In this document: in pieces, positions 1 to 64,000 of the stretch | How positions within the stretch are numbered: position 1 is the first letter of the stretch | Layout: each line of letters begins with the position of its first letter | Source of the DNA: Bacteroidaceae bacterium | GTDB taxonomy: Bacteria; Bacteroidota; Bacteroidia; Bacteroidales; Bacteroidaceae | Direction: 5' to 3' | DNA length: 64,000 nucleotides | Assembly: GCA_017621515.1 (NCBI GenBank) | Contig: JAGASY010000008.1 | Location: forward strand, 8,759-72,758 | Program-made: the position numbers and the translations under genes | Notes under the pieces: model-generated | Databases searched by the model: none | What the model saw: the letters and a program-made list of their open reading frames with translations, nothing else | What the model was told of the DNA's origin: nothing

Positions 1-392
1 CGGCGAGGCACATGGTCATTACCGGTGGTGAACCGACTCTGCAACTTACGTCATCGCTTGTCGATAAGCTTCATTCCGCCGGCAAGTTCGTGCAGATAGA
101 GACAAACGGCTCTGTCGCTTTGCCGGAAGGGTGCGCGGTTGATTGGATTACCTGTTCGCCGAAAGGGCTTCCGGTGATGCTCCACAGGATAGACGAACTG
201 AAGGTGGTCTATAGAGGACAGGACATGTCGCAGTATGACAAGTTCGAGGCAAAGGAATATTATCTTCAGCCTTGCGACGTCAAAGATGAGGCGAAGAATG
301 AATGTTATACAACAGAAACTATTAATTATATAAAAAGCAATCCAAAATGGAAATTGTCGCTCCAAACGCAGAAGATATTAAAAGTGCGATAA
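1..392 (+). CDS. queE: 7-carboxy-7-deazaguanine synthase QueE (radical SAM), C-terminal part; the 5' end lies outside the window
   Basis: The frame is open to the window edge. It has the ITGGEPTLQ core and the QueE-type C-terminus NPKWKLSLQTQKILKVR, and folE follows directly. Confidence 0.8.
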   Translation, partial: ARHMVITGGEPTLQLTSSLVDKLHSAGKFVQIETNGSVALPEGCAVDWITCSPKGLPVMLHRIDELKVVYRGQDMSQYDKFEAKEYYLQPCDVKDEAKNECYTTETINYIKSNPKWKLSLQTQKILKVR

Positions 393-940
393 GGACACTG
401 CTGCTGGCGATAGGCGAGAATCCCGACCGTGAGGGGCTTGCCGAAACACCAGACCGCATCTTGCGGATGTGGAAAGAGATATTCCGGGGATATGACGAGA
501 GCCGTAAACCGACGATAACTACTTTTGAGAACGAGGAAGGAATGTCGGACATCATTTTCGACAGCGGTGACTTCTATTCCATGTGCGAACATCATGTCCT
601 TCCGTTCTTCGGACGGTATTACTTTGCGTACATACCTTCTCCCGGCGGACGCATTCTCGGCATATCGAAGGTTGCGCGCGTGGTGGGTTATTGTTCTGCC
701 CGTCTGCAGCTTCAGGAGCGTCTGGCACGCGAAGTGGTGGAGATGCTTTCTGAGGCCTTGGAAGGTGAAGCCTTAGGATTTGCCATCGTGATGAAAGGAA
801 AACATCTGTGCAAGGCTATGCGTGGAGTGCGCAATGAAGGCAACATGTGTGTGGCGCATTTCACAGGAGTGTTCAAGCAACAGGCGGAACTTCGGAATGA
901 GTTCTACAGGTTGGTTGAAATGCAGAATGATAGATTGTAG
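347..940 (+). CDS. folE: GTP cyclohydrolase I FolE
   Basis: 197 aa. N-terminal LLAIGENPDREGL, the zinc/catalytic motif SMCEHHVLPFFG, and AIVMKGKHLCKAMRGV. It overlaps the queE 3' end by 46 nt. Confidence 0.9.
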   Translation: MEIVAPNAEDIKSAIRTLLLAIGENPDREGLAETPDRILRMWKEIFRGYDESRKPTITTFENEEGMSDIIFDSGDFYSMCEHHVLPFFGRYYFAYIPSPGGRILGISKVARVVGYCSARLQLQERLAREVVEMLSEALEGEALGFAIVMKGKHLCKAMRGVRNEGNMCVAHFTGVFKQQAELRNEFYRLVEMQNDRL

Positions 941-1005
941 GTGTGTTTTCTGGGGTGTACTTGACAGAGGAATCTGTCGAATACACCTATTTATAACGAA
1001 CAATT
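938..1005. repeat. REP-like palindromic repeat (GGTGTA..GACAG / CTGTCGAATACACC) plus TATAACGAA tail
   Basis: GGTGTACTTGACAGAGGAATCTGTCGAATACACC forms a hairpin. The same family occurs at 5217, 12607, 24117, 25345, 36949, 37870, 39318, 59894 and 60950. Confidence 0.7.
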
Positions 1006-1030
1006 AAAAAAATATTTTTAAATAAAAAAA

Positions 1031-1053
1031 GAGAGCATCATAAAAATGCTCTC
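1031..1053 (+). terminator. Hairpin downstream of folE (candidate terminator)
   Basis: GAGAGCAT-cataaaa-ATGCTCTC, preceded by an A-run. There is no strong T-tract. Confidence 0.4.
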
Positions 1054-1193
1054 ATATAATCAGTTTTTAAATCTGTCTTTTAAATGTATCTTCTTTTTGT
1101 AAGTCAAAACCTATTTTCCACTCAAATACTATAATCCTTTATACTTATATTCCTTGCAAATATAGTGCAATCATCTTATACATGCAAGTTTTT

Positions 1194-1937
1194 CTATACT
1201 TTTAACCATTCATCGTCTGGTTTGGCGATTAATCTGGCATTATTTATCGCCATATCAAGTGTCAGACATGTTGATGCTCGATAAACACCATTCTCTTTCT
1301 CTATTACCAAAGCTAAATCAGCAGATGCCTTAGATGTCAAACATAATGGTAATAATAATTGTAAGCGTCCATCATAATATTGAGGAACAGCAGTTTTGTA
1401 ATTTCGTCTAATTCTTCTAATGGCATCATTTATTGTACCTTGAAGTAGAACTCCTAATTGATATTTATCCATAGCTTGTAAAGCTGCTGGGAATCTCGCT
1501 ATATTGTCATCTATAATATGATTGACATTGGTACGCAATTCCAATTTTGTGTCATATATTAAATCAGACGAATTTTCAAAGTAGTTAGCATTTTCGGGCA
1601 GACTTGTAAACTTCATCAAATCTCTGTCGCTTGCCTTACGCCATCCTAAGAAAAACCATTGGATAGATCCGGGACGTCTGTTCTTTTGACACAATGCAAA
1701 TATTTCTTCTTGATAATCAGTAACCAATCCGGTGTTGAACAATGAATATCCGTTTTGTTCTAACACTTTATTCTCTTCGTAGAGCTTTACGAATGTATGT
1801 TTTATGTAATTCTCTAATATAGGATTTTTCCCGATAGGGCTATTTTTATAATCCCAATCCTCTTTCATAGCCATAGATTTTAGCTCCTCTATAACCCCAT
1901 GAAAATCAACAAACCAAGCGTATTCAAAAAGTTTCAT
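1194..1937 (-). CDS. DUF3825 domain-containing protein
   Basis: 247 aa. The pattern WDY..SP....PIL.NY..HTF ... FNTGLVT ... WFFLGW matches my recollection of the DUF3825 family. Confidence 0.65.
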   Translation of the reverse strand: MKLFEYAWFVDFHGVIEELKSMAMKEDWDYKNSPIGKNPILENYIKHTFVKLYEENKVLEQNGYSLFNTGLVTDYQEEIFALCQKNRRPGSIQWFFLGWRKASDRDLMKFTSLPENANYFENSSDLIYDTKLELRTNVNHIIDDNIARFPAALQAMDKYQLGVLLQGTINDAIRRIRRNYKTAVPQYYDGRLQLLLPLCLTSKASADLALVIEKENGVYRASTCLTLDMAINNARLIAKPDDEWLKV

Positions 1938-1961
1938 ATTGTTTTCTTTTAAAATTATAAA

Positions 1962-4151
1962 TTATTTCATCAAAACTTTGCTGCTATAACTTTGTTGCGC
2001 TGTTTCGATGCAGACAATATATATTCCTTTGGCAAGTGGCAGGGCGATGCTGTTTGACGAAAGATTCTTCTTCAACAGCTTGTCGCCGGATGGGGAATAT
2101 AGTGTCAGCATAGGAACAGAAGATGTGGAATATGCTTCTTTATTCATTGAGACATTCAAAATGCCGTTGTCGCAGGAAAAGGAAAACGGATTGCCGTTCT
2201 CATCGTTTTCTTTAATATTTCCGATTCTGTCAACAATACTCTTGTCCGGCAGACGCATGAGAAGCCAGTTGCGGTGACCGGCTGCCACGGAAGTGCCGTA
2301 GTCCCACAGTCCTACGCGAGTACCGCTGGAATACGATTCGCTATCCAAATCGAAAGCTTTCACTCCGTCTTTTGTGGTGATTTTTACCAGATACTTCTCC
2401 ACCGGAGTGACAATGAACCACTGATTGCCTGTCTTTTGCTTCTTGGTCGTGAGATAATAGTCCGGAAGTGTACCAGTCAGTATGTCCCCATTCCGGTTCT
2501 GCAAGGTGTAGGCATCCCCGTCCTTGTGGAAAAACCATGTCTGGGCAGCGGACATGCCGGACACATCCGTCAGGTCTGTGGCACACTCTTCAATGCTCAC
2601 ATTTCCGTTGCTTGCCGAAAGACAAACATGCGCGTTATATTGCGGAACAATCATGTAGGGGACATCTTCCTCAATGGCAGTGTCCTCCTGTTTGTTGGTC
2701 TTGACCGGGATGACAAACGTGACGACGCTGAGCTTAGGCAATGTGAAGCGCAGCATATTGTTCTCCAATGTGTAGTCCTTTATCTCTTTCATGCTTTCGC
2801 TTTCAGATGTCCTTTTGCATGCGATGTCTCCGTCTGGCTGGCAGAAGATAAGATTAGCCTCGTGTGCGACAGGCTCCGAAGACGGATTGATGGCAACAAG
2901 CACAAGCGTGTCCGCATTCTCGTTGACAGCAGCCAGAGTCTGCGGATTCGATGTGGCAATGTAGGTATATCCTTGCTTGATATACTGGCTGAAGTGCATA
3001 CGCACATAGAAGTTCTTTGTGCGTTCATACGTCTGTTCGCCGAAGTTCGCTTTGACAAGTCCCCACTGGTCACTCCATTCCTCTATGTACTGCCAGTCCA
3101 TCCACGCATCCGGCATGATATATCGAATGTCGTTGATTAGTCGTTGTGCCATGTTCAGATTGCCACCAATGCCTTCGCCACCGTCGCCAGTTTCGCTCAT
3201 CCACAGCCGTTTACCCGCATCTCTTGCCATAGAGCCTATTTTGCTCTTGTCCTTGTCTGTGCCGCTGTAAGTGTGCGTGTTCCATTGTCCCACAAGGTCG
3301 AGCACTCCGGCAGACTTGTATTCTTCAAAAGCATGAATGGATTGCCAGACGTTGGTCTCGTCTGAAGCGGAAATGATTGTGTTCAGCCCCGATTCTTTGA
3401 GGATGGGAGAAAGGACTTTAAGAAATTCAATTTGTGATTTTACATCAAAATGGCATCCTTCTTGAGCACCGTTTGCATACCAGTAATCTGTCTGAGACTC
3501 GTTGAACGGTTCAAGAGTCTTGAATTCTATGCCGTATTCGTCTTTATAGTGTTTGCATACGTCAACAAGATAATGTGCAAACTCCTCATAATACTCCGGT
3601 TTCAGATTGTCCTTCAATCCATTCGTGTTCCCGGCACAGCAGCCGCTGTATGTCATATAATAAGGTGCGGAATTGCTGAAAGCCTCGAAGATGGCATCAG
3701 GACGCTTCTCTTTTATCTTCAGCATGATTTTTCGCTGTGCCTCGTCACGGCTCCACACATATTCTCCGTCCGAAGAATCCTTGAACCCTTCCATTTCCGC
3801 CCTGAGGCCTTTGCCGCCTTCTGCACCCATGTGGTGAGGAGTGCAGTTCTTGTTCTCCGGATCGTCGCCACCGCCGATGTTGTAGCGGAATATGTTGTAG
3901 TTCAGAACTTTCGGACTGGTAAGCCAGTTTACGATAGTGGTGATGCGGTTGTTCGTCCATTTGCCGCACATGTTTGCCCACCAGCACAGCGAGACACCCC
4001 AGCCCTCGTTCTTCTGACGAAGTGCTGTCGGATTCACTATGTATGAAGTTTTGTTTTCTTCCGCATTTTCATTCTGCGCATTAACCGTACATGTGTCGGC
4101 TGCTGTAGATAGCAAGACGGCAGCTATCGTACTTTTAGTAAAGATATTCAT
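1962..4151 (-). CDS. Secreted glycoside hydrolase family 30 (O-glycosyl hydrolase) with beta-trefoil/lectin-like region and T9SS C-terminal sorting domain
   Basis: 729 aa. Signal peptide, GH30-type WGVSLCWWANMCG near the N-terminus, QTWFF/NQWFIV trefoil-like repeats, and C-terminal AKGIYIVCIE...KVLMK typical of the T9SS CTD. Confidence 0.8.
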   Translation of the reverse strand: MNIFTKSTIAAVLLSTAADTCTVNAQNENAEENKTSYIVNPTALRQKNEGWGVSLCWWANMCGKWTNNRITTIVNWLTSPKVLNYNIFRYNIGGGDDPENKNCTPHHMGAEGGKGLRAEMEGFKDSSDGEYVWSRDEAQRKIMLKIKEKRPDAIFEAFSNSAPYYMTYSGCCAGNTNGLKDNLKPEYYEEFAHYLVDVCKHYKDEYGIEFKTLEPFNESQTDYWYANGAQEGCHFDVKSQIEFLKVLSPILKESGLNTIISASDETNVWQSIHAFEEYKSAGVLDLVGQWNTHTYSGTDKDKSKIGSMARDAGKRLWMSETGDGGEGIGGNLNMAQRLINDIRYIMPDAWMDWQYIEEWSDQWGLVKANFGEQTYERTKNFYVRMHFSQYIKQGYTYIATSNPQTLAAVNENADTLVLVAINPSSEPVAHEANLIFCQPDGDIACKRTSESESMKEIKDYTLENNMLRFTLPKLSVVTFVIPVKTNKQEDTAIEEDVPYMIVPQYNAHVCLSASNGNVSIEECATDLTDVSGMSAAQTWFFHKDGDAYTLQNRNGDILTGTLPDYYLTTKKQKTGNQWFIVTPVEKYLVKITTKDGVKAFDLDSESYSSGTRVGLWDYGTSVAAGHRNWLLMRLPDKSIVDRIGNIKENDENGNPFSFSCDNGILNVSMNKEAYSTSSVPMLTLYSPSGDKLLKKNLSSNSIALPLAKGIYIVCIETAQQSYSSKVLMK

Positions 4152-4339
4152 AAACTATATTCAGATAATAAGGTTTAACATTCTGTTTCTTTTTATTATA
4201 AGGCAAAGGTATATTAAAATGTGTTCTTGTCAAAATTTACCTTTGGAAATTCCTTTTCCTTCCTCTTTTTCCGCCTTTTCTTTGCATGGTAAGCCCCTGT
4301 GTTTTTTTGCGTCCCGCTTTTTTGTTGTAACTTTGGGGC

Positions 4340-5185
4340 ATGACTTTAAGGGGTTGGCTTATGAAAAAAATAGGGCTGAAGCGTTTTCTGAACAAAGAAA
4401 ACCTGTATAGAATCATATTCGAGTCGGACACATGGGGAGGAAAAGCCTTCGATGTGGCGGTGATGCTTGCCATCATACTCAGCATCTTGGTGGCTTTTGT
4501 CGAAAGTATGCCTTTCGTGGCAGGTCATTATAAACTTGCCCTTGAGGTTCTGGAGTATGTGCTCACCTTCTTCTTTACGGTGGAATATGTGCTCCGCATC
4601 TATTGTTCACCGCGTCCGCGCACCTACGTGCTGAGTTTCTTCGGCATTATTGACTTGTTGTCAACCTTGCCCCTTTATCTCTCTTTCTTCCTGCCCGCTA
4701 CTCGCTACATGCTACTGTTGCGCTCGTTCAGGCTCATACGTGTATTCCGTGTGTTCAAGTTGTTCGCCTTTATCAACGAAGGCTATCTACTGCTGTACTC
4801 CATCAGGAGAAGTCTGAACAAAATCTTGGTGTATTTCCTGTTTGTCATTGTCCTTGTGATAGCTATCGGCACGCTGATGTTCATGATAGAAGGAAGCATT
4901 CCGGGCTCGCATTTCACGGATATTCCTACAAGTATCTACTGGGCAATAGTCACTCTGACGACTGTCGGCTACGGTGACATCACCCCAGTCACTCCTTTGG
5001 GACGTTTCCTCTCCGCTGTGGTCATGATTCTTGGCTATACCATCATTGCCGTTCCCACAGGAATCGTCTCTGCTACAATGATTGACGAAACAAAGAAGAA
5101 AGGCAAGGATGGGAAATGTCCGCGCTGCAATCAGAATACAGACTTGGATGCAAATTATTGCAAATATTGTGGTGAGAGGTTGTAG
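4340..5185 (+). CDS. Voltage-gated-type potassium channel (ion transport protein) with C-terminal zinc-ribbon
   Basis: S1-S6 hydrophobic segments, an S4-like LRSFRLIRVFRVFK, the K+ selectivity filter TTVGYGD, and a CPRC...CKYC tail. An alternative start at 4361 (MKKIG) is plausible. Confidence 0.85.
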   Translation: MTLRGWLMKKIGLKRFLNKENLYRIIFESDTWGGKAFDVAVMLAIILSILVAFVESMPFVAGHYKLALEVLEYVLTFFFTVEYVLRIYCSPRPRTYVLSFFGIIDLLSTLPLYLSFFLPATRYMLLLRSFRLIRVFRVFKLFAFINEGYLLLYSIRRSLNKILVYFLFVIVLVIAIGTLMFMIEGSIPGSHFTDIPTSIYWAIVTLTTVGYGDITPVTPLGRFLSAVVMILGYTIIAVPTGIVSATMIDETKKKGKDGKCPRCNQNTDLDANYCKYCGERL

Positions 5186-5216
5186 GGCGAGCTTTTAGAA
5201 ACTTTATTTTATTTAT

Positions 5217-5250
5217 GGTGTAGGTGTATTCGCAGACTGCTCTGTTGCTT
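5217..5250. repeat. REP-like half-site (GGTGTAGGTGTATTCGCAGACTGCTC)
   Basis: Same family as 36949-37012. It lies 38 bp outside the left end of element copy A. Confidence 0.6.
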
Positions 5251-5280
5251 AAACATTCTAAAAATTCGACTTTTTCAATT

Positions 5281-6024
5281 TGACAAAATGATATTTTCGC
5301 TCAAAATGAAAATTTAACACTTCGAGCGATTTTATGCTGAGAAAGAAGAGATAAAAATTTTAGCTTAAAGATATTTAATTGATAATCAGCTAAATACAAA
5401 AATCTTCGAAACGCTCAAAAAAACGCACCGGATGCAATTTTTCGAGAATTTTGAATATTCTGATAATCTATTGATTATTAATATTTTACAATCAAAAACA
5501 TCATTTTCGCTCTCAAATGCCCTCAAAAATTCACTCGCTTTTAAGATTCTGTTCAGACTCATTGCCAAAGCAGTAAATTATACACTTCTTAATACTCCAA
5601 GCGGAGCAAACTGTCTTTTTCTCCGCTTCCCACTGTTTTTTTTCTTTGCAGCGCGCTGTTTTTATTTTTTCAGCGCACAGTGCAGAAAACTGTAGCGCAC
5701 AGGAAATAAAATTACAGTGCGCTGTGGAGAAAAAAACTGTGCGCTGAAAATTTGAAAACTTAGTACTTTTTTTCCGAGAACTCTTCGCTTAGGATAAATA
5801 AATGTAAAAGAACTGTTCCAAAACGAAACACAATTTCACATTTTGCAGAGCCTTTAGAAAATGCGTGTAGAATCCCCGTTCTTCGAGAAAAGTTCGTCGC
5901 GCTTCATTTTGACGCGTGCCAGAGGACTTGGAATTTTAACATTTGGCAAAATCAAAAGGATGGTGTTTTGGGCGTAAATTTGGCAAAATGAAATAAAATG
6001 GCTAATTATGTTGTTATTTTGCCA
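5281..6024 (+). repeat. Copy A of the 742-744 bp ORF-less modular element (MITE-like or noncoding RNA/operator module)
   Basis: Collinear with 12905-13646 and, as reverse complement, with 23333-24074, 37085-37828 and 60174-60917. The left end is TGACAAAATGATA and the right end is a degenerate inverted copy. The CAGCGCRC array lies at 5649-5746. No reading frame is conserved among the copies. Confidence 0.9.
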
Positions 6025-6615
6025 GAAAAATAACTTTGTTAAAATGTGCATATCAATTTTTTTTGTTATGGACACTTTTTGGGCATGTTTTTGACTGTCT
6101 ATGTGATTATGCTCCACAGGCACCTTTTGTTGTCTTTTGTGGAAGTCTTTGACTGATTTCTTCTTAAAACCCAAAAGGATTCTGTAAATACATCTAATTG
6201 AAAATAGTATGATGAATATATGAATATACCCGCTTGAACCATTCACTTTCCCAACTGACAAAATGTTAATTAAACCTACAGAAATTTGTGTTCCCTTTTA
6301 CTTTCTTTTTGTAAACAAAAACCGTTAAATTATTACATAAAACACATAAACATACACTTTTTTGCATCCTAAAGCTATGAAATTAATAAATATTCACCTA
6401 AAAATTTTGTTTGAAACATTTGTTTGCGTATTTTTGTCCTCAATTTACAAAAAGATAGTAAAACGACGCAAAATAAAATCATAAAGAAAGCGACAAATTC
6501 ATTTTTACGGCGACACTACATTTAATATCCCACCAAGTGAATCTTAATGCTTTTCTTGAGAATATGATGCTATTGCAATTTTTTAATTAATTATTTTAAA
6601 TAAAAGTTTGAGAGA

Positions 6616-9600
6616 ATGAAAAAAAGAGTATGTTTGTTCTTCGTCAGTTTGATGCTGACGCTCAGTGCAGCTCTTGCCCAAAAAACGGTGACGGGAGTTG
6701 TTATCAACAGTGATACAGGTGAGCCGGTTATTGGTGCATCAGTACTTGTTAAGGGAACTACAATCGGAAATGCTACAGATCTTGACGGACGTTTCGTCAT
6801 AGCCGGAGTGCCTGACAATGCCCAGACACTGAAGATTTCCTACATCGGAATGAAAGACACAGAAGCAACTATCAAGCCTCAGATGAAAGTCTATATGGCA
6901 CCGGCTACAAAATATATAGACGATGTGATGGTTGTGGCATACGGAACACAGAAGAAATCTTCTTTCACCGGTTCTGCTGCTGAAATAAAGGCTGAAGCAA
7001 TCGAAGATCATATTGTATCGAATGTGACCAGTGCGCTTGCAGGACAGATGGCAGGTGTGCAGATGACAAGTGCAAACGGAGACCCGGGCGACAACTCTCC
7101 GAGCATCTGCATACGTGGTATCGGTTCTATGTCGGCATCCAACTCTCCACTCTATGTGGTGGATGGAATGCCTTTCAGCGGAAGCATCGCATCTATCAAC
7201 CCTGCTGATATCGAGTCGCTCAACGTGTTGAAGGACGCTGCTGCAAGTGCTATCTATGGTGCGCGTGGTGCAAACGGTGTGGTTCTCATCACCACAAAGA
7301 AAGGACGTGCGCAGGATGCAGAGGTGAAGTTCGACGCAAGATGGGGCTCAAACTCTCGCTTTATACCTCAGTATGACGTCATCACAGACCCGGGACAGTA
7401 TATGGAGAACCACTATAAAGCCATGTACAACTCTCAGTACTATGCTGGCAAGTCCGCTGCAGAGAGCTATGCATACGCTGATGCCAACCTCTACAACAAA
7501 AACAATGGCGGTCTTGGCTATCAGATTTTCACTGTTCCGACAGGAGAGAAGCTCATTGGTTCAAACTTCAGACTTAACCCGAATGCCAAGCTCGGCTATT
7601 CGGACGGACAGTATTATTATACTCCGGATGACTGGTATGACGAGGCTTTCCACAATTCTTTCCGTCAGGAGTACAATGTCTCTTTGAGTGGAGTAAGCGA
7701 CCGTATCAACTACTATGCAAGCGTGGGTTACTTGAAGGACGGCGGTATCGTCAACAACTCTGAGTTGCAGCGTTACACTGGTCGTGTCAATGTGGACTAC
7801 AAGGCTAAGAAGTGGCTCACTGTGAACACGTCTTTGAATTATACACACACAGACACGGAGTCTCCGTCGTATGATAACACTACATACATGAGCAGCGGTA
7901 ACATATTCTATATTAGTAATACCATTGCACCAATCTATCCGCTCTATGTACGTAATGCAGACGGCAGCATCATGACTGAGAACGGACGCACCATATATGA
8001 TGCCAACCAAACTAACTTTGGTCGTCCAAGCGTGGTAGGTAATGCTATCCGTGACAATGAATATAACAAGTCACAGGGATTCCGTGACGCATTCTCAGGT
8101 AAGTGGTCGGCAAGAATCACTCCGATAGAGGGTTTGACGCTCATGGCAAACATCGGTGCAGATGTGAACAACACCCGTTCTAATACGCTCTACAGTCCTT
8201 TCGGCTCGTACAGCGTTACAGACGGAGGTGCAGCTGTGCTTACAACCCGAAGCATGGGTGTCACTAACCAGTACCTCGGACAGTATCAGAAGGAGTTCAA
8301 CAATGTGCATCATTTGGACATCACTGCCGGTTATGAGCAGTACAAATATAAGTATCAGTACTTCTACGGTTTCAACGACCACCTCTATTCACCATTCGTT
8401 GGCGAACTTGGCAACGCTGTGGGCAACGACTCTAAGAACCTGAACTCTTACACGGAGAACTACATGGTGGAAGGTTATCTGGGACGCGTACAGTATGACT
8501 ATGACGAGAAATACTTCATCAGTGCATCTTATCGTCGTGACGCTTCTTCACGTTTTGCACCGGGACACCGTTGGGGTAACTTCGGAAGTGTGGGTGCTGC
8601 ATGGCAGCTCAACAAAGAGAAGTTCATGGAGGATATTAAATGGGTGGATTTGCTCAAGTTCAAAATCAGCTACGGTGTACAAGGTAATGACAACTTCCTC
8701 TCCGGTGGCTATTCAGACTATTATCCGTATGCCGACAGATATGAAACAAGCTACAACTCTGCCACAGGCGAATATTCTATCGTTCTTGTGCAGAAAGGAA
8801 ACGACGAATTGACATGGGAGACAAGCCATTCATTCAACACTGGTTTTGACTTCACTTTGTTCAACCATCGCCTCTATGGTAGCATCGAATATTTCAGCCG
8901 TAAGACAACAGACTTGCTTTACAACAAGCCGACTCCGCTTTCTTCAGGAATCGTGACAGGCTCATTCCCTGTGAACGTAGGTTCAATTCTTAATAAAGGT
9001 GTCGAACTTACCCTCAACGGAACACTTGTAAGAACTAACGATATTCAGTGGGACATGAATTTGAACCTCACTCACTACACTAATGAGATTACGGAACTCG
9101 ACCCTTCTGTAGCAGAAAACGGTATAAAGGGTTCTTACTACATCTACCGTGTGGGCGGTTCACTCTACAACGCATACGCTTATAAGTTTGCAGGTGTTGA
9201 CAAGGAAACAGGAAAGGCACTTTACTATTATGAAGCCACAGTGCAGGATCCTAAGTTCCCGGACGACCCGACAAAGACTATCACAAAGACAGAGAAGACC
9301 GACGATTTCTCTAAGGCTTCACAGTATGACCTCGGCTCTACACTCCCGAAGGTTTATGGAGGTTTCGGAACAACTTTGAAACTGTACGGATTCGACCTTT
9401 CAGCGCAGTTCTCTTATCAACTCGGCGGTAAGATGTATGACGGTATGTACCAGACATTCATGCACAATGGTGGTGGACAAGGAACAGGTCAGAACTGGCA
9501 CAAGGACATTCTGAATGCTTGGACACCGGAAAACAAAAATACGGACGTGCCTCGTCTCAACCCGGCTGACAATATTGGAAGCCAAGCATCTATCGACCGC

Positions 9601-9861
9601 TTCTATACAAGCTCTGACTATCTCAGCTTGAACAACCTGACGATAGGCTACACATTCCCTAAACACTGGCTGGTTCCTGCCGGCATATCCGGACTGCGTG
9701 TCTATGTGGCTGGAGAGAATCTTGCTATTCTCACTTCGCGCAAGGGACTTGACCCGCGCTTCTCTATGGGTATAGGAAGCATGACCTACGGTTCTGGTGC
9801 AAGCGGCAACTACTATTCAGCTATGCGTACAATCACAGCAGGTATCACACTTACATTCTAA
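6616..9861 (+). CDS. SusC/RagA family TonB-linked outer membrane protein
   Basis: 1081 aa. Signal peptide, carboxypeptidase-regulatory-like N-domain (VTGVV..GEPVIGASV), TonB-box/plug region (DDVMVVAYGTQKK), and a C-terminal barrel ending ITLTF. A SusD gene follows directly. Confidence 0.95.
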   Translation: MKKRVCLFFVSLMLTLSAALAQKTVTGVVINSDTGEPVIGASVLVKGTTIGNATDLDGRFVIAGVPDNAQTLKISYIGMKDTEATIKPQMKVYMAPATKYIDDVMVVAYGTQKKSSFTGSAAEIKAEAIEDHIVSNVTSALAGQMAGVQMTSANGDPGDNSPSICIRGIGSMSASNSPLYVVDGMPFSGSIASINPADIESLNVLKDAAASAIYGARGANGVVLITTKKGRAQDAEVKFDARWGSNSRFIPQYDVITDPGQYMENHYKAMYNSQYYAGKSAAESYAYADANLYNKNNGGLGYQIFTVPTGEKLIGSNFRLNPNAKLGYSDGQYYYTPDDWYDEAFHNSFRQEYNVSLSGVSDRINYYASVGYLKDGGIVNNSELQRYTGRVNVDYKAKKWLTVNTSLNYTHTDTESPSYDNTTYMSSGNIFYISNTIAPIYPLYVRNADGSIMTENGRTIYDANQTNFGRPSVVGNAIRDNEYNKSQGFRDAFSGKWSARITPIEGLTLMANIGADVNNTRSNTLYSPFGSYSVTDGGAAVLTTRSMGVTNQYLGQYQKEFNNVHHLDITAGYEQYKYKYQYFYGFNDHLYSPFVGELGNAVGNDSKNLNSYTENYMVEGYLGRVQYDYDEKYFISASYRRDASSRFAPGHRWGNFGSVGAAWQLNKEKFMEDIKWVDLLKFKISYGVQGNDNFLSGGYSDYYPYADRYETSYNSATGEYSIVLVQKGNDELTWETSHSFNTGFDFTLFNHRLYGSIEYFSRKTTDLLYNKPTPLSSGIVTGSFPVNVGSILNKGVELTLNGTLVRTNDIQWDMNLNLTHYTNEITELDPSVAENGIKGSYYIYRVGGSLYNAYAYKFAGVDKETGKALYYYEATVQDPKFPDDPTKTITKTEKTDDFSKASQYDLGSTLPKVYGGFGTTLKLYGFDLSAQFSYQLGGKMYDGMYQTFMHNGGGQGTGQNWHKDILNAWTPENKNTDVPRLNPADNIGSQASIDRFYTSSDYLSLNNLTIGYTFPKHWLVPAGISGLRVYVAGENLAILTSRKGLDPRFSMGIGSMTYGSGASGNYYSAMRTITAGITLTF

Positions 9862-9879
9862 TTCATAAAACAGACAGAC

Positions 9880-11514
9880 ATGAAACAATATAAATTTCCG
9901 TTATTTTTGGCAGCGGGCTTGATGGCTTTCTCTGCCTGCGACGACATAGACGAACAAGACCCTATGAGCGGACAGCTCACTGCATCGCAAGTGCAGCAGA
10001 CCAACGGTGCGATGCCAAGCCGTACCCAATCGACATTCTCAGGAATGTTCACCATGATGGGAAAGCCTTGCTACACATTCGGTGAAAGTTCAGGACGTGC
10101 CGACGACTTCGGATTCATCACAATGGCTATTTCGCAGGACTTTGAGGGACCGGACTGTGGTGGTGTCAACAGTGGCTACAACTGGTTCAGTGCATGTGGA
10201 GAATATACCACACGTGACCCGTCGTATGCAAACCCTTATCTCCGCTATGCCATGCCGTACAACCAGATTAAGGTGGCAAATGATGTCATAGCTTCATTTG
10301 CGGCTGACACAGAAGACGAGAATGCCATCAACCAGATTGCTCAGGCAAGAGCTATGCGTGCTTTCGACTATTTGTCAATCGCTCCTTACTTCCAGTTCCG
10401 CTACGAGGATGCCAAGGACAAACCTTGTGTGCCGATTGTGACAGCAGAGACTGCCGACCCGGCAAATAATCCTCGCGCTACTGTGGAAGAGGTATATAAG
10501 TTGATTATCGAAGACCTTACATACGCTATTGAGCATCTTGACGGTTTCCAGCGTCCGAACAAGGGACAGATTGACCTTAATGTGGCATACGGACTTCGCG
10601 CGCGTGCATACCTTAATATGGGTATGTTTGCAGAAGCTGCTAAAGATGCAGCCAAGGCGATGGAAGGATACACACCGGCAAGTGTCGGCGAATTGGCTGC
10701 TCCTTCATTCTATGACATAAACGACCATAACTGGATTTGGGGTATCAATATCGACGCTTCGATGGTGACAGACTGGAGTTACCCGACTTCAGCATCATGG
10801 ATTGGTTCTTTCTCTGCTGCCAGCTACTCGGCAGGTGTACAGTGCTATGCCTTTATCAACAATCTGTTGTATGACAAGATTTCAGCAACAGACGTGCGTA
10901 AGGGATGGTGGGTTGACGAGAATCTGCATTCACCGTTACTCAGCAATATCTCTTGGAGCGGTGTGACAGGAGATGCTATTAGCTCACTGGAGATAGACGA
11001 TGTGAAGATGGCATTCCTTCCTTATACAAACGTGAAGTTCGGTATGAAGTCGGGCATCGGCTCTGAAATCAACAATAACGACTGGCCTCTCATGCGTGTG
11101 GAGGAAATGATACTCATTGAAATCGAAGGTCTTGCAAAGAGCGGACAGGAAGCTCAGGCACGCACCAAACTGGAGAACTTTGTGAAAACATACCGCGACC
11201 CTTCATACCGCATACCTTCAAGTCGCACTTTCAATGATGAAATCTGGTTCCAGCGCAGAGTCGAGTTGTGGGGTGAAGGTTTTGCAATGAGCGACATCAT
11301 GCGTCTCAAGAAGCCGGTGGTAAGATTCCATGCAAATGCTGCAAGTTGTTATCCGGATGCCTTCCAATTCAACATTTCACCGGAAGACGGATGGTTGCTG
11401 ATGCGTTTCCCGCAGAGCGAAATAAATGCTAACAGTGCTATCGTGAACAATAGTGACGGTACACAGCCTGAACCGGGGCAGAATGCTGAATTGCGCGACG
11501 GTGTGACAGACTAA
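9880..11514 (+). CDS. RagB/SusD family nutrient uptake outer membrane lipoprotein
   Basis: 544 aa. Lipobox AFSAC, TPR-like SusD core (ARAMRAF.Y, RVELWGEGF), positioned immediately after susC. Confidence 0.95.
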   Translation: MKQYKFPLFLAAGLMAFSACDDIDEQDPMSGQLTASQVQQTNGAMPSRTQSTFSGMFTMMGKPCYTFGESSGRADDFGFITMAISQDFEGPDCGGVNSGYNWFSACGEYTTRDPSYANPYLRYAMPYNQIKVANDVIASFAADTEDENAINQIAQARAMRAFDYLSIAPYFQFRYEDAKDKPCVPIVTAETADPANNPRATVEEVYKLIIEDLTYAIEHLDGFQRPNKGQIDLNVAYGLRARAYLNMGMFAEAAKDAAKAMEGYTPASVGELAAPSFYDINDHNWIWGINIDASMVTDWSYPTSASWIGSFSAASYSAGVQCYAFINNLLYDKISATDVRKGWWVDENLHSPLLSNISWSGVTGDAISSLEIDDVKMAFLPYTNVKFGMKSGIGSEINNNDWPLMRVEEMILIEIEGLAKSGQEAQARTKLENFVKTYRDPSYRIPSSRTFNDEIWFQRRVELWGEGFAMSDIMRLKKPVVRFHANAASCYPDAFQFNISPEDGWLLMRFPQSEINANSAIVNNSDGTQPEPGQNAELRDGVTD

Positions 11515-11562
11515 CATCAATGATTATTACTCAACAAGAATAAAAAATAATACGTATATAAT

Positions 11563-12444
11563 ATGAAACTGAATAAATATTTCTTACTTATCGGCATGGC
11601 TGTTGCAGGAGTACTGTCCTCTTGTGGTGATGACGAGGATTTTCAGCCCGGACCTCAAACTGTGGGTCAGGGAGTGTCATTCGGAACAGTAAGCAGTGCG
11701 GCCAGTGAGACCTTTTTGCCGACAGATGAACCTGCGTTGACAATTCCTGTATATCGCAAGGCTTCTGAAGAAGCTGCGGATATTAAGGTCATTGTGAATC
11801 TGAATGACTCTGTTGATGGCGAAGCCATCTTTGAAATTCCGACATCTGTACACTTCAATGCCGGAGAAGACATGGCGAATCTGACCATCAAGTTCCCGAA
11901 AGCAGAACTTGGAGTTTCTTATTCTTTTGAGATAGAACTTCCTGCAGAGGACAAGAATCCGTATGCTACTAATTTGTTGCGCCGCAATGTGATGCGCGAT
12001 TACAAGTGGATTGCATACGAAGGGACAATCTCAACTGAATTTGACGGAATAAATAGCAATGTAACAGTGGAGAAGGCTGAAGGATTCTCTCTTTGGAGAG
12101 TTGTCGATCCTTTCGCAGACTATTGGGAAGAAAATTATGGAGATGATAATCCAGACTACTCGATTGTAGCGCAGTACATTAATTTCACTGTTAATGAAGA
12201 TGGTAGTGTCAAGTTCGAGACATACGTGAACGATGCTTACGATGCAGAAGGAAATCTTATCTATGCATTCTGGCCTCTTGACCTTAGTCCAAGTTTGACA
12301 GCTGAGGCTGCTATGAGCACGGTTGTGGACGAACAGACTATAACACTTTATCCTTACTATTATGTCCCTGGATTAGGAGGATGGGGTGTATCTGCTGTCA
12401 CAATAACATTGGATGAAGATGGAGCCTCATTCATTGAAGAATAA
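11563..12444 (+). CDS. Hypothetical surface lipoprotein encoded downstream of the SusC/SusD pair (possible glycan-binding protein)
   Basis: 293 aa. Signal peptide with lipobox LSSCGDD, same strand and tight spacing after susD. I recognise no family motif. Confidence 0.7.
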   Translation: MKLNKYFLLIGMAVAGVLSSCGDDEDFQPGPQTVGQGVSFGTVSSAASETFLPTDEPALTIPVYRKASEEAADIKVIVNLNDSVDGEAIFEIPTSVHFNAGEDMANLTIKFPKAELGVSYSFEIELPAEDKNPYATNLLRRNVMRDYKWIAYEGTISTEFDGINSNVTVEKAEGFSLWRVVDPFADYWEENYGDDNPDYSIVAQYINFTVNEDGSVKFETYVNDAYDAEGNLIYAFWPLDLSPSLTAEAAMSTVVDEQTITLYPYYYVPGLGGWGVSAVTITLDEDGASFIEE

Positions 12445-12523
12445 GAAAATATACTTATTTGGCGGAAAGAAAATGTCCCGACTGCAAAGGGCATGAATCT
12501 TCATCAAGGTCTATAAATGAATC

Positions 12524-12561
12524 AAAATAGGAGGAAGACGGAATCGTTCTCCTCCTATTTT
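12524..12561 (+). terminator. Rho-independent-type terminator after the SusC/D locus
   Basis: AAAATAGGAGGA-agacggaatcgt-TCTCCTCCTATTTT, a perfect stem followed by T-rich sequence. Confidence 0.6.
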
Positions 12562-12606
12562 ATTATGTGGGGACATAGGGGAGGCTCTCTCGTATCCGTG
12601 TGATTT

Positions 12607-12700
12607 GGATGTGTTAAGTGGGTGTATTTGCAGGCTGCTCTTTTAGTGTGTCTTAGTGGGTGTATTTACAGACTACTCATTTAGTGAATACACCTACTTT
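12607..12700. repeat. Cluster of REP-like sites (GTGGGTGTATTTGCAGGCTGCTC, GTGGGTGTATTTACAGACTACTC, GTGAATACACCTAC)
   Basis: Three to four tandem or inverted copies of the REP-like core are seen directly. Confidence 0.7.
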
Positions 12701-12727
12701 AATAATATGATGATGTATTGATTGACA

Positions 12728-12823
12728 TGTAGGGATGCACCCCGGTGCATCCGCTTCTTCGCTTCTCCATTTCCTTGAAAAAAACATGTCACAGAGGCGG
12801 ATGCACCGGGGTGCATCCCTACA
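12728..12823. repeat. Perfect 27-bp inverted repeat pair flanking a 42-bp spacer; each arm is itself a hairpin (GGATGCACC-CC-GGTGCATCC)
   Basis: 12728-12754 is the exact reverse complement of 12797-12823. Confidence 0.85.
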
Positions 12824-12904
12824 AGTGGTTCATGGACATTCAATTCGGATTGGTAAGTATTTACAACATGGAGTAAACACATACAAAAACACTATTCCTC
12901 AAAA

Positions 12905-13646
12905 TGACAAAATGATATTTTCGCCCAGAATGAAAATTTAACACTTCGAGCAATTTTTTGCCGATGGCAAAAAAGAGAAAAATTTGAAGCGAAAATAAAT
13001 TATTGATAATCAATTAAATATAAAATTCTCAAAAACGCTCAAGAAATTGTGCTGGACGCAATTTTTTTGTAAATTCTGAATATTTGACAATGTGCTGACT
13101 ATCAATGTCTTACAGGTGAAAGCTCCATTTTCACCCTCAAATACCTCCAAAAACTCATTCGCTTTTCTGCTTCTGTTCAGCCACACTTTCAAAACAGGAA
13201 TTATACACTTCTTAACATTTCAACCGAATTTCGCTGTCTTTTTTCCCCTTTCCCAGTGCATTTTCAAAAAATCTATACTGAAAATTTCTCCAATCTACTA
13301 AGCGCGCGAATTTGTAGCGCACTGTCGTTGTCGGAACAGTGCGCTGAAAAAGTGGTGACAGTGCGCTGGAAATATCAAAACTTAGTAGATTGGAGAAAAC
13401 AATTCTTCGCCAAAGATAAATGAATGTAAAAGAACTGTCAAAAAAGAAACACTATTTCACAATTCGCAGAGCCTTTAGAAAATGCGCGTAGAATCCCCGT
13501 TCTCCGAGAAAAGTTCGGTGCGCCTCATTTTGACGCGTGCCAGCGGGCTTGGAATTTTAACATTTGACAAAATCAAAAAGAAAGTATTCCAATGTAAAAT
13601 GATTGAATTATAATCAAAATATATGAAATATGCTATCATTTTGTCA
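12905..13646 (+). repeat. Copy B of the 742-744 bp ORF-less modular element
   Basis: TGACAAAATGATA at the left end and TATCATTTTGTCA at the right end match 13/13 as inverted repeats. The CAGCGCRC array lies at 13301-13368 and is bracketed by a perfect 17-bp inverted repeat (13286-13302 / 13381-13397). The conserved right-hand block is present. Confidence 0.9.
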
Positions 13647-14159
13647 AAACAGGGCATCCCTCAAAAAAACGATGTCAAAAATTTTTTTATGGAGCTTCAT
13701 TTTTAGGGCGAACAAGACTCTTGAAACTTATGTTTGTTTTGAAATCATCCCGGCAAAACAGGACAAAAAATATCAGCAGGTGCAATATATATTTTTCTCA
13801 TGCAACGGTTCATTCCCTTTTATTTTCTTTTCAGGGATTAAGCCTGAAGAGGAAACAGCTCGAAGACTGTGGGAAGAAGGGATGAGACCGGCGGCGATTG
13901 CCGCATAACTGCCAATTCAAAATTTAACGGGCTGTTACTTTTATGATATGGCATGTTTGATAACCTTTTTCGTTCTTTTTGTAGCAGAAAACCGTAAATT
14001 TGTTCTCCTTGTAATGCTAATTTATGCAAAATACTATCAAGCAGTCTGTTTTGTAATCCTTTTTTCATATTTTTGTAGCGAAAATAATCAAATCTCTGAG
14101 AAAATGCTTTCTAAAAAGGGAAGAACTAATGAAATTATAATTTTACAAACAAAAGATTT

Positions 14160-17100
14160 ATGAAAAGATTTTCATTGTCTGCATTCCTCATTATGCTTGT
14201 AGGAATGCTGTCTTGTACGTTTTCGTACGCACAAGAGACAAACAGACCAATCTTTCATGTCTATGATTTCGAAGATGGAGGTATCATGCAGAATATCTCC
14301 AATAACGGAAAATGGGCAGTGGTGGAGCAGGCTCTTACGAGCGACGGTCTGACGACAAAACCCAAGTTGGTTAATTTGGAGACGGATGAGATTACCGATC
14401 TTATTCCAAGTATTGAAGTCTGTGATAACTGTACGGCAAAGGACGTTACTGATGACGGAACGATTGTCGTAGGTAGTTTTGACGGTCGTCCTGCATACTG
14501 GTCAAAGGCTATCGGAGACTGGGAATTTCTTGAGATAGAAGAGTATTGGAATGGAGGAGAAGTCGTAGCTGTTACTCCTGACGGTAGGTTTGGTGTAGGT
14601 AATCTCGCTGTCGAGGAAGTCATAGTGTATAATGAAGACGGAACTCCGAAAACGGAAAAGAACCCGTTCACCGGTGAAATAACTATTGTCCGCGAGAAGC
14701 AGGAGTGGAACTACAAGGCTACGATGTGGGACCTTGCAACAGGCAAGATTATTGAGCTTGAGGGTCTTCCTGAGCTGAACAGAGCACATGAGTTTATCAC
14801 AGCTTCCACATTCAATGCTATCTCTCCGGACGGACGTTATCTGCTTGATGCCATATCATGGTTCTATCCGCAGGAGAATGCTACTTGCGTCTATGACCGT
14901 GTGGAAAAGACCTATAAGGTGGTTGGCTTCACGGAGCATGATAATATGGCATGGACACCGCTCTACCCGGAACTTGATAATGTGGACGATGTCACTATGA
15001 GCGCGAACGGTATGTGGGTTGTTGGTGGTGCTAATACTTACACAGCGTCATATCCTTTCAGATATAATGTGCTCACGGGAGAGTTTGAAGTGCTTGACGG
15101 AACTAATGATGTGGGTTTCGCACTTTGCGTTGCAGACGGACAGGGCAATATATTCAGTGCTACAGAAGTTACAGGTCCTTTGCGCGAGTTGAAGCTTAGA
15201 AAAGACGGCTTTTGGTATGATTTTCGCAAAATATTGAGCAATACATACGGAATAGACTTTGAAGCGTATGTAGGACTTGACTATACAGGTACTCCATTCG
15301 CGTTAAGTGAAGACGGAACCAAGCTTGTCTGTATGTCTTCAGTTTATGACCAAAGTTATGTGGTTGAGTTTGACCATCCGGTGATAGACGAGTGTGCAAA
15401 GCTCAATCTTCTTGATCTTTACACTGTTAATCCTGCTTCCGGAGTTTCTTTCTCTACATTGCAGCAAATAGACCTGACATTTGAATATGATGTAGAGGTA
15501 CTTGCTTCTAACAGAAGTATCGAACTTAAGGATGAGGATGGCAACGTAGTAAGAAACTCATTGACATTTGCTACTGCAAACGACAACTCGAAGCGTGTGA
15601 GAATCGCGTTCAGAACTCAGAGGCTTGATGCCGGAAAGAAATATTCTATTACGATTCCTGCCGGAGCTTTGTGCGTAAAGGGAGATAGGAACAGAGTGAA
15701 CGAAGCGATAGAACTGGAATATATCGGACGTGAGAAGAAGTCGATAGAACTGGTTTCTGCATTCCCTGAGTCTGGTTCGTCTGTAGCAAAGATAGACTAC
15801 TCTTCAAGCTACATCACTCTGACAATGGATGCTGATATAGCTGTGACAGATACGGCTTCTGCAGCTCTTTATCGTGTAGAGGGAGGCAAGGAATATCATA
15901 TCGGCAATCTTTCTTTCTTGGCGAACAAAAATCAGGTGGCGCTGTATCCTTCCGGTGTCGTGTACATGTATGAAGGCAGTACATATAAGATTGTGGTTGA
16001 AAAAGGTTCTATTTCTGATGCGGCCCAAAGTGCAGCAAGCGATACTAACGATGAGTTTTCTGTCGTTTACAATGGTGCGTATGTGAGAGAAATTGAGCAG
16101 ACAGACAGAGTGTTGTTCAACTGTGATTTCCAAGATTTGTCGGGTGCTCTCATCGATATGTTTATGTTCTTTGATGGAGACAATAACACCATGTCTGATG
16201 AGTTCAAGAACCTTGACGGATGGGATTTCAACTCTTCATGGAACTTGTCTATTCGTGATGAGGGTAGTGCAGACGCATGTGCAATGTCTGTATCTTCATA
16301 TAATCCGGCAGGAAAGAGCGATGACTGGATGGTTATTCCTCGTCTGAACATTCCGGATGATATGTGTGTGCTCAGCTTTGATGCTCAGAGTTATTATAGC
16401 AGCAAGACCGACCGCCTGAAGGTTTATATTTGGGAATGTGATGAAGAGTTCAATGTGCTTAATAAAGAACTTACAGAAAGAATAAAGGCAGAAGGTAAAC
16501 TTGCATTTGACGAAGTGCTTTCACCTGGATTCTCTGACCAGACTCTTGCAGGTGACTGGACAAATTACAGTGTCGATCTTAAAGAATATGCTGGAAAGAA
16601 TATTTATATTGCATTCTTGAATGACAATGAAGACCAGAGTGCGGTGTTTGTTGACAACGTGATTGTACAGCGTGACCTTCGCTATTCAATTGCGCTTATC
16701 ACAGAGAATGCTGTCATAGCAAAGGAGAGTCAGACTATCTCTGGTGTGTTTACTGCAAGCTCTGCTATTGAAAAATACAATGAAGTAACTCTTACACTGA
16801 AGAACAGTGAGGGTACTGTAATAGATGAGATAATACACACACAGGATGGAGGAATGTCGCAAGGCGAAAACTTCCGATTCGACTTCAAGCCGCTCCCATT
16901 GACTATCGGAAAGAAGAATGACTTCACTATTGAAGTAGGGCTTAAAGGATTGAGCTTATCCAGTGGCAATGATGTTGCTGTTACAGATGTAGTAAGCAGT
17001 TCTATCAGCGACCTTGTATTTGAAACTACTAAGCGTGTCGTATTGGAAGAATATACTGGTGAGAACTGTCCGAACTGTCCTCGCGGTCATCTTGCCATTG

Positions 17101-18059
17101 AGAATATCGAAAATGCAGTAGGCGACCAGTTCATTCCTATTGCTATACATACTTATTCGGGCGGCGACAGATATTCAACTCCTGCTATGACGGAGTATTC
17201 AAACTTCCTTAACTTTAACGCTGCTCCTACAGGACGAATCAACCGTAATTATATTTCTTCACCGATGTATGCAAACATGAGCACTGGCGAGGTTTCATTC
17301 GTAGGTGGAGAAGGTGAGAAGACATGGTTCGATTATGTTCAGGAAGAACTTGAAACTCCTGCCGATGCTAATATAAGTGTTGCTCCGGTTGCTACAAATG
17401 GCATAGAGGGTAAGCTTGAAGTGCCTGTAACAGTGCGTTACGCTCTTGACGCTAATGGTGTAAACGTGAATGTTTTTGCAGTAGTACTTCAGGACAACCT
17501 TCCGGGTGTACAATCTAACAATCTTGGTGGTCTTGAAGGTAGCATCTATGGAGATTGGGGCAAGGGCGGTAAGTACGAAGCTTCTTCCGTTCCTATGTTC
17601 TTTAAGGATGTTGCACGTTACTGTTTAACTCCTTTTGGAGGCACACAGGGCTTGTTGCCACAAAATATGGAAGCTGGAAAGGATTATACAGCTACTATTA
17701 CGGTTGACTTCCCGCAGATGATTAAGTCTTTGTCTAATGTAAAAGTAGCGGTAATGCTTATCGATGCGAATACAGACAAAGTATTGAATGCAGCTTGTGC
17801 TCCTATTATAGACGCAGTGGGCATCAATGGTGTCAATGCTGATGAAGATGTGATTGCTGTTTCTGCAACAGAAGGCAATGTAACAGTGATAGCTTCAGAC
17901 GATGTGAGAGCAGAACTTTACAGTACAAGCGGTCAGCTTATCGGTATTGCAGAAGGCAACGGCGCAGTGTCTGTCGATGCAAACGGTTATAAGGGAATCT
18001 CTGTTGTTAAGGTTGTTACAAGCAATGGTACAGTAACCAAGAAAATTATGGTTAAATAA
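14160..18059 (+). CDS. Large multidomain T9SS-secreted surface protein (propeller-like repeats, Ig-like region, choice-of-anchor-J-like region, thioredoxin-like/Omp28-related CxxC domain, T9SS CTD)
   Basis: 1299 aa. Signal peptide, repeated (S/T)xDG(R/T)(Y/F/I)xVG blades, EEYTGENCPNCPRGH, and C-terminal YKGISVVKVVTSNGTVTKKIMVK. Confidence 0.8.
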   Translation: MKRFSLSAFLIMLVGMLSCTFSYAQETNRPIFHVYDFEDGGIMQNISNNGKWAVVEQALTSDGLTTKPKLVNLETDEITDLIPSIEVCDNCTAKDVTDDGTIVVGSFDGRPAYWSKAIGDWEFLEIEEYWNGGEVVAVTPDGRFGVGNLAVEEVIVYNEDGTPKTEKNPFTGEITIVREKQEWNYKATMWDLATGKIIELEGLPELNRAHEFITASTFNAISPDGRYLLDAISWFYPQENATCVYDRVEKTYKVVGFTEHDNMAWTPLYPELDNVDDVTMSANGMWVVGGANTYTASYPFRYNVLTGEFEVLDGTNDVGFALCVADGQGNIFSATEVTGPLRELKLRKDGFWYDFRKILSNTYGIDFEAYVGLDYTGTPFALSEDGTKLVCMSSVYDQSYVVEFDHPVIDECAKLNLLDLYTVNPASGVSFSTLQQIDLTFEYDVEVLASNRSIELKDEDGNVVRNSLTFATANDNSKRVRIAFRTQRLDAGKKYSITIPAGALCVKGDRNRVNEAIELEYIGREKKSIELVSAFPESGSSVAKIDYSSSYITLTMDADIAVTDTASAALYRVEGGKEYHIGNLSFLANKNQVALYPSGVVYMYEGSTYKIVVEKGSISDAAQSAASDTNDEFSVVYNGAYVREIEQTDRVLFNCDFQDLSGALIDMFMFFDGDNNTMSDEFKNLDGWDFNSSWNLSIRDEGSADACAMSVSSYNPAGKSDDWMVIPRLNIPDDMCVLSFDAQSYYSSKTDRLKVYIWECDEEFNVLNKELTERIKAEGKLAFDEVLSPGFSDQTLAGDWTNYSVDLKEYAGKNIYIAFLNDNEDQSAVFVDNVIVQRDLRYSIALITENAVIAKESQTISGVFTASSAIEKYNEVTLTLKNSEGTVIDEIIHTQDGGMSQGENFRFDFKPLPLTIGKKNDFTIEVGLKGLSLSSGNDVAVTDVVSSSISDLVFETTKRVVLEEYTGENCPNCPRGHLAIENIENAVGDQFIPIAIHTYSGGDRYSTPAMTEYSNFLNFNAAPTGRINRNYISSPMYANMSTGEVSFVGGEGEKTWFDYVQEELETPADANISVAPVATNGIEGKLEVPVTVRYALDANGVNVNVFAVVLQDNLPGVQSNNLGGLEGSIYGDWGKGGKYEASSVPMFFKDVARYCLTPFGGTQGLLPQNMEAGKDYTATITVDFPQMIKSLSNVKVAVMLIDANTDKVLNAACAPIIDAVGINGVNADEDVIAVSATEGNVTVIASDDVRAELYSTSGQLIGIAEGNGAVSVDANGYKGISVVKVVTSNGTVTKKIMVK

Positions 18060-18140
18060 AGAACGGACAAATATAAGTTTGCTTTGCTCTAATAAGGAAA
18101 ACAGAAGTCTGTAAAAACGGAGCAGGGCATCCTTGTCGAT

Positions 18141-18190
18141 AAAGAGAGCCATATCACTACTCGCAAAGAGTGTGGTATGGCTCTCTTTTA
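18141..18190 (+). terminator. Hairpin terminator after the 1299-aa gene
   Basis: AAAGAGAGCCATA ... TATGGCTCTCTTT followed by TAT. Confidence 0.55.
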
Positions 18191-18272
18191 TATGCTGAGA
18201 AATCATACAGTTAAGTTTCTTGCGAGACTTGAAAAAAATATCTACATTTGCTCCCGACAAATAGTAAATCTT

Positions 18273-19940
18273 ATGAAAACAGACATTGAAATTGCGAGAG
18301 AGTGCCGGCTTGCTGAGATAGACGAAGTGGCACGCAAGATAGATATTCCGACAGACCGACTTGAATATTACGGCAAGAATATCGCCAAGGTTCCAGAAAG
18401 CCTTATTGATGAGGAAAAAGTCAAGAAAAGCAACTTGATTCTTGTCACAGCCATAACTCCGACAAAAGCAGGAATCGGTAAGACAACCGTATCAATAGGT
18501 CTGGCTCTTGGTTTGAACAAGATTGGCAAGAAGGCGGTGGTGGCACTGCGTGAGCCTTCTCTCGGTCCGTGTTTCGGACTTAAGGGAGGAGCCGCGGGAG
18601 GTGGATATGCCCAGGTGCTGCCTATGGAGAAGATTAATCTGCATTTCACGGGCGACTTCCATGCCATCACATCTGCACACAATATGATAAGCGCATTGCT
18701 TGATAACTATATATATCAGCACCGCGAAGAAGGATTTGCTCTGAAAGAAGTGTTGTGGAAACGAGTTCTTGATGTCAACGACCGCAACCTGCGTTTCGTT
18801 GTCACCGGACTGGGTGCAAAGACTGACGGAACTGTGCAGGAAAGTGGGTTCGATATAACTCCGGCAAGTGAGATTATGGCAATTCTGTGTCTGGCGAAAG
18901 ATAGGGACGACTTGCGTCGTCGTGTAGAGAACATACTTCTCGGAATCACGACAGACGGACGGCCGTTTACTGTGAAAGACATGGGAGTCGGAGGTGCCAT
19001 AACAGTGCTTCTGATGGATGCCATTCATCCGAATCTTGTGCAGACAACGGAGCAGACTCCGGCATTCGTACACGGAGGGCCGTTTGCTAACATCGCCCAC
19101 GGATGCAGTTCTATCCTATCGACCAAGCTTGCTATGACATTCGGAGATTATGTTGTCACGGAAGCTGGTTTCGGTGCTGACCTTGGCGCAGAGAAATTCT
19201 TTGACATAAAGTGCCGGAAAGCCGGTTTGCAGCCTAAACTTACTGTCATTGTTGCTACAACACAGGGACTGAAGATGCATGGCGGTGTTAGTCTGGACAA
19301 CATCAAACTTCCAAATGAACAAGGACTGAAAGATGGACTCAAGAATCTTGATCGTCATATCCATAATATGCAGTCATACGGACAGACTGTCGTGGTGGCT
19401 TTCAATCGCTATGCGACAGATACGGACGAAGAACTTGACATTGTGCGTCGCCATTGCGAGGAACTCGGTGTGGGATTCGCCATAAATAATGCTTTCCTTG
19501 AAGGAGGAGAAGGGGCTGTTGAACTTGCCAAGGTAGTTTGCGAACAGATAGACAGCCGTCCGTCGCAGCCGCTTCAGTTATGCTATGATGACCAAGACGA
19601 TATTAAAACTAAGGTGGAGAAGGTTTGTACGAAGATCTATGGTGCAGCAAGTGTAAGCTATGCCAAGGCCGCTGAAAAAATGCTGCAAAGAATAAAGTCG
19701 CTTGGTCTGGAGCATTATCCGGTATGTATTGCCAAGACTCAGTATTCATTTTCTGCCGATCCGGGTCTGTACGGCACTCCGTCAGGTTTCTCCATCCGCA
19801 TACGCGACTTTGTCATCAACCGTGGTGCGGAAATGATTGTTGCGATTGCCGGTGACATATTGCGTATGCCGGGATTGCCTCGCTCACCGCAAGCGGAGAG
19901 AATAGACATTGTTAATGGACAGATTGAAGGATTGTCCTGA
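18273..19940 (+). CDS. fhs: Formate--tetrahydrofolate ligase
   Basis: Begins MKTDIEIA; [11 protein letters not shown]-loop; [11 protein letters not shown]; [13 protein letters not shown]. The ORF extends back to 18177, but the conserved N-terminus starts at 18273. Confidence 0.95.
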
Positions 19941-20033
19941 TTTTGAATTCATACCGGAGATTGAATGGCTCTTTATATGCGAAAGCTACATTCAGTCTCC
20001 GGAATATTTAGCCATCTTCAATATTTTGTGCAG

Positions 20034-21361
20034 ATGAAGATAAATCTAAAAAAATTCTTCCATATCAGTATCACGGAAGAAGAACAGCAACAAACAATTG
20101 ATTCAATTGTAAGCGGAATACAGTTCAAGGGGATGAATCTGTGGGTGCTTATATTCGCCATATTTATTGCTTCACTCGGACTGAATGTTAACTCGACAGC
20201 CGTCATAATCGGTGCCATGCTTATATCACCTCTGATGGGACCTATCATCGGAATGGGACTCTCCATTGGCATTACGGACTTTGATTACTAAAACGGTCGC
20301 TCAAGAACTTCGGTGTGGCAACAGGTATCTCGGTACTTACGGCAACCATTTATTTTACGGTCACTCCACTGACTGAAGCACAATCTGAATTGCTGGCGCG
20401 CACGTCGCCTAATATCTATGACGTGTTGATAGCCTTGTTTGGAGGACTGGCAGGTATTGTGGCGATATGTGCAAGAGAAAAAGGCAATGTGCTTCCGGGA
20501 GTTGCCATAGCTACAGCCCTTATGCCTCCGCTATGTACAGCCGGCTACGGAATTGCCACAGGGCAATGGATGTACTTTTTCGGAGCGTTCTATTTGTATT
20601 TCATAAACACCGTGTTCATCACTGTTGCTACATTCGTAGGAGTCAGAATGATGAATTTCTCATATAAGACATATATAGACAAGAAGCGGGGAAGCATATT
20701 GAAACGCTATATCTATATCATCGTCATTGCCACCATTATTCCTTCTGTAGTGATGACTTATAGCATCGTAAAAGAATCATTCTACAAGTCGCATGCAGGC
20801 GCATTCATCAACAATGAATTTAATTTCAGTCACACTCAGGTGATACAGAAAGAAATTTCCTACAAAAACAAGGAAATAAGGGTTGTGCTCATGGGTGAAG
20901 AACTACCGGCGAAAATGATTGCAACCGTAGAACAGAGAATGGATGGTTACAAACTGAAAGGCACAAAACTTATTGTCATACAGGGAATCAACAACAGTAA
21001 CAATGTAGATGTCTCATCCATTAAAACCATCGTAATGAAAGACCTGTATGAGAAGAATGAAAAAACGATAGAGGAGCAGCGCAAGCAAATAGAAACACTT
21101 GAAAATGCTGCGGAGCAGGAGAAGAAGTTTGGTGAACTTACTATGGCGCTAAGCTGTGAAATATCTACGCTTTTTCCCGGTATAAAGTCGCTCACGCTCA
21201 ACCGCACTGTCAGATGCTATACTACAGACTCCATAGCTCCTGACACATTGTGTCTTGCCACTCTTTCTTTCGACAAACAACCGAAGCAGGAGGAGCTGAC
21301 GCGGTTGAAAAACTGGCTTATGAAGCGTACTCAAGAAAAGAATCTGGAGATTCTATATTAA
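20034..21361 (+). pseudogene. DUF389 family membrane protein, interrupted by a single-base frameshift near 20283-20287
   Basis: The N-terminal part (20034-20291, ...[13 protein letters not shown]) continues as ..[24 protein letters not shown].. in the frame offset by one base. MPPLCTAGYG is typical of DUF389. Confidence 0.75.
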
Positions 21362-21848
21362 TCTGGGAACAGGGGGAGTAAAGAAAAAGAGGGAATAAGA
21401 AGTTTTTCATTCGAGCGCAGCTATAGGGGCAGATTTATGTCTGACATCATCTATACATATTGAAGGGGACAGGTGAGAAGTAACCTTTGGCATATTATCT
21501 GATATTATTTTGATATTCAGCATATATAATGAAACAAATATGTTAACATGTAAACAAATCGATTACAAAAATATTGTTGCAAAAGTTAATTTTTCTATTT
21601 CTTTGCAGATAATATATAAATAAAAGGGAGGAGAACATGAAAAATGAATAAAAGAATATATAGAAGATCGGGAGATAAGAAACGATTTCACATAAATCTA
21701 TAGAAAACAAACATTGCATGGGAGGCAGATTCTGGCTTTCCATGCAATACCGGAATCAGCCTATACATTATAACAGAGAAGCATAATATGGATGCCTTGT
21801 CAGTAAATATAACAGGGAATTACCAATAAAAAATAATAACATACAGAT

Positions 21849-22079
21849 ATGCACATAGGGAATCAAATAAAAATGAAGATGAAGGAGAAAAAGAAAAGTG
21901 TCGTATGGTTAGCAAACGAGCTTGGATATAGCCGCATAAACATATACAAAATCTTTGATAAAAGAAGCATTGACTCCAACATATTATTGCGCATATCAAC
22001 AATACTTGATTTCGATTTTTTCAGTCTATACACAGAAGAACTTGAACAGAAAAAGCAGCACTGCGATCAAGAAGTGTAG
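21849..22079 (+). CDS. Small XRE-type helix-turn-helix DNA-binding protein
   Basis: 76 aa. IGNQIK..KK.SVVWLANELGYSRINIYKIF fits an HTH_XRE layout. Confidence 0.6.
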   Translation: MHIGNQIKMKMKEKKKSVVWLANELGYSRINIYKIFDKRSIDSNILLRISTILDFDFFSLYTEELEQKKQHCDQEV

Positions 22080-22126
22080 TAAAAACAGAATATCTTCTAT
22101 CTAAAATCGAAAAATACAGACCTTTT

Positions 22127-22158
22127 TTTGGTCACAAACAAAAAAAGTAATACCTTTG
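22127..22158 (+). promoter_or_regulatory. Bacteroidota-type promoter for tRNA-Leu (TTTG-N20-TACCTTTG)
   Basis: TTTG at 22127-22130 and TAccTTTG at 22151-22158, about 24 nt upstream of the tRNA 5' end. Confidence 0.55.
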
Positions 22159-22181
22159 CAACGCATTCGGAAATGCAGAAT

Positions 22182-22263
22182 GCCCAGATGGCGGAATCGG
22201 TAGACGCGCTGGTCTCAAACACCAGTGGAGCAATCCATCCCGGTTCGATCCCGGGTCTGGGTA
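22182..22263 (+). tRNA. tRNA-Leu (anticodon CAA), class II with long variable arm
   Basis: Cloverleaf folded by hand: acceptor GCCCAGA/TCTGGGT, anticodon stem CTGGT/ACCAG with loop CTCAAAC, variable arm TGGAGCAATCCATC, T-arm CCCGG-TTCGATC-CCGGG. CCA is not encoded. Confidence 0.9.
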
Positions 22264-22386
22264 CAGGTAAAAGCTAAGTATTGATTTTTTCAATTACTTG
22301 GCTTTTCTTTTTTATCAGACTCTTCGGGTCAGCAGATTTGGGTATAAAAAAGGTCAGCTAATAAATATTATCGCTGATTTTGCTAT

Positions 22387-23058
22387 ATGAAGAAGAAACT
22401 TAAATTGAATATAATGAAAAATAAAATGAACTTATTCGGGGCGATGGCACAGTTGTTCCTGCGCGATGAAAGTGAGGAACAAAATAATCTTGCCATTATT
22501 CCTTTGTCAGAGTCGTTTAAGAAGTTATACCCGAAAAGTGCTTGGATGCCGTTGGTAGATAGAGCCGTTGCCAAAAATAAAGCATTCAATAAAGTGGAGA
22601 CATCTGACTATATCCATTTTCCTGATATAGAGAATATAAAGACGTTTGGTGAGGTGATAGACAGATATAAAGGAAAGGTCGTTTTCATGGATATTTGGGC
22701 AACTTGGTGCGCCCCATGCCGAAAATCGTTTGCGTACATCAAACCGTTGCAGGAGTATGTGAAGAGTCATGACGATATTGTTCTGCTTTATCTGAGCATT
22801 GACCGTCAAGAAGACGATGCGAAATGGCATAAGATGGTCGCATCATACGGCTTGATGGGAGAGCGCATACGCATGCAGGAAGCTTTCCATAGTGAAATAT
22901 ATAAAACATTTGGGGACATACATGGAGTCTTGTCTATACCTCGTTATGTCATTTTCGATAAAAGCGGAAAGATTCACTTCAATGCGGCTGCGTCTCCCGA
23001 AAACATGGAAGAGCTGCAATCGCAACTTGAAGAAGCATCAAGAGCTAATAAAAGATGA
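22387..23058 (+). CDS. TlpA/thioredoxin-like thiol-disulfide oxidoreductase family protein
   Basis: 223 aa. FMDIWATWCAPCRKSF CxxC motif and a thioredoxin-fold C-terminus (SIPRYVIFDKSGKI). Confidence 0.8.
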   Translation: MKKKLKLNIMKNKMNLFGAMAQLFLRDESEEQNNLAIIPLSESFKKLYPKSAWMPLVDRAVAKNKAFNKVETSDYIHFPDIENIKTFGEVIDRYKGKVVFMDIWATWCAPCRKSFAYIKPLQEYVKSHDDIVLLYLSIDRQEDDAKWHKMVASYGLMGERIRMQEAFHSEIYKTFGDIHGVLSIPRYVIFDKSGKIHFNAAASPENMEELQSQLEEASRANKR

Positions 23059-23094
23059 ATGGTTCTCAAAAAAGGCTGTTTTTGAGAACCATTC
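23057..23094 (+). terminator. Hairpin terminator overlapping the stop codon; a second similar hairpin follows at about 23103-23132
   Basis: GAATGGTTCTCAAAAA-aggctg-TTTTTGAGAACCATTC, then CTTCTCAAAAA-tcgtc-TTTTTTGAGAAG. Confidence 0.6.
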
Positions 23095-23332
23095 ATCGCA
23101 ATACTTCTCAAAAATCGTCTTTTTTGAGAAGTGTTTTTCTTCTAATTCAAATTCAATTGGAAGAATAGAGATTTTTAGTTTCATTCTGACTTCTCCGCAT
23201 ATATTTCAAAATTTAATAGGCTATTGTCGTAGATAAGTTTAACTAATTATTCTGGTTTATACATTGTTGTAACCTATATTTAAAGCTCCATAAAAAATTT
23301 TTTGACATCGTTTTTTGAGGTATATTTTGTTT

Positions 23333-24074
23333 TGATAAAATGTCGATGTATTTTGAATAATACAATCATATTGACAAATAATATTTGTTCTCGCTGTCTT
23401 TTTGATTTTGCCAAATGTTAAAATCCTGAGCCCTCTGGAATGCTTCAAAATGAGGCGCGCCGAACTTTTCTCAAAGAATGGGGATTTTGTGAGCGTTTTC
23501 AAAAGCTTTCACGAATTGTGAAATAGTGTTTCGTTTTAGAACGGTTCTTTCACATTTGTTTATTCTTGACGAAGAGTTTTCTGGAGAAGAGTACTAAGTT
23601 TTTAAATTTTCAGCGTACTGTTTTTTTCTTCGCAGCGCACTGCAATTTTCTTCACAGCGCACTGGAAATTCTCTCACTGTGCGCTGAAAATTTGATGATA
23701 GTGCGCTGAAATTAAAAAAATACTGGGATGTGGAGAATAAGACAGCGGAGTTCATCCTAAATGTTAAGAAGTGTATAATTTGTTGCATGGGAAGAGGGGC
23801 AGAACAGAAACTGAAAAATGGGTATTGTTCGGGCGGTATTTGGGAACGGAAACGGTGGACTTATTTGTAATATATTAATAATCAGAGATTTATCAGAATA
23901 CTCAAATTTATCGAAAAATTGCGTCCGGCGCATTTTTTGAACGATTTCTATAAAATTATATCTTTTTGATTATCAGAGTCTTATCTTTGAGTCAAAATTT
24001 TCGTCTTCTCGCCATCGACAAAATATCGCTCCAAGTGTTAAATTTTCATTTTGAGTGAAAATATCATTTTGTCA
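23333..24074 (-). repeat. Copy C of the 742-744 bp ORF-less modular element (most diverged copy)
   Basis: Its reverse complement is collinear with copy A. The ends are TGATAAAATG (degenerate) and TATCATTTTGTCA. The CAGCGCRC array lies at 23611-23707. Confidence 0.85.
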
Positions 24075-24116
24075 AATTGAAAAATGCCGTTTTAGCATGA
24101 TTTTCTACTGTTTTAT

Positions 24117-24180
24117 GTGGTATCCGTCACAGGTCTCCCCCTCCCCAAAAATAGAATAAGGTTAGGAGAGCCTGTGATGA
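24117..24180. repeat. REP-like palindrome (GTGGTATCCGTCACAGGTCTCC ... GGAGAGCCTGTGATGA)
   Basis: Inverted arms seen directly. It lies about 42 bp outside the left end of element copy C. Confidence 0.6.
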
Positions 24181-24220
24181 AGAATGCTGTAGAATATGAT
24201 TATTTTAAAAATAAGATAGT

Positions 24221-24901
24221 TTATAGGTCTTCGCCATTTGCCCTATTGTATTCATTATCATAGAACATAGTAATATAGTATTTTCCAAAATATTGAGAAA
24301 TTATAAACCATACAGGCTTTTTTGTAATAGTTTCAGTAACATAGTTTAAAGATGCTTTGTATATTATATCTTTTTTGGTTTCTTCTGTGAGGTTGTCAAA
24401 TTCTTGTTGAGTGTATTTTTCTAAAATATACGCTTGTAATTTGTTAGCGATTTCTATAGAATCTGCAATTAGTGCTCTTTGATAAAATATAGCTTGGTAT
24501 CTTTTGTTATTCACTGTTAATTCATAGGATATGTTTTCATCGTCAGCTATTGTATAATCGTCAAAACTTATATAATTAGAGTTGCTTTGAAATTGCTGAC
24601 ATAATTTATTAAAGCGGATTTTAATGTTTGTTTCATCTGTTTGATGCATGTCACATACCATAATTCGGCATACTTTATTATTGTTCGTCGCAATATGTAC
24701 ATACACTTGTGTGCCGTTAAATTCTCCTTCTAACACATCTTTGTCAGTTGCAGAATTTACGAATCCTTTTCCTTTAAGTTTTTGGATCATTTCAGATTTA
24801 AAACCATCGATAGGAATTCCCATAAATTTAGTTACATCTTTTTGAGCAAATAGAGAATTTGAGATTACCAATAAAACAATAATAAATAGTTTTCTTCTCA
24901 T
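24221..24901 (-). CDS. Hypothetical secreted protein
   Basis: 226 aa. N-terminal signal peptide MRRKLFIIVLLVISNSLFAQ. I recognise no family. Confidence 0.65.
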   Translation of the reverse strand: MRRKLFIIVLLVISNSLFAQKDVTKFMGIPIDGFKSEMIQKLKGKGFVNSATDKDVLEGEFNGTQVYVHIATNNNKVCRIMVCDMHQTDETNIKIRFNKLCQQFQSNSNYISFDDYTIADDENISYELTVNNKRYQAIFYQRALIADSIEIANKLQAYILEKYTQQEFDNLTEETKKDIIYKASLNYVTETITKKPVWFIISQYFGKYYITMFYDNEYNRANGEDL

Positions 24902-24982
24902 AGCTTTTTAATTTTATCTTACCTCCAGCTACCACAAGGATTGTTTATTATATCACAGAAGCGTGGAACTGCAATGCCACGT

Positions 24983-25110
24983 CTTAGTTTGAAGGTCGTA
25001 GGAAACCCATATATACAGATGTAGTAATAGCAGCCCACGCTATAGCGTGAGAACCACTATGCTATCCTCGTATATATTTTTGAAAATTTCCTACGTTTTC
25101 AAACTACAAG
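24983..25110. other. Imperfect hairpin of about 130 nt (candidate structured RNA or palindromic element)
   Basis: TAGTTTGAA..CGTAGGAAA pairs with TTTCCTACG..TTCAAACTA. Inner pairs are ATATATAC/GTATATAT, and the centre is the palindrome CACGCTATAGCGTG. Confidence 0.3.
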
Positions 25111-25344
25111 ATAAGCATAACGCTTCTTCTTTTTCTAATATGTCTTGGATGTAGGTTTTCCTACTCCGGTGGCAAAGATATAAAAATAGTCTGATATAAT
25201 GCAATATATGAGTAGATTATAATTTTGTTTTTCTTCTTTCCTTTTTATGCTTCTGGGTTACGCTGAATCAATATCTTTGGTATGTTGTTATATTATGAGT
25301 GTCAAAACAAAGATAATGTATATAAGATTAGAATACTTAGAAGA

Positions 25345-25387
25345 AGTGGTGTGGTAGCGACGGAGGAGTCTGTCGGATACATCCATA
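25345..25387. repeat. Partial REP-like unit (GTGGTGTGGTAGCGACGGAGGAGTCTGTCGGATACATCC)
   Basis: Nearly identical to part of the 59894-60085 cluster. Confidence 0.65.
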
Positions 25388-25447
25388 AAGATACATGGTA
25401 GGTTTATTCTTGCAACTATGTAGAATCTCCGAAGATGTTTTAAACTG

Positions 25448-25485
25448 GAAGAATCTCAGCTCTATATTCAGAACTGAGATTCTTT
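25448..25485 (-). terminator. Hairpin downstream of argD
   Basis: AGAATCTCAG-ctctatattcagaa-CTGAGATTCT. Confidence 0.5.
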
Positions 25486-25532
25486 CGACATTGGACAGTC
25501 CTTGTAGAGGACTTATAGTTAGGTAGGATAAA

Positions 25533-26660
25533 TTACAATACGGCCTTCAGTCTGGCGATGAAGTCGTCAGCTTCCGCCATTGTCAGGCAAAGAGGAGGAA
25601 GCAGACGGAGCGTGTTTGTTCCGCTGCATCCGGTGAAACAATGTTGCTCGTGGATAAGGCGGTTGCGCACCTCCTTGTAAGGGGTGTCAAGTTCTATGCC
25701 AATCATGAGACCGCGACCGCGAACATCAACCACGTGAGGCAGGTTGGCAGCCTTGAGCTGTTCCATCAGGTATTCTCCGACCTTTTCTGCATTCTCTATC
25801 AGGTTCTCGTTCTCGATGATGTCGAGTACGGCAAGGGCGCCGGCACATGCAAGATGGTTTCCGCCGAAAGTGGTTCCCAGTTGTCCATAGACTGGCTTGA
25901 ATTTCGGAGAAATAAGCAGACCGCTCATCGGGAATCCATTGGCAATTCCTTTTGCCACCGTGATGAGGTCTGGTTTTATACCAAGATGCTGGTGGGCGAA
26001 AAAGCGTCCGGAACGACCGTATCCGCACTGGATTTCATCGCATATAAGTATGGTGTTGTGCTTCTCGCACAGAGCACTGAGCTCCTGCATGAACTCGGCT
26101 GTTGCCAAGCGTATGCCGCCGACACCTTGTATGCACTCGATGATACATGCGCATACGTCTCCCTTTTCAATTTCTTTCTTCCATGCCTCAATTTCGTTGA
26201 GAGGGAGGTATGTCACATGGCCGTTGGCATTGATCGGCGCGATAATCTTTGGATTGGCTGTAGCTTCTACAGCAAGCGATGTGCGTCCGTGAAACGCTTT
26301 CTCGGCAGATAAGATGCGTGTGCGTCCGTTATAGAAGGACGCAAGTTTCAGTGCGTTCTCATTGGCTTCTGCACCCGAATTGATTAGGAACAGTTGGTAG
26401 TCCTCATATCCGCAGACCTTTCCGAGTCGTTCTGCCAGTTTCTGCTGGAGAGGGTTGATGACTGAATTGCTGTAGAAACCGAGCTTGTTCAGCTGTTTCG
26501 TCATGGCATCCACATAGTGGGGATGGCAATGTCCCACGCTGATTACGGCATGTCCGCCATAGAAGTCAAGATATTCTTGTCCTTTGTTGTCCCAGACTTT
26601 GCATCCGAGACCTTTCTCTATGGCTATATCAAATAATGGATATACGTCAAATAATTGCAT
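25533..26660 (-). CDS. argD: Acetyl/succinyl-ornithine aminotransferase (class III PLP aminotransferase)
   Basis: 375 aa. GGHAVISVGHCHP, DEIQCGYGRSGRFFA, TVAKGIANGFPM (PLP lysine). It is the last gene of the arg operon. Confidence 0.9.
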   Translation of the reverse strand: MQLFDVYPLFDIAIEKGLGCKVWDNKGQEYLDFYGGHAVISVGHCHPHYVDAMTKQLNKLGFYSNSVINPLQQKLAERLGKVCGYEDYQLFLINSGAEANENALKLASFYNGRTRILSAEKAFHGRTSLAVEATANPKIIAPINANGHVTYLPLNEIEAWKKEIEKGDVCACIIECIQGVGGIRLATAEFMQELSALCEKHNTILICDEIQCGYGRSGRFFAHQHLGIKPDLITVAKGIANGFPMSGLLISPKFKPVYGQLGTTFGGNHLACAGALAVLDIIENENLIENAEKVGEYLMEQLKAANLPHVVDVRGRGLMIGIELDTPYKEVRNRLIHEQHCFTGCSGTNTLRLLPPLCLTMAEADDFIARLKAVL

Positions 26661-26676
26661 GATGCTTGTTTTATAA

Positions 26677-27669
26677 TTAAAATGCTGATGGCTTCAGGCG
26701 GAGACCCGATGTCTCGTCAATTCCGAACATGAGATTCATGTTCTGCACTGCCTGACCTACTGCACCTTTGAGCAGATTGTCGATGACAGAGGTGATGACC
26801 GCCTTGTTGCCGAACTTGTCGATGTGGACAAGGGCTTTGTTGGTGTTGACCACCTGCTTCAAGTCAATCTGTTTGTCTGTGTAATGTGTAAAAGCTGCTG
26901 TGGCATAGAATGTCTTGTACATTTCTGCAAGCTGTTCGCCTGTCGGGTTTGTCGGACTTCCTTCCTCACCCTCAAACTTGACCACCTCGGTACAGAATAT
27001 TCCGCGTGCAAAATCTCCGCGATAAGGGATAAAGTCGATGCTTGCTTCAAGAGAACCTTGAAGCTCTGTGAGTGACTGACGTATTTCGTGCAGATGTTGG
27101 TGATTGAACACTTTATACACGCTCATATTATTGTTGCGCCATGAGAAATGTGTTGTTGCGCCGGGCTTTTGTCCTGCTCCGGTGGAACCGGTGATGGCAT
27201 TTACTGCCACATCGTTGGTCAGCAGTCCGGCTTTTGCCAGAGGAAGTAGTCCGAGTTGTATGCAGGTGGCAAAGCATCCCGGATTGGCAAGGTGGCAGCA
27301 GTTCTTTATTTCCTCCTTGTGTATTTCCGGCAGACCATATATATAGTCGTGTGTCGGAGAAGCTATGCGGAAATCTTGGGCAAGATCTATGATTTTTACA
27401 TGGGCAGGGATTGTGCGCTCTTTAAGAAAAGCCTCGCTTTTGCCGTGTCCGAAGCAGAAGAATACGACATCAACATGGTCAAAAGGCATTGCGTCCGTGA
27501 ACTCCATGTCTGTTTCGCCGATAAGTCCTTCGTGTACGTCTGTAATTTTGTTGCCCGCATTCGAGCCGCTGTTCACGAATACAATCTCTGCGTCCGGATG
27601 GTTGAGCAGAAGACGGATAAGTTCGCCTCCTGTGTATCCGGCTCCGCCGAGTATTCCGATTCTAATCAT
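26677..27669 (-). CDS. argC: N-acetyl-gamma-glutamyl-phosphate reductase
   Basis: 330 aa. GILGGAGYTGGELIRLL Rossmann motif and the active-site region ANPGCFATC. Confidence 0.9.
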   Translation of the reverse strand: MIRIGILGGAGYTGGELIRLLLNHPDAEIVFVNSGSNAGNKITDVHEGLIGETDMEFTDAMPFDHVDVVFFCFGHGKSEAFLKERTIPAHVKIIDLAQDFRIASPTHDYIYGLPEIHKEEIKNCCHLANPGCFATCIQLGLLPLAKAGLLTNDVAVNAITGSTGAGQKPGATTHFSWRNNNMSVYKVFNHQHLHEIRQSLTELQGSLEASIDFIPYRGDFARGIFCTEVVKFEGEEGSPTNPTGEQLAEMYKTFYATAAFTHYTDKQIDLKQVVNTNKALVHIDKFGNKAVITSVIDNLLKGAVGQAVQNMNLMFGIDETSGLRLKPSAF

Positions 27670-27878
27670 TGTCTGTATATGTTAGGCTCTTCCGGTATGA
27701 TGAAGAGCAAGATGATATAAACGATAATTCCTGAGAATGCTGTAAATACGGTCAGAAGCGTATAGATGACGCGTATGACTGTCGGATCCATTCCTAAATA
27801 GTTGGCGATTCCTGCACAGACTCCGCCAAGCATACGTCCTGTCCGAGGACGTACAAGTCTTTTGTCGTTGGTTTCCAT
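27666..27878 (-). CDS. PspC domain-containing small membrane protein
   Basis: 70 aa. R..GRMLGGVCAGIANYLGMDPTVIRVIY plus one TM helix. It overlaps the argC start by 4 nt. Confidence 0.8.
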   Translation of the reverse strand: METNDKRLVRPRTGRMLGGVCAGIANYLGMDPTVIRVIYTLLTVFTAFSGIIVYIILLFIIPEEPNIYRQ

Positions 27879-27932
27879 AATTATATATGGTATTGATGAA
27901 TATTGCTTGTTTTGACTGACGGGAAGGAATAT

Positions 27933-29141
27933 TTATCTTTCCTCGTCAGGATGGCAAGCATAGTAGAGACGGAGTGGGGTAGAAGTGACTTTGATGAATC
28001 CTTTGGCATCTTCTGCTGTCCAACCTTTCTGTACTTCGCCATATTCGCCGAACTTGTTCTTTACGAGGTCGTCTGGTGAATCTACTCCGACTGTCTGGAA
28101 GCTGAGTGGGCGAAGTTCGAGTGTGACAACTCCGTTCACATTGCGCTGTGAGCTTGTCAGCATGGCTTCTATGTCCGGCATGACTGGTTCGAGATACTGG
28201 CTTTCGTGCAGGAACATTCCGTACCAGTTGCTGACTTGGTCTTTCCAGTATTGCTGCCACTTGGAAAGTGTGTATTTCTCAAGGAAGCGGTGTGCTCCGA
28301 TAATCAACATTGGAGCGGCAGCTTCAAAACCTACACGTCCTTTGATGCCTATGATAGTGTCGCCCACATGGCAGTCGCGTCCGATGCCGTATGCAGCCCC
28401 GATTTCTTCCACTTTCTGTATGGCAAGTATCTTGTCCTCATATTCCACTCCGTTCACAGAGCACAGTTCGCCGTTCTTGAATCCTAATTTCAGAAGCTCA
28501 GGACCTTCTTTGGTTGGGTGTTTAAGATAAGCGGATTCAGGTAGTCCTTGGTTAGAGTCAAGGATTTCGCCACCGCAGATGCTTGTTCCCCAGATTCCCA
28601 CGTTATAGCTGTATTTGAGTTTGGTGAAGTCTGCATTAAATCCGTGGGCATTCAGGTAATCTACTTCCTCTTTGCGTGTCAGGTTCTTGTCGCGTGTGAG
28701 TGTGATGATTTCCACACCCGGAGCCATAACAAGGAATGTCATGTCAAAACGAATCTGGTCGTTTCCTGCACCGGTTGAACCGTGGGCAATTGCCGATGCT
28801 CCTATTTCGTTGGCATATCTTGCTATTGCAATGGCTTGGAATATACGCTCTGAAGATACGGAGATAGGGTAGCAGTTGTTGCGGAGCACATTGCCGAATA
28901 CCATGTATTTCAGACTTTTCTCGTAATATTCCTGAGTAACATCGAGAGTGACGTACTTGGTTGCTCCTAACTTGTATGCATTCTCTTCGTTGGTTTTCAG
29001 TTGCTCGGCACTGAAGCCGCCTGTGTTGGCACATGCTGCATGAACTTCATATCCCATCTCTTTTGCGAGATACATCACAGTGTATGATGTGTCAAGACCG
29101 CCGCTGAATGCTACGACGACTTTTTTCTTTGTCTGTTCCAT
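27933..29141 (-). CDS. argG: Argininosuccinate synthase
   Basis: 402 aa. VVAFSGGLDTS ATP-binding motif and HGSTGAGNDQIRFD. Confidence 0.95.
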   Translation of the reverse strand: MEQTKKKVVVAFSGGLDTSYTVMYLAKEMGYEVHAACANTGGFSAEQLKTNEENAYKLGATKYVTLDVTQEYYEKSLKYMVFGNVLRNNCYPISVSSERIFQAIAIARYANEIGASAIAHGSTGAGNDQIRFDMTFLVMAPGVEIITLTRDKNLTRKEEVDYLNAHGFNADFTKLKYSYNVGIWGTSICGGEILDSNQGLPESAYLKHPTKEGPELLKLGFKNGELCSVNGVEYEDKILAIQKVEEIGAAYGIGRDCHVGDTIIGIKGRVGFEAAAPMLIIGAHRFLEKYTLSKWQQYWKDQVSNWYGMFLHESQYLEPVMPDIEAMLTSSQRNVNGVVTLELRPLSFQTVGVDSPDDLVKNKFGEYGEVQKGWTAEDAKGFIKVTSTPLRLYYACHPDEER

Positions 29142-29188
29142 TATTGTAGTTTTTTATTAGATTTTCTTGATTGCTTTCGTTTTGAGCG

Positions 29189-29833
29189 TTATCTCAAATT
29201 CATCTTTGCTGCTTTCTGTGCCATTTCCACGACATCGGGAGGAAGCTGTACTGGCAGCGGCTCGCCTTCATGGTCTTTCGGGTCGAATAGCATGGCGGTG
29301 CATATACAGTATTTGCGCCCTGTACGTGCCAGTATGTCGCAGTTTATGCAACACGGCTTTTCCGGAGTGCCGCATCCCGCCCAGTAAGCGTCGTCCTGAG
29401 TAAGTTCGGCGAAAGTAACAGGGACATATCCTAAAGAAGTGTTTATCTTCATGACTGCCGCCTGACTGGTCAGACCGAACAACTTGGCATGTGGCCAGCG
29501 CAATCGGCTGAGTGTGAATGCCGTTTGTTTGATGCGTGTGGCGAGATGATGTTTACGAAACTTCTCTACCACAATGAGTCCGGAGTTCGCCACATATTCC
29601 TTGTTGCCCCAGCTTTCAATATAGCAGAAGCCGGCAAACTCTTCTTCTTCTCCTGCAAGGGCGATAATCGCCTTGCGTTCACGCATTTTTGTTGCAAGAT
29701 ATTCATGTGTTCGTGATGCTATCCCGCTGCCACGTTTTTTTGCCGAATCGGTAATTGTGGCGAGAATGATGTCAACATACTTCTCGTGAGAAGCATTGGC
29801 AACCACTACCTTTATGCCATCATCGTATTCCAT
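29189..29833 (-). CDS. GNAT family N-acyltransferase encoded in the arg operon (candidate glutamate N-acyl transferase), with Cys-rich C-terminal extension
   Basis: 214 aa. GNAT core (..VVEKFRKHHLATRI..) and a C-terminal CGTPEKPCCINC...YCIC. It lies between argR and argG on the same strand. Confidence 0.75.
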   Translation of the reverse strand: MEYDDGIKVVVANASHEKYVDIILATITDSAKKRGSGIASRTHEYLATKMRERKAIIALAGEEEEFAGFCYIESWGNKEYVANSGLIVVEKFRKHHLATRIKQTAFTLSRLRWPHAKLFGLTSQAAVMKINTSLGYVPVTFAELTQDDAYWAGCGTPEKPCCINCDILARTGRKYCICTAMLFDPKDHEGEPLPVQLPPDVVEMAQKAAKMNLR

Positions 29834-29864
29834 TTCTTTCCTTTGTGTATCTATGCTGTTTTTT

Positions 29865-30338
29865 TTAATAAATCGGTATTATTTGTGAAATGGCGACTTT
29901 CACCATTTCTTTAGAACATCCTTCTTCCAGAATGAGCAGTATTGTGTCGTCGCCGGCGATTGTGCCTATGACCGACTCTATTTCTGCATGGTCAATGTCT
30001 GAAGCAAGGCTGCTTGCATATCCGGGACGTGTTTTCACTACTGCGAGATTTCCGGAGAAACGGATGGATATGAATCCGTTGCGCTTCATTATTTCTTCTG
30101 GTGTCTGGTTCTCTCTTATGCGTCTGAACATTGTGTGTTCGGGGAGCACATAGTAGGGAATGCCACCTTTGGATATGGCTTTTGCGACTTTCAGTTGTTT
30201 CAAGTCGCGTGAGAGGGTTGCCTGAGTCAGTTTGTATCCTTTGTCCGCCAGTGCAGACAGAAGTTCGTCCTGATTACTTATTTTCCTACTTGATATGATG
30301 ATTTTTATTGCGTCTAATCGTGAATCTTTTATTCCCAT
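29865..30338 (-). CDS. argR: Arginine repressor ArgR
   Basis: 157 aa. N-terminal winged helix ([14 protein letters not shown]) and the C-terminal oligomerisation/arginine-binding domain ([12 protein letters not shown]). Confidence 0.9.
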
Positions 30339-30381
30339 ATTGATATAGTTCTGAAAGACGCTGCAAAATTAATGAATAAAA

Positions 30382-30395
30382 TGCATAAAAATGCA
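30382..30395. promoter_or_regulatory. ARG-box-like palindrome TGCATAAAAATGCA upstream of argR
   Basis: Half-sites TGCAT/ATGCA with a 4-nt A/T spacer match the TGAAT-N4-ATTCA architecture. A related TGAATAAAATGCA overlaps at 30373-30385. The site lies 44-57 nt upstream of the argR ATG. Confidence 0.3.
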
Positions 30396-30470
30396 GTTTG
30401 TGTGTATATTTTTTACTCTTTTGAATGAATATTTTGTATAAGCTGCATATTTTAAGTCTGCGGACAATAT

Positions 30471-30543
30471 AAAATCGTGGGGCTATAGAGTTGCGGCATA
30501 TCTGTTCTGCTTTGCTTTTCTGACTCTATAACCCCACGATTTT
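30471..30543 (-). terminator. Long hairpin at the 3' end of the M23/EnvC-like gene
   Basis: AAAATCGTGGGGCTATAGAG ... CTCTATAACCCCACGATTTT, 20-bp arms with one mismatch. Confidence 0.5.
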
Positions 30544-31981
30544 ATCTTACCCACAGTTCGGGATTGAGACGTGTGCTTTCTTTTCGTAATTGGAAGTGCA
30601 ATACCGTATTTCCGTTTGCATCTTTGCCGATGTTTCCCAATGTCTGCTTAGTAGATACTTTCTGTCCTTTCTTTACATTTACAGACGAAAGTCCCGAATA
30701 TACGGATATGTAGCTTCCATGTCTGAGCATGATGATGTAGCTGGTGCCGTACTGGAAAATGGATGATACTTCTCCGTCGAATATAGCACGCGCTGCCGCA
30801 CCTTGCTGTCCGCGAATGTCTATGCCCTTGTTGTCCAGCTGCACATTTCTTAAGCCGGATACCGTATATTTTCCGTAGTGTCCTACAACAGAATAAGAAC
30901 CAGTGATAGGCATCGGGAGCTTTCCCTTGTTGTTCGCGAAGCTTGACGACAGGCGGACATCACTACTGTTGTCCGATTTCCATGCGGCAATTTTCTCACC
31001 AGCCCTGTTGTTCTTCTCGGCTGTGCGCACATCCTTATCCGCGCGTTCCAACTCTTTCTTTGCCGCCTTTTTTTCGGCATCGTTCTTCGCGGCTTTTTTT
31101 GCCGCGAGTGCACGTTCCCTTGCCGCTTTCGCTTCTGCCAGTTTCCGTTCTCTTTCTCTCTTCTCCGCTTCTGCCTTCCTGCGTGCCGCCTCTTCCCTGC
31201 GCTTGCGTTCCGCTTCGATTTCCTGTTTGATGATGCGGTCTATCTCGGCATTCAGTGCGGCTTCTTGCTTCTGGTACTCTGCGATTTGCCGTTGTACGGT
31301 GGTCAGGTTGCGGTTCAGATAGTTGATTTTTGTCTGACAGCTGCTTTTCAGGCTCACCAGTGCGGTTTTGTTAGCTTCCACTATTTGCAGATTTTTTTGC
31401 ACCTGTGCTTTTGCGGCAAGTAGTTCATTCTGCTTTTTCTTTACTTCCTGCTGTTGCTCCTTGATAATTGCTCCCTGCGCTTTCTGATATGTGGCATATT
31501 CTTGAAGATACCTCATGCGTCGTATGATTTGTGCAAAGTTGTCTGCAGAGAAGATAAACATCATCTTGTTCTGCACACTGCGGTGACGTCGCAGACGTAC
31601 AAGGGCATTCGAATATCTGTTCTTCTTGATTTGTAATTCTTTCTCCAGTTGAGAAAGTTCCTTTTGCAATGTGGAGACAAGTTTGTTGAGGCGTACTATT
31701 TCTGTATTCAGGCTGTCGATAGACGCTTGCTGCTTGCCTATCCGGTTGTCCAGAATCAGTACGCTGTCCAAATTAGCCTTTATCGAACGGTTCAGATTGG
31801 CGGCTTGCTGTTGAGATTGCTTGCGCTTGTTCTGTGTGGCAGTGGCTTCTTTTTTTAACCTTGTCTTCTTGTCAACGACCGTTGTGGTGGCTTTCTTTTT
31901 TGTGGTGCTCTTTCTTCTGTTCTGCGGAAAAGCAGTGATGACAGAACAGATACAGAGTATGATGATGAGTATTCGTTTCAT
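30542..31981 (-). CDS. Murein hydrolase activator EnvC-like protein (coiled coil + M23 peptidase domain)
   Basis: 479 aa. Signal peptide, a long K/E/A/Q-rich coiled coil, and a C-terminal LytM/M23 domain (GIDIRG.., LHFQLRKE). Confidence 0.85.
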   Translation of the reverse strand: MKRILIIILCICSVITAFPQNRRKSTTKKKATTTVVDKKTRLKKEATATQNKRKQSQQQAANLNRSIKANLDSVLILDNRIGKQQASIDSLNTEIVRLNKLVSTLQKELSQLEKELQIKKNRYSNALVRLRRHRSVQNKMMFIFSADNFAQIIRRMRYLQEYATYQKAQGAIIKEQQQEVKKKQNELLAAKAQVQKNLQIVEANKTALVSLKSSCQTKINYLNRNLTTVQRQIAEYQKQEAALNAEIDRIIKQEIEAERKRREEAARRKAEAEKRERERKLAEAKAARERALAAKKAAKNDAEKKAAKKELERADKDVRTAEKNNRAGEKIAAWKSDNSSDVRLSSSFANNKGKLPMPITGSYSVVGHYGKYTVSGLRNVQLDNKGIDIRGQQGAAARAIFDGEVSSIFQYGTSYIIMLRHGSYISVYSGLSSVNVKKGQKVSTKQTLGNIGKDANGNTVLHFQLRKESTRLNPELWVR

Positions 31982-32829
31982 TTAACGAGCATTTTGAGTA
32001 TCTTTTCCGGGGACGCTTTCCGATATTTTGCCGGAATACTGGTGCGTGCAATCCAGTCGGATGAGTTCTTTATGGACGACAACTTGAATGCCAGTGATGC
32101 CGATTTTGTGCCGGATGTGAACGCCAGTGTCAGTTCTCTTGGAAACTTGCAACCTTCAAAGTCTGTGAAGTTTCCATAGTCGAAATGCAACTGATAGCTG
32201 TCTGTTGCCGTGTCGGTCACCTTAGTCTTGTTCAGTATGCCTGTTTGTTTCTCTGTGTCGAAACTGTATGTCAGCAGTCTGTCCGCATATCCTATTTCTA
32301 TATTTCCGTCTTCATGGTCTTTATAGGTAAAAGCCGATGCGTCCGGTTGCTTCTTGCCCGGTTCGAACACTTCGTTCCAGAATAACGACTGCAGAGTGTT
32401 GAAGTCAATGTTTGCCTTCTTCAGAAAATCTACATCCTCATACGGCACGTCAATGTATTGCTTGTTGAGGCGGTCGATGATAAGCACCTTGTTACGGGTG
32501 AACTCCATTCTCCCCACTTCCATCATTCCGAGGATGGGATCGACAAGAGAAACCTGTATCACATCGTCCTTTTTCATTTTTAATGTACCGTTGGTGCTCA
32601 TCGACTTGCTTCCAGATGAAATGGTCACATTTATCTTTGCCGTAAGGTCTTTCTCCCGTGAGTCATTGCTTTTGACGAGAGATAGAAAGGCTTCAGGCGA
32701 AAAAGCCGTACTTGCAGAAACCGCATCTGCTTTGCCGATTCCTTTGCGTGAAGAGCCACATGAGGTGGTTGATATTACCAAAGCGAACACGCTTAATAAT
32801 AAAATGTATGATTTTGCCGATTTTTTCAT
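31978..32829 (-). CDS. DUF4292-like lipoprotein
   Basis: 283 aa. Lipobox TSCGSS. It sits in the dut-TPR-lipoprotein-M23 gene order I recall as conserved in Bacteroidales. The family assignment is from memory. Confidence 0.6.
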   Translation of the reverse strand: MKKSAKSYILLLSVFALVISTTSCGSSRKGIGKADAVSASTAFSPEAFLSLVKSNDSREKDLTAKINVTISSGSKSMSTNGTLKMKKDDVIQVSLVDPILGMMEVGRMEFTRNKVLIIDRLNKQYIDVPYEDVDFLKKANIDFNTLQSLFWNEVFEPGKKQPDASAFTYKDHEDGNIEIGYADRLLTYSFDTEKQTGILNKTKVTDTATDSYQLHFDYGNFTDFEGCKFPRELTLAFTSGTKSASLAFKLSSIKNSSDWIARTSIPAKYRKASPEKILKMLVK

Positions 32830-32844
32830 GCTGTAATGGTCTGT

Positions 32845-34665
32845 TTATATCTTCTTTTTTCTGATTTTCTGTTCCAAAGCCTCACTGGCTTGCTCTTCTG
32901 CAAGTTTCCGGGCTTTTTTCCATAGCTCTACCGCCTGTTCCGTCTGCCCAGCTTTGAAATAGATGTCTCCCGCATGTTCCACGATGTTCGCATCCTCTTT
33001 CGTGATGCTGTCGCCGAGCAGGACGAGCGCACTGTCGATATACACCTGTGCCTCCTTGTATCTTTTCTGCTGGAACAGAATCCATGCGAAGGTGTCGAGG
33101 TAGGTTGGGTTGTCGCCGTTCTTTTCCAGTGACCTTGCGCTCATCTCTTCCGCTTTTTGGAGGTCTCGCTTATGGAGAGAAAGATAGTAGGCATAGTTGT
33201 TCAGCACAAGAGCGTCGTCCGGTCTGTATATCAGACAGGAGTCGTATGCCTCAAATGCTTTTTCGTCTTCTCCTGCTTCGTGGTACAGGTCGCCTAAAAT
33301 GGAATATAAGTTGGTGAGCAGAGTGACACTGCTGTTCTCATCCACATGCGACAGTCCTCCGCGCAGGGCTTCTATGGCAAGTCTGGTGCTGTCCTGCTGG
33401 AAATAAGCCACACCGAGATAATAATAATATACAGGGTCTTGCGCCCCATATTCAGTGGCAGGCTTGCAGATATGTATGATTCCGGCTGTGTCCTCTTCCT
33501 GTATGGCGTATGAAAGGAGCTGATTGCGGGCAATATCATTTTCCGGGTCAATGTCCAACATGCTGTATAGCAGCGGTTTGATTTCAGCCTGAGGCATCTT
33601 CTTTGTCACCATATATCTGACACACAATTCTGTCATTGCCACATCTGTCTGAGGCTGTTCAAGTGCTTTGTTGAACAGACGCATGATTTTAACGGAATCG
33701 CCTCCGTTCTGCACATCCTGATAGACAAAGCTGCTCATGAGCGAAAGGCGCGTCTGTTTGTCGAGTTGAGGATTGGACACAAGCTGCTCAAGCTGCTTCT
33801 GATAGAGTTCGTTCTCCCCAGTCTTTTCATAATACGAAGCCAGCGAAAGCATCACATTCACATTCATGGAGTCGATGGCTTCCACTTCTTTATATACCTT
33901 ATATGCTTGTTCCGGTTTGTCGTTGTCGAGATACAAATCTCCAATCAGCACTCTGTAGCGCAGGTCGTTGGGATATTCCGCTGCAAGGTCGCTCATTTCC
34001 TTGAATGCGTTCTTCTCGTCCTTCATCTGCACATAGATTCTGAACTTCTCCATACTCAGTTGTTCGCTCTTGCCTTCTTTCGTTTCAAGTCGGTCGAGCG
34101 TCTTTATCACATTGGCATAGTCCTGCTTGTCGTTGTATATGCCCATCTGCATCATCAGCAGTTCGCTCTTTTCCGGAAACTGCTCTATCATGCCTTCAAG
34201 CACGGGCAGAGCCTCGTCCATGAGGTTCTTGCTCATGTAAAATCTCACGAGCGCGTTCTTGTACCAGTAGTTCTTAGGTTCAAGTTTGACCGCCAGTTCC
34301 AAACAATCCCTTGCTTTTGCCTCCTCTTTCAGAAAGAGCCAGTAGTTCGACAACTCGTAGCAGACAGCTGCCGACTGCGGGTCCAGTTCCCGGCAGTATG
34401 TCAGCAGGTCAAATGTCGCATCATGGTTGCCGAGTTGCCGCTGTCTCTGTGCTTCATAAAAAATATAGTCGAACTTACGTTGCACCTCGTCCGTCAAACG
34501 AAGCGTGTCCGCAATGTCTGCTTGTCTGCTGTTTGCAGTTGTGCCATAGACATGAGCCGGGCATATTCCTGCAAATGTCATCAGCAATACTATGATATAC
34601 GTCTTTTTTATTCTGTGAAACATGCTATATCCTTCTTGCGGTGTAGATGATATTTCTTCTGTCAT
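32845..34665 (-). CDS. Tetratricopeptide repeat protein
   Basis: 606-aa ORF with many TPR-like A..Y/L..A repeats. A signal-peptide-like start, MFHRIKKTYIIVLL at 34623, is the more likely initiation site. Confidence 0.8.
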   Translation of the reverse strand: MTEEISSTPQEGYSMFHRIKKTYIIVLLMTFAGICPAHVYGTTANSRQADIADTLRLTDEVQRKFDYIFYEAQRQRQLGNHDATFDLLTYCRELDPQSAAVCYELSNYWLFLKEEAKARDCLELAVKLEPKNYWYKNALVRFYMSKNLMDEALPVLEGMIEQFPEKSELLMMQMGIYNDKQDYANVIKTLDRLETKEGKSEQLSMEKFRIYVQMKDEKNAFKEMSDLAAEYPNDLRYRVLIGDLYLDNDKPEQAYKVYKEVEAIDSMNVNVMLSLASYYEKTGENELYQKQLEQLVSNPQLDKQTRLSLMSSFVYQDVQNGGDSVKIMRLFNKALEQPQTDVAMTELCVRYMVTKKMPQAEIKPLLYSMLDIDPENDIARNQLLSYAIQEEDTAGIIHICKPATEYGAQDPVYYYYLGVAYFQQDSTRLAIEALRGGLSHVDENSSVTLLTNLYSILGDLYHEAGEDEKAFEAYDSCLIYRPDDALVLNNYAYYLSLHKRDLQKAEEMSARSLEKNGDNPTYLDTFAWILFQQKRYKEAQVYIDSALVLLGDSITKEDANIVEHAGDIYFKAGQTEQAVELWKKARKLAEEQASEALEQKIRKKKI

Positions 34666-34679
34666 TCGCCGTCTCCGTT

Positions 34680-35117
34680 TTATTTTGTTCCGGAATGTCC
34701 GAATCCTCCTTCTCCGCGTTCCGTCTCGTCCAGAGTCTCAACCACACTCCATTCCACAGTCTCGTGCTTTGCCACAACCATCTGTGCAATTCTTTCTCCG
34801 TCGTTGATGGTGAAAGGTTCGGCAGACAGATTGACCAGTATGACGCATACTTCGCCCCGGTAGTCGGCATCTATGGTTCCCGGACTATTGAGCACGGTAA
34901 TCCCTTTCTTGATGGCAAGACCACTGCGGGGACGAACCTGTGCTTCATATCCGGCAGGCAGAGAAAGATACAGTCCTGTCGGAACAAGTGTGCGCTGCAT
35001 CGGGGCAAGCACGATAGGCTCATCAATATTGGCTCTTAAGTCCATGCCGGCTGACAGTTCTGTCGAATAGGCTGGCAACTCGTGGTGTGACTTGTTGATT
35101 ATTTTTACCTTCATCAT
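34680..35117 (-). CDS. dut: dUTP diphosphatase
   Basis: 145 aa. [22 protein letters not shown], and the C-terminal [10 protein letters not shown] motif. Confidence 0.95.
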
Positions 35118-35363
35118 TTTCTTTCTTTTGTGTGTTGGAGAAATATGTATATATAGAAATTTTACGCTTCCGTCATAGCCGGAATCGTATTTGTCATATT
35201 TTCAATACAAAACTAACAAAAAAATAGCAAGTAGGGGAGAATGCCGTATATAAAAAATGAAAAAAAACTTCTTTTACCTCTTATTTGAGATAATGATAAC
35301 TTGCTTAATATATCATATAATAAATAAAATACCTATTTTTGCAGTATTAAAATATATGTTGGT

Positions 35364-35684
35364 ATGGCAAAAAACACAATGGGCACTAAGTTGCCTCGAA
35401 GACTGGAACAAAAAATGATCTTGATGGGCGAGCAAATTAAGCTTGCCCGTCTGCGCCGAAATCTCTCGATAGCTCAGGTTGCAGAACGAGCAACCTGTTC
35501 ACCGCTGACAATTGCACGCATTGAAAAAGGTTCTTCTACCGTTTCTATCGGTATATATGCCCGTGTCCTTTATGCTTTGCAGCTTGATGATGACCTTTTG
35601 CTGATTGCAAAAGAGGACACACTCGGTCGTACCTTGCAAGATCTTAGCCTAAAACACCGTCAACGCGCATCAAAAAAGGAATAA
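35364..35684 (+). CDS. XRE-family HTH antitoxin (HipB-like)
   Basis: 106 aa. IKLARLRRNLSIAQVAERATCSPLTIARIEKG. Its stop lies 3 nt before the hipA start. Confidence 0.8.
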   Translation: MAKNTMGTKLPRRLEQKMILMGEQIKLARLRRNLSIAQVAERATCSPLTIARIEKGSSTVSIGIYARVLYALQLDDDLLLIAKEDTLGRTLQDLSLKHRQRASKKE

Positions 35685-35687
35685 ACC

Positions 35688-36941
35688 ATGCAAAGATTAT
35701 ATGTATATGCCGATTTCGATTGCATCGATACACCTCAATTAGTTGGGATATTGTCGTGCGATTCAGTACGTGGCAATGAGACTTATAGCTTCTCGTATGA
35801 TAAAGATTGGCTTGCCATGTACGGAAATATTTTTTTGAGTAACGATTTGCAGAATTATCCCGGCATCCAATATACAAGACCGGAGCGAGATATATTTGCT
35901 TGTTTCTCGGATGCATTACCCGATAGATGGGGACGCACATTACTGAATCGACGTGAACAGATTGCAGCTGTGGAGGAAAAGAGGAAGGTGCGCCGTTTGA
36001 CTTCATTCGACTATCTGATGGGTATTGATGATGCGTCAAGGATGGGGGGATTTAGGTTTGCTGAAACTCCCGGAAGTAAATTCCTCAATTGTGATGACAG
36101 ATTGCGAGTTCCACCATTGACAAGCGTCAGAGAACTGATGCATGCTGCACATGAGGTTGAAGTCAGCGAAGAAAAGCATTTATTGCCCTCAAAGAAATGG
36201 TTAGCACAGTTGTTGCATCCCGGAACATCACTCGGTGGAGCCAGACCTAAAGCGTCTGTCATTGACGATGCCGGAAGGTTAACTATTGCCAAATTTCCTT
36301 CTCGCAAAGATGATTATGATGTCGCTCAATGGGAGCATTTCTGTCATATTATGGGACGCAAAGCTGGGATTAATGTAGCCGAAACACGCACAGTACCGGG
36401 AGAAAATTACCATATCTTACTTTCGAGACGATTTGACAGAACAGACAATGGTAAAAGAATACATTTCGCTTCATCACTGACATTGTTAGGGCTGACAGAT
36501 GGCGACAATGCATCAACAGGCTATGGCTATACCGATATAGTTGATTTCATTATTCAGCATGGATGCGATGTAGAACAAAATCTTGAAGAGTTGTATCGCC
36601 GTGTGGCATTCTACATCATTATTGGCAATTCCGATGACCATTTCCGTAATCATGGATTTCTATTGACACGTAAAGGTTGGAAACTTTCTCCAGCCTACGA
36701 CATCAACCCAACACTTGCTGAAAATCAAAGCCTATTGATTAATCGTACAACCGATGAGTCTAACTTGAATATTCTTTTAGAATCTTCCGGAGACTACATG
36801 CTTTCAGCCACGAAAGCTCAAACTATTATTATGGAAGTAAAAACTGCTATGGAATCGTGGCATCACGAAGCTCGAAAGCTCGGATTGCCACAACGAGACA
36901 TTGATATGTTTGCGCCTCGCTTTGAAAAATGTATGTCATGA
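35688..36941 (+). CDS. hipA: Type II toxin-antitoxin system HipA family kinase toxin
   Basis: 417 aa. HipA N-terminal coupling region, SLGGARPKA, and the catalytic GNSDDHFRNHGF. Confidence 0.9.
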   Translation: MQRLYVYADFDCIDTPQLVGILSCDSVRGNETYSFSYDKDWLAMYGNIFLSNDLQNYPGIQYTRPERDIFACFSDALPDRWGRTLLNRREQIAAVEEKRKVRRLTSFDYLMGIDDASRMGGFRFAETPGSKFLNCDDRLRVPPLTSVRELMHAAHEVEVSEEKHLLPSKKWLAQLLHPGTSLGGARPKASVIDDAGRLTIAKFPSRKDDYDVAQWEHFCHIMGRKAGINVAETRTVPGENYHILLSRRFDRTDNGKRIHFASSLTLLGLTDGDNASTGYGYTDIVDFIIQHGCDVEQNLEELYRRVAFYIIIGNSDDHFRNHGFLLTRKGWKLSPAYDINPTLAENQSLLINRTTDESNLNILLESSGDYMLSATKAQTIIMEVKTAMESWHHEARKLGLPQRDIDMFAPRFEKCMS

Positions 36942-36948
36942 TATTTCT

Positions 36949-37012
36949 TTAGTGGTTGTATTCACAGACTCCTCATGTTTGTTTAGAAGTCTGTGAATAC
37001 AACCACTTAAAC
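36949..37012. repeat. REP-like palindrome AGTGGTTGTATTCACAGACTCCTC ... AGTCTGTGAATACAACCACT
   Basis: Near-perfect inverted arms immediately after the hipA stop. Confidence 0.8.
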
Positions 37013-37084
37013 AAACATTACATACATCTATAAAAGGCTTCATAACAAAATTTTTTATATATAATTTTTAACAAAAATATTTTC

Positions 37085-37828
37085 TGACAAAATGATAGTG
37101 TATCTTTGCTTGTGAGGCTCTTGATTGTAGTAATTTAGCCAAAATACTTTCTTTTTGATTTTGTCAAATGTTAAAATCCCAAGCCCTCTGGAACGCTCCA
37201 AAATGAAGCGTGCTGAACTTTTCTCGAAGAATGAGGATTCTGTGCGTATTTTCTGAAGGCTCTACAAAATGTGAAATAGTGTTTCATTTTGGAGCAGCTC
37301 TTTTACATTTATTTATTTCCGGCGAAGAGTCTTTTTGAAAAAAGTACTAAGTTCTCAAATTTTCAGCGCGCAGTTTTTTTCTCCACAGCGCACTGCAATT
37401 TTATTTCCTGTGCGCTACAATTTTCTGCACTGTGCGCTGAAAAAATAAAAACAGCGCGCTGAAAAGATGAAAACAGTGGGCAGCGGAGAAAAAGACATTT
37501 TGCTTCGGTTGAAATGTTAAGAAGTGTATAGTTCATTGCTTCGAAAGAGTGTCTGAACAGAACTTTAAAAGTGAATGAATTTGAAATAGCATTTTGGAGT
37601 AAAAATGTTAGGTTTGCTTGTAATATATTAATAATCAGTAGATTATCAGAATACTCAAAATGCTCGAAAAATTGCGTCCGGTATGTTTTTTTGAGTATTT
37701 TGTGTAAAATTATATCTTGCTGATTGTCAATACTTTATCCTTGCTGTGAAATTTTTGTCTTTTCCTCCTCGACAAAAAATCACTCGAAGTGTTAAATTTT
37801 CATTTTGAGCGAAAATATCATTTTGTCA
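37085..37828 (-). repeat. Copy D of the 742-744 bp ORF-less modular element
   Basis: Terminal TGACAAAATGATA / TATCATTTTGTCA match 13/13. The CAGCGCRC array at 37364-37461 differs from copy A at only about 8 positions by eye. Confidence 0.9.
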
Positions 37829-37869
37829 AAATGAAAATGGTGCGAATTATAGAAAATTTAGCATTTTAT

Positions 37870-37888
37870 AGGTCTGTCAGATACATCC
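37870..37888. repeat. REP-like half-site AGGTCTGTCAGATACATCC
   Basis: Lies about 41 bp outside the left end of copy D. It resembles 25366-25385. Confidence 0.5.
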
Positions 37889-37973
37889 GAAAAAGATAAA
37901 AATCTGAAACGGTTTCTATGCTATGGATAAAATATGTAACTTTGGCTTGCTTAATATAGACATGGTTATGGTA

Positions 37974-39293
37974 ATGGACTGGGAAAGACTTATATCGAAT
38001 AAACGGCTTGGACAGGAAGAACTGCACTACAGGCGAAAGGACGACCGCACGGAGTTTAAAAGAGACTATGACAGACTGATTTTCTCTGCTCCGTTCAGAC
38101 GATTGCAGAATAAGACACAGGTGTTTCCTCTTCCCGGCAGTGTGTTTGTGCATAATAGATTGACACACAGTCTTGAGGTGGCAAGTGTGGGACGCTCACT
38201 CGGCGACGATGTGGCGCGTAGGCTGCTGAGTCTGCATCCGGAGCTGGCGGAGACACATGTAAGTGAAATCGGCGACATTGTGAGTGCTGCTTGTCTTGCT
38301 CATGATATGGGTAATCCTCCTTTCGGACATTCGGGCGAGAAAGCCATTGCCACTTTCTTCTCGGAAGGTGACGGACTGAAATACAAAGAGATGGTGACGG
38401 AGGGGCAGTGGCAGGACTTGACACATTACGAGGGAAATGCAAATGCTTTCCGTCTGCTGACCCATCAGTTTGCCGGACGAAGAAAGGGCGGATTTGTCAT
38501 GACCTATTCCACTCTCGCCTCCATCGTGAAATATCCCTTCCGTTCTTCTTTTGCCGGCGACAAACAGAAGTTCGGCTTTTTTCTGAGTGAGGAGGACACA
38601 TATCGGAAGATTGCCGACGAGTTGGGGATTGTGCAGCTTGCGGAAGGACGTTATGCACGTCATCCGCTTGTCTATCTGGTGGAGGCGGCAGATGACATTT
38701 GTTATGAAATAATGGACATTGAGGATGCCCATAAGCTGAAACTGCTTTCGACAGAGGAGACGAAAGAAGCCATGCTTGCTTTCTTCGACGAGGAGCGGAG
38801 AGAGCGCATCTGCAAGGTGTTTACCGAGGTGGAGGACATCAATGAGCAGATTGTGTATTTGCGCTCATGCGTAATAGGTAAGCTGGAGAGTGAGTGTGTG
38901 GAGGCATTTGTGAACAATGAACAGCAGATTCTGAAAGGCGAGTTCAAGGGACCGCTCATCAAAAGCATTTCTCCCCAGGTGTATGATGCATACGGCAAAT
39001 GTATGTCGTTGTCGGTACAGAAGATTTACCAGAGCAAGGATGTAGTGGATATAGAGCTTGCCGGATACAAGATTATCAGTACGTTGATCGATTTGTTTGC
39101 TACAGCGGCTATGTATCCCGAAAAAGCTTATTCCAAGCTTCTGCTCCGTCGTGTGTCTTCTCAATATGATGTGCATTCGGAGGATGTATATACTCGCATC
39201 ATGGCTGTGCTTGATTTTGTGTCGGGAATGACGGATGTCTTTGCGCTTGACCTTATCCGAAAGATTAATGGCGAGAGCATCCCTATGTTGTAA
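37974..39293 (+). CDS. dgt: Deoxyguanosinetriphosphate triphosphohydrolase-like (HD domain dNTPase)
   Basis: Conserved start MDWERLISNKR; DYDRLIFSAPFRRLQNKTQV; HNRLTHSLEV; HDMGNPPFGHSGE. The ORF extends back to 37923. Confidence 0.9.
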   Translation: MDWERLISNKRLGQEELHYRRKDDRTEFKRDYDRLIFSAPFRRLQNKTQVFPLPGSVFVHNRLTHSLEVASVGRSLGDDVARRLLSLHPELAETHVSEIGDIVSAACLAHDMGNPPFGHSGEKAIATFFSEGDGLKYKEMVTEGQWQDLTHYEGNANAFRLLTHQFAGRRKGGFVMTYSTLASIVKYPFRSSFAGDKQKFGFFLSEEDTYRKIADELGIVQLAEGRYARHPLVYLVEAADDICYEIMDIEDAHKLKLLSTEETKEAMLAFFDEERRERICKVFTEVEDINEQIVYLRSCVIGKLESECVEAFVNNEQQILKGEFKGPLIKSISPQVYDAYGKCMSLSVQKIYQSKDVVDIELAGYKIISTLIDLFATAAMYPEKAYSKLLLRRVSSQYDVHSEDVYTRIMAVLDFVSGMTDVFALDLIRKINGESIPML

Positions 39294-39317
39294 GTGCTTG
39301 GATATAGATGATTCTTA

Positions 39318-39570
39318 GCAGATGCCTCCCTTGTGCTTTAGTGGGTGCATTCATAGAGTCCTCATATTACTTTCTTAAGCGGATGTACTCGACAGACTCC
39401 CACTTAAAAGTAATGCAAGGAGTCTGTCAAAGACATCTGCTTAAAAAAGTAATATGAGGAGTCTGTGAATACACTCCTTAAGCTAAAGAAAAAATGCACC
39501 CACTAAAAGCACAAGGGAGGTCTGCCTAATCCCCCAACGTAACTATAACAAACAATTCTAAAACAACTTC
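39318..39570. repeat. Nested REP-like palindrome cluster (BIME-like) between convergent genes
   Basis: Outer arms are GCAGATGCCTCCCTTGTGCTTTAGTGGGTGCAT / ATGCACCCACTAAAAGCACAAGGGAGGTCTGC. Two further nested arm pairs contain GAGTCTGT/ACAGACTC cores. A trailing ACGTAACTATAACAAA module is shared with 60047-60070. Confidence 0.85.
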
Positions 39571-39574
39571 TTAT

Positions 39575-40438
39575 TTAATTCTTTTCTACGACAAGATAAT
39601 TGGTTTGATTCCAGAATTGTTCCGGATTAGTTATCTTAATCGTTTTCAGTCCGTTCTCCTCAATCAGTTCGTATGATGTCTCCGGGTGATTTGTAAGAAT
39701 CTTGATTTTTGAGGCATTCAAAGGTAAAGTATTGAGAATACGTTTGTCACTTATGACGAAGTCCCCTTTGTCGAAATCACTTTTTGTCAGTTTGGTCTTG
39801 CGAAGAAAACCGGTCTCGATTATATTATATGATTTCAATTCAGATTTCGTTGCAATGATGTAATAGCATGTATTAAGTTCATTTTCGAGTTTGACTGATG
39901 CCTCTTGGGCGGCATTGCGTTCTCCTGTAACTGTGGTGACAGTAGTGTTAAGAGAATCAACTTCGTTATTTAAGGCACCAATGTGTTCGTTTGCTGCGAC
40001 CAGCTGTTGTTTCAATGATTCTATTTCCTCTATTTGAGAGTCAATCTGAATCTGCAGAGCCTTGACAGTCTCTTGAAGTTCTTTGTTGTTGATTGTTGAG
40101 TCTTGCAATTTGCTCTCCAGCTCTTGCAACTTTTCTTTACGTTGTTGGATTCTTTCTTTCAGACTTGAAATGTCTGCAAGAATCTGAGCCTGTTGACTGA
40201 CATTTTTCTCGGGATGTTCAGCTGAGACAGTCATGATGTTTTCAAGCTGCTTAATCTGTTCCAGTCCGGTTGAGATTTCTTTAACCAAGATGAGCAACTG
40301 TTCTCTTTCACTCAATGCAGTGATAAGTTCTTGCTTTGACACCTCAGCCAATGACTGTTGTTCTTTTTCTTTGTTCTCATTGCAAGAGAACAACATCGAT
40401 GAGATAATCACCGGGATGATAAGATTTCTTGTATTCAT
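39575..40438 (-). CDS. Coiled-coil lipoprotein of unknown function
   Basis: Start MNTRNLIIPVIISSMLFSC (lipobox), a long Q/E/L-rich coiled coil, and a globular C-terminus. The ORF extends to 40486. Confidence 0.7.
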   Translation of the reverse strand: MNTRNLIIPVIISSMLFSCNENKEKEQQSLAEVSKQELITALSEREQLLILVKEISTGLEQIKQLENIMTVSAEHPEKNVSQQAQILADISSLKERIQQRKEKLQELESKLQDSTINNKELQETVKALQIQIDSQIEEIESLKQQLVAANEHIGALNNEVDSLNTTVTTVTGERNAAQEASVKLENELNTCYYIIATKSELKSYNIIETGFLRKTKLTKSDFDKGDFVISDKRILNTLPLNASKIKILTNHPETSYELIEENGLKTIKITNPEQFWNQTNYLVVEKN

Positions 40439-40583
40439 ATAACCTTTGTTTTTCTTGTTTCTTATGCAAAAGTAGGCAATATACATAACATCACAAAGGG
40501 GATGCCAATAGACACCGTAAATGTGTAAATGAATGTATTTTGCAGTATTTGCTGTTGTTACAGAGAAGTATTAACTTTGCGCC

Positions 40584-41621
40584 ATGAAATCGCTGGAACA
40601 TAAAACAAATTTAATTTTTGATTTATTCTTTGGCTTTGTTTTTATGCCAATCTTAATCTTTCTGGGCCCTGTGCATTATTGGTGGGCTACTTCTCACGTA
40701 TTTACAAGTTTGGCTGTTTTATTTTTGTATGGATGCTACTTTGCTGCAAAACTGTTAAGATTGCCGCAATTAATTCTGGCGAAAGCGTATCGTAAATTAG
40801 TTCTTGTCTCAATAATATTTATTGTACTGACATATTTGTTGACATTGTATCCTTTGCCTGAAGAGAATTTTGTGATTCCTTCCATGAGCGAGTATCAGAC
40901 AAGAGTGAGAAACTACAATATGACAATAAGCCTGTGGTTTATGTTTTTTGTTGTTATTGGCTATTCATTGACTGTCTCTTTTATTAAGGAACTATATAAC
41001 CGGATGCTTTTGCAAAGTATATTGGAGAATCAACGTAACAAGGCGGAACTGGCTCTTTTCAAGGCGCAGATAACTCCACATTTTCTTTTCAATACCCTTA
41101 ATTCTTTGTACAGTCTTGTAATTGGAACTTCGCAAAAGGCGGAAGATGCGTTTATCAAATTTACCGAACTGTTGAAATATACATATATCACAGCGGACAA
41201 TGATTGGGTTGCAATTGACGATGAAATCAACTATGTCAATAACTATATCGATTTGGAGCTGATTAGGCTGGACTGTCACACCCGTGTTGTCAGAGATTTT
41301 TCTGTGGATGACACTACAACATCAATACCGCCTATGATATTTCTTACATTCGTAGAAAATGCTTTCAAATATGGGGCTTCAACAAGTCGGGACTGTGAGA
41401 TATTAATAAGACTCCACATAAACAATGGCATTCTGCTTTTTGAGACACAGAATCGGATAATGAGGCATGTTGATGAGTTTCGCAAAGATATGCCGGTAGG
41501 CATCAACAATTGCAGAAGTCGGTTGTCGGGGTTGTTTCCCGACAGACATATTTTCAGTATTAAAGAAGAAAACGGAATATTCAAGGTTTATCTTAAAATA
41601 GAGCTTAACAGTCATGAGTGA
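40584..41621 (+). CDS. LytS/YehU-type sensor histidine kinase (membrane, His_kinase domain)
   Basis: 345 aa. Four TM segments, then ITPHFLFNTLNSLYSL and an ATPase region (FVENAFKYG). Confidence 0.85.
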   Translation: MKSLEHKTNLIFDLFFGFVFMPILIFLGPVHYWWATSHVFTSLAVLFLYGCYFAAKLLRLPQLILAKAYRKLVLVSIIFIVLTYLLTLYPLPEENFVIPSMSEYQTRVRNYNMTISLWFMFFVVIGYSLTVSFIKELYNRMLLQSILENQRNKAELALFKAQITPHFLFNTLNSLYSLVIGTSQKAEDAFIKFTELLKYTYITADNDWVAIDDEINYVNNYIDLELIRLDCHTRVVRDFSVDDTTTSIPPMIFLTFVENAFKYGASTSRDCEILIRLHINNGILLFETQNRIMRHVDEFRKDMPVGINNCRSRLSGLFPDRHIFSIKEENGIFKVYLKIELNSHE

Positions 41622-42309
41622 TTTAGTCAGATGTGTGGCCATAGACGATGAGCCTTTGGCGCTTGAGGTGATAGATAAATTCTGTCAACGAATCGGTAAT
41701 ATTGAACTAAAAAAGTTTTCCAATCCGATAATCGGATTGGAGGCTATCGAGCAATCCCGACCGGATATTGTTTTTCTCGATATAGAGATGGATGGAATAA
41801 ACGGGCTTGACGTAGCTTCACGGCTGCCTAAAGATACGTGTTTTATATTTACAACAGCATATTTGCGTTATGCTCTCGACGGTTTTGATCTTGATGCTGT
41901 GGATTATCTTCATAAACCTTTTGCTTACAGCCGTTTCCTGACTGCATTTTCCAAGGCTATGAGACGTATAGGGCGTGAGAGGATTAATACGACGACCCAG
42001 TGCATTGTTGTTAAACAGGATTACAACAATATCAGTATTCCGTTAGATGATATTCTATATATAGAAGCTGTGGAGGCTTATTCTAAGATTTTCCGGTTGA
42101 CAGGGGAATGTATCACTTCGCGAATCCTTTTGAAAAATCTATTTGCAATGTTGCCGTCAGAGTCATTCCTACGAATACACCGGTCATTTATTGTACCCAA
42201 ATCGAAAATAAAAAGTTTCAACAAGCAGGAAGTCACTCTTAATAATGGTAAAGTGTTACCTGTTGGGAGGCAATATGCTTCGAAACTTATAGAAGTCCTG
42301 ATGCATTAA
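41614..42309 (+). CDS. LytTR family response regulator
   Basis: 231 aa. Receiver domain (AIDDEP..., DIVFLDIEMDG) plus a LytTR DNA-binding domain (FLRIHRSFIV). It overlaps the kinase gene by 8 nt. Confidence 0.9.
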   Translation: MSDLVRCVAIDDEPLALEVIDKFCQRIGNIELKKFSNPIIGLEAIEQSRPDIVFLDIEMDGINGLDVASRLPKDTCFIFTTAYLRYALDGFDLDAVDYLHKPFAYSRFLTAFSKAMRRIGRERINTTTQCIVVKQDYNNISIPLDDILYIEAVEAYSKIFRLTGECITSRILLKNLFAMLPSESFLRIHRSFIVPKSKIKSFNKQEVTLNNGKVLPVGRQYASKLIEVLMH

Positions 42310-42535
42310 AGAATGGATAGAAAATGTAAATACACAAGGGAATAACTGTTGCAATTGGGGTGCAAAGCGATATTTTCATAATGTTTCGGACAGTAAGAAT
42401 TATGCTTTTAGGGAGTCTATTATCGAAAACCGGCTGTCTATTATCACTTGTTTGGCGGGTGTACTTGCAAGCTGTAATTTTGCATCAAACCTCAAGAAAA
42501 GAGGCGTGGTAAGTTTAATCTAAAAAATTACAGAA

Positions 42536-42862
42536 ATGAAGAAAATGTTAATTGCTGCAGTTCTTTTTGCAGCTTTCGGTTTTAACGCTATGTATGCTTA
42601 CACAGTAGTTGCATCTGATGATCAAGTTGAAGTAACAGTTGCACAGGATGAGTTCAAGGCTATTGAAACAGACTCGCTTCCTCAGACTATCAAAGATGCC
42701 GTAGCGGAGAACTACAAAGACCAGACTATTAAAGCAGCCTATGTGAAGGAGACAGAAGGAGTTAAGACTTATAAAGTGACTTTGACGGATGCCGAAACTA
42801 AAACTTCTGATGTCCTCTTCAATGAGAAAGGCGAGATTCTGCCTGTAGAGGAGCAAAAATGA
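42536..42862 (+). CDS. Small secreted PepSY-like protein
   Basis: 108 aa. Signal peptide; LPQTIKDAVAENYKDQTIKAAYVKETEGVKTYKVTL resembles PepSY-like periplasmic proteins. Confidence 0.6.
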   Translation: MKKMLIAAVLFAAFGFNAMYAYTVVASDDQVEVTVAQDEFKAIETDSLPQTIKDAVAENYKDQTIKAAYVKETEGVKTYKVTLTDAETKTSDVLFNEKGEILPVEEQK

Positions 42863-42926
42863 GAAATACTTGTTATTTTAAAATGTAGCTATGAGGATGT
42901 TTGTATGAACTGCTTCTCATAAGTGG

Positions 42927-42963
42927 AAAAATGACGACTGCTGCCAATAGTCGTCATTTTTTT
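42927..42963 (+). terminator. Rho-independent terminator
   Basis: AAAAATGACGACT-gctgccaat-AGTCGTCATTTTTTT. Confidence 0.7.
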
Positions 42964-43044
42964 AGTTTCCTTCTTTGGGGGTCATGGTTGAAAAATAGCT
43001 ATATAGTTATAATCAGAAGTTTCTTTAAGAGATTCTTATATTAT

Positions 43045-43086
43045 GCAGTCAGGCCCCATTGTCTGTGGACAATGAGGCCTGACTGC
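43045..43086 (-). terminator. Hairpin downstream of the N-acyltransferase gene
   Basis: GCAGTCAGGCC(C)CATTGTC-tgtg-GACAATG(A)GGCCTGACTGC. Confidence 0.55.
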
Positions 43087-43100
43087 TATATACTTTTTTG

Positions 43101-44090
43101 TTATTTGTTTTCGCTGATGACCTTATTGGCACCGCTTGTAATCTGTACCAGTTCCGGATGCTCTTTTACGAATGTCTCGATGTGCCGGACATACTTTTCT
43201 GCAAGAATCTCGTCAACGGTGATGAGGATACCGGTTTCCTCTACATCACCGAATCCGTAGTTGATGGCTGTGCCGAACATTTTCATTGTTGGTGACAGGC
43301 TCATGTAGGCATTGACAAGAGGTGGAATGTTAAGTCCGAGGCTGCGCACTTCATGGTTCAGTATGCGGTAGTCCTCTTTGAAATCGTCCTTGTTGAAGAG
43401 TGCGGCAAGTTCAACGGGGTCATTCTCCAGTTGCAGCGGCTTCATCGGTATGATAAGCTTGTCCTTGTCCTCAAAATGTTTGTTGAGGAAGTAGAGTATC
43501 ATATCGCGTCCTCTGCGGTTGTAGGAAGGGTACATGGTCATCTTTCCGAAAAGATATTTTACATTTGGCATGATGACGGTGAGTGCTCCGAGACCGTCCC
43601 AGAGATTGTCCAATGCAAAGAGTGCCTTGGAACCAGCCCGTGTAGATTGGTATTCCAAAGTGACGAATGAACGTCCCAGCTCAATCGTGTAAGGCAAATA
43701 GTCTGCCATGAACTTCTCCGAGAAATGGAACATGTGTGATGTGGCAAGTATCGGCTGCCCTTTGTCGTCGAGTTTGGCATCTGTGCCCAATAGGTATCTG
43801 TAGCCGCCGATGATTACTTCTTCTTCCGGGTCCCATACGATAAGCTGTTTGTACGGCTCATCCATTGTATCGAACTCATCGAGGTCGAGAGCTTTGCCCG
43901 TACCTCCGCCGGCCGCACGGAAAGCTATCTCACGCAGACGTCCGATTTCACGTACTACATTAGGAGAGTCTTGGTAGGTGACTATATAGATTTCGTTGTT
44001 GCTCTTGTTGGTGAAGCGAAGCCGTTTGTTGTCTGTCAGTTCGGCTTTAAGTACTTCCTTGCTTATCGGAGCAATAATTTCTTCTTCCAT
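43101..44090 (-). CDS. GNAT-type amino acid N-acyltransferase (OlsB/GlsB-like, glycine-lipid type)
   Basis: 329 aa. Acetyltransf_5-like core (REIAFRAAGGGTGK, IVWDPEE..IIGGYRY), paired with a PlsC-type acyltransferase upstream. Confidence 0.7.
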   Translation of the reverse strand: MEEEIIAPISKEVLKAELTDNKRLRFTNKSNNEIYIVTYQDSPNVVREIGRLREIAFRAAGGGTGKALDLDEFDTMDEPYKQLIVWDPEEEVIIGGYRYLLGTDAKLDDKGQPILATSHMFHFSEKFMADYLPYTIELGRSFVTLEYQSTRAGSKALFALDNLWDGLGALTVIMPNVKYLFGKMTMYPSYNRRGRDMILYFLNKHFEDKDKLIIPMKPLQLENDPVELAALFNKDDFKEDYRILNHEVRSLGLNIPPLVNAYMSLSPTMKMFGTAINYGFGDVEETGILITVDEILAEKYVRHIETFVKEHPELVQITSGANKVISENK

Positions 44091-44121
44091 TTCTTCTGAT
44101 TTATTGTCGTTTGTAGCTTTA

Positions 44122-44964
44122 TTATTGTAAGTTATATACTTTCTCTTTGACCCATTCCGCCCATTCTGCCGCTGTCTTTGATTTGTCGGTGAATGTCTGC
44201 CATGGAATCGGTTCTCCGAATGTGACGGTAAATGATTTACCTACATTCTTGTACATCTCATCGACAAGGAAGAGCATGGCAAGGTTGAATTTTAGGTTGA
44301 GCTTCTTGCACCAGCGCGCGATGTTGTAGAATCTGTCGGAGTTTTGACCGGAGAAGTGTACAGGGATAATGTCGCGCTGATATTCGATACTTTTGGTAAT
44401 GAATGTCTTTTTCCATTGCAGGTCGCGAATCTGGCCGTCATCTCCTCGTCTCGAACAAAGACCGGCAGGAAACATGAGTACGTTGTTGTCTGACTGGAAT
44501 GCAGCATCAACCATTTTAGGAAAGTTACGGCTTTGGCTACCTGTCTTGTTGATAGGAATGCAGAGAGGAGCAAGTCCGTGGAGGTTCATAAGTATGTCAT
44601 TGACTAGATACTTTATCTTGCTGTTGTATTTGTGGCAGAGTATTGAACCGAGAGCCACACCGTCTTCTCCTCCAAGCGGATGGTTGCTGACAATGGTAAA
44701 GTATCTGTTCCCCTCATTTCCCGGTAGGGCATCGAGACCGCGCACGTGAAGATCCATTTCAAGATAAGATACACACTCGTCGAGGAAGTCCATCCCGACT
44801 TTCCCTTTGGCTCTGCCTGTAAGGTAGCTGTTGACTTCGTCCTGATGCAGAATCTTTTTCAGCCACGAAATTACAAAGCCCGGTATATATTTTGCTTTGC
44901 TGCCGGCTTTGTCTTTTAGAATTTTGTCTATGTCAATGAGAAACTCCTGTTTTTCTGTTTTCAT
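44122..44964 (-). CDS. Lysophospholipid/1-acyl-glycerol-3-phosphate-type O-acyltransferase (GlsA/OlsA-like)
   Basis: 280 aa. Acyltransferase motif SNHPLGGEDG and FPAGLCSR. Confidence 0.7.
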   Translation of the reverse strand: MKTEKQEFLIDIDKILKDKAGSKAKYIPGFVISWLKKILHQDEVNSYLTGRAKGKVGMDFLDECVSYLEMDLHVRGLDALPGNEGNRYFTIVSNHPLGGEDGVALGSILCHKYNSKIKYLVNDILMNLHGLAPLCIPINKTGSQSRNFPKMVDAAFQSDNNVLMFPAGLCSRRGDDGQIRDLQWKKTFITKSIEYQRDIIPVHFSGQNSDRFYNIARWCKKLNLKFNLAMLFLVDEMYKNVGKSFTVTFGEPIPWQTFTDKSKTAAEWAEWVKEKVYNLQ

Positions 44965-45107
44965 ACTTATGAATTATATCGCAAAATTAGTTTATCTTTT
45001 CATTATAGCAATGCAAAAAGGTTAATTTTAGGCTTTTTCGATACAAAACTTAACAGTATGGCAACAAAATGTACGGCTTCTTTTTCCAGATGAGCTTGTG
45101 TCTTGAT

Positions 45108-45165
45108 ACCTATACATGCGAAAGGAGGATGCACAATTGCGCATCCTCCTTTCGCATGTATAGGT
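45108..45165. repeat. 58-bp near-perfect palindrome (one central mismatch) 15 bp downstream of a gene stop
   Basis: CCTATACATGCGAAAGGAGGATGC-acaattgc-GCATCCTCCTTTCGCATGTATAGG. It probably acts as a bidirectional terminator. Confidence 0.8.
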
Positions 45166-45179
45166 TGATTCCTTTTTAT

Positions 45180-46613
45180 TTATTTGTTCAGCACCTTTGT
45201 ACGCGCACCGTTGCTTTCAACGATGTAGATGCCTTTAGGCAGACTTGTCAGGTTGGCTTTTCCTGCACCTGAGGCTACGCATGTACCGCTGAGAGTATAA
45301 ACTTTGTAGCCGTACTTTGTAGCTGGACGCACTGTGGCAATCGCATTTTCTGTGTCAGTTGTGAAGTCAACATGAATCTGCATAGAAGCTCCCGGCATCA
45401 TTTCAAACTCGATGTCAATGCCAAGGTTGAGGTCTTTATCTTCTGCTGTACCATTGATTTTTACAGGGATACCGCCGTTTTGGGACAACATCGGACCAAG
45501 CCACTGTACACCTTCCGGTTCTGTTCCTTCTGTGATGACGATGCTCTGTTCTTTGCTGATGTTTATCTGCTTTCCGTCTTCACTTGTAGGCATGATGTCT
45601 GTGACAAGTATGTTGCCGACAAACATATAGCTGATTTCTCCTGTTTCGGATATGTCACTGATGAACTTGAAGTTGTTGAGGCTGAGGTCAATAGTTCCGT
45701 CTTCTTTCTTTGCAATGTTAATCACTTCCTGTGTTGAAGGAACCTTGTCACCATTAATGGCAACAGTGAGTACACCTGTGTAACTGTCAGCAAGTAACTC
45801 TGAGTAGTTTGGCTCTTGGATTTCATCGTAGATAAGCTCTATATCGTCGATGTAGAGAGAATCGTCCGGTGTTCCTTTTCCCGGTATGGAGTTTGTGGCG
45901 ATATTGACAATGATGTATGCCGGGTCTGTAGCTGTGCAGTTTTCTGTTGAGAACGGAATCTCTAAACGCTGCCACTGGTATTTGCCCTCATCGTCTGTAA
46001 CAGGAAGGAAATTTTGCTCTGCATGAGCAACTACATGTGAAGCGTTCTCTGTATCTTCAGCGGAAGCTTCTGCTGTACCATATTCTATATAGTCGTATGA
46101 ATCATGTACTGTAGCTGAAATACGAGCGTATGGTGCTTCTTCTTTAATAGCTTTTGGCACAAATTTAACCCATGCAACGATGGCTTTAGGCAGTGCTCCG
46201 AGCTTCTGGCTGAATTGCTCGTCTGAAGTGATACTTTGGTTGTGGTTAGCTTTGTCTGTAGCTGTTGCGCTGCCGCCGATGACTCTTCCCAATGTAAGGT
46301 TTCCCTGTGCTGTGGCGATAAATGCATCGCGTGCCCATATCACTGCGCTGTATTTGCCTGTAGAACCCGGACGTACTTCTTCTGAACGATCTACGGCTTG
46401 CACAACGAAGAAATTTTTGAAGATACCTTCAGACATGGCTCCTCCGCCTGTCTCGAATGAATTCCAGTTGTCTGGTGCATGATTGGTGTCGCTGACTGTT
46501 TCCCAAGACTCAAAGTCCGAATTTGGAATCTGTGGCTTTTCCTGTGCACTGGCCGTATTGGCTGTGATGGCTAATACTGCCAAAGCCATTACTTTACGTA
46601 AAGTTTTTACCAT
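45180..46613 (-). CDS. Secreted PCMD-like domain protein with T9SS C-terminal sorting domain
   Basis: 477 aa. Signal peptide, IPNSDFESWE N-terminal motif, and C-terminal LPKGIYIVESNGARTKVLNK. Confidence 0.7.
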   Translation of the reverse strand: MVKTLRKVMALAVLAITANTASAQEKPQIPNSDFESWETVSDTNHAPDNWNSFETGGGAMSEGIFKNFFVVQAVDRSEEVRPGSTGKYSAVIWARDAFIATAQGNLTLGRVIGGSATATDKANHNQSITSDEQFSQKLGALPKAIVAWVKFVPKAIKEEAPYARISATVHDSYDYIEYGTAEASAEDTENASHVVAHAEQNFLPVTDDEGKYQWQRLEIPFSTENCTATDPAYIIVNIATNSIPGKGTPDDSLYIDDIELIYDEIQEPNYSELLADSYTGVLTVAINGDKVPSTQEVINIAKKEDGTIDLSLNNFKFISDISETGEISYMFVGNILVTDIMPTSEDGKQINISKEQSIVITEGTEPEGVQWLGPMLSQNGGIPVKINGTAEDKDLNLGIDIEFEMMPGASMQIHVDFTTDTENAIATVRPATKYGYKVYTLSGTCVASGAGKANLTSLPKGIYIVESNGARTKVLNK

Positions 46614-46698
46614 AATAGTCCTTTTTAAATGTTTGATTTGATAAAGTTACTGAGTTTGTAACATTTTTTGTTTCTGTATTGTTTTGAAGTGTCGTATT

Positions 46699-47526
46699 TT
46701 AGAATGTATATCCGAATCCTAATGCTCCGTAGATTGGATACATCGTGAAAGTGATGGTCTCTTTGAAGGAGCTTTTGAAGGTGTCGTTCATACCCCAGTC
46801 AAGATGGGCGAAGATCATGAAATGTTTAAAACATTGCCAATCTACTCCAGCTTCTATACCCCACTGTAGGCGACGCATGTCTGAAGAGAAATCGTAAGTG
46901 GCAGGGTTGTCTGCCGGAATTTCTATCTTACTGCCTGTCGGCACTTGTAAACCTGTAATAGGGTCTGTTCTCAAAGTGCGCATGTATCCGTCCGCAGCCA
47001 CTCCTGTAAATTCGTGTTTGAGTGCATAGGATATATATGGACCGAGGCTGACAGCCCAGTATTTATTGAAACGGTAGCGTGCAAGTATGGGGATTGTGAG
47101 CAGGGAATAACTTACATTTGTGCTTTCTTTACCTGTGTAGTTACCTTCTGTCTGGTCGCCGTCACGCATAAGTCTGGTATGGTAGTTTTCCACCGTAACG
47201 TCTGTTTCCATACCTTTGTTCTCAAGTCGCACTCCTGCTTGTACACCCCAGTTCTTTGTGAACATTTTCTCAATGTCAACTCCTATCCCAAGATTCATCC
47301 CCGGATCGAAACTGTTGATACTTTTTACTTCTGATGGAACGGGGAGCGGGGTTGTACCTCCTATATTTAATCCTGCCCTCATGGTGATCTTGTAACCTTT
47401 GTTTGCAAGATTGCGGATTACTCCAGTATTTTCTTTGGGCATGCCGGCATATCGCTCCGTTTGTGCTGGCAAATACAGGCAAAACAGGATTGCAATTGTA
47501 GTAAGGATATATCTGTTTATGTTCAT
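46699..47526 (-). CDS. Outer membrane beta-barrel protein (porin/OmpA-like barrel family)
   Basis: Likely start MNINRYILTTIAILFCLYLPAQ. Alternating beta-strand pattern with a terminal aromatic (..GFGYTF). The ORF extends to 47583. Confidence 0.7.
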   Translation of the reverse strand: MNINRYILTTIAILFCLYLPAQTERYAGMPKENTGVIRNLANKGYKITMRAGLNIGGTTPLPVPSEVKSINSFDPGMNLGIGVDIEKMFTKNWGVQAGVRLENKGMETDVTVENYHTRLMRDGDQTEGNYTGKESTNVSYSLLTIPILARYRFNKYWAVSLGPYISYALKHEFTGVAADGYMRTLRTDPITGLQVPTGSKIEIPADNPATYDFSSDMRRLQWGIEAGVDWQCFKHFMIFAHLDWGMNDTFKSSFKETITFTMYPIYGALGFGYTF

Positions 47527-47560
47527 GATGATTTGTAGTTTATGGTATTGAAGGTCATGC

Positions 47561-48802
47561 TTATTTCTCACAGATGACTTCAAGCTCGTCTATCTTTAAT
47601 GTAGAACCTATTGCACCGCAAAAGAAAGCGCCTTGTCTGCTTGATGAACCGACAACGGCAAGATTGTAGCCGTATCCGCTGATGTACTCAGGTACTAACT
47701 CCATTGGATAAGAGTCATAATCAAAATCAGCTGTGAAATACACCCATTCTCCGTTTGTTCCGGCTGCCAACTGGTCGTTGAGACGGGCTTTTCCGACAAT
47801 ATAGGGACTGTTAGGAATGGTGTTTCCGTCAAGAATGATTGTATTTCCGTTCTCATCTTTATTTCTGTATATCAGTGCATATACATCGCAGGAGTCAGCT
47901 CTGTCTATGATATGTCCGTCGCGGTCTTGATATTTCTCTCCCGGGGTGTATGACATCCATCCGCGTAGCTGCAATGGTTTTTTATTGAACGGAACACCGA
48001 AACGTGTACTTGCACGTGCATCTTTGAGAGCTGTACTTACGTCAAATTCTCCAAGGAATATATTGCCGGCAGCAAGACGCATGTTCATCATGGCTGCAAT
48101 ACCTCCGGTATCCATCGTGGTGAGCTTAACCCCTTTCCCTCCGTTTACTCCTTCGCAAGGGGTCGTAGGATAATTGTCAGGAGAGTTGTTGACTTTAGAA
48201 ATACCGAATCCCGGGTTTCCACTTGCCCATGAGGTCTTATACACTCCGTCGGAGTCATATTCTTTCCACATATAATAATGTGCAATATTCTTTTTTAGAT
48301 TGCCATTCTCGTCCATTGTGGAATCGTTTAGCTCAAACCATTCGAAATGATATTCTGTGGCAACTTCCTGACAGTTGAAGGACAGTGTGTAAATATGATG
48401 GCTTTGCTTGTTCGCTGATACAACCATATACTTCTGTCCGACTTTGCTGAAATCGCGTCCGACTCCGTTTGCTGGTACCGTCCATTCGCCGTTGGCATCC
48501 TGCATAAATATCTCTGAGCCGCTGGTCAATATAAATTGAGGAGCTATATTTTGCATATCAGCGTCAATGGTGACCGGTACTTCCGGACTATCATCAAATA
48601 CGCGGAACATAGTGTCTGATTCTACTTTCAGTATTTTCGGGTCTGAAAATTTGATAAACCGTATGTCTGCCTCGTATGGATTGGATTCGAAGGTATCAAG
48701 GCTAAAGTCCGATTCTTGGCATCCATACATAAACAAGATAATCAATATAAGTGGGAATATGACGCTTTTATGGTGATAAAGCGGATTTTTGATATTGCTC
48801 AT
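47561..48802 (-). CDS. PCMD domain-containing lipoprotein
   Basis: Likely start MSNIKNP..LILFMYGCQES (lipobox). AAGNIFLGEFD...TRFGVPFNKKPLQLRGWMSYTPG is typical of PCMD. The ORF extends to 49006 through an implausible N-terminal extension. Confidence 0.7.
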   Translation of the reverse strand: MSNIKNPLYHHKSVIFPLILIILFMYGCQESDFSLDTFESNPYEADIRFIKFSDPKILKVESDTMFRVFDDSPEVPVTIDADMQNIAPQFILTSGSEIFMQDANGEWTVPANGVGRDFSKVGQKYMVVSANKQSHHIYTLSFNCQEVATEYHFEWFELNDSTMDENGNLKKNIAHYYMWKEYDSDGVYKTSWASGNPGFGISKVNNSPDNYPTTPCEGVNGGKGVKLTTMDTGGIAAMMNMRLAAGNIFLGEFDVSTALKDARASTRFGVPFNKKPLQLRGWMSYTPGEKYQDRDGHIIDRADSCDVYALIYRNKDENGNTIILDGNTIPNSPYIVGKARLNDQLAAGTNGEWVYFTADFDYDSYPMELVPEYISGYGYNLAVVGSSSRQGAFFCGAIGSTLKIDELEVICEK

Positions 48803-49194
48803 GTAAAACTTGTGTTGATTTTTTGCTATAAATATCATGTAACAGTCTGGTTGTATGCAGACAAGGTTTTGAACATCTTGACGATAAACCACAATGTTGT
48901 AGGGCGGCAAAGGTACGAAAATAAAGTATATAATTATATTTTGTTGTGAAAAAAAGACCAAAAAAATAGCAACATTGATCCTATTTTTATGTAAGAAATA
49001 GACCAATAAAAGATACGAATTGGCAAGTATATAAGTGTTTTATCTGCCAATTCGTATCTTTTATTGTAATAAATAATAGAATACGAAACTGCTTTTTTAT
49101 TAAAATATATGCATCAAAACGTATATGTTTTGTTTTTGTAGAAGAACATGCTTCTCGGTAACTCTTGTGTGTTAGGGCTGACAATATCTATTAT

Positions 49195-50202
49195 TTATAC
49201 CCTTGTAAACTTATCTTCTATTACCTCTGTAAGTACATCTTTCATTTCCAGTCCGGCTGCTCGTACTTGTTGCGGAATGAAACTGGTGGCAGTCATGCCC
49301 GGTGTAGTGTTGATTTCCAGAAGATTAATTTTGTCTATCATTTCACCATTTTCTTTTTCGTGTGAAATGATATAGTCGATACGTATGATTCCGGATGCAT
49401 CAAGTATGTCGTATATGGCGGAAGTCAATGCCTGTACACGTTTCGTTGTGGATTCGCTGAGCCGTGCAGGAGTGATTTCTTCTACTTTCCCATTGTATTT
49501 TGCGTCATAATCGAAAAACTCGTCTTGACTTACCACTTCTGTGATTGGCAATACCTGTCCGCCTCCATTCTTTGTCTTATAGACACCGTTGGATATTTCT
49601 GTACCTATAATTTCACTTTCGATTACGACTTCCGGACTTTCGTGCATGGCTTTTTCTATAGCCGGCTGTATGTCATCGGCAGTCTTGCATTTTGTCACAC
49701 CGAAACTGGAACCTCCCTCATTGGGCTTTATGAAACATGGAAGTCCTACACGGCTTATTACATCCTCATTGCTGACTGTTTGGCCTTTGCGTATCAGCAT
49801 TGACTCGGCGATGCGTACACCGAATCCTTTAAGATATTGGTTGAGGATAAATTTGTTGAATGTCATTGCCTCAAACAGTATGTCGCCGGTAGAATAGGGG
49901 ATATGTAGCAGGTCGAAGTACCCTTGCAGGATGCCGTTCTCTCCCGGTGTACCGTGAATGGTGATATAAGCAAAATCAGGTCTGATTGTTTGTCCGTCTG
50001 CTTCGAATGAAAAGTCATGGCGGTTGACGGCAGCACGCTTTCCGTTTTCAAGGTGTGCCTCCCATGTTAGCCCCGTTATCTCTATGATATAGACATTGAA
50101 CTTCTCACGGTCAATCCATGAGTTGATGCCTTCTGCACTGCGGAGCGATACATCATGCTCCGAAGAGTCTCCTCCGGCTATGATGGCTACAGTCTTTTTC
50201 AT
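49195..50202 (-). CDS. ddl: D-alanine--D-alanine ligase
   Basis: Start MKKTVAIIAGGDSSEHDVSL; ATP-grasp motifs (FIKPNEGGSSFGV, LEINTTPGMT). The ORF extends to 50274. Confidence 0.9.
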   Translation of the reverse strand: MKKTVAIIAGGDSSEHDVSLRSAEGINSWIDREKFNVYIIEITGLTWEAHLENGKRAAVNRHDFSFEADGQTIRPDFAYITIHGTPGENGILQGYFDLLHIPYSTGDILFEAMTFNKFILNQYLKGFGVRIAESMLIRKGQTVSNEDVISRVGLPCFIKPNEGGSSFGVTKCKTADDIQPAIEKAMHESPEVVIESEIIGTEISNGVYKTKNGGGQVLPITEVVSQDEFFDYDAKYNGKVEEITPARLSESTTKRVQALTSAIYDILDASGIIRIDYIISHEKENGEMIDKINLLEINTTPGMTATSFIPQQVRAAGLEMKDVLTEVIEDKFTRV

Positions 50203-50257
50203 CTTCTTTCCTTTGTTTCTTGATTGTGTGTTTATATTTATGTTTTTTCCGGAGATG

Positions 50258-51355
50258 TCAATCTGTATATACATCTCTGTTTGATATATAGTTCTCCCAC
50301 TTCTTTATTAGAGCAGTCATGTCTTCCGGCAGTTCAGAAGAGAACATCATTTCTTCTCCTGTGCGTGGATGCACGAATCCGAGTGTGCGTGCATGAAGTG
50401 CTTGGCGCGGACATATCTTGAAGCAGTTTTCCACAAACTGCTTGTATTTTGAAAATTGTGTTCCGCGAAGAATCTGACTGCCTCCGTATCTTTCATCGTT
50501 GAACAATGTATGTCCTATGTGCTTCATGTGTACACGTATCTGATGTGTGCGTCCCGTTTCAAGTACACATCTTACAAGTGTGACATATCCGAGACGTTCC
50601 ATTATATAATAATGTGTAACGGCATGTTTTCCGATTTCACTGTTGCTTGGGAAAACCGCCATCTGCATTCTGTCTTTAGGATTGCGCGCAATATTTCCTT
50701 CGATTCTTCCTTCTTCCTCTTCGATGTTGCCCCATACAAGAGCGTTGTATTCGCGTTTTGTCGTTTTGTTAAAGAATTGCAACCCTAAATTCGTTTTTGC
50801 CGATGCTGTCTTGGCTATGACAAGCAAGCCGCTTGTGTCTTTGTCAATACGGTGTACAAGACCTATTTCCGGGTTGTTGATGTCAAAATCAGGATTGTCC
50901 CTCAGATGCCATGCTATGGCATTGAGTAATGTGCCATGCCAGTTTCCGAATCCTGGGTGGACAACCAGACCGGCTTGTTTGTTGACCACAATTAAGTCTT
51001 CATCCTCATATACAATCTCGATAGGAATGTCTTCCGGGGTGATTTCGTTGTCGTAGTGAGGCCGGTCAAGCATGATTTTTATGACATCTCCCGGCTTCAC
51101 TTTATAGCTGCGCTTGACAGGTTTGTCGTTTGCCATAATAAAACCGGCATCGGCAGCTTTCTGTATTCTATTTCTTGATATGCCCGAAAGGTGTACGATG
51201 AGAAACTTATCTACTCTCATCATTTTCTGTTTCTTGTCTGCCAGAATGCGGTAGTGCTCATATAGTTGTGAACTTTCGTCTTCGTCGTCCGCCTCTGTGT
51301 CTATATATTCTTCTTCCGGCAGAAGCTCTTCTTCTATATCTTGTGGCTTTTCCAA
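50258..51355 (-). CDS. rluD: RluA/RluD family 23S rRNA pseudouridine synthase
   Basis: 365 aa. S4 domain (RVDKFL) and catalytic HRIDKDTSGLLV, plus GRTHQIRVH. Confidence 0.9.
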   Translation of the reverse strand: MEKPQDIEEELLPEEEYIDTEADDEDESSQLYEHYRILADKKQKMMRVDKFLIVHLSGISRNRIQKAADAGFIMANDKPVKRSYKVKPGDVIKIMLDRPHYDNEITPEDIPIEIVYEDEDLIVVNKQAGLVVHPGFGNWHGTLLNAIAWHLRDNPDFDINNPEIGLVHRIDKDTSGLLVIAKTASAKTNLGLQFFNKTTKREYNALVWGNIEEEEGRIEGNIARNPKDRMQMAVFPSNSEIGKHAVTHYYIMERLGYVTLVRCVLETGRTHQIRVHMKHIGHTLFNDERYGGSQILRGTQFSKYKQFVENCFKICPRQALHARTLGFVHPRTGEEMMFSSELPEDMTALIKKWENYISNRDVYTD

Positions 51356-51376
51356 TTTTCTTCTTGCTTTTCCAAT

Positions 51377-52003
51377 TTATAAGTCTATGTCAAAATCTAC
51401 ATCACTATCTTCTGTAAGTGAAGAATCGACTGCTAATGAGTCCTCTGTTTCTCCTGCTCCTGCGACAATTGTTAATGCACGGTCACGTGACACCATTTCT
51501 CCGGCATAGACTTCACGCATACCTTGTTTTATTCCTATTACAAAGTCTTTGGGTTCTCCTTCGATGAGCATGGTTGGTGTTAGCTTGAATCCCAAAGCCT
51601 TTAGCTGTGCTTCTGCTTCACGCAAAGAACTGTTGTTGGCGAGGTCTGGCATTTTTACCATCGGCTCTCCGTTGAGGTTGATTGTCAGATAAATGATTCG
51701 TCCGCTTTTCACTTCGCTTCCGGATTTCGGAGTCTGCTCCAGCACGATGCCGGGTGAAGCACTGCTCGAATAAGTGGAATCGGCAACAATTCCTTTCAAA
51801 CCGCGTTCTTCCAAAAGAGCGATGGCTGTTTCCGGTCTTTGTCCTGTTATCTCGGGCACCTCAATTTTTTCTCCGTGATGAGTGTAGATGCCGAGAGCAT
51901 AAAATGTACCGAACGGAACTGCCAGCAATACCATCAACATCAATACGATGTTCAACCAGAATGTAAATCCCGTCTTGCCTGTAAAATATGTCTTTAGTCC
52001 CAT
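51377..52003 (-). CDS. PASTA domain-containing membrane protein
   Basis: 208 aa. An N-terminal TM helix followed by two PASTA-like repeats (G..A...L...GL). Confidence 0.75.
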   Translation of the reverse strand: MGLKTYFTGKTGFTFWLNIVLMLMVLLAVPFGTFYALGIYTHHGEKIEVPEITGQRPETAIALLEERGLKGIVADSTYSSSASPGIVLEQTPKSGSEVKSGRIIYLTINLNGEPMVKMPDLANNSSLREAEAQLKALGFKLTPTMLIEGEPKDFVIGIKQGMREVYAGEMVSRDRALTIVAGAGETEDSLAVDSSLTEDSDVDFDIDL

Positions 52004-52171
52004 AATTAATAATATCTTGATTACGGCTCCAAAGGTACATAAAAAAAGCAGAAGTCCTGTTCAAAACCTCTGCTTTCATATAGCTTTTTTGTTTTTATTG
52101 TCCGTAGTTGCTCTTTTCGGTTTAGGCTTTTATACGGACTCTTCCGCTTTGGGAGTCGTTTGGAGAGTTGC

Positions 52172-52327
52172 TTATTTGCCGTGGTGCTCGCTTGATACAG
52201 TAAGCTGCTTGCGGCCCTTTCTGCGGCGTGATGACAAAACTCGGCGTCCGTTTGCTGTTGACATACGCTCACGGAATCCATGCTTGTTTACTCTCTTCCT
52301 GTTGTGAGGTTGAAATGTTCTTTTCAT
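52172..52327 (-). CDS. rpmH: 50S ribosomal protein L34
   Basis: Translated by hand: [51 protein letters not shown] (51 aa). It falls below the 60-aa cutoff of the ORF track. Confidence 0.95.
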
Positions 52328-52529
52328 CTTTATGTTTTATTTTTTTAAGTTATTGTTTTGCTTTATCAGTTGTTCATTCAATTCTTCGTTTGCTCTTATT
52401 ACAACACATACAAGGCTTGAAAAACTGTTCATCAAGCCTGTAAAAATGCTAAATAAGCCAATTCAGCGTGCAAAAGTAGTGATTTTTTTATAATTCGCCC
52501 AAAGTTTATGGCGATTTTACATGTCTTTT

Positions 52530-52560
52530 TTTGCCATTTTATGAAAAACACCTACTTTTG
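52530..52560 (+). promoter_or_regulatory. Bacteroidota-type promoter upstream of efp (TTTG-N19-TACTTTTG)
   Basis: TTTG at 52530-52533 and TActTTTG at 52553-52560, about 67 nt upstream of the efp ATG. Confidence 0.45.
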
Positions 52561-52626
52561 CATTTGTTTTGATACTTTTTAGTGAAAAAATCAATATATA
52601 AACTTTATAAATAGAATTTTAGCTAT

Positions 52627-53184
52627 ATGTTAGCAGGAGACATCAAGAAAAACGTATGTTTGCGTATTGACGGCAGAATTTATGTAGTTATCGACTTTTT
52701 GCACGTTAAACCGGGTAAGGGAAATACAGTGATGAGAACAAAGCTTCGTGACGTGGCTGACGGACGTGTGCTTGAGCGTACATGGATTGTAAGTGCAAAG
52801 CTCGAAGAGGTTCAGGTTGATCACCGCCAGTTCCAGTTCCTTTATAAGGAGGGTGAAGATCTTGTGTTCATGAACAATGACACTTTTGAACAGGTGAACA
52901 TCCCGCGTGAGGTAATCACAGGTGTGGATTTCCTTAAGGAAGGTGATACAATCATGGCTTCTATCGATGCTTCTACTGACACAATCCTTACAGGTGAAGT
53001 TCCTGTTAAGGTTGTGTTGAAGGTTACTTACACAGAGCCGGGACTTAAAGGCGACACTGCTACAAACGCCACAAAGCCTGCTACTGTAGAGACTGGTGCT
53101 GAGATTCGTGTGCCTCTTTTCATCAATGAAGGCGATATGATTGAGGTTGATACTCGTGACGGTTCGTATGTAACTCGTAAGTAA
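52627..53184 (+). CDS. efp: Elongation factor P
   Basis: 185 aa. HVKPGKGNTVMRTKLRDV (KPGKG loop) and a C-terminal OB domain. It has the only in-frame start after an upstream stop. Confidence 0.95.
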   Translation: MLAGDIKKNVCLRIDGRIYVVIDFLHVKPGKGNTVMRTKLRDVADGRVLERTWIVSAKLEEVQVDHRQFQFLYKEGEDLVFMNNDTFEQVNIPREVITGVDFLKEGDTIMASIDASTDTILTGEVPVKVVLKVTYTEPGLKGDTATNATKPATVETGAEIRVPLFINEGDMIEVDTRDGSYVTRK

Positions 53185-53205
53185 TAAACAAACTTTTTAT
53201 TGTAT

Positions 53206-53251
53206 AAAGCCGTGCCATTGCTTTTGTATAGAGCAATAGCATGGCTTTTTT
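53206..53251 (+). terminator. Terminator after efp
   Basis: AAAGCCGTGCCATTGCT...AGCAATAGCATGGCTTTTTT. Confidence 0.65.
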
Positions 53252-53269
53252 CGTGGCATATTTTATTGT

Positions 53270-53302
53270 AGATAAAAAGAAGAGGTGCATCGAAATCACC
53301 GA
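53270..53302 (-). terminator. Terminator after the PI-PLC-like gene
   Basis: AAGAGGTGCATCG-aaatcac-CGATGCACCTCTT, with a T-rich tail on the minus strand. Confidence 0.6.
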
Positions 53303-53330
53303 TGCACCTCTTGATGTTTTCTTATTCAGT

Positions 53331-54809
53331 TTATAGTTTGATTTTCAAGATATTTCCATCTTCAAATCTGATGATGTTCACAGAACCCTTTCTTGGCTCT
53401 TTCAAGAGTCTTCCATCTACAGAATACACCTTATATCTCTTTGCTGCCAAATCTTCCTTTACAGACAAAATACCTGTCTCAAAATCGTTTTGAGCGTTCT
53501 TTGCATCTGCAATAATCTTGTCGATAGCTTCTGTGATGGTGGCAGAGTCGATATGGCTTTCTTCTGTGAGCTGTATGTCTGCATACTGTTTTTCCACATC
53601 TGCCTTTATTTGGTCGATAGACTCCTGCACTGCGGCTAATGCCTCTTCAAAGTTTTGTGCCACATCCGGACATTCCGTGGATATCGATGTCTTTGCAGCA
53701 GACAGCTTTGAGTTGAGAGCTTTTATCTCTTTGGTCAATGCGGCATATACAGTCTTGTTCACCTTCATTTCGTCGGTTTCGTAAGTCAAATACTTGAAGT
53801 TGTTGGCAATGAGCAAATCTACCAGCTCTTTACCTCTTGTCTGATATTCTCCGCTCTGATCGACTCCTGCATAGTCCATCAATATGATGCCAGTCGGTCC
53901 GGCTACATGTGAGTTCAGGTATTTGATGATTGCCGTATGTGTGTAAGTGGCATTGTCTCTGTAACCATCACTTATGGATATGCTACCCAGCAGAGTTTTT
54001 GAATAAGCTGATGCAAAGTTATATACCCACACAATCTGTCCTCTCGTCTTTGTCACATGTTGGGTACTGAAGTCAAGCATCTTATTGATGGCTTCTATCT
54101 TTACGTCTATGTCACCTTCTTTATGAGTGTCAGAGAAGTCCTGCATATAGAGTCTGCCTTTTGCGTATGTGCTTGAAGTGGCTCCTGTGATGAGTCCTTG
54201 AGTCTGTGCGTTCCAATCTACATATCCGCACCAGTTGGAGAAGAATCCGCCTATAGGCTTGCTTGCATATTTGTCTCGGCTATGTATCAGTATTTTGCCT
54301 CTCATGTCTCCCACAGTCAAGTCTGTCCTAAAGTCGGCAAGATAAGGCTTAAGTTCATCGCTTTTCAACAACTCTTGTATCATTGAGTTGTAAACATTCT
54401 CAACTTTGTCTCCGTCTGAGGCATGTAACAGATGGATGATGGCAAATTCTGTTGGATTGGCGATGAGCGAATCTCTTAACTGGAAAAGTACTTCATCAAA
54501 ATGGGCTTTGGTCGCTACTATACCGTGGTTGCAGTGCAGATAGCCTTCGCGTGTTGCCGGACGAAGGTCAAAAGCACGTATGCCCAGTTTCCATTGTTCT
54601 CCGATGGTCAAGTCCTGAGTGCGGGCGAAAGATTCTCCCAAAGACTCAGAGCCTTCCTCAAACCCTTCTCCTGTGGCAGAATCGTGTGAACCCGGAATAG
54701 ACAGTACAGCCACGTATGTCTCGTCCGGCAGATGTTTCATCCAGTTGTCTGCAAAAGTGTAATTGCTCACGCAAGTGGTGAGCAGTAGTGAAAGTAAAGT
54801 TTTTTTCAT
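53331..54809 (-). CDS. Secreted PI-PLC X-domain (PLC-like phosphodiesterase) protein with helical linker and T9SS C-terminal domain
   Basis: 492 aa. Signal peptide, SIPGSHDSAT and IRAFDLR (PI-PLC X-box), an A/E/K-rich helical segment, and a beta-rich C-terminus ..YKVYSVDGRLL...ILKIKL. Confidence 0.75.
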   Translation of the reverse strand: MKKTLLSLLLTTCVSNYTFADNWMKHLPDETYVAVLSIPGSHDSATGEGFEEGSESLGESFARTQDLTIGEQWKLGIRAFDLRPATREGYLHCNHGIVATKAHFDEVLFQLRDSLIANPTEFAIIHLLHASDGDKVENVYNSMIQELLKSDELKPYLADFRTDLTVGDMRGKILIHSRDKYASKPIGGFFSNWCGYVDWNAQTQGLITGATSSTYAKGRLYMQDFSDTHKEGDIDVKIEAINKMLDFSTQHVTKTRGQIVWVYNFASAYSKTLLGSISISDGYRDNATYTHTAIIKYLNSHVAGPTGIILMDYAGVDQSGEYQTRGKELVDLLIANNFKYLTYETDEMKVNKTVYAALTKEIKALNSKLSAAKTSISTECPDVAQNFEEALAAVQESIDQIKADVEKQYADIQLTEESHIDSATITEAIDKIIADAKNAQNDFETGILSVKEDLAAKRYKVYSVDGRLLKEPRKGSVNIIRFEDGNILKIKL

Positions 54810-54907
54810 GATTTAGTTGTTTTTATAATTCAGTCGTTTTTGATGTATCTTTTCTGTAAAAGAATTATGTATGTGTTCTTTCTGCAAAAATAGTGATTTT
54901 ATGGTAG

Positions 54908-54944
54908 GAAAAAAAGAAGCGGTCATGAATTTGACCGCTTCTTT
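54908..54944 (-). terminator. Rho-independent terminator after fcl
   Basis: AAGAAGCGGTCA-tgaatt-TGACCGCTTCTT, with a T-run on the minus strand (A-run 54908-54915). Confidence 0.7.
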
Positions 54945-54999
54945 GCCTATTTTGTATGTATATCTGTGTTCTCACAGAAAACCGATAAGTTGAGGTTTA

Positions 55000-56121
55000 T
55001 CAGCTGAAGTGATTGATACAGATACCTTTCAGATACCATTCGTACAGACGGTGTATGCCTTCGTCTATCTCTATCTTATGATGCCATCCGAGTCCGTGCA
55101 GCTTGCTCACGTCTGTAAGCTTCTTCATTGTTCCGTCCGGCTTTGACGCATCCCAGCGCAGTTCGCCCTTGAAACCGATTTCTGCCATGATTTTCTCTGC
55201 ACACTCCTTGATGGTCAGTTCTTTGCCCGTGCCCACATTGATATGGCAGTTGCGTATCTCCTTCTCGTTATGGTTATACGTATCTTTGAAATCTACATTC
55301 AACAGCACATGCACACTTGCGTCTGCCATTTCTTCGCTCCAAAGGAACTCTCTGAGCGGAGCACCGGTACCCCACAGCGTCACAGCCTCGGGGCTGATTC
55401 CGTAGTGAGCAAGAACTTCAAGTATGTCAGCTTCTTCCGAATTGCTGTCGATGACGACTTTTTCGCCGTTCTTCTGCATGCTGACCGGACGGAGAGCGAT
55501 GTCTTCGCGCACTGCTTTCCAGTTGCCTTCGTTCAGACACTTTGCCAGATGTATCTTGCGAATCATGGCAGGAAGCACATGGCTGTTCTCCAGATGGAAG
55601 TTGTCGTTAGGTCCATACAGGTTAGTAGGCATCACTGCTATGTAGTTTGTACCGTACTGTATGTTGAAACTCTCGCACATCTTCAGACCGGCAATCTTAG
55701 CTATGGCATACGGCTCATTGGTGTATTCAAGCGGCGAAGTCAGCAGCACATCCTCCGTCATTGGCTGAGGAGCCTCGCGTGGGTAGATGCACGTGCTTCC
55801 GAGGAACAGCAGTTTCTTAACACCGTGGCGGAAGCTTTCGCCGATAACATTCTGCTGGATTTGCAGATTGCGGTAGATGAAGTCCGCACGGTATTGCAGA
55901 TTTGCCATGATTCCTCCCACATGAGCGGCAGCAAGCACCACTGCATCCGGCTGCTCTTCGTCGAAGAATGCCTTTACGGCTGCCGGATCAAGAAGGTCAA
56001 GCTCCTTATGGCTTTTTCCTACGAGGTTCTCGTAGCCGCGTGATTTCAGGTTGTTCCAAATAGCGGAGCCTACAAGTCCGTGGTGTCCCGCAACATATAT
56101 TTTTGCTGATTTGTCCAACAT
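55000..56121 (-). CDS. fcl: GDP-L-fucose synthase
   Basis: 373 aa. VAGHHGLVGSAI NAD(P) motif, GSTCIYP, YAIAK (YxxxK). It lies adjacent to gmd. Confidence 0.9.
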   Translation of the reverse strand: MLDKSAKIYVAGHHGLVGSAIWNNLKSRGYENLVGKSHKELDLLDPAAVKAFFDEEQPDAVVLAAAHVGGIMANLQYRADFIYRNLQIQQNVIGESFRHGVKKLLFLGSTCIYPREAPQPMTEDVLLTSPLEYTNEPYAIAKIAGLKMCESFNIQYGTNYIAVMPTNLYGPNDNFHLENSHVLPAMIRKIHLAKCLNEGNWKAVREDIALRPVSMQKNGEKVVIDSNSEEADILEVLAHYGISPEAVTLWGTGAPLREFLWSEEMADASVHVLLNVDFKDTYNHNEKEIRNCHINVGTGKELTIKECAEKIMAEIGFKGELRWDASKPDGTMKKLTDVSKLHGLGWHHKIEIDEGIHRLYEWYLKGICINHFS

Positions 56122-56138
56122 CTTTTTTCCTCTTCCGA

Positions 56139-57230
56139 TTATTTAACGATTCCTTTTTCGAGATATTCGGCAAGGTTGGTACGTATGCGGTCTGTAGCTT
56201 TCTCTACGGCAACCTTTGCCATGTCGTGCTCAACCATAATCTTTACAAGCTCCTCGAAAGAAGTCTTTGCAGGGTCCCAGCCCAATTGCTCTTTTGCCTT
56301 GGTAGGGTCGCCCCAGAGATTTACCACATCGGTAGGACGATAGAAGTCCGGTGATACCTCTACCAGCACCTTGCCTGTAGCCTTGTCATATCCCTTTTCG
56401 TCCATGCCTTCTCCCTTGAACTCAAGTTCGATGCCGGCATGTTTGAAGGCATAATAACAGAACTCACGCACTGAGTGCTGCACTCCTGTAGCGATAACGA
56501 AGTCTTCTGGCTTCTCGTTCTGAAGGATAAGCCACATACATTCCACATAGTCTTTGGCATATCCCCAGTCGCGAAGGCTCGACAAGTTTCCGAGATATAG
56601 TTTCTCTTGCTTTCCCTGTGCGATACGTGCAGCGGCAAGCGTGATTTTGCGGGTTACGAATGTCTCTCCTCTGCGCTCGCTCTCATGGTTGAAGAGTATG
56701 CCAGAGCAGCAGAACATGTTGTATGCCTCACGATATTCTTTTACAATCCAGAAACCATAAAGCTTGGCTACAGCATACGGACTGTAAGGATGGAACGGAG
56801 TCTTCTCGTTCTGAGGCACTTCTTCCACCTTGCCGTAAAGCTCAGATGTCGAAGCTTGGTATATGCGACATGTTGAGGCAAGTCCGCAGATACGTACAGC
56901 TTCCAGCACACGAAGAACACCTGTGGCATCGACGTCGGCGGTAAACTCCGGTGAGTCGAAACTTACCTGCACATGGCTCTGTGCTGCCAGATTGTAAATC
57001 TCGTCAGGACGTACTTTGCTGACAACCTGCAACATGCTCATTGAGTCGCTGAGGTCAGCATAATGTAAATGAAAATGCGGCTTACCTTCGAGGTGGGCGA
57101 TTCTTTCACGAAAATCTACTGAAGAACGACGTATGGTTCCATGTACGTCATACCCCTTTTCTAATAAGAACTCGGCAAGATAAGAGCCGTCTTGTCCGGT
57201 AACACCGGTAATTAATGCAACTTTTCCCAT
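56139..57230 (-). CDS. gmd: GDP-mannose 4,6-dehydratase
   Basis: 363 aa. [41 protein letters not shown]. Confidence 0.95.
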
Positions 57231-57542
57231 AAAAAATTATATAATAATATGTAATGATATCAAAGCACTTACTACTACATATATAAATCCCTCTGCAAAT
57301 ATACGCTATTTTTGATTACTGCCCAAGTTGGGAGGCTATTTATCGCATTACGGCCCGCACTCTGTTGATATTGACATCGACATTAGCACCAATATGAGGA
57401 GCATGTAAAAAAATTGTATATCTTTGCACCACAGAGACTATGGCAAGGGAATGATTTATGCTCTGTGAATCTTTTTTCTCAATAGACAGACGATTTTCTT
57501 CCTTGTAATCTTCATTTCAAATTAAACTAATAAATCAGGTTT

Positions 57543-59894
57543 ATGAAAGCAAAAGTTACCGCTCTATTTATCTGCCTCACCTGCACTTTCGGATGCCTTG
57601 GAGCGGCAAATGGCAGCACCACCGCTGCATACAAAGAAGGTTCTTCATCAGGCGATGCGCAGAACGAATGGGAAGCTTTCCGGCTAAGTCAGGTAAGGCT
57701 GCTTCCGAGTCCGTTCCAACATGCGCAGCAATTAGACGCAAAATGGCTGTTGAGTTTGGAGCCTGACCGACTGCTGCACCGGTTTCACAAGAATGCGGGA
57801 CTGCAACCTAAAGGCGAGAACTATGGTGGATGGGAACAGCACAGAGGAGGCGGCAGAGGGCTGGGGCACTATATGTCTGCTTGCGCCATGATGTGGGCAT
57901 CGACAGGCAATCCGGAGTTCAAGCAGCGGACTGACTATGTGGTCAACGAGCTGGAGGCATGTCAAAAAGCAGGAGGAACAGGCTATATAGGCAGTGTAGA
58001 AGACAGCATTTGGACACAAGTGGGCAACGGTGATATCCGTTCTACTGGCTTTGATCTTAATGGTGGGATTGTGCCGTGGTTCATTCTCCACAAATCTTTT
58101 GCTGGACTATATGATATATATGTTTATACGGGAAACGAGAAAGCGAAGACAGTTCTCGTGAACTTGTGCGATTGGGCATATCGCCAATTCCAAAACCTGA
58201 ACGAGGAGCAGTGGCAACAGATTTTAGCTTGTGAACACGGTGGAATGTTAGAGGTTTTGGCGAATGTTTATTCCATCACAGGCGACAAGAAATATCTTGA
58301 AATGAGCCATTGGTTCGATCACAAGCAATTCTTCACTCCTCTGTCTCACCAAGTGGATTCACTGGCGGGGTTACATGCCAACACTCAGATTCCCAAAGTG
58401 GTAGGACTGGAAAGAAGGCATCAGCTGACGCACAGCGATGATGACAAAATAAAATCGCATTTCTTTTGGGAAACCGTTGTGGAGAACCACACTTACTGTA
58501 TCGGAGGAAACGGTGACGGTGAGCATTTCGGACCAAAAGGAATACTGTCGAATAGATTAAGTGACAGAACGGCTGAGACATGCAATACCTACAACATGCT
58601 GAAGCTGACCAAGATGCTGCTTACCGAGACCGGCGAAACGAAATATGGCGACTATTATGAGCTGGCTCTGTACAATCATATTCTGGCTTCGCAACATCAG
58701 GAAACAGGAATGACCACTTACTATGTCCCGCTGGTGGCCGGTGGCAAGAGAGGCTACAGCAGTGCTTTCGAGACATTCACATGCTGCGTGGGAACGGGAT
58801 TTGAAAACCATGCACGATATGGAGAAGCCATTTATTTCAAAGGGCATAAGAACAAGCTGATGGTGAATCTGTACATTCCGTCCGTACTGACATGGGACGA
58901 GACCGGTATGACCATCCGGCAGGAAGGAAGCTTCGAGAAGGACGGCAAGGTGAGGTTTACAATCGACTCGTCAAAGCCTCAAAAAGCAGCTTTGCTCTTC
59001 AGAATGCCTTATTGGACAACGGCAAAGACTGTGGTAAAAGTGAACGGAAAGAAAATCGACAAACCGGTCTGTCCGAGAACATATTTTGAAATCAGCAGAA
59101 AATGGAAAAAGAACGACTGCGTTGAAATCCTTTTTGATATGCCTCTATACACGGAACCGATTCCGGGCAATCCGAACAGGGTGGCAATAAAGTACGGACC
59201 GCTGGTGTTGGCGGGTAATTTGGGCGACAAGAAGATTGACTCCGTGAAGGACATTCCGGTACTTGTCGTCGATGACAAACCGGTGGGCGAATGGGCTGCC
59301 AGAGTTTCCGACGACAGTGTGTTGTTCAGAACTCAGAATATAGGAGAAGAGTCGGACATCACTTTAGCTCCTTTTTATTCTTTGTATAAAGAACGGTATA
59401 TAGTCTATTTCGATGTCTTCGACAGAGAAACTTGGAAAAAGAAGGAACAGGCATACCGGGATTTTCTCCAAGAACAGGAAGAACTGAAAAAAAGAACTGT
59501 TGATTTCATCCGTTTGGGCGAAATGGAACCGGAGAGGGAACACAATTTGAGAGGAAAAGACACAGCTGTCGGAGAGTTTATAGGACAGAAGTTCAGGCTC
59601 ACTTGGAACAACGGCTGGTTTGCATTCGACATGAATGTCGTTGACTCCGCTCCTTTGAAACTGGTGGCCACTTTCTGCGGAAGCGATAGCGAGTCGTGTT
59701 CTTTCGACATTTATGTGGATGACAATCTGTTAAAAACAATCACACTGAAAGCGCAAAAGTCTGAAGACTCTTACGATATGAAGATAGACATTCCTGCAGA
59801 ATATATTAAGGGTAAAAACCATGTGAACATCAAATTCAAGTCTCATAAGGACAGAATGGTAGGAAGAGTTTTCGGGGTTAGAATCGTAAGATAG
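57543..59894 (+). CDS. Glycoside hydrolase family 127 (DUF1680, beta-L-arabinofuranosidase-like) protein
   Basis: 783 aa. Signal peptide, ETCNTYNMLKL, and the FTCCVGTGFENH Cys-rich Zn/catalytic region characteristic of GH127. Confidence 0.85.
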   Translation: MKAKVTALFICLTCTFGCLGAANGSTTAAYKEGSSSGDAQNEWEAFRLSQVRLLPSPFQHAQQLDAKWLLSLEPDRLLHRFHKNAGLQPKGENYGGWEQHRGGGRGLGHYMSACAMMWASTGNPEFKQRTDYVVNELEACQKAGGTGYIGSVEDSIWTQVGNGDIRSTGFDLNGGIVPWFILHKSFAGLYDIYVYTGNEKAKTVLVNLCDWAYRQFQNLNEEQWQQILACEHGGMLEVLANVYSITGDKKYLEMSHWFDHKQFFTPLSHQVDSLAGLHANTQIPKVVGLERRHQLTHSDDDKIKSHFFWETVVENHTYCIGGNGDGEHFGPKGILSNRLSDRTAETCNTYNMLKLTKMLLTETGETKYGDYYELALYNHILASQHQETGMTTYYVPLVAGGKRGYSSAFETFTCCVGTGFENHARYGEAIYFKGHKNKLMVNLYIPSVLTWDETGMTIRQEGSFEKDGKVRFTIDSSKPQKAALLFRMPYWTTAKTVVKVNGKKIDKPVCPRTYFEISRKWKKNDCVEILFDMPLYTEPIPGNPNRVAIKYGPLVLAGNLGDKKIDSVKDIPVLVVDDKPVGEWAARVSDDSVLFRTQNIGEESDITLAPFYSLYKERYIVYFDVFDRETWKKKEQAYRDFLQEQEELKKRTVDFIRLGEMEPEREHNLRGKDTAVGEFIGQKFRLTWNNGWFAFDMNVVDSAPLKLVATFCGSDSESCSFDIYVDDNLLKTITLKAQKSEDSYDMKIDIPAEYIKGKNHVNIKFKSHKDRMVGRVFGVRIVR

Positions 59895-60085
59895 TTTAGA
59901 AATTGTTTTAAAATGATTCGTTATAGTTATGTGGATGTCTTCGACAGACTCCTCCGTCGCTACGCGCCACCTCCCCTGTTAGGGAAGGTGGTGTGGTAGC
60001 GACGGAGGGGGCTGTTGAAGACATTTGCTTAATCTGTTGAAGACATCCACGTAACTATAACGAATCATTTTTAACCAGTTTCTAA
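59894..60085. repeat. Nested REP-like palindrome cluster of about 190 bp directly after the GH127 stop
   Basis: Outer arms are GTTTAGAAATTGTTTTAAAATGATTCGTTATAGTTATGTGGATGTCTTC / GAAGACATCCACGTAACTATAACGAATCATTTTTAACCAGTTTCTAA. Inner arms are CCTCCGTCGCTAC..CACCTCCC / GGAAGGTGGTGTGGTAGCGACGGAGG. Confidence 0.85.
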
Positions 60086-60173
60086 TATATCTATAAAGCA
60101 TATTATATGTTGCCATAATTTAGTTCCCCATAAAAAAATTTTTGATATCGTTTTTTTGAGGGGTATTCGAATT

Positions 60174-60917
60174 TGACAAAATGACAACATATTTAATTGT
60201 TCTGGTTTCTAAATTTCTGATTTTATACTATTAATCTGTCTTTTTGATTTTGTCAAATGTTAAAAAATCAAGCCCTCTGGAACGCTCCAAAATGAGGCAT
60301 GTCGAACTTTTCTTGAAGAATGGGGATTCTACGCGCATTTTCTGAAGGCTCTGCAAAATGTGAAATAGTGTTTCGTCTTGGAGCAGTTCTTTTACATTTA
60401 TTTATTTCCGGCAAAGAGTATTTGGAAAAAAAGTACTAAGTTCTCAAAATTCCAGCGCACTGTCGTCAAATTTTCAGCGCACTGCAATTTTATTTGCAGC
60501 GCAGTAGAAATTTTCTCACTGTGCGCTGAAAAAATAAAAACAGCGTGCTGAAAATAAAATTGCAGTGGGAAGTGGAGAAAAAGACAGTTTGTTTCGGTTG
60601 AAATGTTAAGAAGTGTATAATTCGTGGCATGGGAGGAGTGTTTGAACAAAAACTGAAAAGTGAGTGGATTTGAAGCGGTGTTTGGGTATGGAAACGGTGA
60701 GATTAGTTGTAAGATATTAATAATCAATATATTACTAAAATACGCGAAAATCTCGAAAAATTGCCTCCGGCGCGCTTTTTTGAGTTTTTTGAGAATTTTT
60801 ATATCCGATTGATTATCAATTAATTATCTTTGAGCCGAAATTTTTGTCTCTTTATCCCCGGCAAAAAATCATCCGAAGTGTTAAATTTTTATTTTGGGCG
60901 AAAATATCATTTTGTCA
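60174..60917 (-). repeat. Copy E of the 742-744 bp ORF-less modular element
   Basis: Ends are TGACAAAATGACA / TATCATTTTGTCA. The CAGCGCRC array at 60453-60550 has five to six cores. The conserved right-hand block is present. A REP-like half-site at 60950-60969 lies 33 bp outside the left end. Confidence 0.9.
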
Positions 60918-61080
60918 TCTTTAAAAGTGAATTTTTAGCGTGTTTTTTTGTGGATGTGTTGAATATACCACTAAAATTCATGTGGAATTGATTTTCATTG
61001 ACTTTTATCGCAGAAAATCAACTATATTAGAAAATGACGGTACAACTATTTGTTAGGGAAAAGAAAGCCCTAATTTCAAA

Positions 61081-61698
61081 GTGGCCGAATTTGACCACTT
61101 TAGAATGAGTGCAGGTTTGCCGTCTTTTGTGTTGAGTGCTTCGGAGTGGATAGAGCGCACGAATGCAATCGGGATAATAGTGAAGAAAGGTCGTTATGGA
61201 GGCACCTATGCTCATAAGGATATAGCCTTTGAGTTTGGTTCGGCAATAAGTGTGCCGTTCAAACTTTATCTTATCGAGGAATTTCAGCGGTTAAAGACGG
61301 AGGAACAGCGGTTATTGGGTTGGTCAGCGAAACGTGAGCTGTCGAAAATCAACTACCGCATACATACCGATGCCATAAAGCAGAACCTTATCCCTGCAGA
61401 GGTTACTCCGGCACAGGCGAGCGTCATCTATGCCAATGAAGCCGATGTGTTGAATGTGGCGATGTTCGGTGTAACGGCGAAACAATGGCGCGAATCCAAT
61501 CCCGACCTCAAAGGGAACATACGCGACTATGCTACAATCAACGAACTTATCTGCTTGTCAAATATGGAGAACCTCAATGCGGTTTTCATCGAACAAGGAA
61601 TGGCGCAAAGCGAGCGGCTTGTGAAGCTGAATCAGATAGCCATTCATCAGATGAGCGTGCTGGAAAGCGGCGACAACGATAGAAAACTATTGAAATAA
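61081..61698 (+). CDS. C-terminal two-thirds of a KilA-N family protein; the N-terminal KilA-N domain is missing or decayed (possible pseudogene)
   Basis: GRYGGTYAHKDIAFEFGSAISVPFKLYLIEEFQRLK and KINYRIHTDAIKQNLIP match the conserved core of Bacteroidales KilA-N proteins. The ORF starts at GTG, and an in-frame TAG lies at 61054-61056 within upstream sequence that still looks homologous (..SPNFK). Confidence 0.6.
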   Translation: MAEFDHFRMSAGLPSFVLSASEWIERTNAIGIIVKKGRYGGTYAHKDIAFEFGSAISVPFKLYLIEEFQRLKTEEQRLLGWSAKRELSKINYRIHTDAIKQNLIPAEVTPAQASVIYANEADVLNVAMFGVTAKQWRESNPDLKGNIRDYATINELICLSNMENLNAVFIEQGMAQSERLVKLNQIAIHQMSVLESGDNDRKLLK

Positions 61699-61704
61699 TT
61701 GTGC

Positions 61705-62412
61705 ATGGATAGTCACAACAAAATTATACAACAAGTGGCGAATGACGTTTTTTCGCCTATGGGATTTTTCCAGAAAGGAAAATCGAGGACTTGGCTGTAT
61801 GATTGTGGCTATTGCTTTGTTCAAGTTGAATTTCAGCCATCTGCATATTCTCGTGGCTCATTCTGTAACGTCGGAATAGCTTTCCTGTTTGACTATTTTG
61901 GAGGCTTAAATGAAACTCTTGCGTTTGACTTCGGTCGGAAACGAATATTATTAGGCAAGACCGATTTCATTGAGTATACAGGAGATGATGAAATATTTGA
62001 GACCCAAGTATTTCAGTTGGCGAATAACGCCCTAAAATATGCTAAATGGTTGATGAGATTTCAATCGCTCAAATATGGAAATCATTGTATGTCAAGGCTG
62101 ATATTTTCTAAATGGCTGAAAGAATTGCTTGGAAAATGGAATGGTCCGATTTACGATTATTATAATGCCGCAATGATTAAGTTTTTATTAGGAAAACTGG
62201 ATTGCGGAAGAAGATTGATAGAGAAACTTAACAGCCTAAAATTGGAAAGCCCTTTCAAAGAGTGGGCAGAGCATAGTTATTCAGAATTTTGTGATGATGA
62301 GTTAACCGCAGAACAAGCAAGAAATAAAGTGTGCTCAATGATTAATCGACGGCGCAATTATTTTAAGCAAAAAGGTTCATTCAGAAAAATGCCGGACAAG
62401 AATTTCTTATGA
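61705..62412 (+). CDS. Hypothetical protein, DUF4304-like (immunity-protein-like)
   Basis: About 235 aa. The N-terminal pattern (..V..VFSPMGFFQKGKSRTW....GYCFVQVEFQPS) resembles DUF4304. No signal peptide. The family call is from memory. Confidence 0.5.
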   Translation: MDSHNKIIQQVANDVFSPMGFFQKGKSRTWLYDCGYCFVQVEFQPSAYSRGSFCNVGIAFLFDYFGGLNETLAFDFGRKRILLGKTDFIEYTGDDEIFETQVFQLANNALKYAKWLMRFQSLKYGNHCMSRLIFSKWLKELLGKWNGPIYDYYNAAMIKFLLGKLDCGRRLIEKLNSLKLESPFKEWAEHSYSEFCDDELTAEQARNKVCSMINRRRNYFKQKGSFRKMPDKNFL

Positions 62413-62785
62413 AATCATTTTGTTAGCGACTCACGGAATGAGCGGTCTGTGTTGAGATGAATAAAGATGCATCGGACTTTTCAGTGCAATGCGGAGACAA
62501 GTAATTTGATGGTTTGAGTGCCAAAGGCAGTTGTCAAGGAATTGCTTACCACTGCTGAAAATCAACGCTATATCCGATTCAAGGAACAAGCGAGGTACAA
62601 ACTACGTTAATTAGCAGCCAAAACAGAAGTGAAAAGCAGGGAAATGGGCTGGAACAGCAGAATCACGCTATAAAGGTATATTATTTCAGGTTTCCCGTTC
62701 AGTTCAAGCACTTTACGTATGGCAACGTAATGGTTTTAGCAAGAATTGTATTAACTTTGTAGATAAAAACTGGATTGATAGTGAG

Positions 62786-63781
62786 ATGACCGACAAGGAA
62801 TACCGTAAAAAGATAGCCGATGTAAGGCGTAGCGTGAGTCATAAGTATGGCTTTCGCCAAAGTTCTTATGTCAACTTCAAAGTAGAGAGCGGTTATTTCT
62901 TCTGTCTGTATTTTCTGACTGGTGACGTCCGGCTCACCGTCAAGCCCATGTATGCAGATGATTTGTGGTGGAATATATGGGATGCCTCGGATAACAAGAA
63001 CGAACCTTTGAGCTTGCGTGGAACAGGAGCTTACTCTCTATCAGGGCAAATCTTAACTTCAGACGAAATAACGAAAGTTGCAGACAAGGGCGAACTCACT
63101 GATATAATTGATGGAATGTTCAAAAATGCAACGGATGCAATATCAAAATTCATAATTGCTAATCCTGATGCAGACACATTTTTTCCTGACGAGTCAAAAA
63201 TGGATTATGACCCCGACCGACTGCTATATCTTATGGCTCTTATCCATAATGGCAAAAAGGAAGATGCTTTGGCAATTATCAAAGAAGCCCGCAAGAATAA
63301 ACATAGATGTATTTTTCAAAGCGGAATGTTCAGCGATAGCTACACATATATCCGCCGTTGGTGCAACCGTGAACAAGCAACCATGCGAATAAGAAATTTA
63401 TTTGCATACCTTTTCAACAATATTGTCCAGATACGTGCATACGCATTGATGGCACTGGGTAGAAATAACAAAAAAGACTCCTTTCCCAGCGTTTATGATA
63501 TCAGGCTCTTGGATGGTGCCATTGTTACGGCATTATGCTTTTCAACAATATTCCTATGGCATAATTTCACGTTGGTGTGGATTATATTTGCTGTTTATTT
63601 TATATTCGTCTGGTTCATGGACTTTGGGAAACGGAGTAAACGATATTATATACGTTTCGGGAATTTACCCGATAAAACAAGATTAAGATGGAAAATCAGT
63701 ATGTGGAGTTTAGTAGTTGCACTCTACATCTATTATTTATTCACAATTATATATTTGTGGGGATATGAAACTGACCGATAG
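62786..63781 (+). CDS. Hypothetical protein with soluble N-terminal domain and C-terminal transmembrane helices
   Basis: 331 aa. The N-terminus (..YGFRQSSYVNFKVESGYFFCLYF) resembles the preceding gene. There are three to four hydrophobic helices in the last 100 aa. Confidence 0.55.
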   Translation: MTDKEYRKKIADVRRSVSHKYGFRQSSYVNFKVESGYFFCLYFLTGDVRLTVKPMYADDLWWNIWDASDNKNEPLSLRGTGAYSLSGQILTSDEITKVADKGELTDIIDGMFKNATDAISKFIIANPDADTFFPDESKMDYDPDRLLYLMALIHNGKKEDALAIIKEARKNKHRCIFQSGMFSDSYTYIRRWCNREQATMRIRNLFAYLFNNIVQIRAYALMALGRNNKKDSFPSVYDIRLLDGAIVTALCFSTIFLWHNFTLVWIIFAVYFIFVWFMDFGKRSKRYYIRFGNLPDKTRLRWKISMWSLVVALYIYYLFTIIYLWGYETDR

Positions 63782-64000
63782 ACGATTTTGGATATGGTTG
63801 GTTGTGATGGCAAATGTGGCTGTTGCATCCGCCCAAACTGTTTTCTCAGTAGAGGAAGTAAGCAGAACTGAATATGCCAAAGCAGAAAAAGAGAGTTCAC
63901 GCTATAATGTAATTCCGGCAGACTCCATTGCCGACAACGAAATTGTGAGTCTGGTGTTAAAAGAATCGCACGCTAAGTTTGAACGGCTTGATTCTGTCAT
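63765..64000 (+). CDS. Hypothetical secreted protein, N-terminal fragment (runs off the window)
   Basis: The ATG at 63765 overlaps the previous stop. MKLTDRRFWIWLVVMANVAVASAQ is signal-peptide-like, and the frame is open to the window end. Confidence 0.4.
   Translation, partial: MKLTDRRFWIWLVVMANVAVASAQTVFSVEEVSRTEYAKAEKESSRYNVIPADSIADNEIVSLVLKESHAKFERLDSV

Follow-up and report, generated by a model that had tools for sequence, protein, structure and literature searches.

What kind of sequence is repeated five times within 64 kb of a rodent-gut Bacteroidales genome, has no open reading frame, differs at many of its positions from copy to copy and yet keeps its length almost to the nucleotide? 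The window analysed here, the whole 64-kb stretch, contains five such copies, and the initial annotation inferred that they do not represent a recent MITE burst but that selection acts on their non-coding modules. It left three candidates open: a structured RNA gene family, a protein-binding chromosomal landmark, or an old domesticated non-autonomous transposon. Following up this proposal supports its central inference, disfavors the RNA candidate, and suggests that the other two are probably two halves of one story.

Architecture of the repeated unit

The five loci align collinearly from end to end (745 columns, 84% mean column identity; blastn of copy A against the others, 74-83%), and the distance between the inverted TGACAAAATGATA motifs (terminal inverted repeats, TIRs) is 744, 742, 742, 744 and 744 bp. 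As originally described, the right TIR matches 13/13 in copies B and D and is degenerate in A, C and E, and a third, direct copy of the motif (TTGRCAAAATCA) lies inside the right end; it sits 80-81 nt before the right TIR. The blocks that had been singled out as conserved are near-invariant across 59-119 further copies: the first ~45 nt, the TTGATAATCA boxes, TATACACTTCTTAA, the CAGYGCRC array and a right-hand block of about 160 nt. The ends, however, had been set too far in. Family homology runs past both TIRs, by about 20-45 nt on the left, and on the right into an obligatory 46-nt tail ending in AAAAATTTTNTTATGGRG, which exists in two discrete versions and never occurs without the core, so that the unit is about 835 bp. 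The central array consists of up to five 10-mers of the form CAGYGCRCTG at exactly 22-bp spacing (203 of 218 intervals), and one third of copies, including B, carry an alternative module in place of units 1-2. The features of the window are as follows:

5236..6070 (+), copy A, full unit: left extension, TIR-to-TIR core 5281-6024 and 46-nt tail, version 2. The orthologue in the metagenome strain (L051:5851-6688) is 99.9% identical by one comparison, while a column-wise count finds 9 differences in 826 columns.
5281..5293 (+), left terminal motif TGACAAAATGATA of copy A, which opens the near-invariant 45-nt block.
5379..5388 (+), TTGATAATCA box, a near-palindrome 98 nt from the left end (SD 0.29), with inverted partners TGATTATTAAT about 93 nt further on.
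5649..5746 (+), central array in copy A: five 10-mers (CAGCGCGCTG, CAGCGCACAG, TAGCGCACAG, CAGTGCGCTG, CTGTGCGCTG) starting every 22 bp, with A/T-tract spacers.
5794..5960 (+), conserved right-hand block (ATAAATAAATGTAAAAG ... GAAACACTATTTCACA ... GAGAAAAGTTC ... TTTTAACATTTGRCAAAATCA); the last three of these landmarks keep internal distances of 60 nt and 49 nt in 59 of 59 copies (SD = 0).
5943..5954 (+), inner, direct copy of the terminal motif (TTGGCAAAATCA in copy A).
6012..6024 (+), right inverted motif, degenerate in A (TTGTTATTTTGCCA), preceded by the most variable segment of the element, about 55 nt long.
12860..13692 (+), copy B, full unit (core 12905-13646), with the alternative central-left module (only array units 3-5, about 13317-13370) and tail version 1. 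The orthologue in L093 is 92.6% identical.
23287..24119 (-), copy C, full unit (core 23333-24074; array about 23609-23706; tail version 1). The orthologue L073:2591-3434 is 98.8% identical.
37039..37873 (-), copy D, full unit (core 37085-37828; array about 37363-37460; tail version 2). The orthologue L017:8711-9555 is 99.1% identical.
60128..60962 (-), copy E, full unit (core 60174-60917; array about 60452-60549; tail version 1). The orthologue L038:9776-10616 is 95.1% identical.

This recurrence is far beyond chance. One rodent-gut metagenome that holds the same species carries at least 120 further copies, with paralogues about 72% identical; among about 7,000 paralogue pairs none exceeds about 85% identity. 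The family appears to be lineage-restricted, although a scan of genome contigs with too strict a pattern returned only 3 hits and its taxonomic breadth is therefore under-sampled. Literature searches found no description of it. The copies also break assemblies and seed spurious “hypothetical proteins” in databases, of which 16 clusters were found.

Selection on sequence and spacing

The copies do not code for protein. Variability is equal at the three codon positions, there is no period-3 signal, and no frame is open across copies for more than 63 codons. Comparison of five orthologous copy pairs from two strains nevertheless revealed strong constraint: the 120 substitutions between them fall at 7.3%, 3.8%, 2.2% and 0.5% in columns that are <60%, 60-80%, 80-95% and >=95% conserved among independent paralogues (chi-square p = 3e-18), a 14-fold difference between the extremes. 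The gradient holds within A/T and within G/C columns separately. Four-fold-degenerate divergence of flanking genes is 6.3%, so variable columns are about neutral and conserved ones at least 10 times slower. The signal comes mainly from copies B and E, which lie in the most diverged genome segments, and mutation-rate heterogeneity cannot be fully excluded. Gene conversion as the sole cause was judged insufficient, since it would not create the distinction between conserved and variable columns, and variable-column divergence equals the four-fold-site rate. DGR-like adenine mutagenesis, or another error-prone copying mechanism, was likewise rejected as the source of “diverged but same length” copies, because the substitution spectrum is an ordinary transition-biased one and variable columns evolve at the neutral rate in situ.

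Spacing is also conserved. Eleven landmark-to-landmark distances have SD <=0.6 nt over 59 copies, including 106-nt and 80-nt stretches whose sequence is mostly free, and the only length variants are +/-22 bp. The 22-bp phase of the array is kept in the sister species, where all five sites read CACCGCGGTG, and in a ~50%-identical cousin, where they are direct GTGYGCCTTG repeats. Together, these results show that the copies in this window are old, fixed in place, and individually maintained by purifying selection on roughly 60% of their positions and on every inter-motif distance.

Could the constrained product be an RNA? Blocks that alternate with variable segments of fixed length recall some guide or scaffold RNAs, and the central array can fold into a long hairpin (z -3.7 in copy A; z -3.7 to -10 overall). 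However, no Rfam model was hit at the gathering threshold in the 64 kb, and in E-value mode only generic miRNA-hairpin models matched, at 15-35 bits against thresholds of 44-245. Mutual information with APC correction finds no stacked Watson-Crick pairs, and no compensatory pattern emerges in 47-111 sequences: RNAalifold gives -16.7 kcal/mol over 870 columns with a covariation term of -0.47 kcal/mol, 3 of 38 pairs each show a single compensatory case, a candidate 12-bp helix carries 14 A.C mismatches, and the inner motif does not covary with the right TIR. Pairing partners in the array differ from copy to copy, and its middle unit flips orientation. Scans for sigma-70-type and Bacteroidota-type promoters, which did not extend to those of alternative sigma factors, found none at a fixed position, and no terminator was found. 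Variable segments evolve neutrally, so they are not guides matched to targets, and unstructured RNA linkers would not need a length fixed to +/-1 nt. Selection on primary sequence and spacing could in principle act on an RNA that works through protein binding without conserved helices, but a family of RNA genes of about 0.8 kb seems unlikely.

Mobility, recombination and relatives

Evidence for a mobile origin comes from a single site that is filled in the sister species BH.3_6, with the boundary 3 nt before the left terminal motif, and empty in the window species. The copy-D site is also empty in relatives at 80% amino-acid identity and holds a diverged cousin element in L125, a metagenome sequence from another species. 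From the one filled/empty pair it can be inferred that the family began as a mobile, non-autonomous element bounded by TG...CA inverted repeats. Are the copies then an ordinary, still selfish MITE-type family, mobilized in trans by a transposase encoded elsewhere, whose conserved blocks are only the cis sites for transposition and bring the host no gain? The 13-bp inverted motifs with a third subterminal copy, the exclusively intergenic location in random orientation, the presence/absence between sister species, the species-specific consensus, the mosaic exchange of modules and the occurrence of elements at synteny breaks would all fit.

Other observations argue against this reading. No group of near-identical copies exists among about 119 copies, and all five window copies are shared by strains that differ by 6% at four-fold sites. 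No target-site duplication flanks the TIRs or the outer edges in the 5 window copies and about 50 metagenome copies, although the filled/empty pair lacks its right junction because the contig ends inside the element. Homology extends beyond the TIRs, and the tail, which never occurs alone, was rejected as a pre-existing target site. Pfam searches of 44 window ORFs find no transposase, integrase or recombinase. Within the 1.2 Mb of the same genome that could be examined, the terminal motif is absent outside the elements and there is no multicopy coding element; plasmid and phage collections gave no match, and viral contigs only one chance hit in a giant-virus MAG. The condition under which the initial annotation would have been refuted, a transposase-bearing element with the same termini, was therefore not fulfilled in the sequences searched. 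Moreover, selection on transposition competence cannot explain a 14-fold depletion of substitutions, or the absence of indels, in copies that stay at fixed loci. A purely selfish family thus remains possible but unlikely.

The elements could instead be att-like or NIME-like modules, preferred junctions at which accessory gene blocks are swapped between strains through a site-specific recombinase or through homologous exchange in the conserved blocks, and retained for that role. In another strain (L131) copy A is a chimera whose last ~280 nt and all downstream genes are replaced; synteny with the sister species breaks at element ends; different accessory or toxin-type genes lie next to the same element end at the copy-D site in two species (HipA/HTH in one, Fic in the other); and alternative modules assort almost freely among copies. 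However, any dispersed repeat attracts rearrangement breakpoints, so the association may be passive, and only about four junctions were examined. The L131 crossover lies inside a conserved block and not at a defined core site, no recombinase lies next to the copies, and this role does not obviously need 835 bp of rigid architecture. It is considered improbable.

A further possibility, that the 743-bp core flips between its inverted motifs as an invertible promoter switch, is suggested by the motifs themselves and by the position of four of the five window copies upstream of a gene start on one side. It is largely refuted: without read-level data, all 59 full-length copies have the core in the same orientation relative to the asymmetric left extension and right tail, no promoter motif is conserved inside the element in the scans made, there is no nearby recombinase, and copies also lie between convergent gene ends. 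Nor is the array a CRISPR, as its repeats are 10-mers with 12-bp A/T spacers in a fixed 3-5 units per copy, and the window has no cas genes.

The closest described system is the BrickBuilt MITE of Porphyromonas gingivalis (Klein et al. 2015, PMC4596501), in the same phylum, which is also non-coding and always intergenic, reaches about 1 kb, and is built as a leader, internal short-period repeats (23 nt there, 22 bp here) and a tail, with small inverted ends. The two share no sequence similarity. BrickBuilt has 1 to 22.8 gapless tandem repeats, many partial copies, only about 19 copies, and IS5-type TIRs shared with resident ISPg elements. Here the array is fixed at 3-5 units of a 10-mer plus a 12-bp spacer, nearly all of the at least 120 copies are full length and of fixed length, and no IS with matching ends was found in the sequences searched; per-copy purifying selection was not tested for BrickBuilt. 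Pneumococcal BOX (boxA-B-C), enterobacterial ERIC/IRU and neisserial NIMEs/dRS3 and Correia elements appear comparable as modular or mosaic, ORF-less intergenic repeats in about 100 or more copies, but they are generally 100-300 bp, often vary in module number, and several form conserved hairpins. REP/BIME clusters and REPINs, with their RAYT partner, likewise seem to combine short palindromes in alternating orientation with species-specific sequence, and BIMEs may bind IHF and gyrase, but REPs are only 20-40 bp, in clusters of variable length, and the palindrome array here is only 100 bp of an 835-bp unit. No RAYT-like gene was seen in the third or so of one genome that was sampled, while a separate, genuinely REP-like hairpin family flanks many copies.

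A candidate protein-binding platform

What could demand both invariant blocks and invariant distances? The reading that accounts best for these observations, although it is held tentatively, is an old transposon-derived family now kept as a rigid DNA platform on which one or more lineage-specific DNA-binding proteins assemble. Candidate binding sites are the up to five 10-bp (quasi-)palindromes phased at exactly 22 bp, about two helical turns, and separated by A/T tracts; three TTGACAAAATSA sites, two of which form the inverted termini; and palindromic TTGATAATCAA boxes with several further invariant blocks. In this model the sequence between blocks is a neutral spacer of fixed length, a pattern that would be familiar from replication origins, iteron arrays, plasmid centromeres and recombination or transposition complexes. 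The 22-bp period does resemble an iteron array, but the neighboring genes are unrelated housekeeping or accessory genes with no adjacent Rep or Par gene. Several blocks are palindromic, as expected for dimeric DNA binders, and orientation is random relative to neighboring genes (12/12/10/10) and to GC skew, which fits orientation-independent DNA sites. The “invariant” blocks are species-specific, 97-100% kept within the species, 94% in the sister species and 71% in the cousin, as expected if they co-evolve with a trans-acting factor, although this drift also fits a selfish element co-evolving with its transposase. No binding protein has been identified and none of these data measure binding, the inter-landmark distances are not simple multiples of the helical repeat, and palindromy of the array is not conserved in the cousin family. 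The output of such a complex could include chromosome architecture, control of neighboring genes, and recombination or integration.

A bolder version, unlikely but not excluded, is that the elements are the cis half of a previously undescribed genome-wide system, in which a lineage-specific protein, or a set of them, assembles on each 835-bp platform into an origin- or centromere-like nucleoprotein complex. With five copies in the window (one per ~13 kb), these complexes would organize the chromosome, for example as domain boundaries or anchoring or loading sites, or would coordinate expression of neighboring genes, with platform and protein co-evolving rapidly between species.

Bacterial genomes are thought to hold little constrained non-coding DNA beyond promoters, small RNAs and short REP-type repeats, and dispersed repeats are usually read as selfish or decaying. 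Here an ORF-less 0.8-kb element, present in well over a hundred copies and amounting to about 6% of the genome if the density of the window holds genome-wide, shows the signature of a working part, and also marks points where strains exchange gene blocks. If a binding protein is found, this would be a tractable case of large-scale domestication of a transposon into a bacterial cis-element system, and a natural experiment in the co-evolution of a protein with hundreds of its sites.

Extent and distribution of the repeated unit

The five copies in the window, A to E, align collinearly over their whole length (745 columns, 84% mean column identity), and by blastn copy A is 74-83% identical to the others. 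Lengths between the left motif TGACAAAATGATA and its inverted copy are 744, 742, 742, 744 and 744 bp, and the elements are A+T-rich, with 34-35% G+C against 42.6% for the window. The blocks that the initial annotation had singled out are all present, and they stay near-invariant when about 119 further copies are added. However, the annotation had placed the ends of the element at the inverted motifs, and alignment with flanks shows that the family homology continues about 20-45 nt to the left of the left motif and exactly 46 nt to the right of the right motif, ending ...AAAAATTTTNTTATGGRG. This tail exists in two discrete versions, one carried by B, C and E and the other by A and D, and it is never found without the core (0 of 62 occurrences in 1.2 Mb), so that the repeated unit is about 835 bp. 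The central array also needs correction: it consists of up to five 10-mers, consensus CAGYGCRCTG, starting exactly every 22 bp. Of 218 neighbouring intervals, 203 are 22 bp and 13 are 44 bp, and one third of copies, including B, replace units 1-2 by an alternative module.

A scan of reference genomes with a 42-nt left-end pattern found only three hits, all in one MAG, Prevotellaceae bacterium BH.3_6. A profile search of loci from a rodent-gut metagenome gave 59 full-length copies and about 60 cut by stretch ends. That metagenome contains a strain of the window's own species: five loci (L051, L093, L073, L017 and L038) are collinear with the window at 95.5-99% identity and carry copies A-E at the same places. 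By alignment these copies are 99.9, 92.6, 98.8, 99.1 and 95.1% identical to those of the window, and a column-wise count gives 9, 53, 10, 7 and 41 differences in about 825 columns each. A pseudo-ORF that gene callers predict inside the element has only 16 relatives among 5.8 billion proteins, which points to a family confined to a narrow lineage, although its taxonomic range is under-sampled because both collection scans were limited. No plasmid or phage record matches.

Copies are always intergenic. Their orientation relative to the two neighbouring genes is random (12/12/10/10 for the four configurations) and does not follow GC skew. Neighbouring genes are unrelated to one another (ion channel, SusC/D, HipA, dGTPase, GH127 and others), and no transposase, integrase or recombinase is encoded in the window. 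The single tRNA gene of the window, tRNA-Leu(CAA) at 22182-22264, is not adjacent to any copy. Two further repeat families occur alongside the element. A small REP-like hairpin family, GTGGATGTATTCGAC-AGACTCCTCC-GTCGAATACATCCAC, has short and long-loop forms; of 88 motif hits in 1.2 Mb of the metagenome loci, 61% lie within 100 nt of an end of the 835-bp element, and in about 40% of copies its 3' arm ends a fixed 41-43 nt before the left TIR. A second, unrelated family of about 400 bp (about 88% identity between copies) occurs in the same genome at L030:7335-7758, L123:11304-11726, L067:1468-1870, L076:3332-3733 and about 10 further metagenome loci. Further features of the window are as follows.

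59907-60085, REP-like hairpin in its full long form, which differs between the two strains
about 955-990, a further occurrence of the hairpin family
952-1961, segment of about 1 kb absent from the otherwise collinear metagenome strain and also from L131, a locus of another strain of the same species; it carries a DUF3825 gene (1194-1937, minus strand)
24290-25304, segment of about 1 kb absent from the otherwise collinear metagenome strain; it overlaps a 226-aa ORF with no Pfam match (24221-24901) and lies about 170 nt from the left end of copy C
35364-36941, HTH and HipA genes
61081-61698, KilA-N gene
60398-60727 (minus strand), stop-free stretch inside an element
5854-6261 (minus strand), stop-free stretch inside an element

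Coding capacity, RNA structure and inversion

The element is not coding. Variability is equal at all three codon positions in the longest open frames, and there is no period-3 signal. Stop-free stretches inside the elements are called as "hypothetical proteins" of 65-154 aa in public assemblies (16 clusters, proteins P0121-P0136), but these are spurious ORFs in which all three codon positions vary equally.

A family of RNA genes is also unlikely. Rfam gives nothing at gathering threshold, and in E-value mode only generic miRNA-hairpin models hit, on the palindromic array. With 70-111 sequences at about 72% identity, mutual information finds no stacked Watson-Crick pairs, and RNAalifold on 47 paralogues gives -16.7 kcal/mol over 870 columns with a covariation term of -0.47. 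The only plausible long-range helix, between the inner motif and the right TIR, carries 14 A.C mismatches and does not covary. Expression signals are equally lacking: no Bacteroidota-type promoter occupies a fixed position, the best position being matched in 23% of copies, and no terminator was found. An invertible switch is very improbable, since in a comparison of assembled sequences all 59 full copies have the core in the same orientation relative to the asymmetric outer parts. Base-specific mutagenesis does not account for the divergence among copies either, as the substitution spectrum is ordinary and transition-biased.

Constraint on the sequence and spacing of individual copies

Paralogue identities form one tight peak (minimum 0.645, median 0.722), and no pair exceeds about 0.85. 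Variable columns are close to saturation, so the copies are old. To ask whether copies are constrained at their present loci, alignment columns were classed by their conservation among independent paralogues, and substitutions were then counted in the five orthologous pairs of the window strain and the metagenome strain. The 120 substitutions are strongly graded by column class (chi-square p = 3e-18).

Substitution rate between orthologous copies, by column conservation among paralogues
Conservation <60%: 7.3%
Conservation 60-80%: 3.8%
Conservation 80-95%: 2.2%
Conservation >=95%: 0.5%

The gradient holds separately for A/T and for G/C columns. Four-fold-degenerate sites of 26 flanking genes differ by 6.3% overall, so variable columns evolve about neutrally and the conserved third of the element evolves at least ten times slower. 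Divergence between the two strains is strongly mosaic, four-fold-site divergence per gene ranging from 0% (18177-21361) to 19% (53331-54809), which indicates frequent homologous recombination between lineages. The test rests on five orthologous pairs, with most of the signal coming from B and E. The pattern is that of purifying selection on copies that sit at fixed loci, which selection for transposition competence cannot produce.

Spacing provides a second line of evidence. Eleven successive landmark-to-landmark distances have standard deviations of 0 to 0.6 nt over 59 copies, even across 80-106-nt stretches whose sequence is largely free, and the only length variants are exact 22-bp steps.

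Mobility, mosaicism and a possible DNA platform

Comparison of filled and empty sites leads to the inference that the element was once mobile. In the sister species BH.3_6 (about 91% nucleotide and 93% amino-acid identity) a copy follows the HPPK gene; homology with the window species ends 3 nt before TGACAAAATGATA, and the window species has no element there. This insertion removes the HPPK stop codon, and the annotated protein runs 12 codons into the element (171 aa against 159 aa; L132:13077-13592 of BH.3_6 compared with the locus L104:7605-8084). Conversely, the site upstream of ftsX is filled in the window species, while in BH.3_6 it is empty and has different neighbouring genes. The copy-D site is empty in relatives at 80-81% dGTPase identity, where dUTPase and dGTPase are 70-130 bp apart. 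A relative at 90% dGTPase identity has, at the same place and in the same orientation, a collinear cousin element that is only about 50% identical, and whose array is four direct GTGYGCCTTG repeats still on a 22-bp period.

A still selfish MITE is a possible but doubtful reading. The element is non-coding, and whether it is bounded by TIRs is ambiguous, but three defining traits of a MITE were not found: a target-site duplication, although the right junction of the only filled/empty pair was lost at a contig end; an autonomous partner, within the roughly 1.2-1.4 Mb of related DNA examined; and recent mobility.

The "invariant" blocks are specific to each lineage. The cousin type does not occur in the window species, and columns that are >=95% conserved in the family are kept 97-100% within the species, 94% in BH.3_6 and 71% in the cousin. 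In BH.3_6 all five array sites read CACCGCGGTG. The blocks thus drift between lineages, as expected for sites that co-evolve with a trans-acting factor. Within the genome the family is a mosaic: the multi-nucleotide alternative modules (the central-left module, the unit 4-5 spacer, positions 672/677 and the tail) occur in all pairwise combinations and are mostly unlinked.

Copies also act as recombination substrates. In another strain of the same species (ENA ERZ27260069), copy A is a chimera (L131:9813-10648 compared with window 5281-6070). It is 98-99% identical up to about element position 560, beyond which the rest of the element is only paralogue-like and the downstream genes are entirely different (DUF1232, GluRS in place of SusC/D), so a strain-level rearrangement junction lies inside the element. 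Additionally, toxin-antitoxin, Fic and KilA-N type accessory genes repeatedly lie directly beside element ends, as with the HTH, HipA and KilA-N genes of the window and the Fic genes at L125:7902-9017 and L134:2147-3262, two further loci. At the copy-D site two species carry different accessory genes between dUTPase and the element. This may mean that the elements mark hot spots for accessory-gene gain, although a role as recombination or integration modules is considered unlikely overall.

Could the element instead act as DNA? Constraint acts on primary sequence in blocks and on all distances between them, the linkers evolve neutrally, the array keeps an exact 22-bp phase and several blocks are palindromic. 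Function, whatever it is, does not depend on orientation, and RNA-type signals are absent. A model in which the element is a rigid platform that binds one or more lineage-specific proteins is therefore preferred over its rivals, but only tentatively in the absence of expression or binding data. In this model the five GC-rich 10-mers, separated by A/T tracts, would lie on roughly one face of the helix, and the three TTGACAAAATSA sites, two of them inverted at the ends, could be bridged. Such an architecture appears to be that of iteron origins, plasmid centromeres and recombination or transposition complexes, and it seems also to match the classic oriC pattern of conserved boxes separated by spacers of fixed length. 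As single strands, the window-type and BH.3_6 arrays fold into long hairpins (z -3.7 to -10). However, the pairing partners differ between copies and the cousin array does not fold this way (z -2), so cruciform formation is not the conserved feature.

The nearest described element is BrickBuilt of P. gingivalis (PMC4596501), which belongs to the same phylum and is likewise non-coding, intergenic and built as a leader, short-period repeats and a tail. It is unrelated in sequence, varies in repeat number, is often fragmentary, has about 19 copies and shares IS5-type ends with resident IS elements. The BOX, ERIC, NIME and REP/BIME families share the general category of bacterial non-coding interspersed repeats but appear to be far shorter and not rigid. 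What is unusual in the present family is the demonstration, from five orthologous pairs for sequence and 59 copies for spacing, that hundreds of 0.8-kb copies are individually constrained in both.

Follow-up and report, generated by a model that had tools for sequence, protein, structure and literature searches.

The five arrays of a short GC-rich core found in the 64-kb window (the whole stretch of DNA analysed here) each form the centre of a non-coding, roughly 0.8-kb element, and this element is an insertion that is absent at the orthologous sites of relatives. We read each array as a series of phased putative protein-binding sites on duplex DNA, carried inside a MITE-like insertion element that would be mobilised in trans, and put the probability of this reading at roughly 40%. 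Both the binding of a protein to the array and the effect of such binding are what we infer from comparing sequences.

The core array

We counted 21 occurrences of the motif CAGCGCRC in the window where chance predicts 2.73, a count reached by none of 100 shuffles. Nineteen of the 21 matches lie inside the five arrays whose positions had been proposed in the initial annotation (Table 1). Only two lie outside the elements, where 2.7 would be expected by chance in the whole window, indicating that there is no enrichment there. The core starts in copy D (37364, 37386, 37408, 37430 and 37452) advance in steps of 22 nt, and both these starts and the letters of the five 10-mers proved to be as claimed. 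The claimed spacing of 21 to 22 bp is exactly 22 nt in copy D, and Tandem Repeats Finder reported a period of 22-23 at four of the five arrays. The claimed likeness of copies A and D also held, with roughly 10 differences over about 150 central columns.

The core type of the window's species, whose nearest NCBI MAG is GCA_965318355.1, is CAGCGCAC. It belongs to an asymmetric repeated unit, TTTTCAGCGCAC, in which a T-tract is followed by the GC-rich core. Each array has five such units, two forward, one in either orientation and two reverse, an arrangement that makes the whole an imperfect palindrome. In copy D, cores 1 and 2 are forward (TTTTCAGCGCRC), core 3 is reverse, and cores 4 and 5 are reverse. 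Copy B differs in that cores 4 and 5 are replaced by CTTAGTAGATTGGAGAA..CAGTATAGAT, which makes a 17-nt inverted repeat with 13286-13302; as the initial annotation had it, the repeat is exact, with its second half at 13381-13397.

Table 1. Positions of the element, its arrays and its inverted repeats in the window
Feature	Position	Strand	Evidence or description
Element copy A	5278-6071	-	Repeat families, five-copy alignment
Element copy B	12898-13693	-	Type II; five-copy alignment
Element copy C	23287-24080	+	Five-copy alignment
Element copy D	37039-37831	+	Consensus ~8-803; five-copy and 60-copy alignments, repeat families D1-D3 and I1-I2; right end placed by analogy with the empty-site junction
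Element copy E	60127-60920	+	Five-copy alignment
Array, copy A	5649-5746		Five cores, type I like copy D
Array, copy B	13301-13368		Three cores, type II
Array, copy C	23611-23708		Five cores; core 3 forward
Array, copy D	37364-37461	+	Five 10-nt cores, 12-nt A/T-rich spacers, exact 22-nt period
Array, copy E	60453-60550		Five cores
Left copy of 15-nt inverted repeat, subterminal	37083-37097	+	Consensus TTTGACAAAATGATA, copy D TCTGACAAAATGATA; motif search
Third, internal copy of the inverted-repeat motif, opposite orientation	37157-37170	+	GATTTTGTCAAATG
Right terminal inverted repeat	37816-37830	+	TATCATTTTGTCAAA; empty-site comparison

The element and its ends

The element consists of about 330 nt, the 98-nt array (5 x 22) and about 370 nt. 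Its 15-nt inverted repeats, at consensus positions 53-67 and 786-800, are complementary at 15 of 15 positions. The repeat is terminal at the right end, where the element ends about 3 nt past TTGTCA, whereas at the left about 45 more conserved nucleotides lie outside it in every copy. The left and internal copies of the motif flank a fast-evolving segment of about 60 nt. In 17 of 44 copies a separate sequence, GAGGAGTCTGTCGAATAC, distinct from the TTTGACAAAATGATA repeats, directly adjoins the right end; its background rate is 1.7%. A larger unit bounded by GAGGAGTCTGTCGAATAC on both sides was found in only 2 of the 44 and is therefore not the general structure. We also rejected an invertible segment between the inverted TTTGACAAAAT motifs, because orthologues align forward and not as reverse complements. 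No target-site duplication was detected: the longest word shared by left and right flanks averaged 5.8 within copies against 6.0 ± 0.16 between copies, in a test that is blind to duplications of 2-4 nt because the left end is imprecise at base level.

Besides its five copies in the window, the element was found in 98 stretches (about 100) in one rodent-gut metagenome; full-length copies numbered 60 and truncated ones 49, the latter mostly at contig ends. The host is an uncultured gut Bacteroidales bacterium that is present in samples from ruminant and rodent guts, such as the cohorts behind ERZ28654807 and SRR12529194. The copies are chromosomal and intergenic, lie between housekeeping genes in all orientations, and have unique flanks. 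The neighbours of copy D are a gene of the HipA family (35688-36941) and one for a dGTPase (37923-39293). The spacer between dut and dGTPase measures 72-312 nt in relatives whose dGTPase is 80-84% identical, compared with about 0.98 kb where it holds the element (the window and locus L111). Similarly, the HPPK-AraC spacer is empty in loci L118-L120 and occupied in L002, and the comparison of L118 and L120 with L002 places the junction at the right 15-nt inverted repeat. In one MAG the element lengthens the HPPK reading frame by 12 codons.

No transposase gene was found in the 64-kb window. Neither there nor across roughly 1 Mb of loci chosen around the element did an autonomous insertion sequence sharing its ends turn up. 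Nor was there a coding version of the element among 55 complete right ends, all of which have the same non-coding body. Two small reading frames recur, one of 17 aa (consensus 173-226) and one of 35-48 aa on the other strand, and are intact in 65-78% of copies; we rejected them as small proteins because their variation is not at third codon positions and their C-termini differ. Searches of phage, plasmid (PLSDB) and viral-contig sequences with the element gave no match. The absence of coding capacity, the many dispersed intergenic copies of uniform length and the presence or absence at orthologous sites are among the features by which a MITE is recognised.

Conservation among copies and orthologues

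Conservation was measured as variability in an alignment of 54 non-redundant copies. The array had been described as the best-conserved part of each element, and in this respect the larger alignment disagrees: the variability of the whole array, 0.242, exceeds the element mean of 0.195, and is much higher than that of the blocks at consensus 121-180 (0.077), 484-505 (0.09) and 758-800 (0.044). The distinction between cores and spacers is sound, in that the cores (0.143) vary much less than the spacers (0.345), and a result of no difference was what the initial annotation would have taken as refutation. Core 2 ranks in the top 2% of 10-nt windows and core 1 in the top 10%; cores 3-5 are only average because about 40% of copies, copy B included, have a different right half. 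Paralogues share just 73% identity, yet core 2 is unchanged in 50 of the 54 copies.

Phasing, which the initial annotation expected to disappear with more copies if it were spurious, was kept. Only two indel events affect the 98-nt array in 54 copies, one of them the loss of exactly one 22-nt unit (L101), and 53 of the 54 copies have five units. The units have position-specific identity across copies, indicating that they are inherited sites and not a homogenised minisatellite.

Orthologous copies from two strains differ at 7 of 332 columns that are conserved among paralogues, compared with 69 of 228 variable columns. Five differences were counted in the array over four orthologous pairs, or about 1%, against 10.7-12% at third codon positions of the flanking genes. 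These comparisons show the element sequence to be, as far as substitution patterns tell, under purifying selection in place at orthologous loci.

Relatives with other cores

In two other species the arms and the 22-nt period are kept and the core sequence is different, so that the exact 22-nt period is found in three species. Cores of the CACCGCGG type occur in MAG JAJPZU01, where CACCGCGGTG is repeated five to six times in one partial copy. Cores of the CAAGGYRNNN type come in four units, every one of them direct, and were seen in two copies, which belong to MAGs GCA_023666375.1 and GCA_023665775.1. The sampling of variants is thus one partial copy for the former type and two copies for the latter. 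For the CACCGCGG-type locus, L001, a protein search with its methylase gene found no close relatives, and no full copy was recovered.

Comparison with known systems

Our literature search for a described equivalent in Prevotellaceae or Bacteroidales found only BrickBuilt, a MITE of Porphyromonas gingivalis composed of a leader, a 23-nt tandem array and a tail (Klein et al. 2015, PMC4596501). It is the closest published architecture. Both elements belong to Bacteroidales and are non-coding, intergenic, dispersed, up to about 1 kb long and narrow in host range; both have a leader of about 300 nt, an array of 22-23-nt units, a tail of about 300 nt and short inverted repeats at the ends (subterminal on the left in the present element), with no remnant of a transposase. 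BrickBuilt units abut one another, are all direct and vary in number from 1 to 22.8 per copy (PMC4596501), whereas the units described here consist of a core and a variable spacer, are of mixed orientation and are fixed at five, apart from one copy that has four and the CAAGG-type relatives, which also have four. BrickBuilt has 19 copies per genome (PMC4596501), compared with about 100 for the element. Its terminal repeats are IS5-like (GAGACCTTTGCA) and those of the element are TTTGACAAAATGATA.

Other systems resemble the array itself. The 22-bp iterons of R6K, pPS10 and RK2 are four to seven phased repeats on one helix face in A/T-rich DNA, and their sequence changes with the specificity of the binding protein between related replicons. 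The array shares the phased repeats and the period of about 22 bp with them, and the CAAGG type is likewise all direct. However, iterons are mostly direct and occur one or two times per replicon, at a plasmid origin with an adjacent rep gene, whereas the array has mixed orientation in this species, about 100 chromosomal intergenic copies, no rep gene and no PLSDB match. The analogies with plasmid origins and partition sites that the initial annotation offered are a misfit with this copy number.

REP units measure about 35 nt, and REPINs, about 100 nt long, are mobilised by RAYT transposases as complete elements. Like REP, BIME and REPIN sequences, the arrays are GC-rich imperfect palindromes with alternating orientation and short spacers, intergenic, multi-copy and able to form long hairpins, but the palindrome is only the centre of a 0.8-kb element with conserved arms, and hairpin potential is strong in the window and L002 and absent in L111 and L124. 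The ends of Tn7, the ends and internal enhancer of Mu, and the arm-type sites of tyrosine recombinases consist of several sites of about 20 bp with set orientation and spacing. The array is similar in its several sites of about 20 bp at defined spacing; the known examples are protein-specific and needed in cis. With the exception of the Mu enhancer they lie at or near the ends, whereas the array is central, and the ends and one internal site of the element carry a different motif, TTTGACAAAATGA, unlike the cores.

Pairing potential and alternative readings

The order of the units would also allow core 1 to pair with core 5 and core 2 with core 4 in a stem-loop of about 110 nt, whether as a cruciform or as a hairpin in a single strand. 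It could stabilise a read-through RNA or serve as a site for its processing, in the manner of REP and BIME hairpins, or act in single-stranded DNA during mobilisation or replication. We consider such a role somewhat unlikely. In the window's species, as in one MAG (L002), the array makes a quasi-palindrome of very high stability: the nested hairpin of copy D reaches -51.7 kcal/mol on the + strand (z -3.4) and -60.5 kcal/mol on the - strand (z -5.2), and the L002 array has z-scores of -6.9 and -10.2, far beyond shuffles. Long hairpins are also what the sub-threshold Rfam matches of copy D have in common, all of them being plant miRNA precursors, while no family reached gathering score in the whole window. 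On the - strand of type I copies the A.C mismatches of the + strand become G.U, which brings the number of paired arm positions to 33.1 of 44, from 29.3 by Watson-Crick rules only. Another stem, 17-29 bp long, closes the type II arrays; left flank TTCTCCAATCTACTAAG accompanies CTTAGTAGATTGGAGAA, while AAACTACTAAG accompanies CTTAGTAGTTT, a T:A to A:T switch by which the two types reach a long hairpin via different sequences. Spacers 1-2 and 4-5 are weakly more complementary within copies than between them (z 2.0), and in L008 and L072 all 12 positions are complementary, among them a C-to-T change that is compensated by G-to-A. Against this, core 1 and core 5 of the same copy pair no better than those of different copies (z -0.9), the pairing of core 2 with core 4 is invariant, and just 4 of 12 positions are complementary between spacers 2-3 and 3-4. 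RNAalifold gave the array a covariation term of -0.14 kcal/mol, with a double change in only 1 of 18 pairs, and the 103 Watson-Crick covarying column pairs, compared with 82 and 36 under two control rules, are no real excess. Of the 33 type I copies about 10 combine arms that do not match, as do 6 of the 21 type II copies, and the favoured strand is - in type I and + in type II. On either strand the stem is preceded by T-runs and followed by A-runs, which reverses the order seen in a terminator. The direct-only arrays of the CAAGG-type relatives (L111 and L124) have no hairpin potential (z -1.2, -0.3 and 0.0). Template switching at quasi-palindromes can give perfect long arms in the absence of selection, a further point against a selected hairpin. 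Of the two outcomes that the initial annotation foresaw for a check of compensatory substitutions, the one favouring RNA did not appear, since opposed cores show no compensation in a test whose power is low because the cores vary little; the one favouring a protein site gains indirectly. The absence of compensatory change, the other cores at the same 22-nt period and the direct units lacking a hairpin together favour protein sites over a hairpin in RNA or single-stranded DNA.

A minisatellite-like by-product of a BrickBuilt-like MITE, arising by tandem and inverted duplication of 22 nt and having no sequence-specific role, would owe its conservation to descent and gene conversion. BrickBuilt, itself a Bacteroidales MITE, has the same layout (PMC4596501), L101 lacks exactly one unit, arms and modules occur in shuffled combinations from copy to copy, and orthologues differ in patches, a pattern expected of gene conversion. 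Nevertheless, this reading is decidedly unlikely: 53 of 54 copies have five units, against 1 to 22.8 in BrickBuilt, spacers diverge around conserved cores, the units are position-specific, core 2 is invariant in nearly all of the divergent paralogues, orthologous arrays change by about 1% against 11-12% at nearby third codon positions, and the period is constant across species while the core changes. We hold it highly improbable that each element carries a non-coding RNA gene, about 360 nt long, whose 5' part is the array and which runs from near consensus 298 to a motif at 634-664. Such a gene could start from a near-match to the -7 box, TATTTTCG, at consensus 283, which has one mismatch to TAnnTTTG and is exact in 8 of 54 copies, and could stop at the terminator-like motif, an A-tract, GC-hairpin and T7 that was flagged in copy C; consensus 301-666, moreover, shows only about 1% differences in two orthologue pairs. 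In 46 of 54 copies, however, the promoter match is imperfect; its TTTG, 22 nt upstream, is 1 nt beyond the usual spacing of 19-21. The terminator stem has 5 pairs and was not flagged in copy E, consensus 432-670 is almost structureless (-13 kcal/mol, 2 of 26 pairs compensatory), 10 of the 12 differences between copy D and its orthologue L102 fall within consensus 501-694, and no Rfam family matches.

A global RNA fold of the element reached only -30 and -10 kcal/mol on the two strands, with no stacked covarying helices, and was rejected. A left-end stem, GCTCC..A7..T7..GGAGG, was likewise discarded, its mean run being 4.24 within copies against 4.11 ± 0.16 between them. The Bacteroidetes promoter TAnnTTTG occurs at any one position in at most 12 of 54 copies. 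A sigma-70 scan is uninformative for this phylum.

Phased protein sites as the favoured reading

We return to phased protein sites as the reading that we favour. It is supported by conserved cores among variable spacers, the near-invariance of core 2, the strict 22-nt register and the position-specific units; by the lack of core enrichment outside the elements, of a conserved TAnnTTTG and of an Rfam family; and by constraint at orthologous loci together with the status of the element as an insertion. The array would be an internal cis-acting site of five 22-bp units within the non-coding 0.8-kb element, and several molecules of one sequence-specific DNA-binding protein would recognise these units on duplex DNA. 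At two helical turns per unit, all sites would lie on one face of the helix. The protein may be a factor for mobilisation or recombination that belongs to the element but is encoded elsewhere, or else a recruited host regulator, and its specificity would co-evolve with the cores between species.

We counted several observations against protein sites. No candidate protein emerged, the window contains no transposase, the quasi-palindrome is strong (z -3.4 to -10.2), and the L008 and L072 spacers (12 of 12), the spacer score (z 2.0) and the type II stem of 17-29 bp all concern pairing. The core variants are thinly sampled, the compensation test has low power, and a central position is unusual for transposase-binding sites.

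Implications

A wider proposal, which we hold to be unlikely, is that the approximately 100 elements are selected, genome-wide docking platforms for a dedicated, fast-evolving DNA-binding protein. They would then form an iteron-like chromosomal system, serving for example in chromosome structuring, in silencing or in a new kind of trans-mobilisation with an internal enhancer, and the core "code" would have been re-written between close Bacteroidales species.

The element disrupts short-read assemblies of these gut Bacteroidales, many contigs ending inside it, and it alters gene ends, as with the 12 codons added to HPPK in one MAG. The 98-bp array offers a direct experimental handle, and its three natural core variants a built-in test of specificity. 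If the reading is true, one non-coding element would make up about 3% of the genome, and its inner blocks would evolve more than 10 times slower than neighbouring synonymous sites, so that each copy appears to be functional.

Structure of the array

The motif CAGCGCRC occurs 21 times in the window against 2.7 expected, and 19 of the 21 matches fall in five clusters, at the places where the initial annotation had located arrays of phased cores. The spacing agrees with the 21-22 bp estimated there: in copy D the 10-mers begin at 37364, 37386, 37408, 37430 and 37452, exactly 22 nt apart, and for four of the five arrays Tandem Repeats Finder gives a period of 22-23. The 17-nt inverted repeat noted in copy B is exact as well. 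The repeat unit, a T-tract and then CAGCGCAC, is asymmetric. Units 1 and 2 are forward and units 4 and 5 reverse, which makes the array an imperfect palindrome; unit 3 is forward or reverse depending on the copy.

The register of the array is strict, with two indel events in 98 nt over 54 copies, one of which deletes exactly one 22-nt unit. Indels are rare across most of the element interior, so tight spacing is not peculiar to the array. An alternative right half, CTTAGTAG(A/T)TTGGAGAAATTTTCAGYGTAGAT, is carried by 21 of the 54 copies, including copy B. The spacers belong to a few module types that are variously combined among copies, a pattern that points to recombination among them. The copy with the one-unit deletion (L101) is missing spacer 2-3 together with core 3, and in place of its last two cores it has the palindrome CTCTATAGAG and the closely similar CTCTATAGTG; CTCTATAGAG stands at the last core in two more copies (L061, L006).

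The element and its distribution

Every array is the centre of a ~0.8 kb repeat with five copies in the window, two of them on the minus strand, and a mean column identity of 75%. The window is chromosomal, gene-dense Bacteroidota DNA encoding SusC/RagA, T9SS-sorted proteins, dGTPase, dUTPase and arginine-biosynthesis genes; 9.4 kb of it is identical to a ruminant-metagenome scaffold, and the two blocks in which it aligns with NCBI MAG GCA_965318355.1 are 99.6-99.8% identical. A search of 185,579 species-representative genomes with a 35-nt pattern taken from the element's right end gave three matches, every one in a single Prevotellaceae MAG. In metagenomes the pattern matched 98 stretches, all from one Desmarest's spiny pocket mouse gut co-assembly, and it was absent from the viral contigs searched. 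BLAST with copy E found 60 full-length and 49 truncated copies, the latter mostly truncated at contig ends. All five window copies have near-identical counterparts in the pocket-mouse metagenome, so a strain of this species, or of one very close to it, is present there.

The flanks of the element are unique DNA, and adjoining genes show all orientations, divergent pairs being somewhat in excess. Identity between paralogous copies is 73% (5-95% range 68-78.5%) and stays at or below 88% in all pairs. Plasmid and phage searches gave no match to the element, no convincing ORF was found in it, and none of 55 complete right ends belongs to a coding version. Short-read contigs from several independent samples end within the element (L105-L110, L002, L003 and many of L004-L101; one break lies ~115 nt upstream of the dGTPase gene), so in this lineage the element systematically breaks assemblies. 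Several features near element copies are included in the table.

Positions of element copies and associated features
Feature	Sequence	Position	Remark
Copy A	window	5278-6071	minus strand
Copy B	window	12898-13693	minus strand
Copy C	window	23287-24080	plus strand
Copy D	window	37039-37831	plus strand
Copy E	window	60127-60920	plus strand
Most variable segment (consensus 68-126)	window	37098-37156	in every copy
Two-state pair (consensus 162/167)	copy D	~37192/37197	
Hairpin and T7 run (consensus 634-664)	copy C	23920-23942	flagged by scan
Hairpin and T7 run (consensus 634-664)	copy D	~37664-37694	not flagged
Short palindromic repeats, 55-95 nt	window	36952-37007, 59932-60024, 12610-12686, 39406-39481, 25337-25382	second family
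Divergent dut / dGTPase spacer	window	35117-37923	insertion hot spot
Divergent dut / dGTPase spacer	L111	7564-10001	hot spot; also L113, L114, L116, L117
HPPK stop codon replaced by element	L002	4490-5005	
Array lacking one unit	L101	7547-7713	
tRNA-Leu(CAA) gene	window	22182-22264	1 kb upstream of copy C; no link to element seen
KilA-N-domain ORF	window	61081-61698	3' of copy E; no link to element seen
Large N6-adenine DNA methylase	MAG JAJPZU01 L001	5004-7526	adjoins one copy; kind found on Bacteroides conjugative elements; best relatives 73% identical

A second, unrelated family of short repeats has units built from the motif GAGGAGTCTGTCGAATACATCCAC, which is similar to IS5-type terminal repeats such as that of ISPg4, GAGACTGTTGCA. 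Its loose 9-nt core, TGTYGAAKA, has 142 matches in ~1 Mb of loci; many of these lie within genes and are due to chance. Of 44 copies of the large element, 17 have a half-unit of this family directly at the right end; the background rate is 1.7%.

Insertion sites

The element is an insertion. In MAG contig L002 it sits downstream of the HPPK gene, whereas three contigs of a relative, in which the neighbouring 1018-aa protein is 92% identical, run directly from HPPK into an AraC-family gene. Homology between the occupied and empty sites ends after CCATGCTTGA, and the element starts AAATGACAAAATGATATTTTC. This junction places the right end of the element 3 nt past TTGTCA, with which a 15-nt inverted repeat ends; in the consensus the two arms of this repeat (positions 53-67 and 786-800) are perfectly complementary. 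The inserted element replaces the HPPK stop codon, so that the reading frame enters the element for 12 codons (171 aa versus 159 aa in relatives).

The dut-dGTPase spacer provides another case. It is 72-312 nt in relatives with dGTPase 80-84% identical and ~1 kb with the element in the window and in L111 (dGTPase 90% identical). There the element adjoins a toxin module, HipA in the window and Fic in L111. This hot spot holds HTH, HipA and the element in the window's species, Fic/DUF4172 and the element in the species with dGTPase 90% identical, and is empty in more distant relatives. The element is MITE-like and not a textbook MITE, because no target-site duplication is detectable and ~45 conserved nt lie outside the inverted repeat at the left end.

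Conservation and selection

The array had been described as the best-conserved part of each element. Measured as one minus the majority frequency in 54 non-redundant copies, variability is in fact higher in the whole array (0.242) than in the whole element (0.195), and is lower still in blocks outside the array: 0.077 at consensus 121-180, 0.09 at 484-505 and 0.044 at 758-800. The earlier impression came from copies A and D, which have one array subtype in common. Within the array, the cores are less variable than the spacers (0.143 versus 0.345). Of the 54 copies, 50 have an identical core 2, which by conservation falls in the top 2% of 10-nt windows; core 1 is in the top 10%, and cores 3-5 are average because 21 copies carry the different right half.

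Window copies were compared with their orthologues in the pocket-mouse strain, with columns classed by conservation among paralogues. Differences numbered 7 in 332 conserved columns, 33 in 241 intermediate columns and 69 in 228 variable columns; flanking genes differ at 10.7-12% of third codon positions. The conserved blocks are thus under purifying selection at individual loci, beyond descent alone. The array has five differences over four orthologous pairs. A functionless minisatellite is improbable beside this local selection and the conservation of the cores. Orthologue differences are patchy (B versus L071, 33 within consensus 44-112; D versus L102, 10 of 12 within 501-694), which suggests conversion tracts and makes fine-scale rate estimates unsafe.

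Variability and indels both peak, within the element, in a segment of ~60 nt that is bracketed by inverted TTTGACAAAAT motifs. It differs by 17-48% between orthologues, well over nearby third codon positions (11-12%), and its fast change may reflect conversion or local hypermutation; inversion of the segment was considered and rejected.

Hairpin or protein-binding sites

On paper, the array is predicted to be a very stable hairpin: copy D folds at -51.7 kcal/mol (z -3.4) on the plus strand and -60.5 (z -5.2) on the minus strand, and the array of L002 gives z of -6.9 and -10.2. A functional RNA or single-stranded DNA hairpin is nonetheless rather unlikely, in our estimate. The initial annotation had pointed to compensatory change in opposed cores as a sign of RNA, and this test was negative: complementarity of partner cores is no higher within copies than between them (c1:c5, z -0.9) and c2:c4 never varies, a weak test because never-varying pairs are uninformative in either direction. 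Spacers 2-3 and 3-4 are complementary at just 4 of 12 positions. Spacers 1-2 and 4-5 are the only spacer pair with a complementarity excess, a weak one (z 2.0), two copies being perfectly complementary. RNAalifold on the array gave a covariation term of -0.14 kcal/mol, with a double change in 1 of 18 pairs. Across the whole element, 103 column pairs covary in Watson-Crick fashion, not clearly above control rules (82 and 36), and the strongest covariation signals are module swaps.

We give little credence to the array being part of a ~360-nt RNA gene that would run from a weak promoter-like box (consensus 283) to a weak terminator-like motif (634-664): the Bacteroidetes TAnnTTTG box is found at no position in more than 12 of 54 copies, and Rfam has no match to the element. 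The motif at 634-664, a conserved A-tract, short GC hairpin and T7 run (AAAAAATTGCGTCCGGCGCGTTTTTTT), might serve as a weak terminator in both directions. Among Watson-Crick-type covariations in the element, the strongest is at consensus 162/167, five positions apart, where A..T alternates with C..G (GGAACGCTTC versus GGCACGCGTC; 26 versus 26 copies); a very small hairpin or a dyad site could underlie this switch, or it may simply separate two lineages.

Arrays in other species are stronger evidence on this question than the compensation test within the species. In MAG JAJPZU01, where the right arm is ~75-80% identical to the window copies, the array reads CACCGCAGTG, then four times CACCGCGGTG, then a partial unit, with exact 22-nt spacing. 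MAGs GCA_023666375.1 and GCA_023665775.1 hold a far more diverged, collinear relative of the element. This CAAGG-type relative is also multi-copy, with a partial copy besides two that are 78% identical to each other, and its array has four units that start with CAAGG, CAAGGTGCTG, CAAGGCACAC, CAAGGCGCAC and CAAGGTGAAC, exactly 22 nt apart and all direct, with no hairpin potential (z -1.2, -0.3, 0.0). By this comparison, in which the CACCGCGG core type is represented by one partial copy and the CAAGG type by two copies, what is common to the family is the 22-nt period and an A/T tract followed by a GC-rich core, not palindromy. A period kept while cores change is what a binding-site array with a co-evolving reader would predict, and would be hard to square with an obligatory hairpin.

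Relation to known systems

Among published elements the closest is BrickBuilt (PMC4596501), a MITE of P. gingivalis in which 23-nt units form an internal array between leader and tail. The two have layout and host order in common; the present element differs in its fixed unit number, units of core plus spacer, mixed orientation, terminal repeats and copy number. Plasmid iterons are alike in period and apparent specificity switching, but here there is no replicon and no rep gene, and there are ~100 copies. The arrays resemble REP/BIME clusters in the window's species and not in relatives.

In kind, this is a dispersed, MITE-like element whose interior holds a phased repeat array. Given the phasing, the conserved cores, the lack of compensation, the other cores in relatives, the insertion status and the local selection, our tentative candidate reading (probability about 0.4) is that the array offers phased sites on duplex DNA to a single sequence-specific DNA-binding protein. 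Such putative sites would form the internal cis-site of a non-coding element mobilised in trans, or of a host function supplied by the element.
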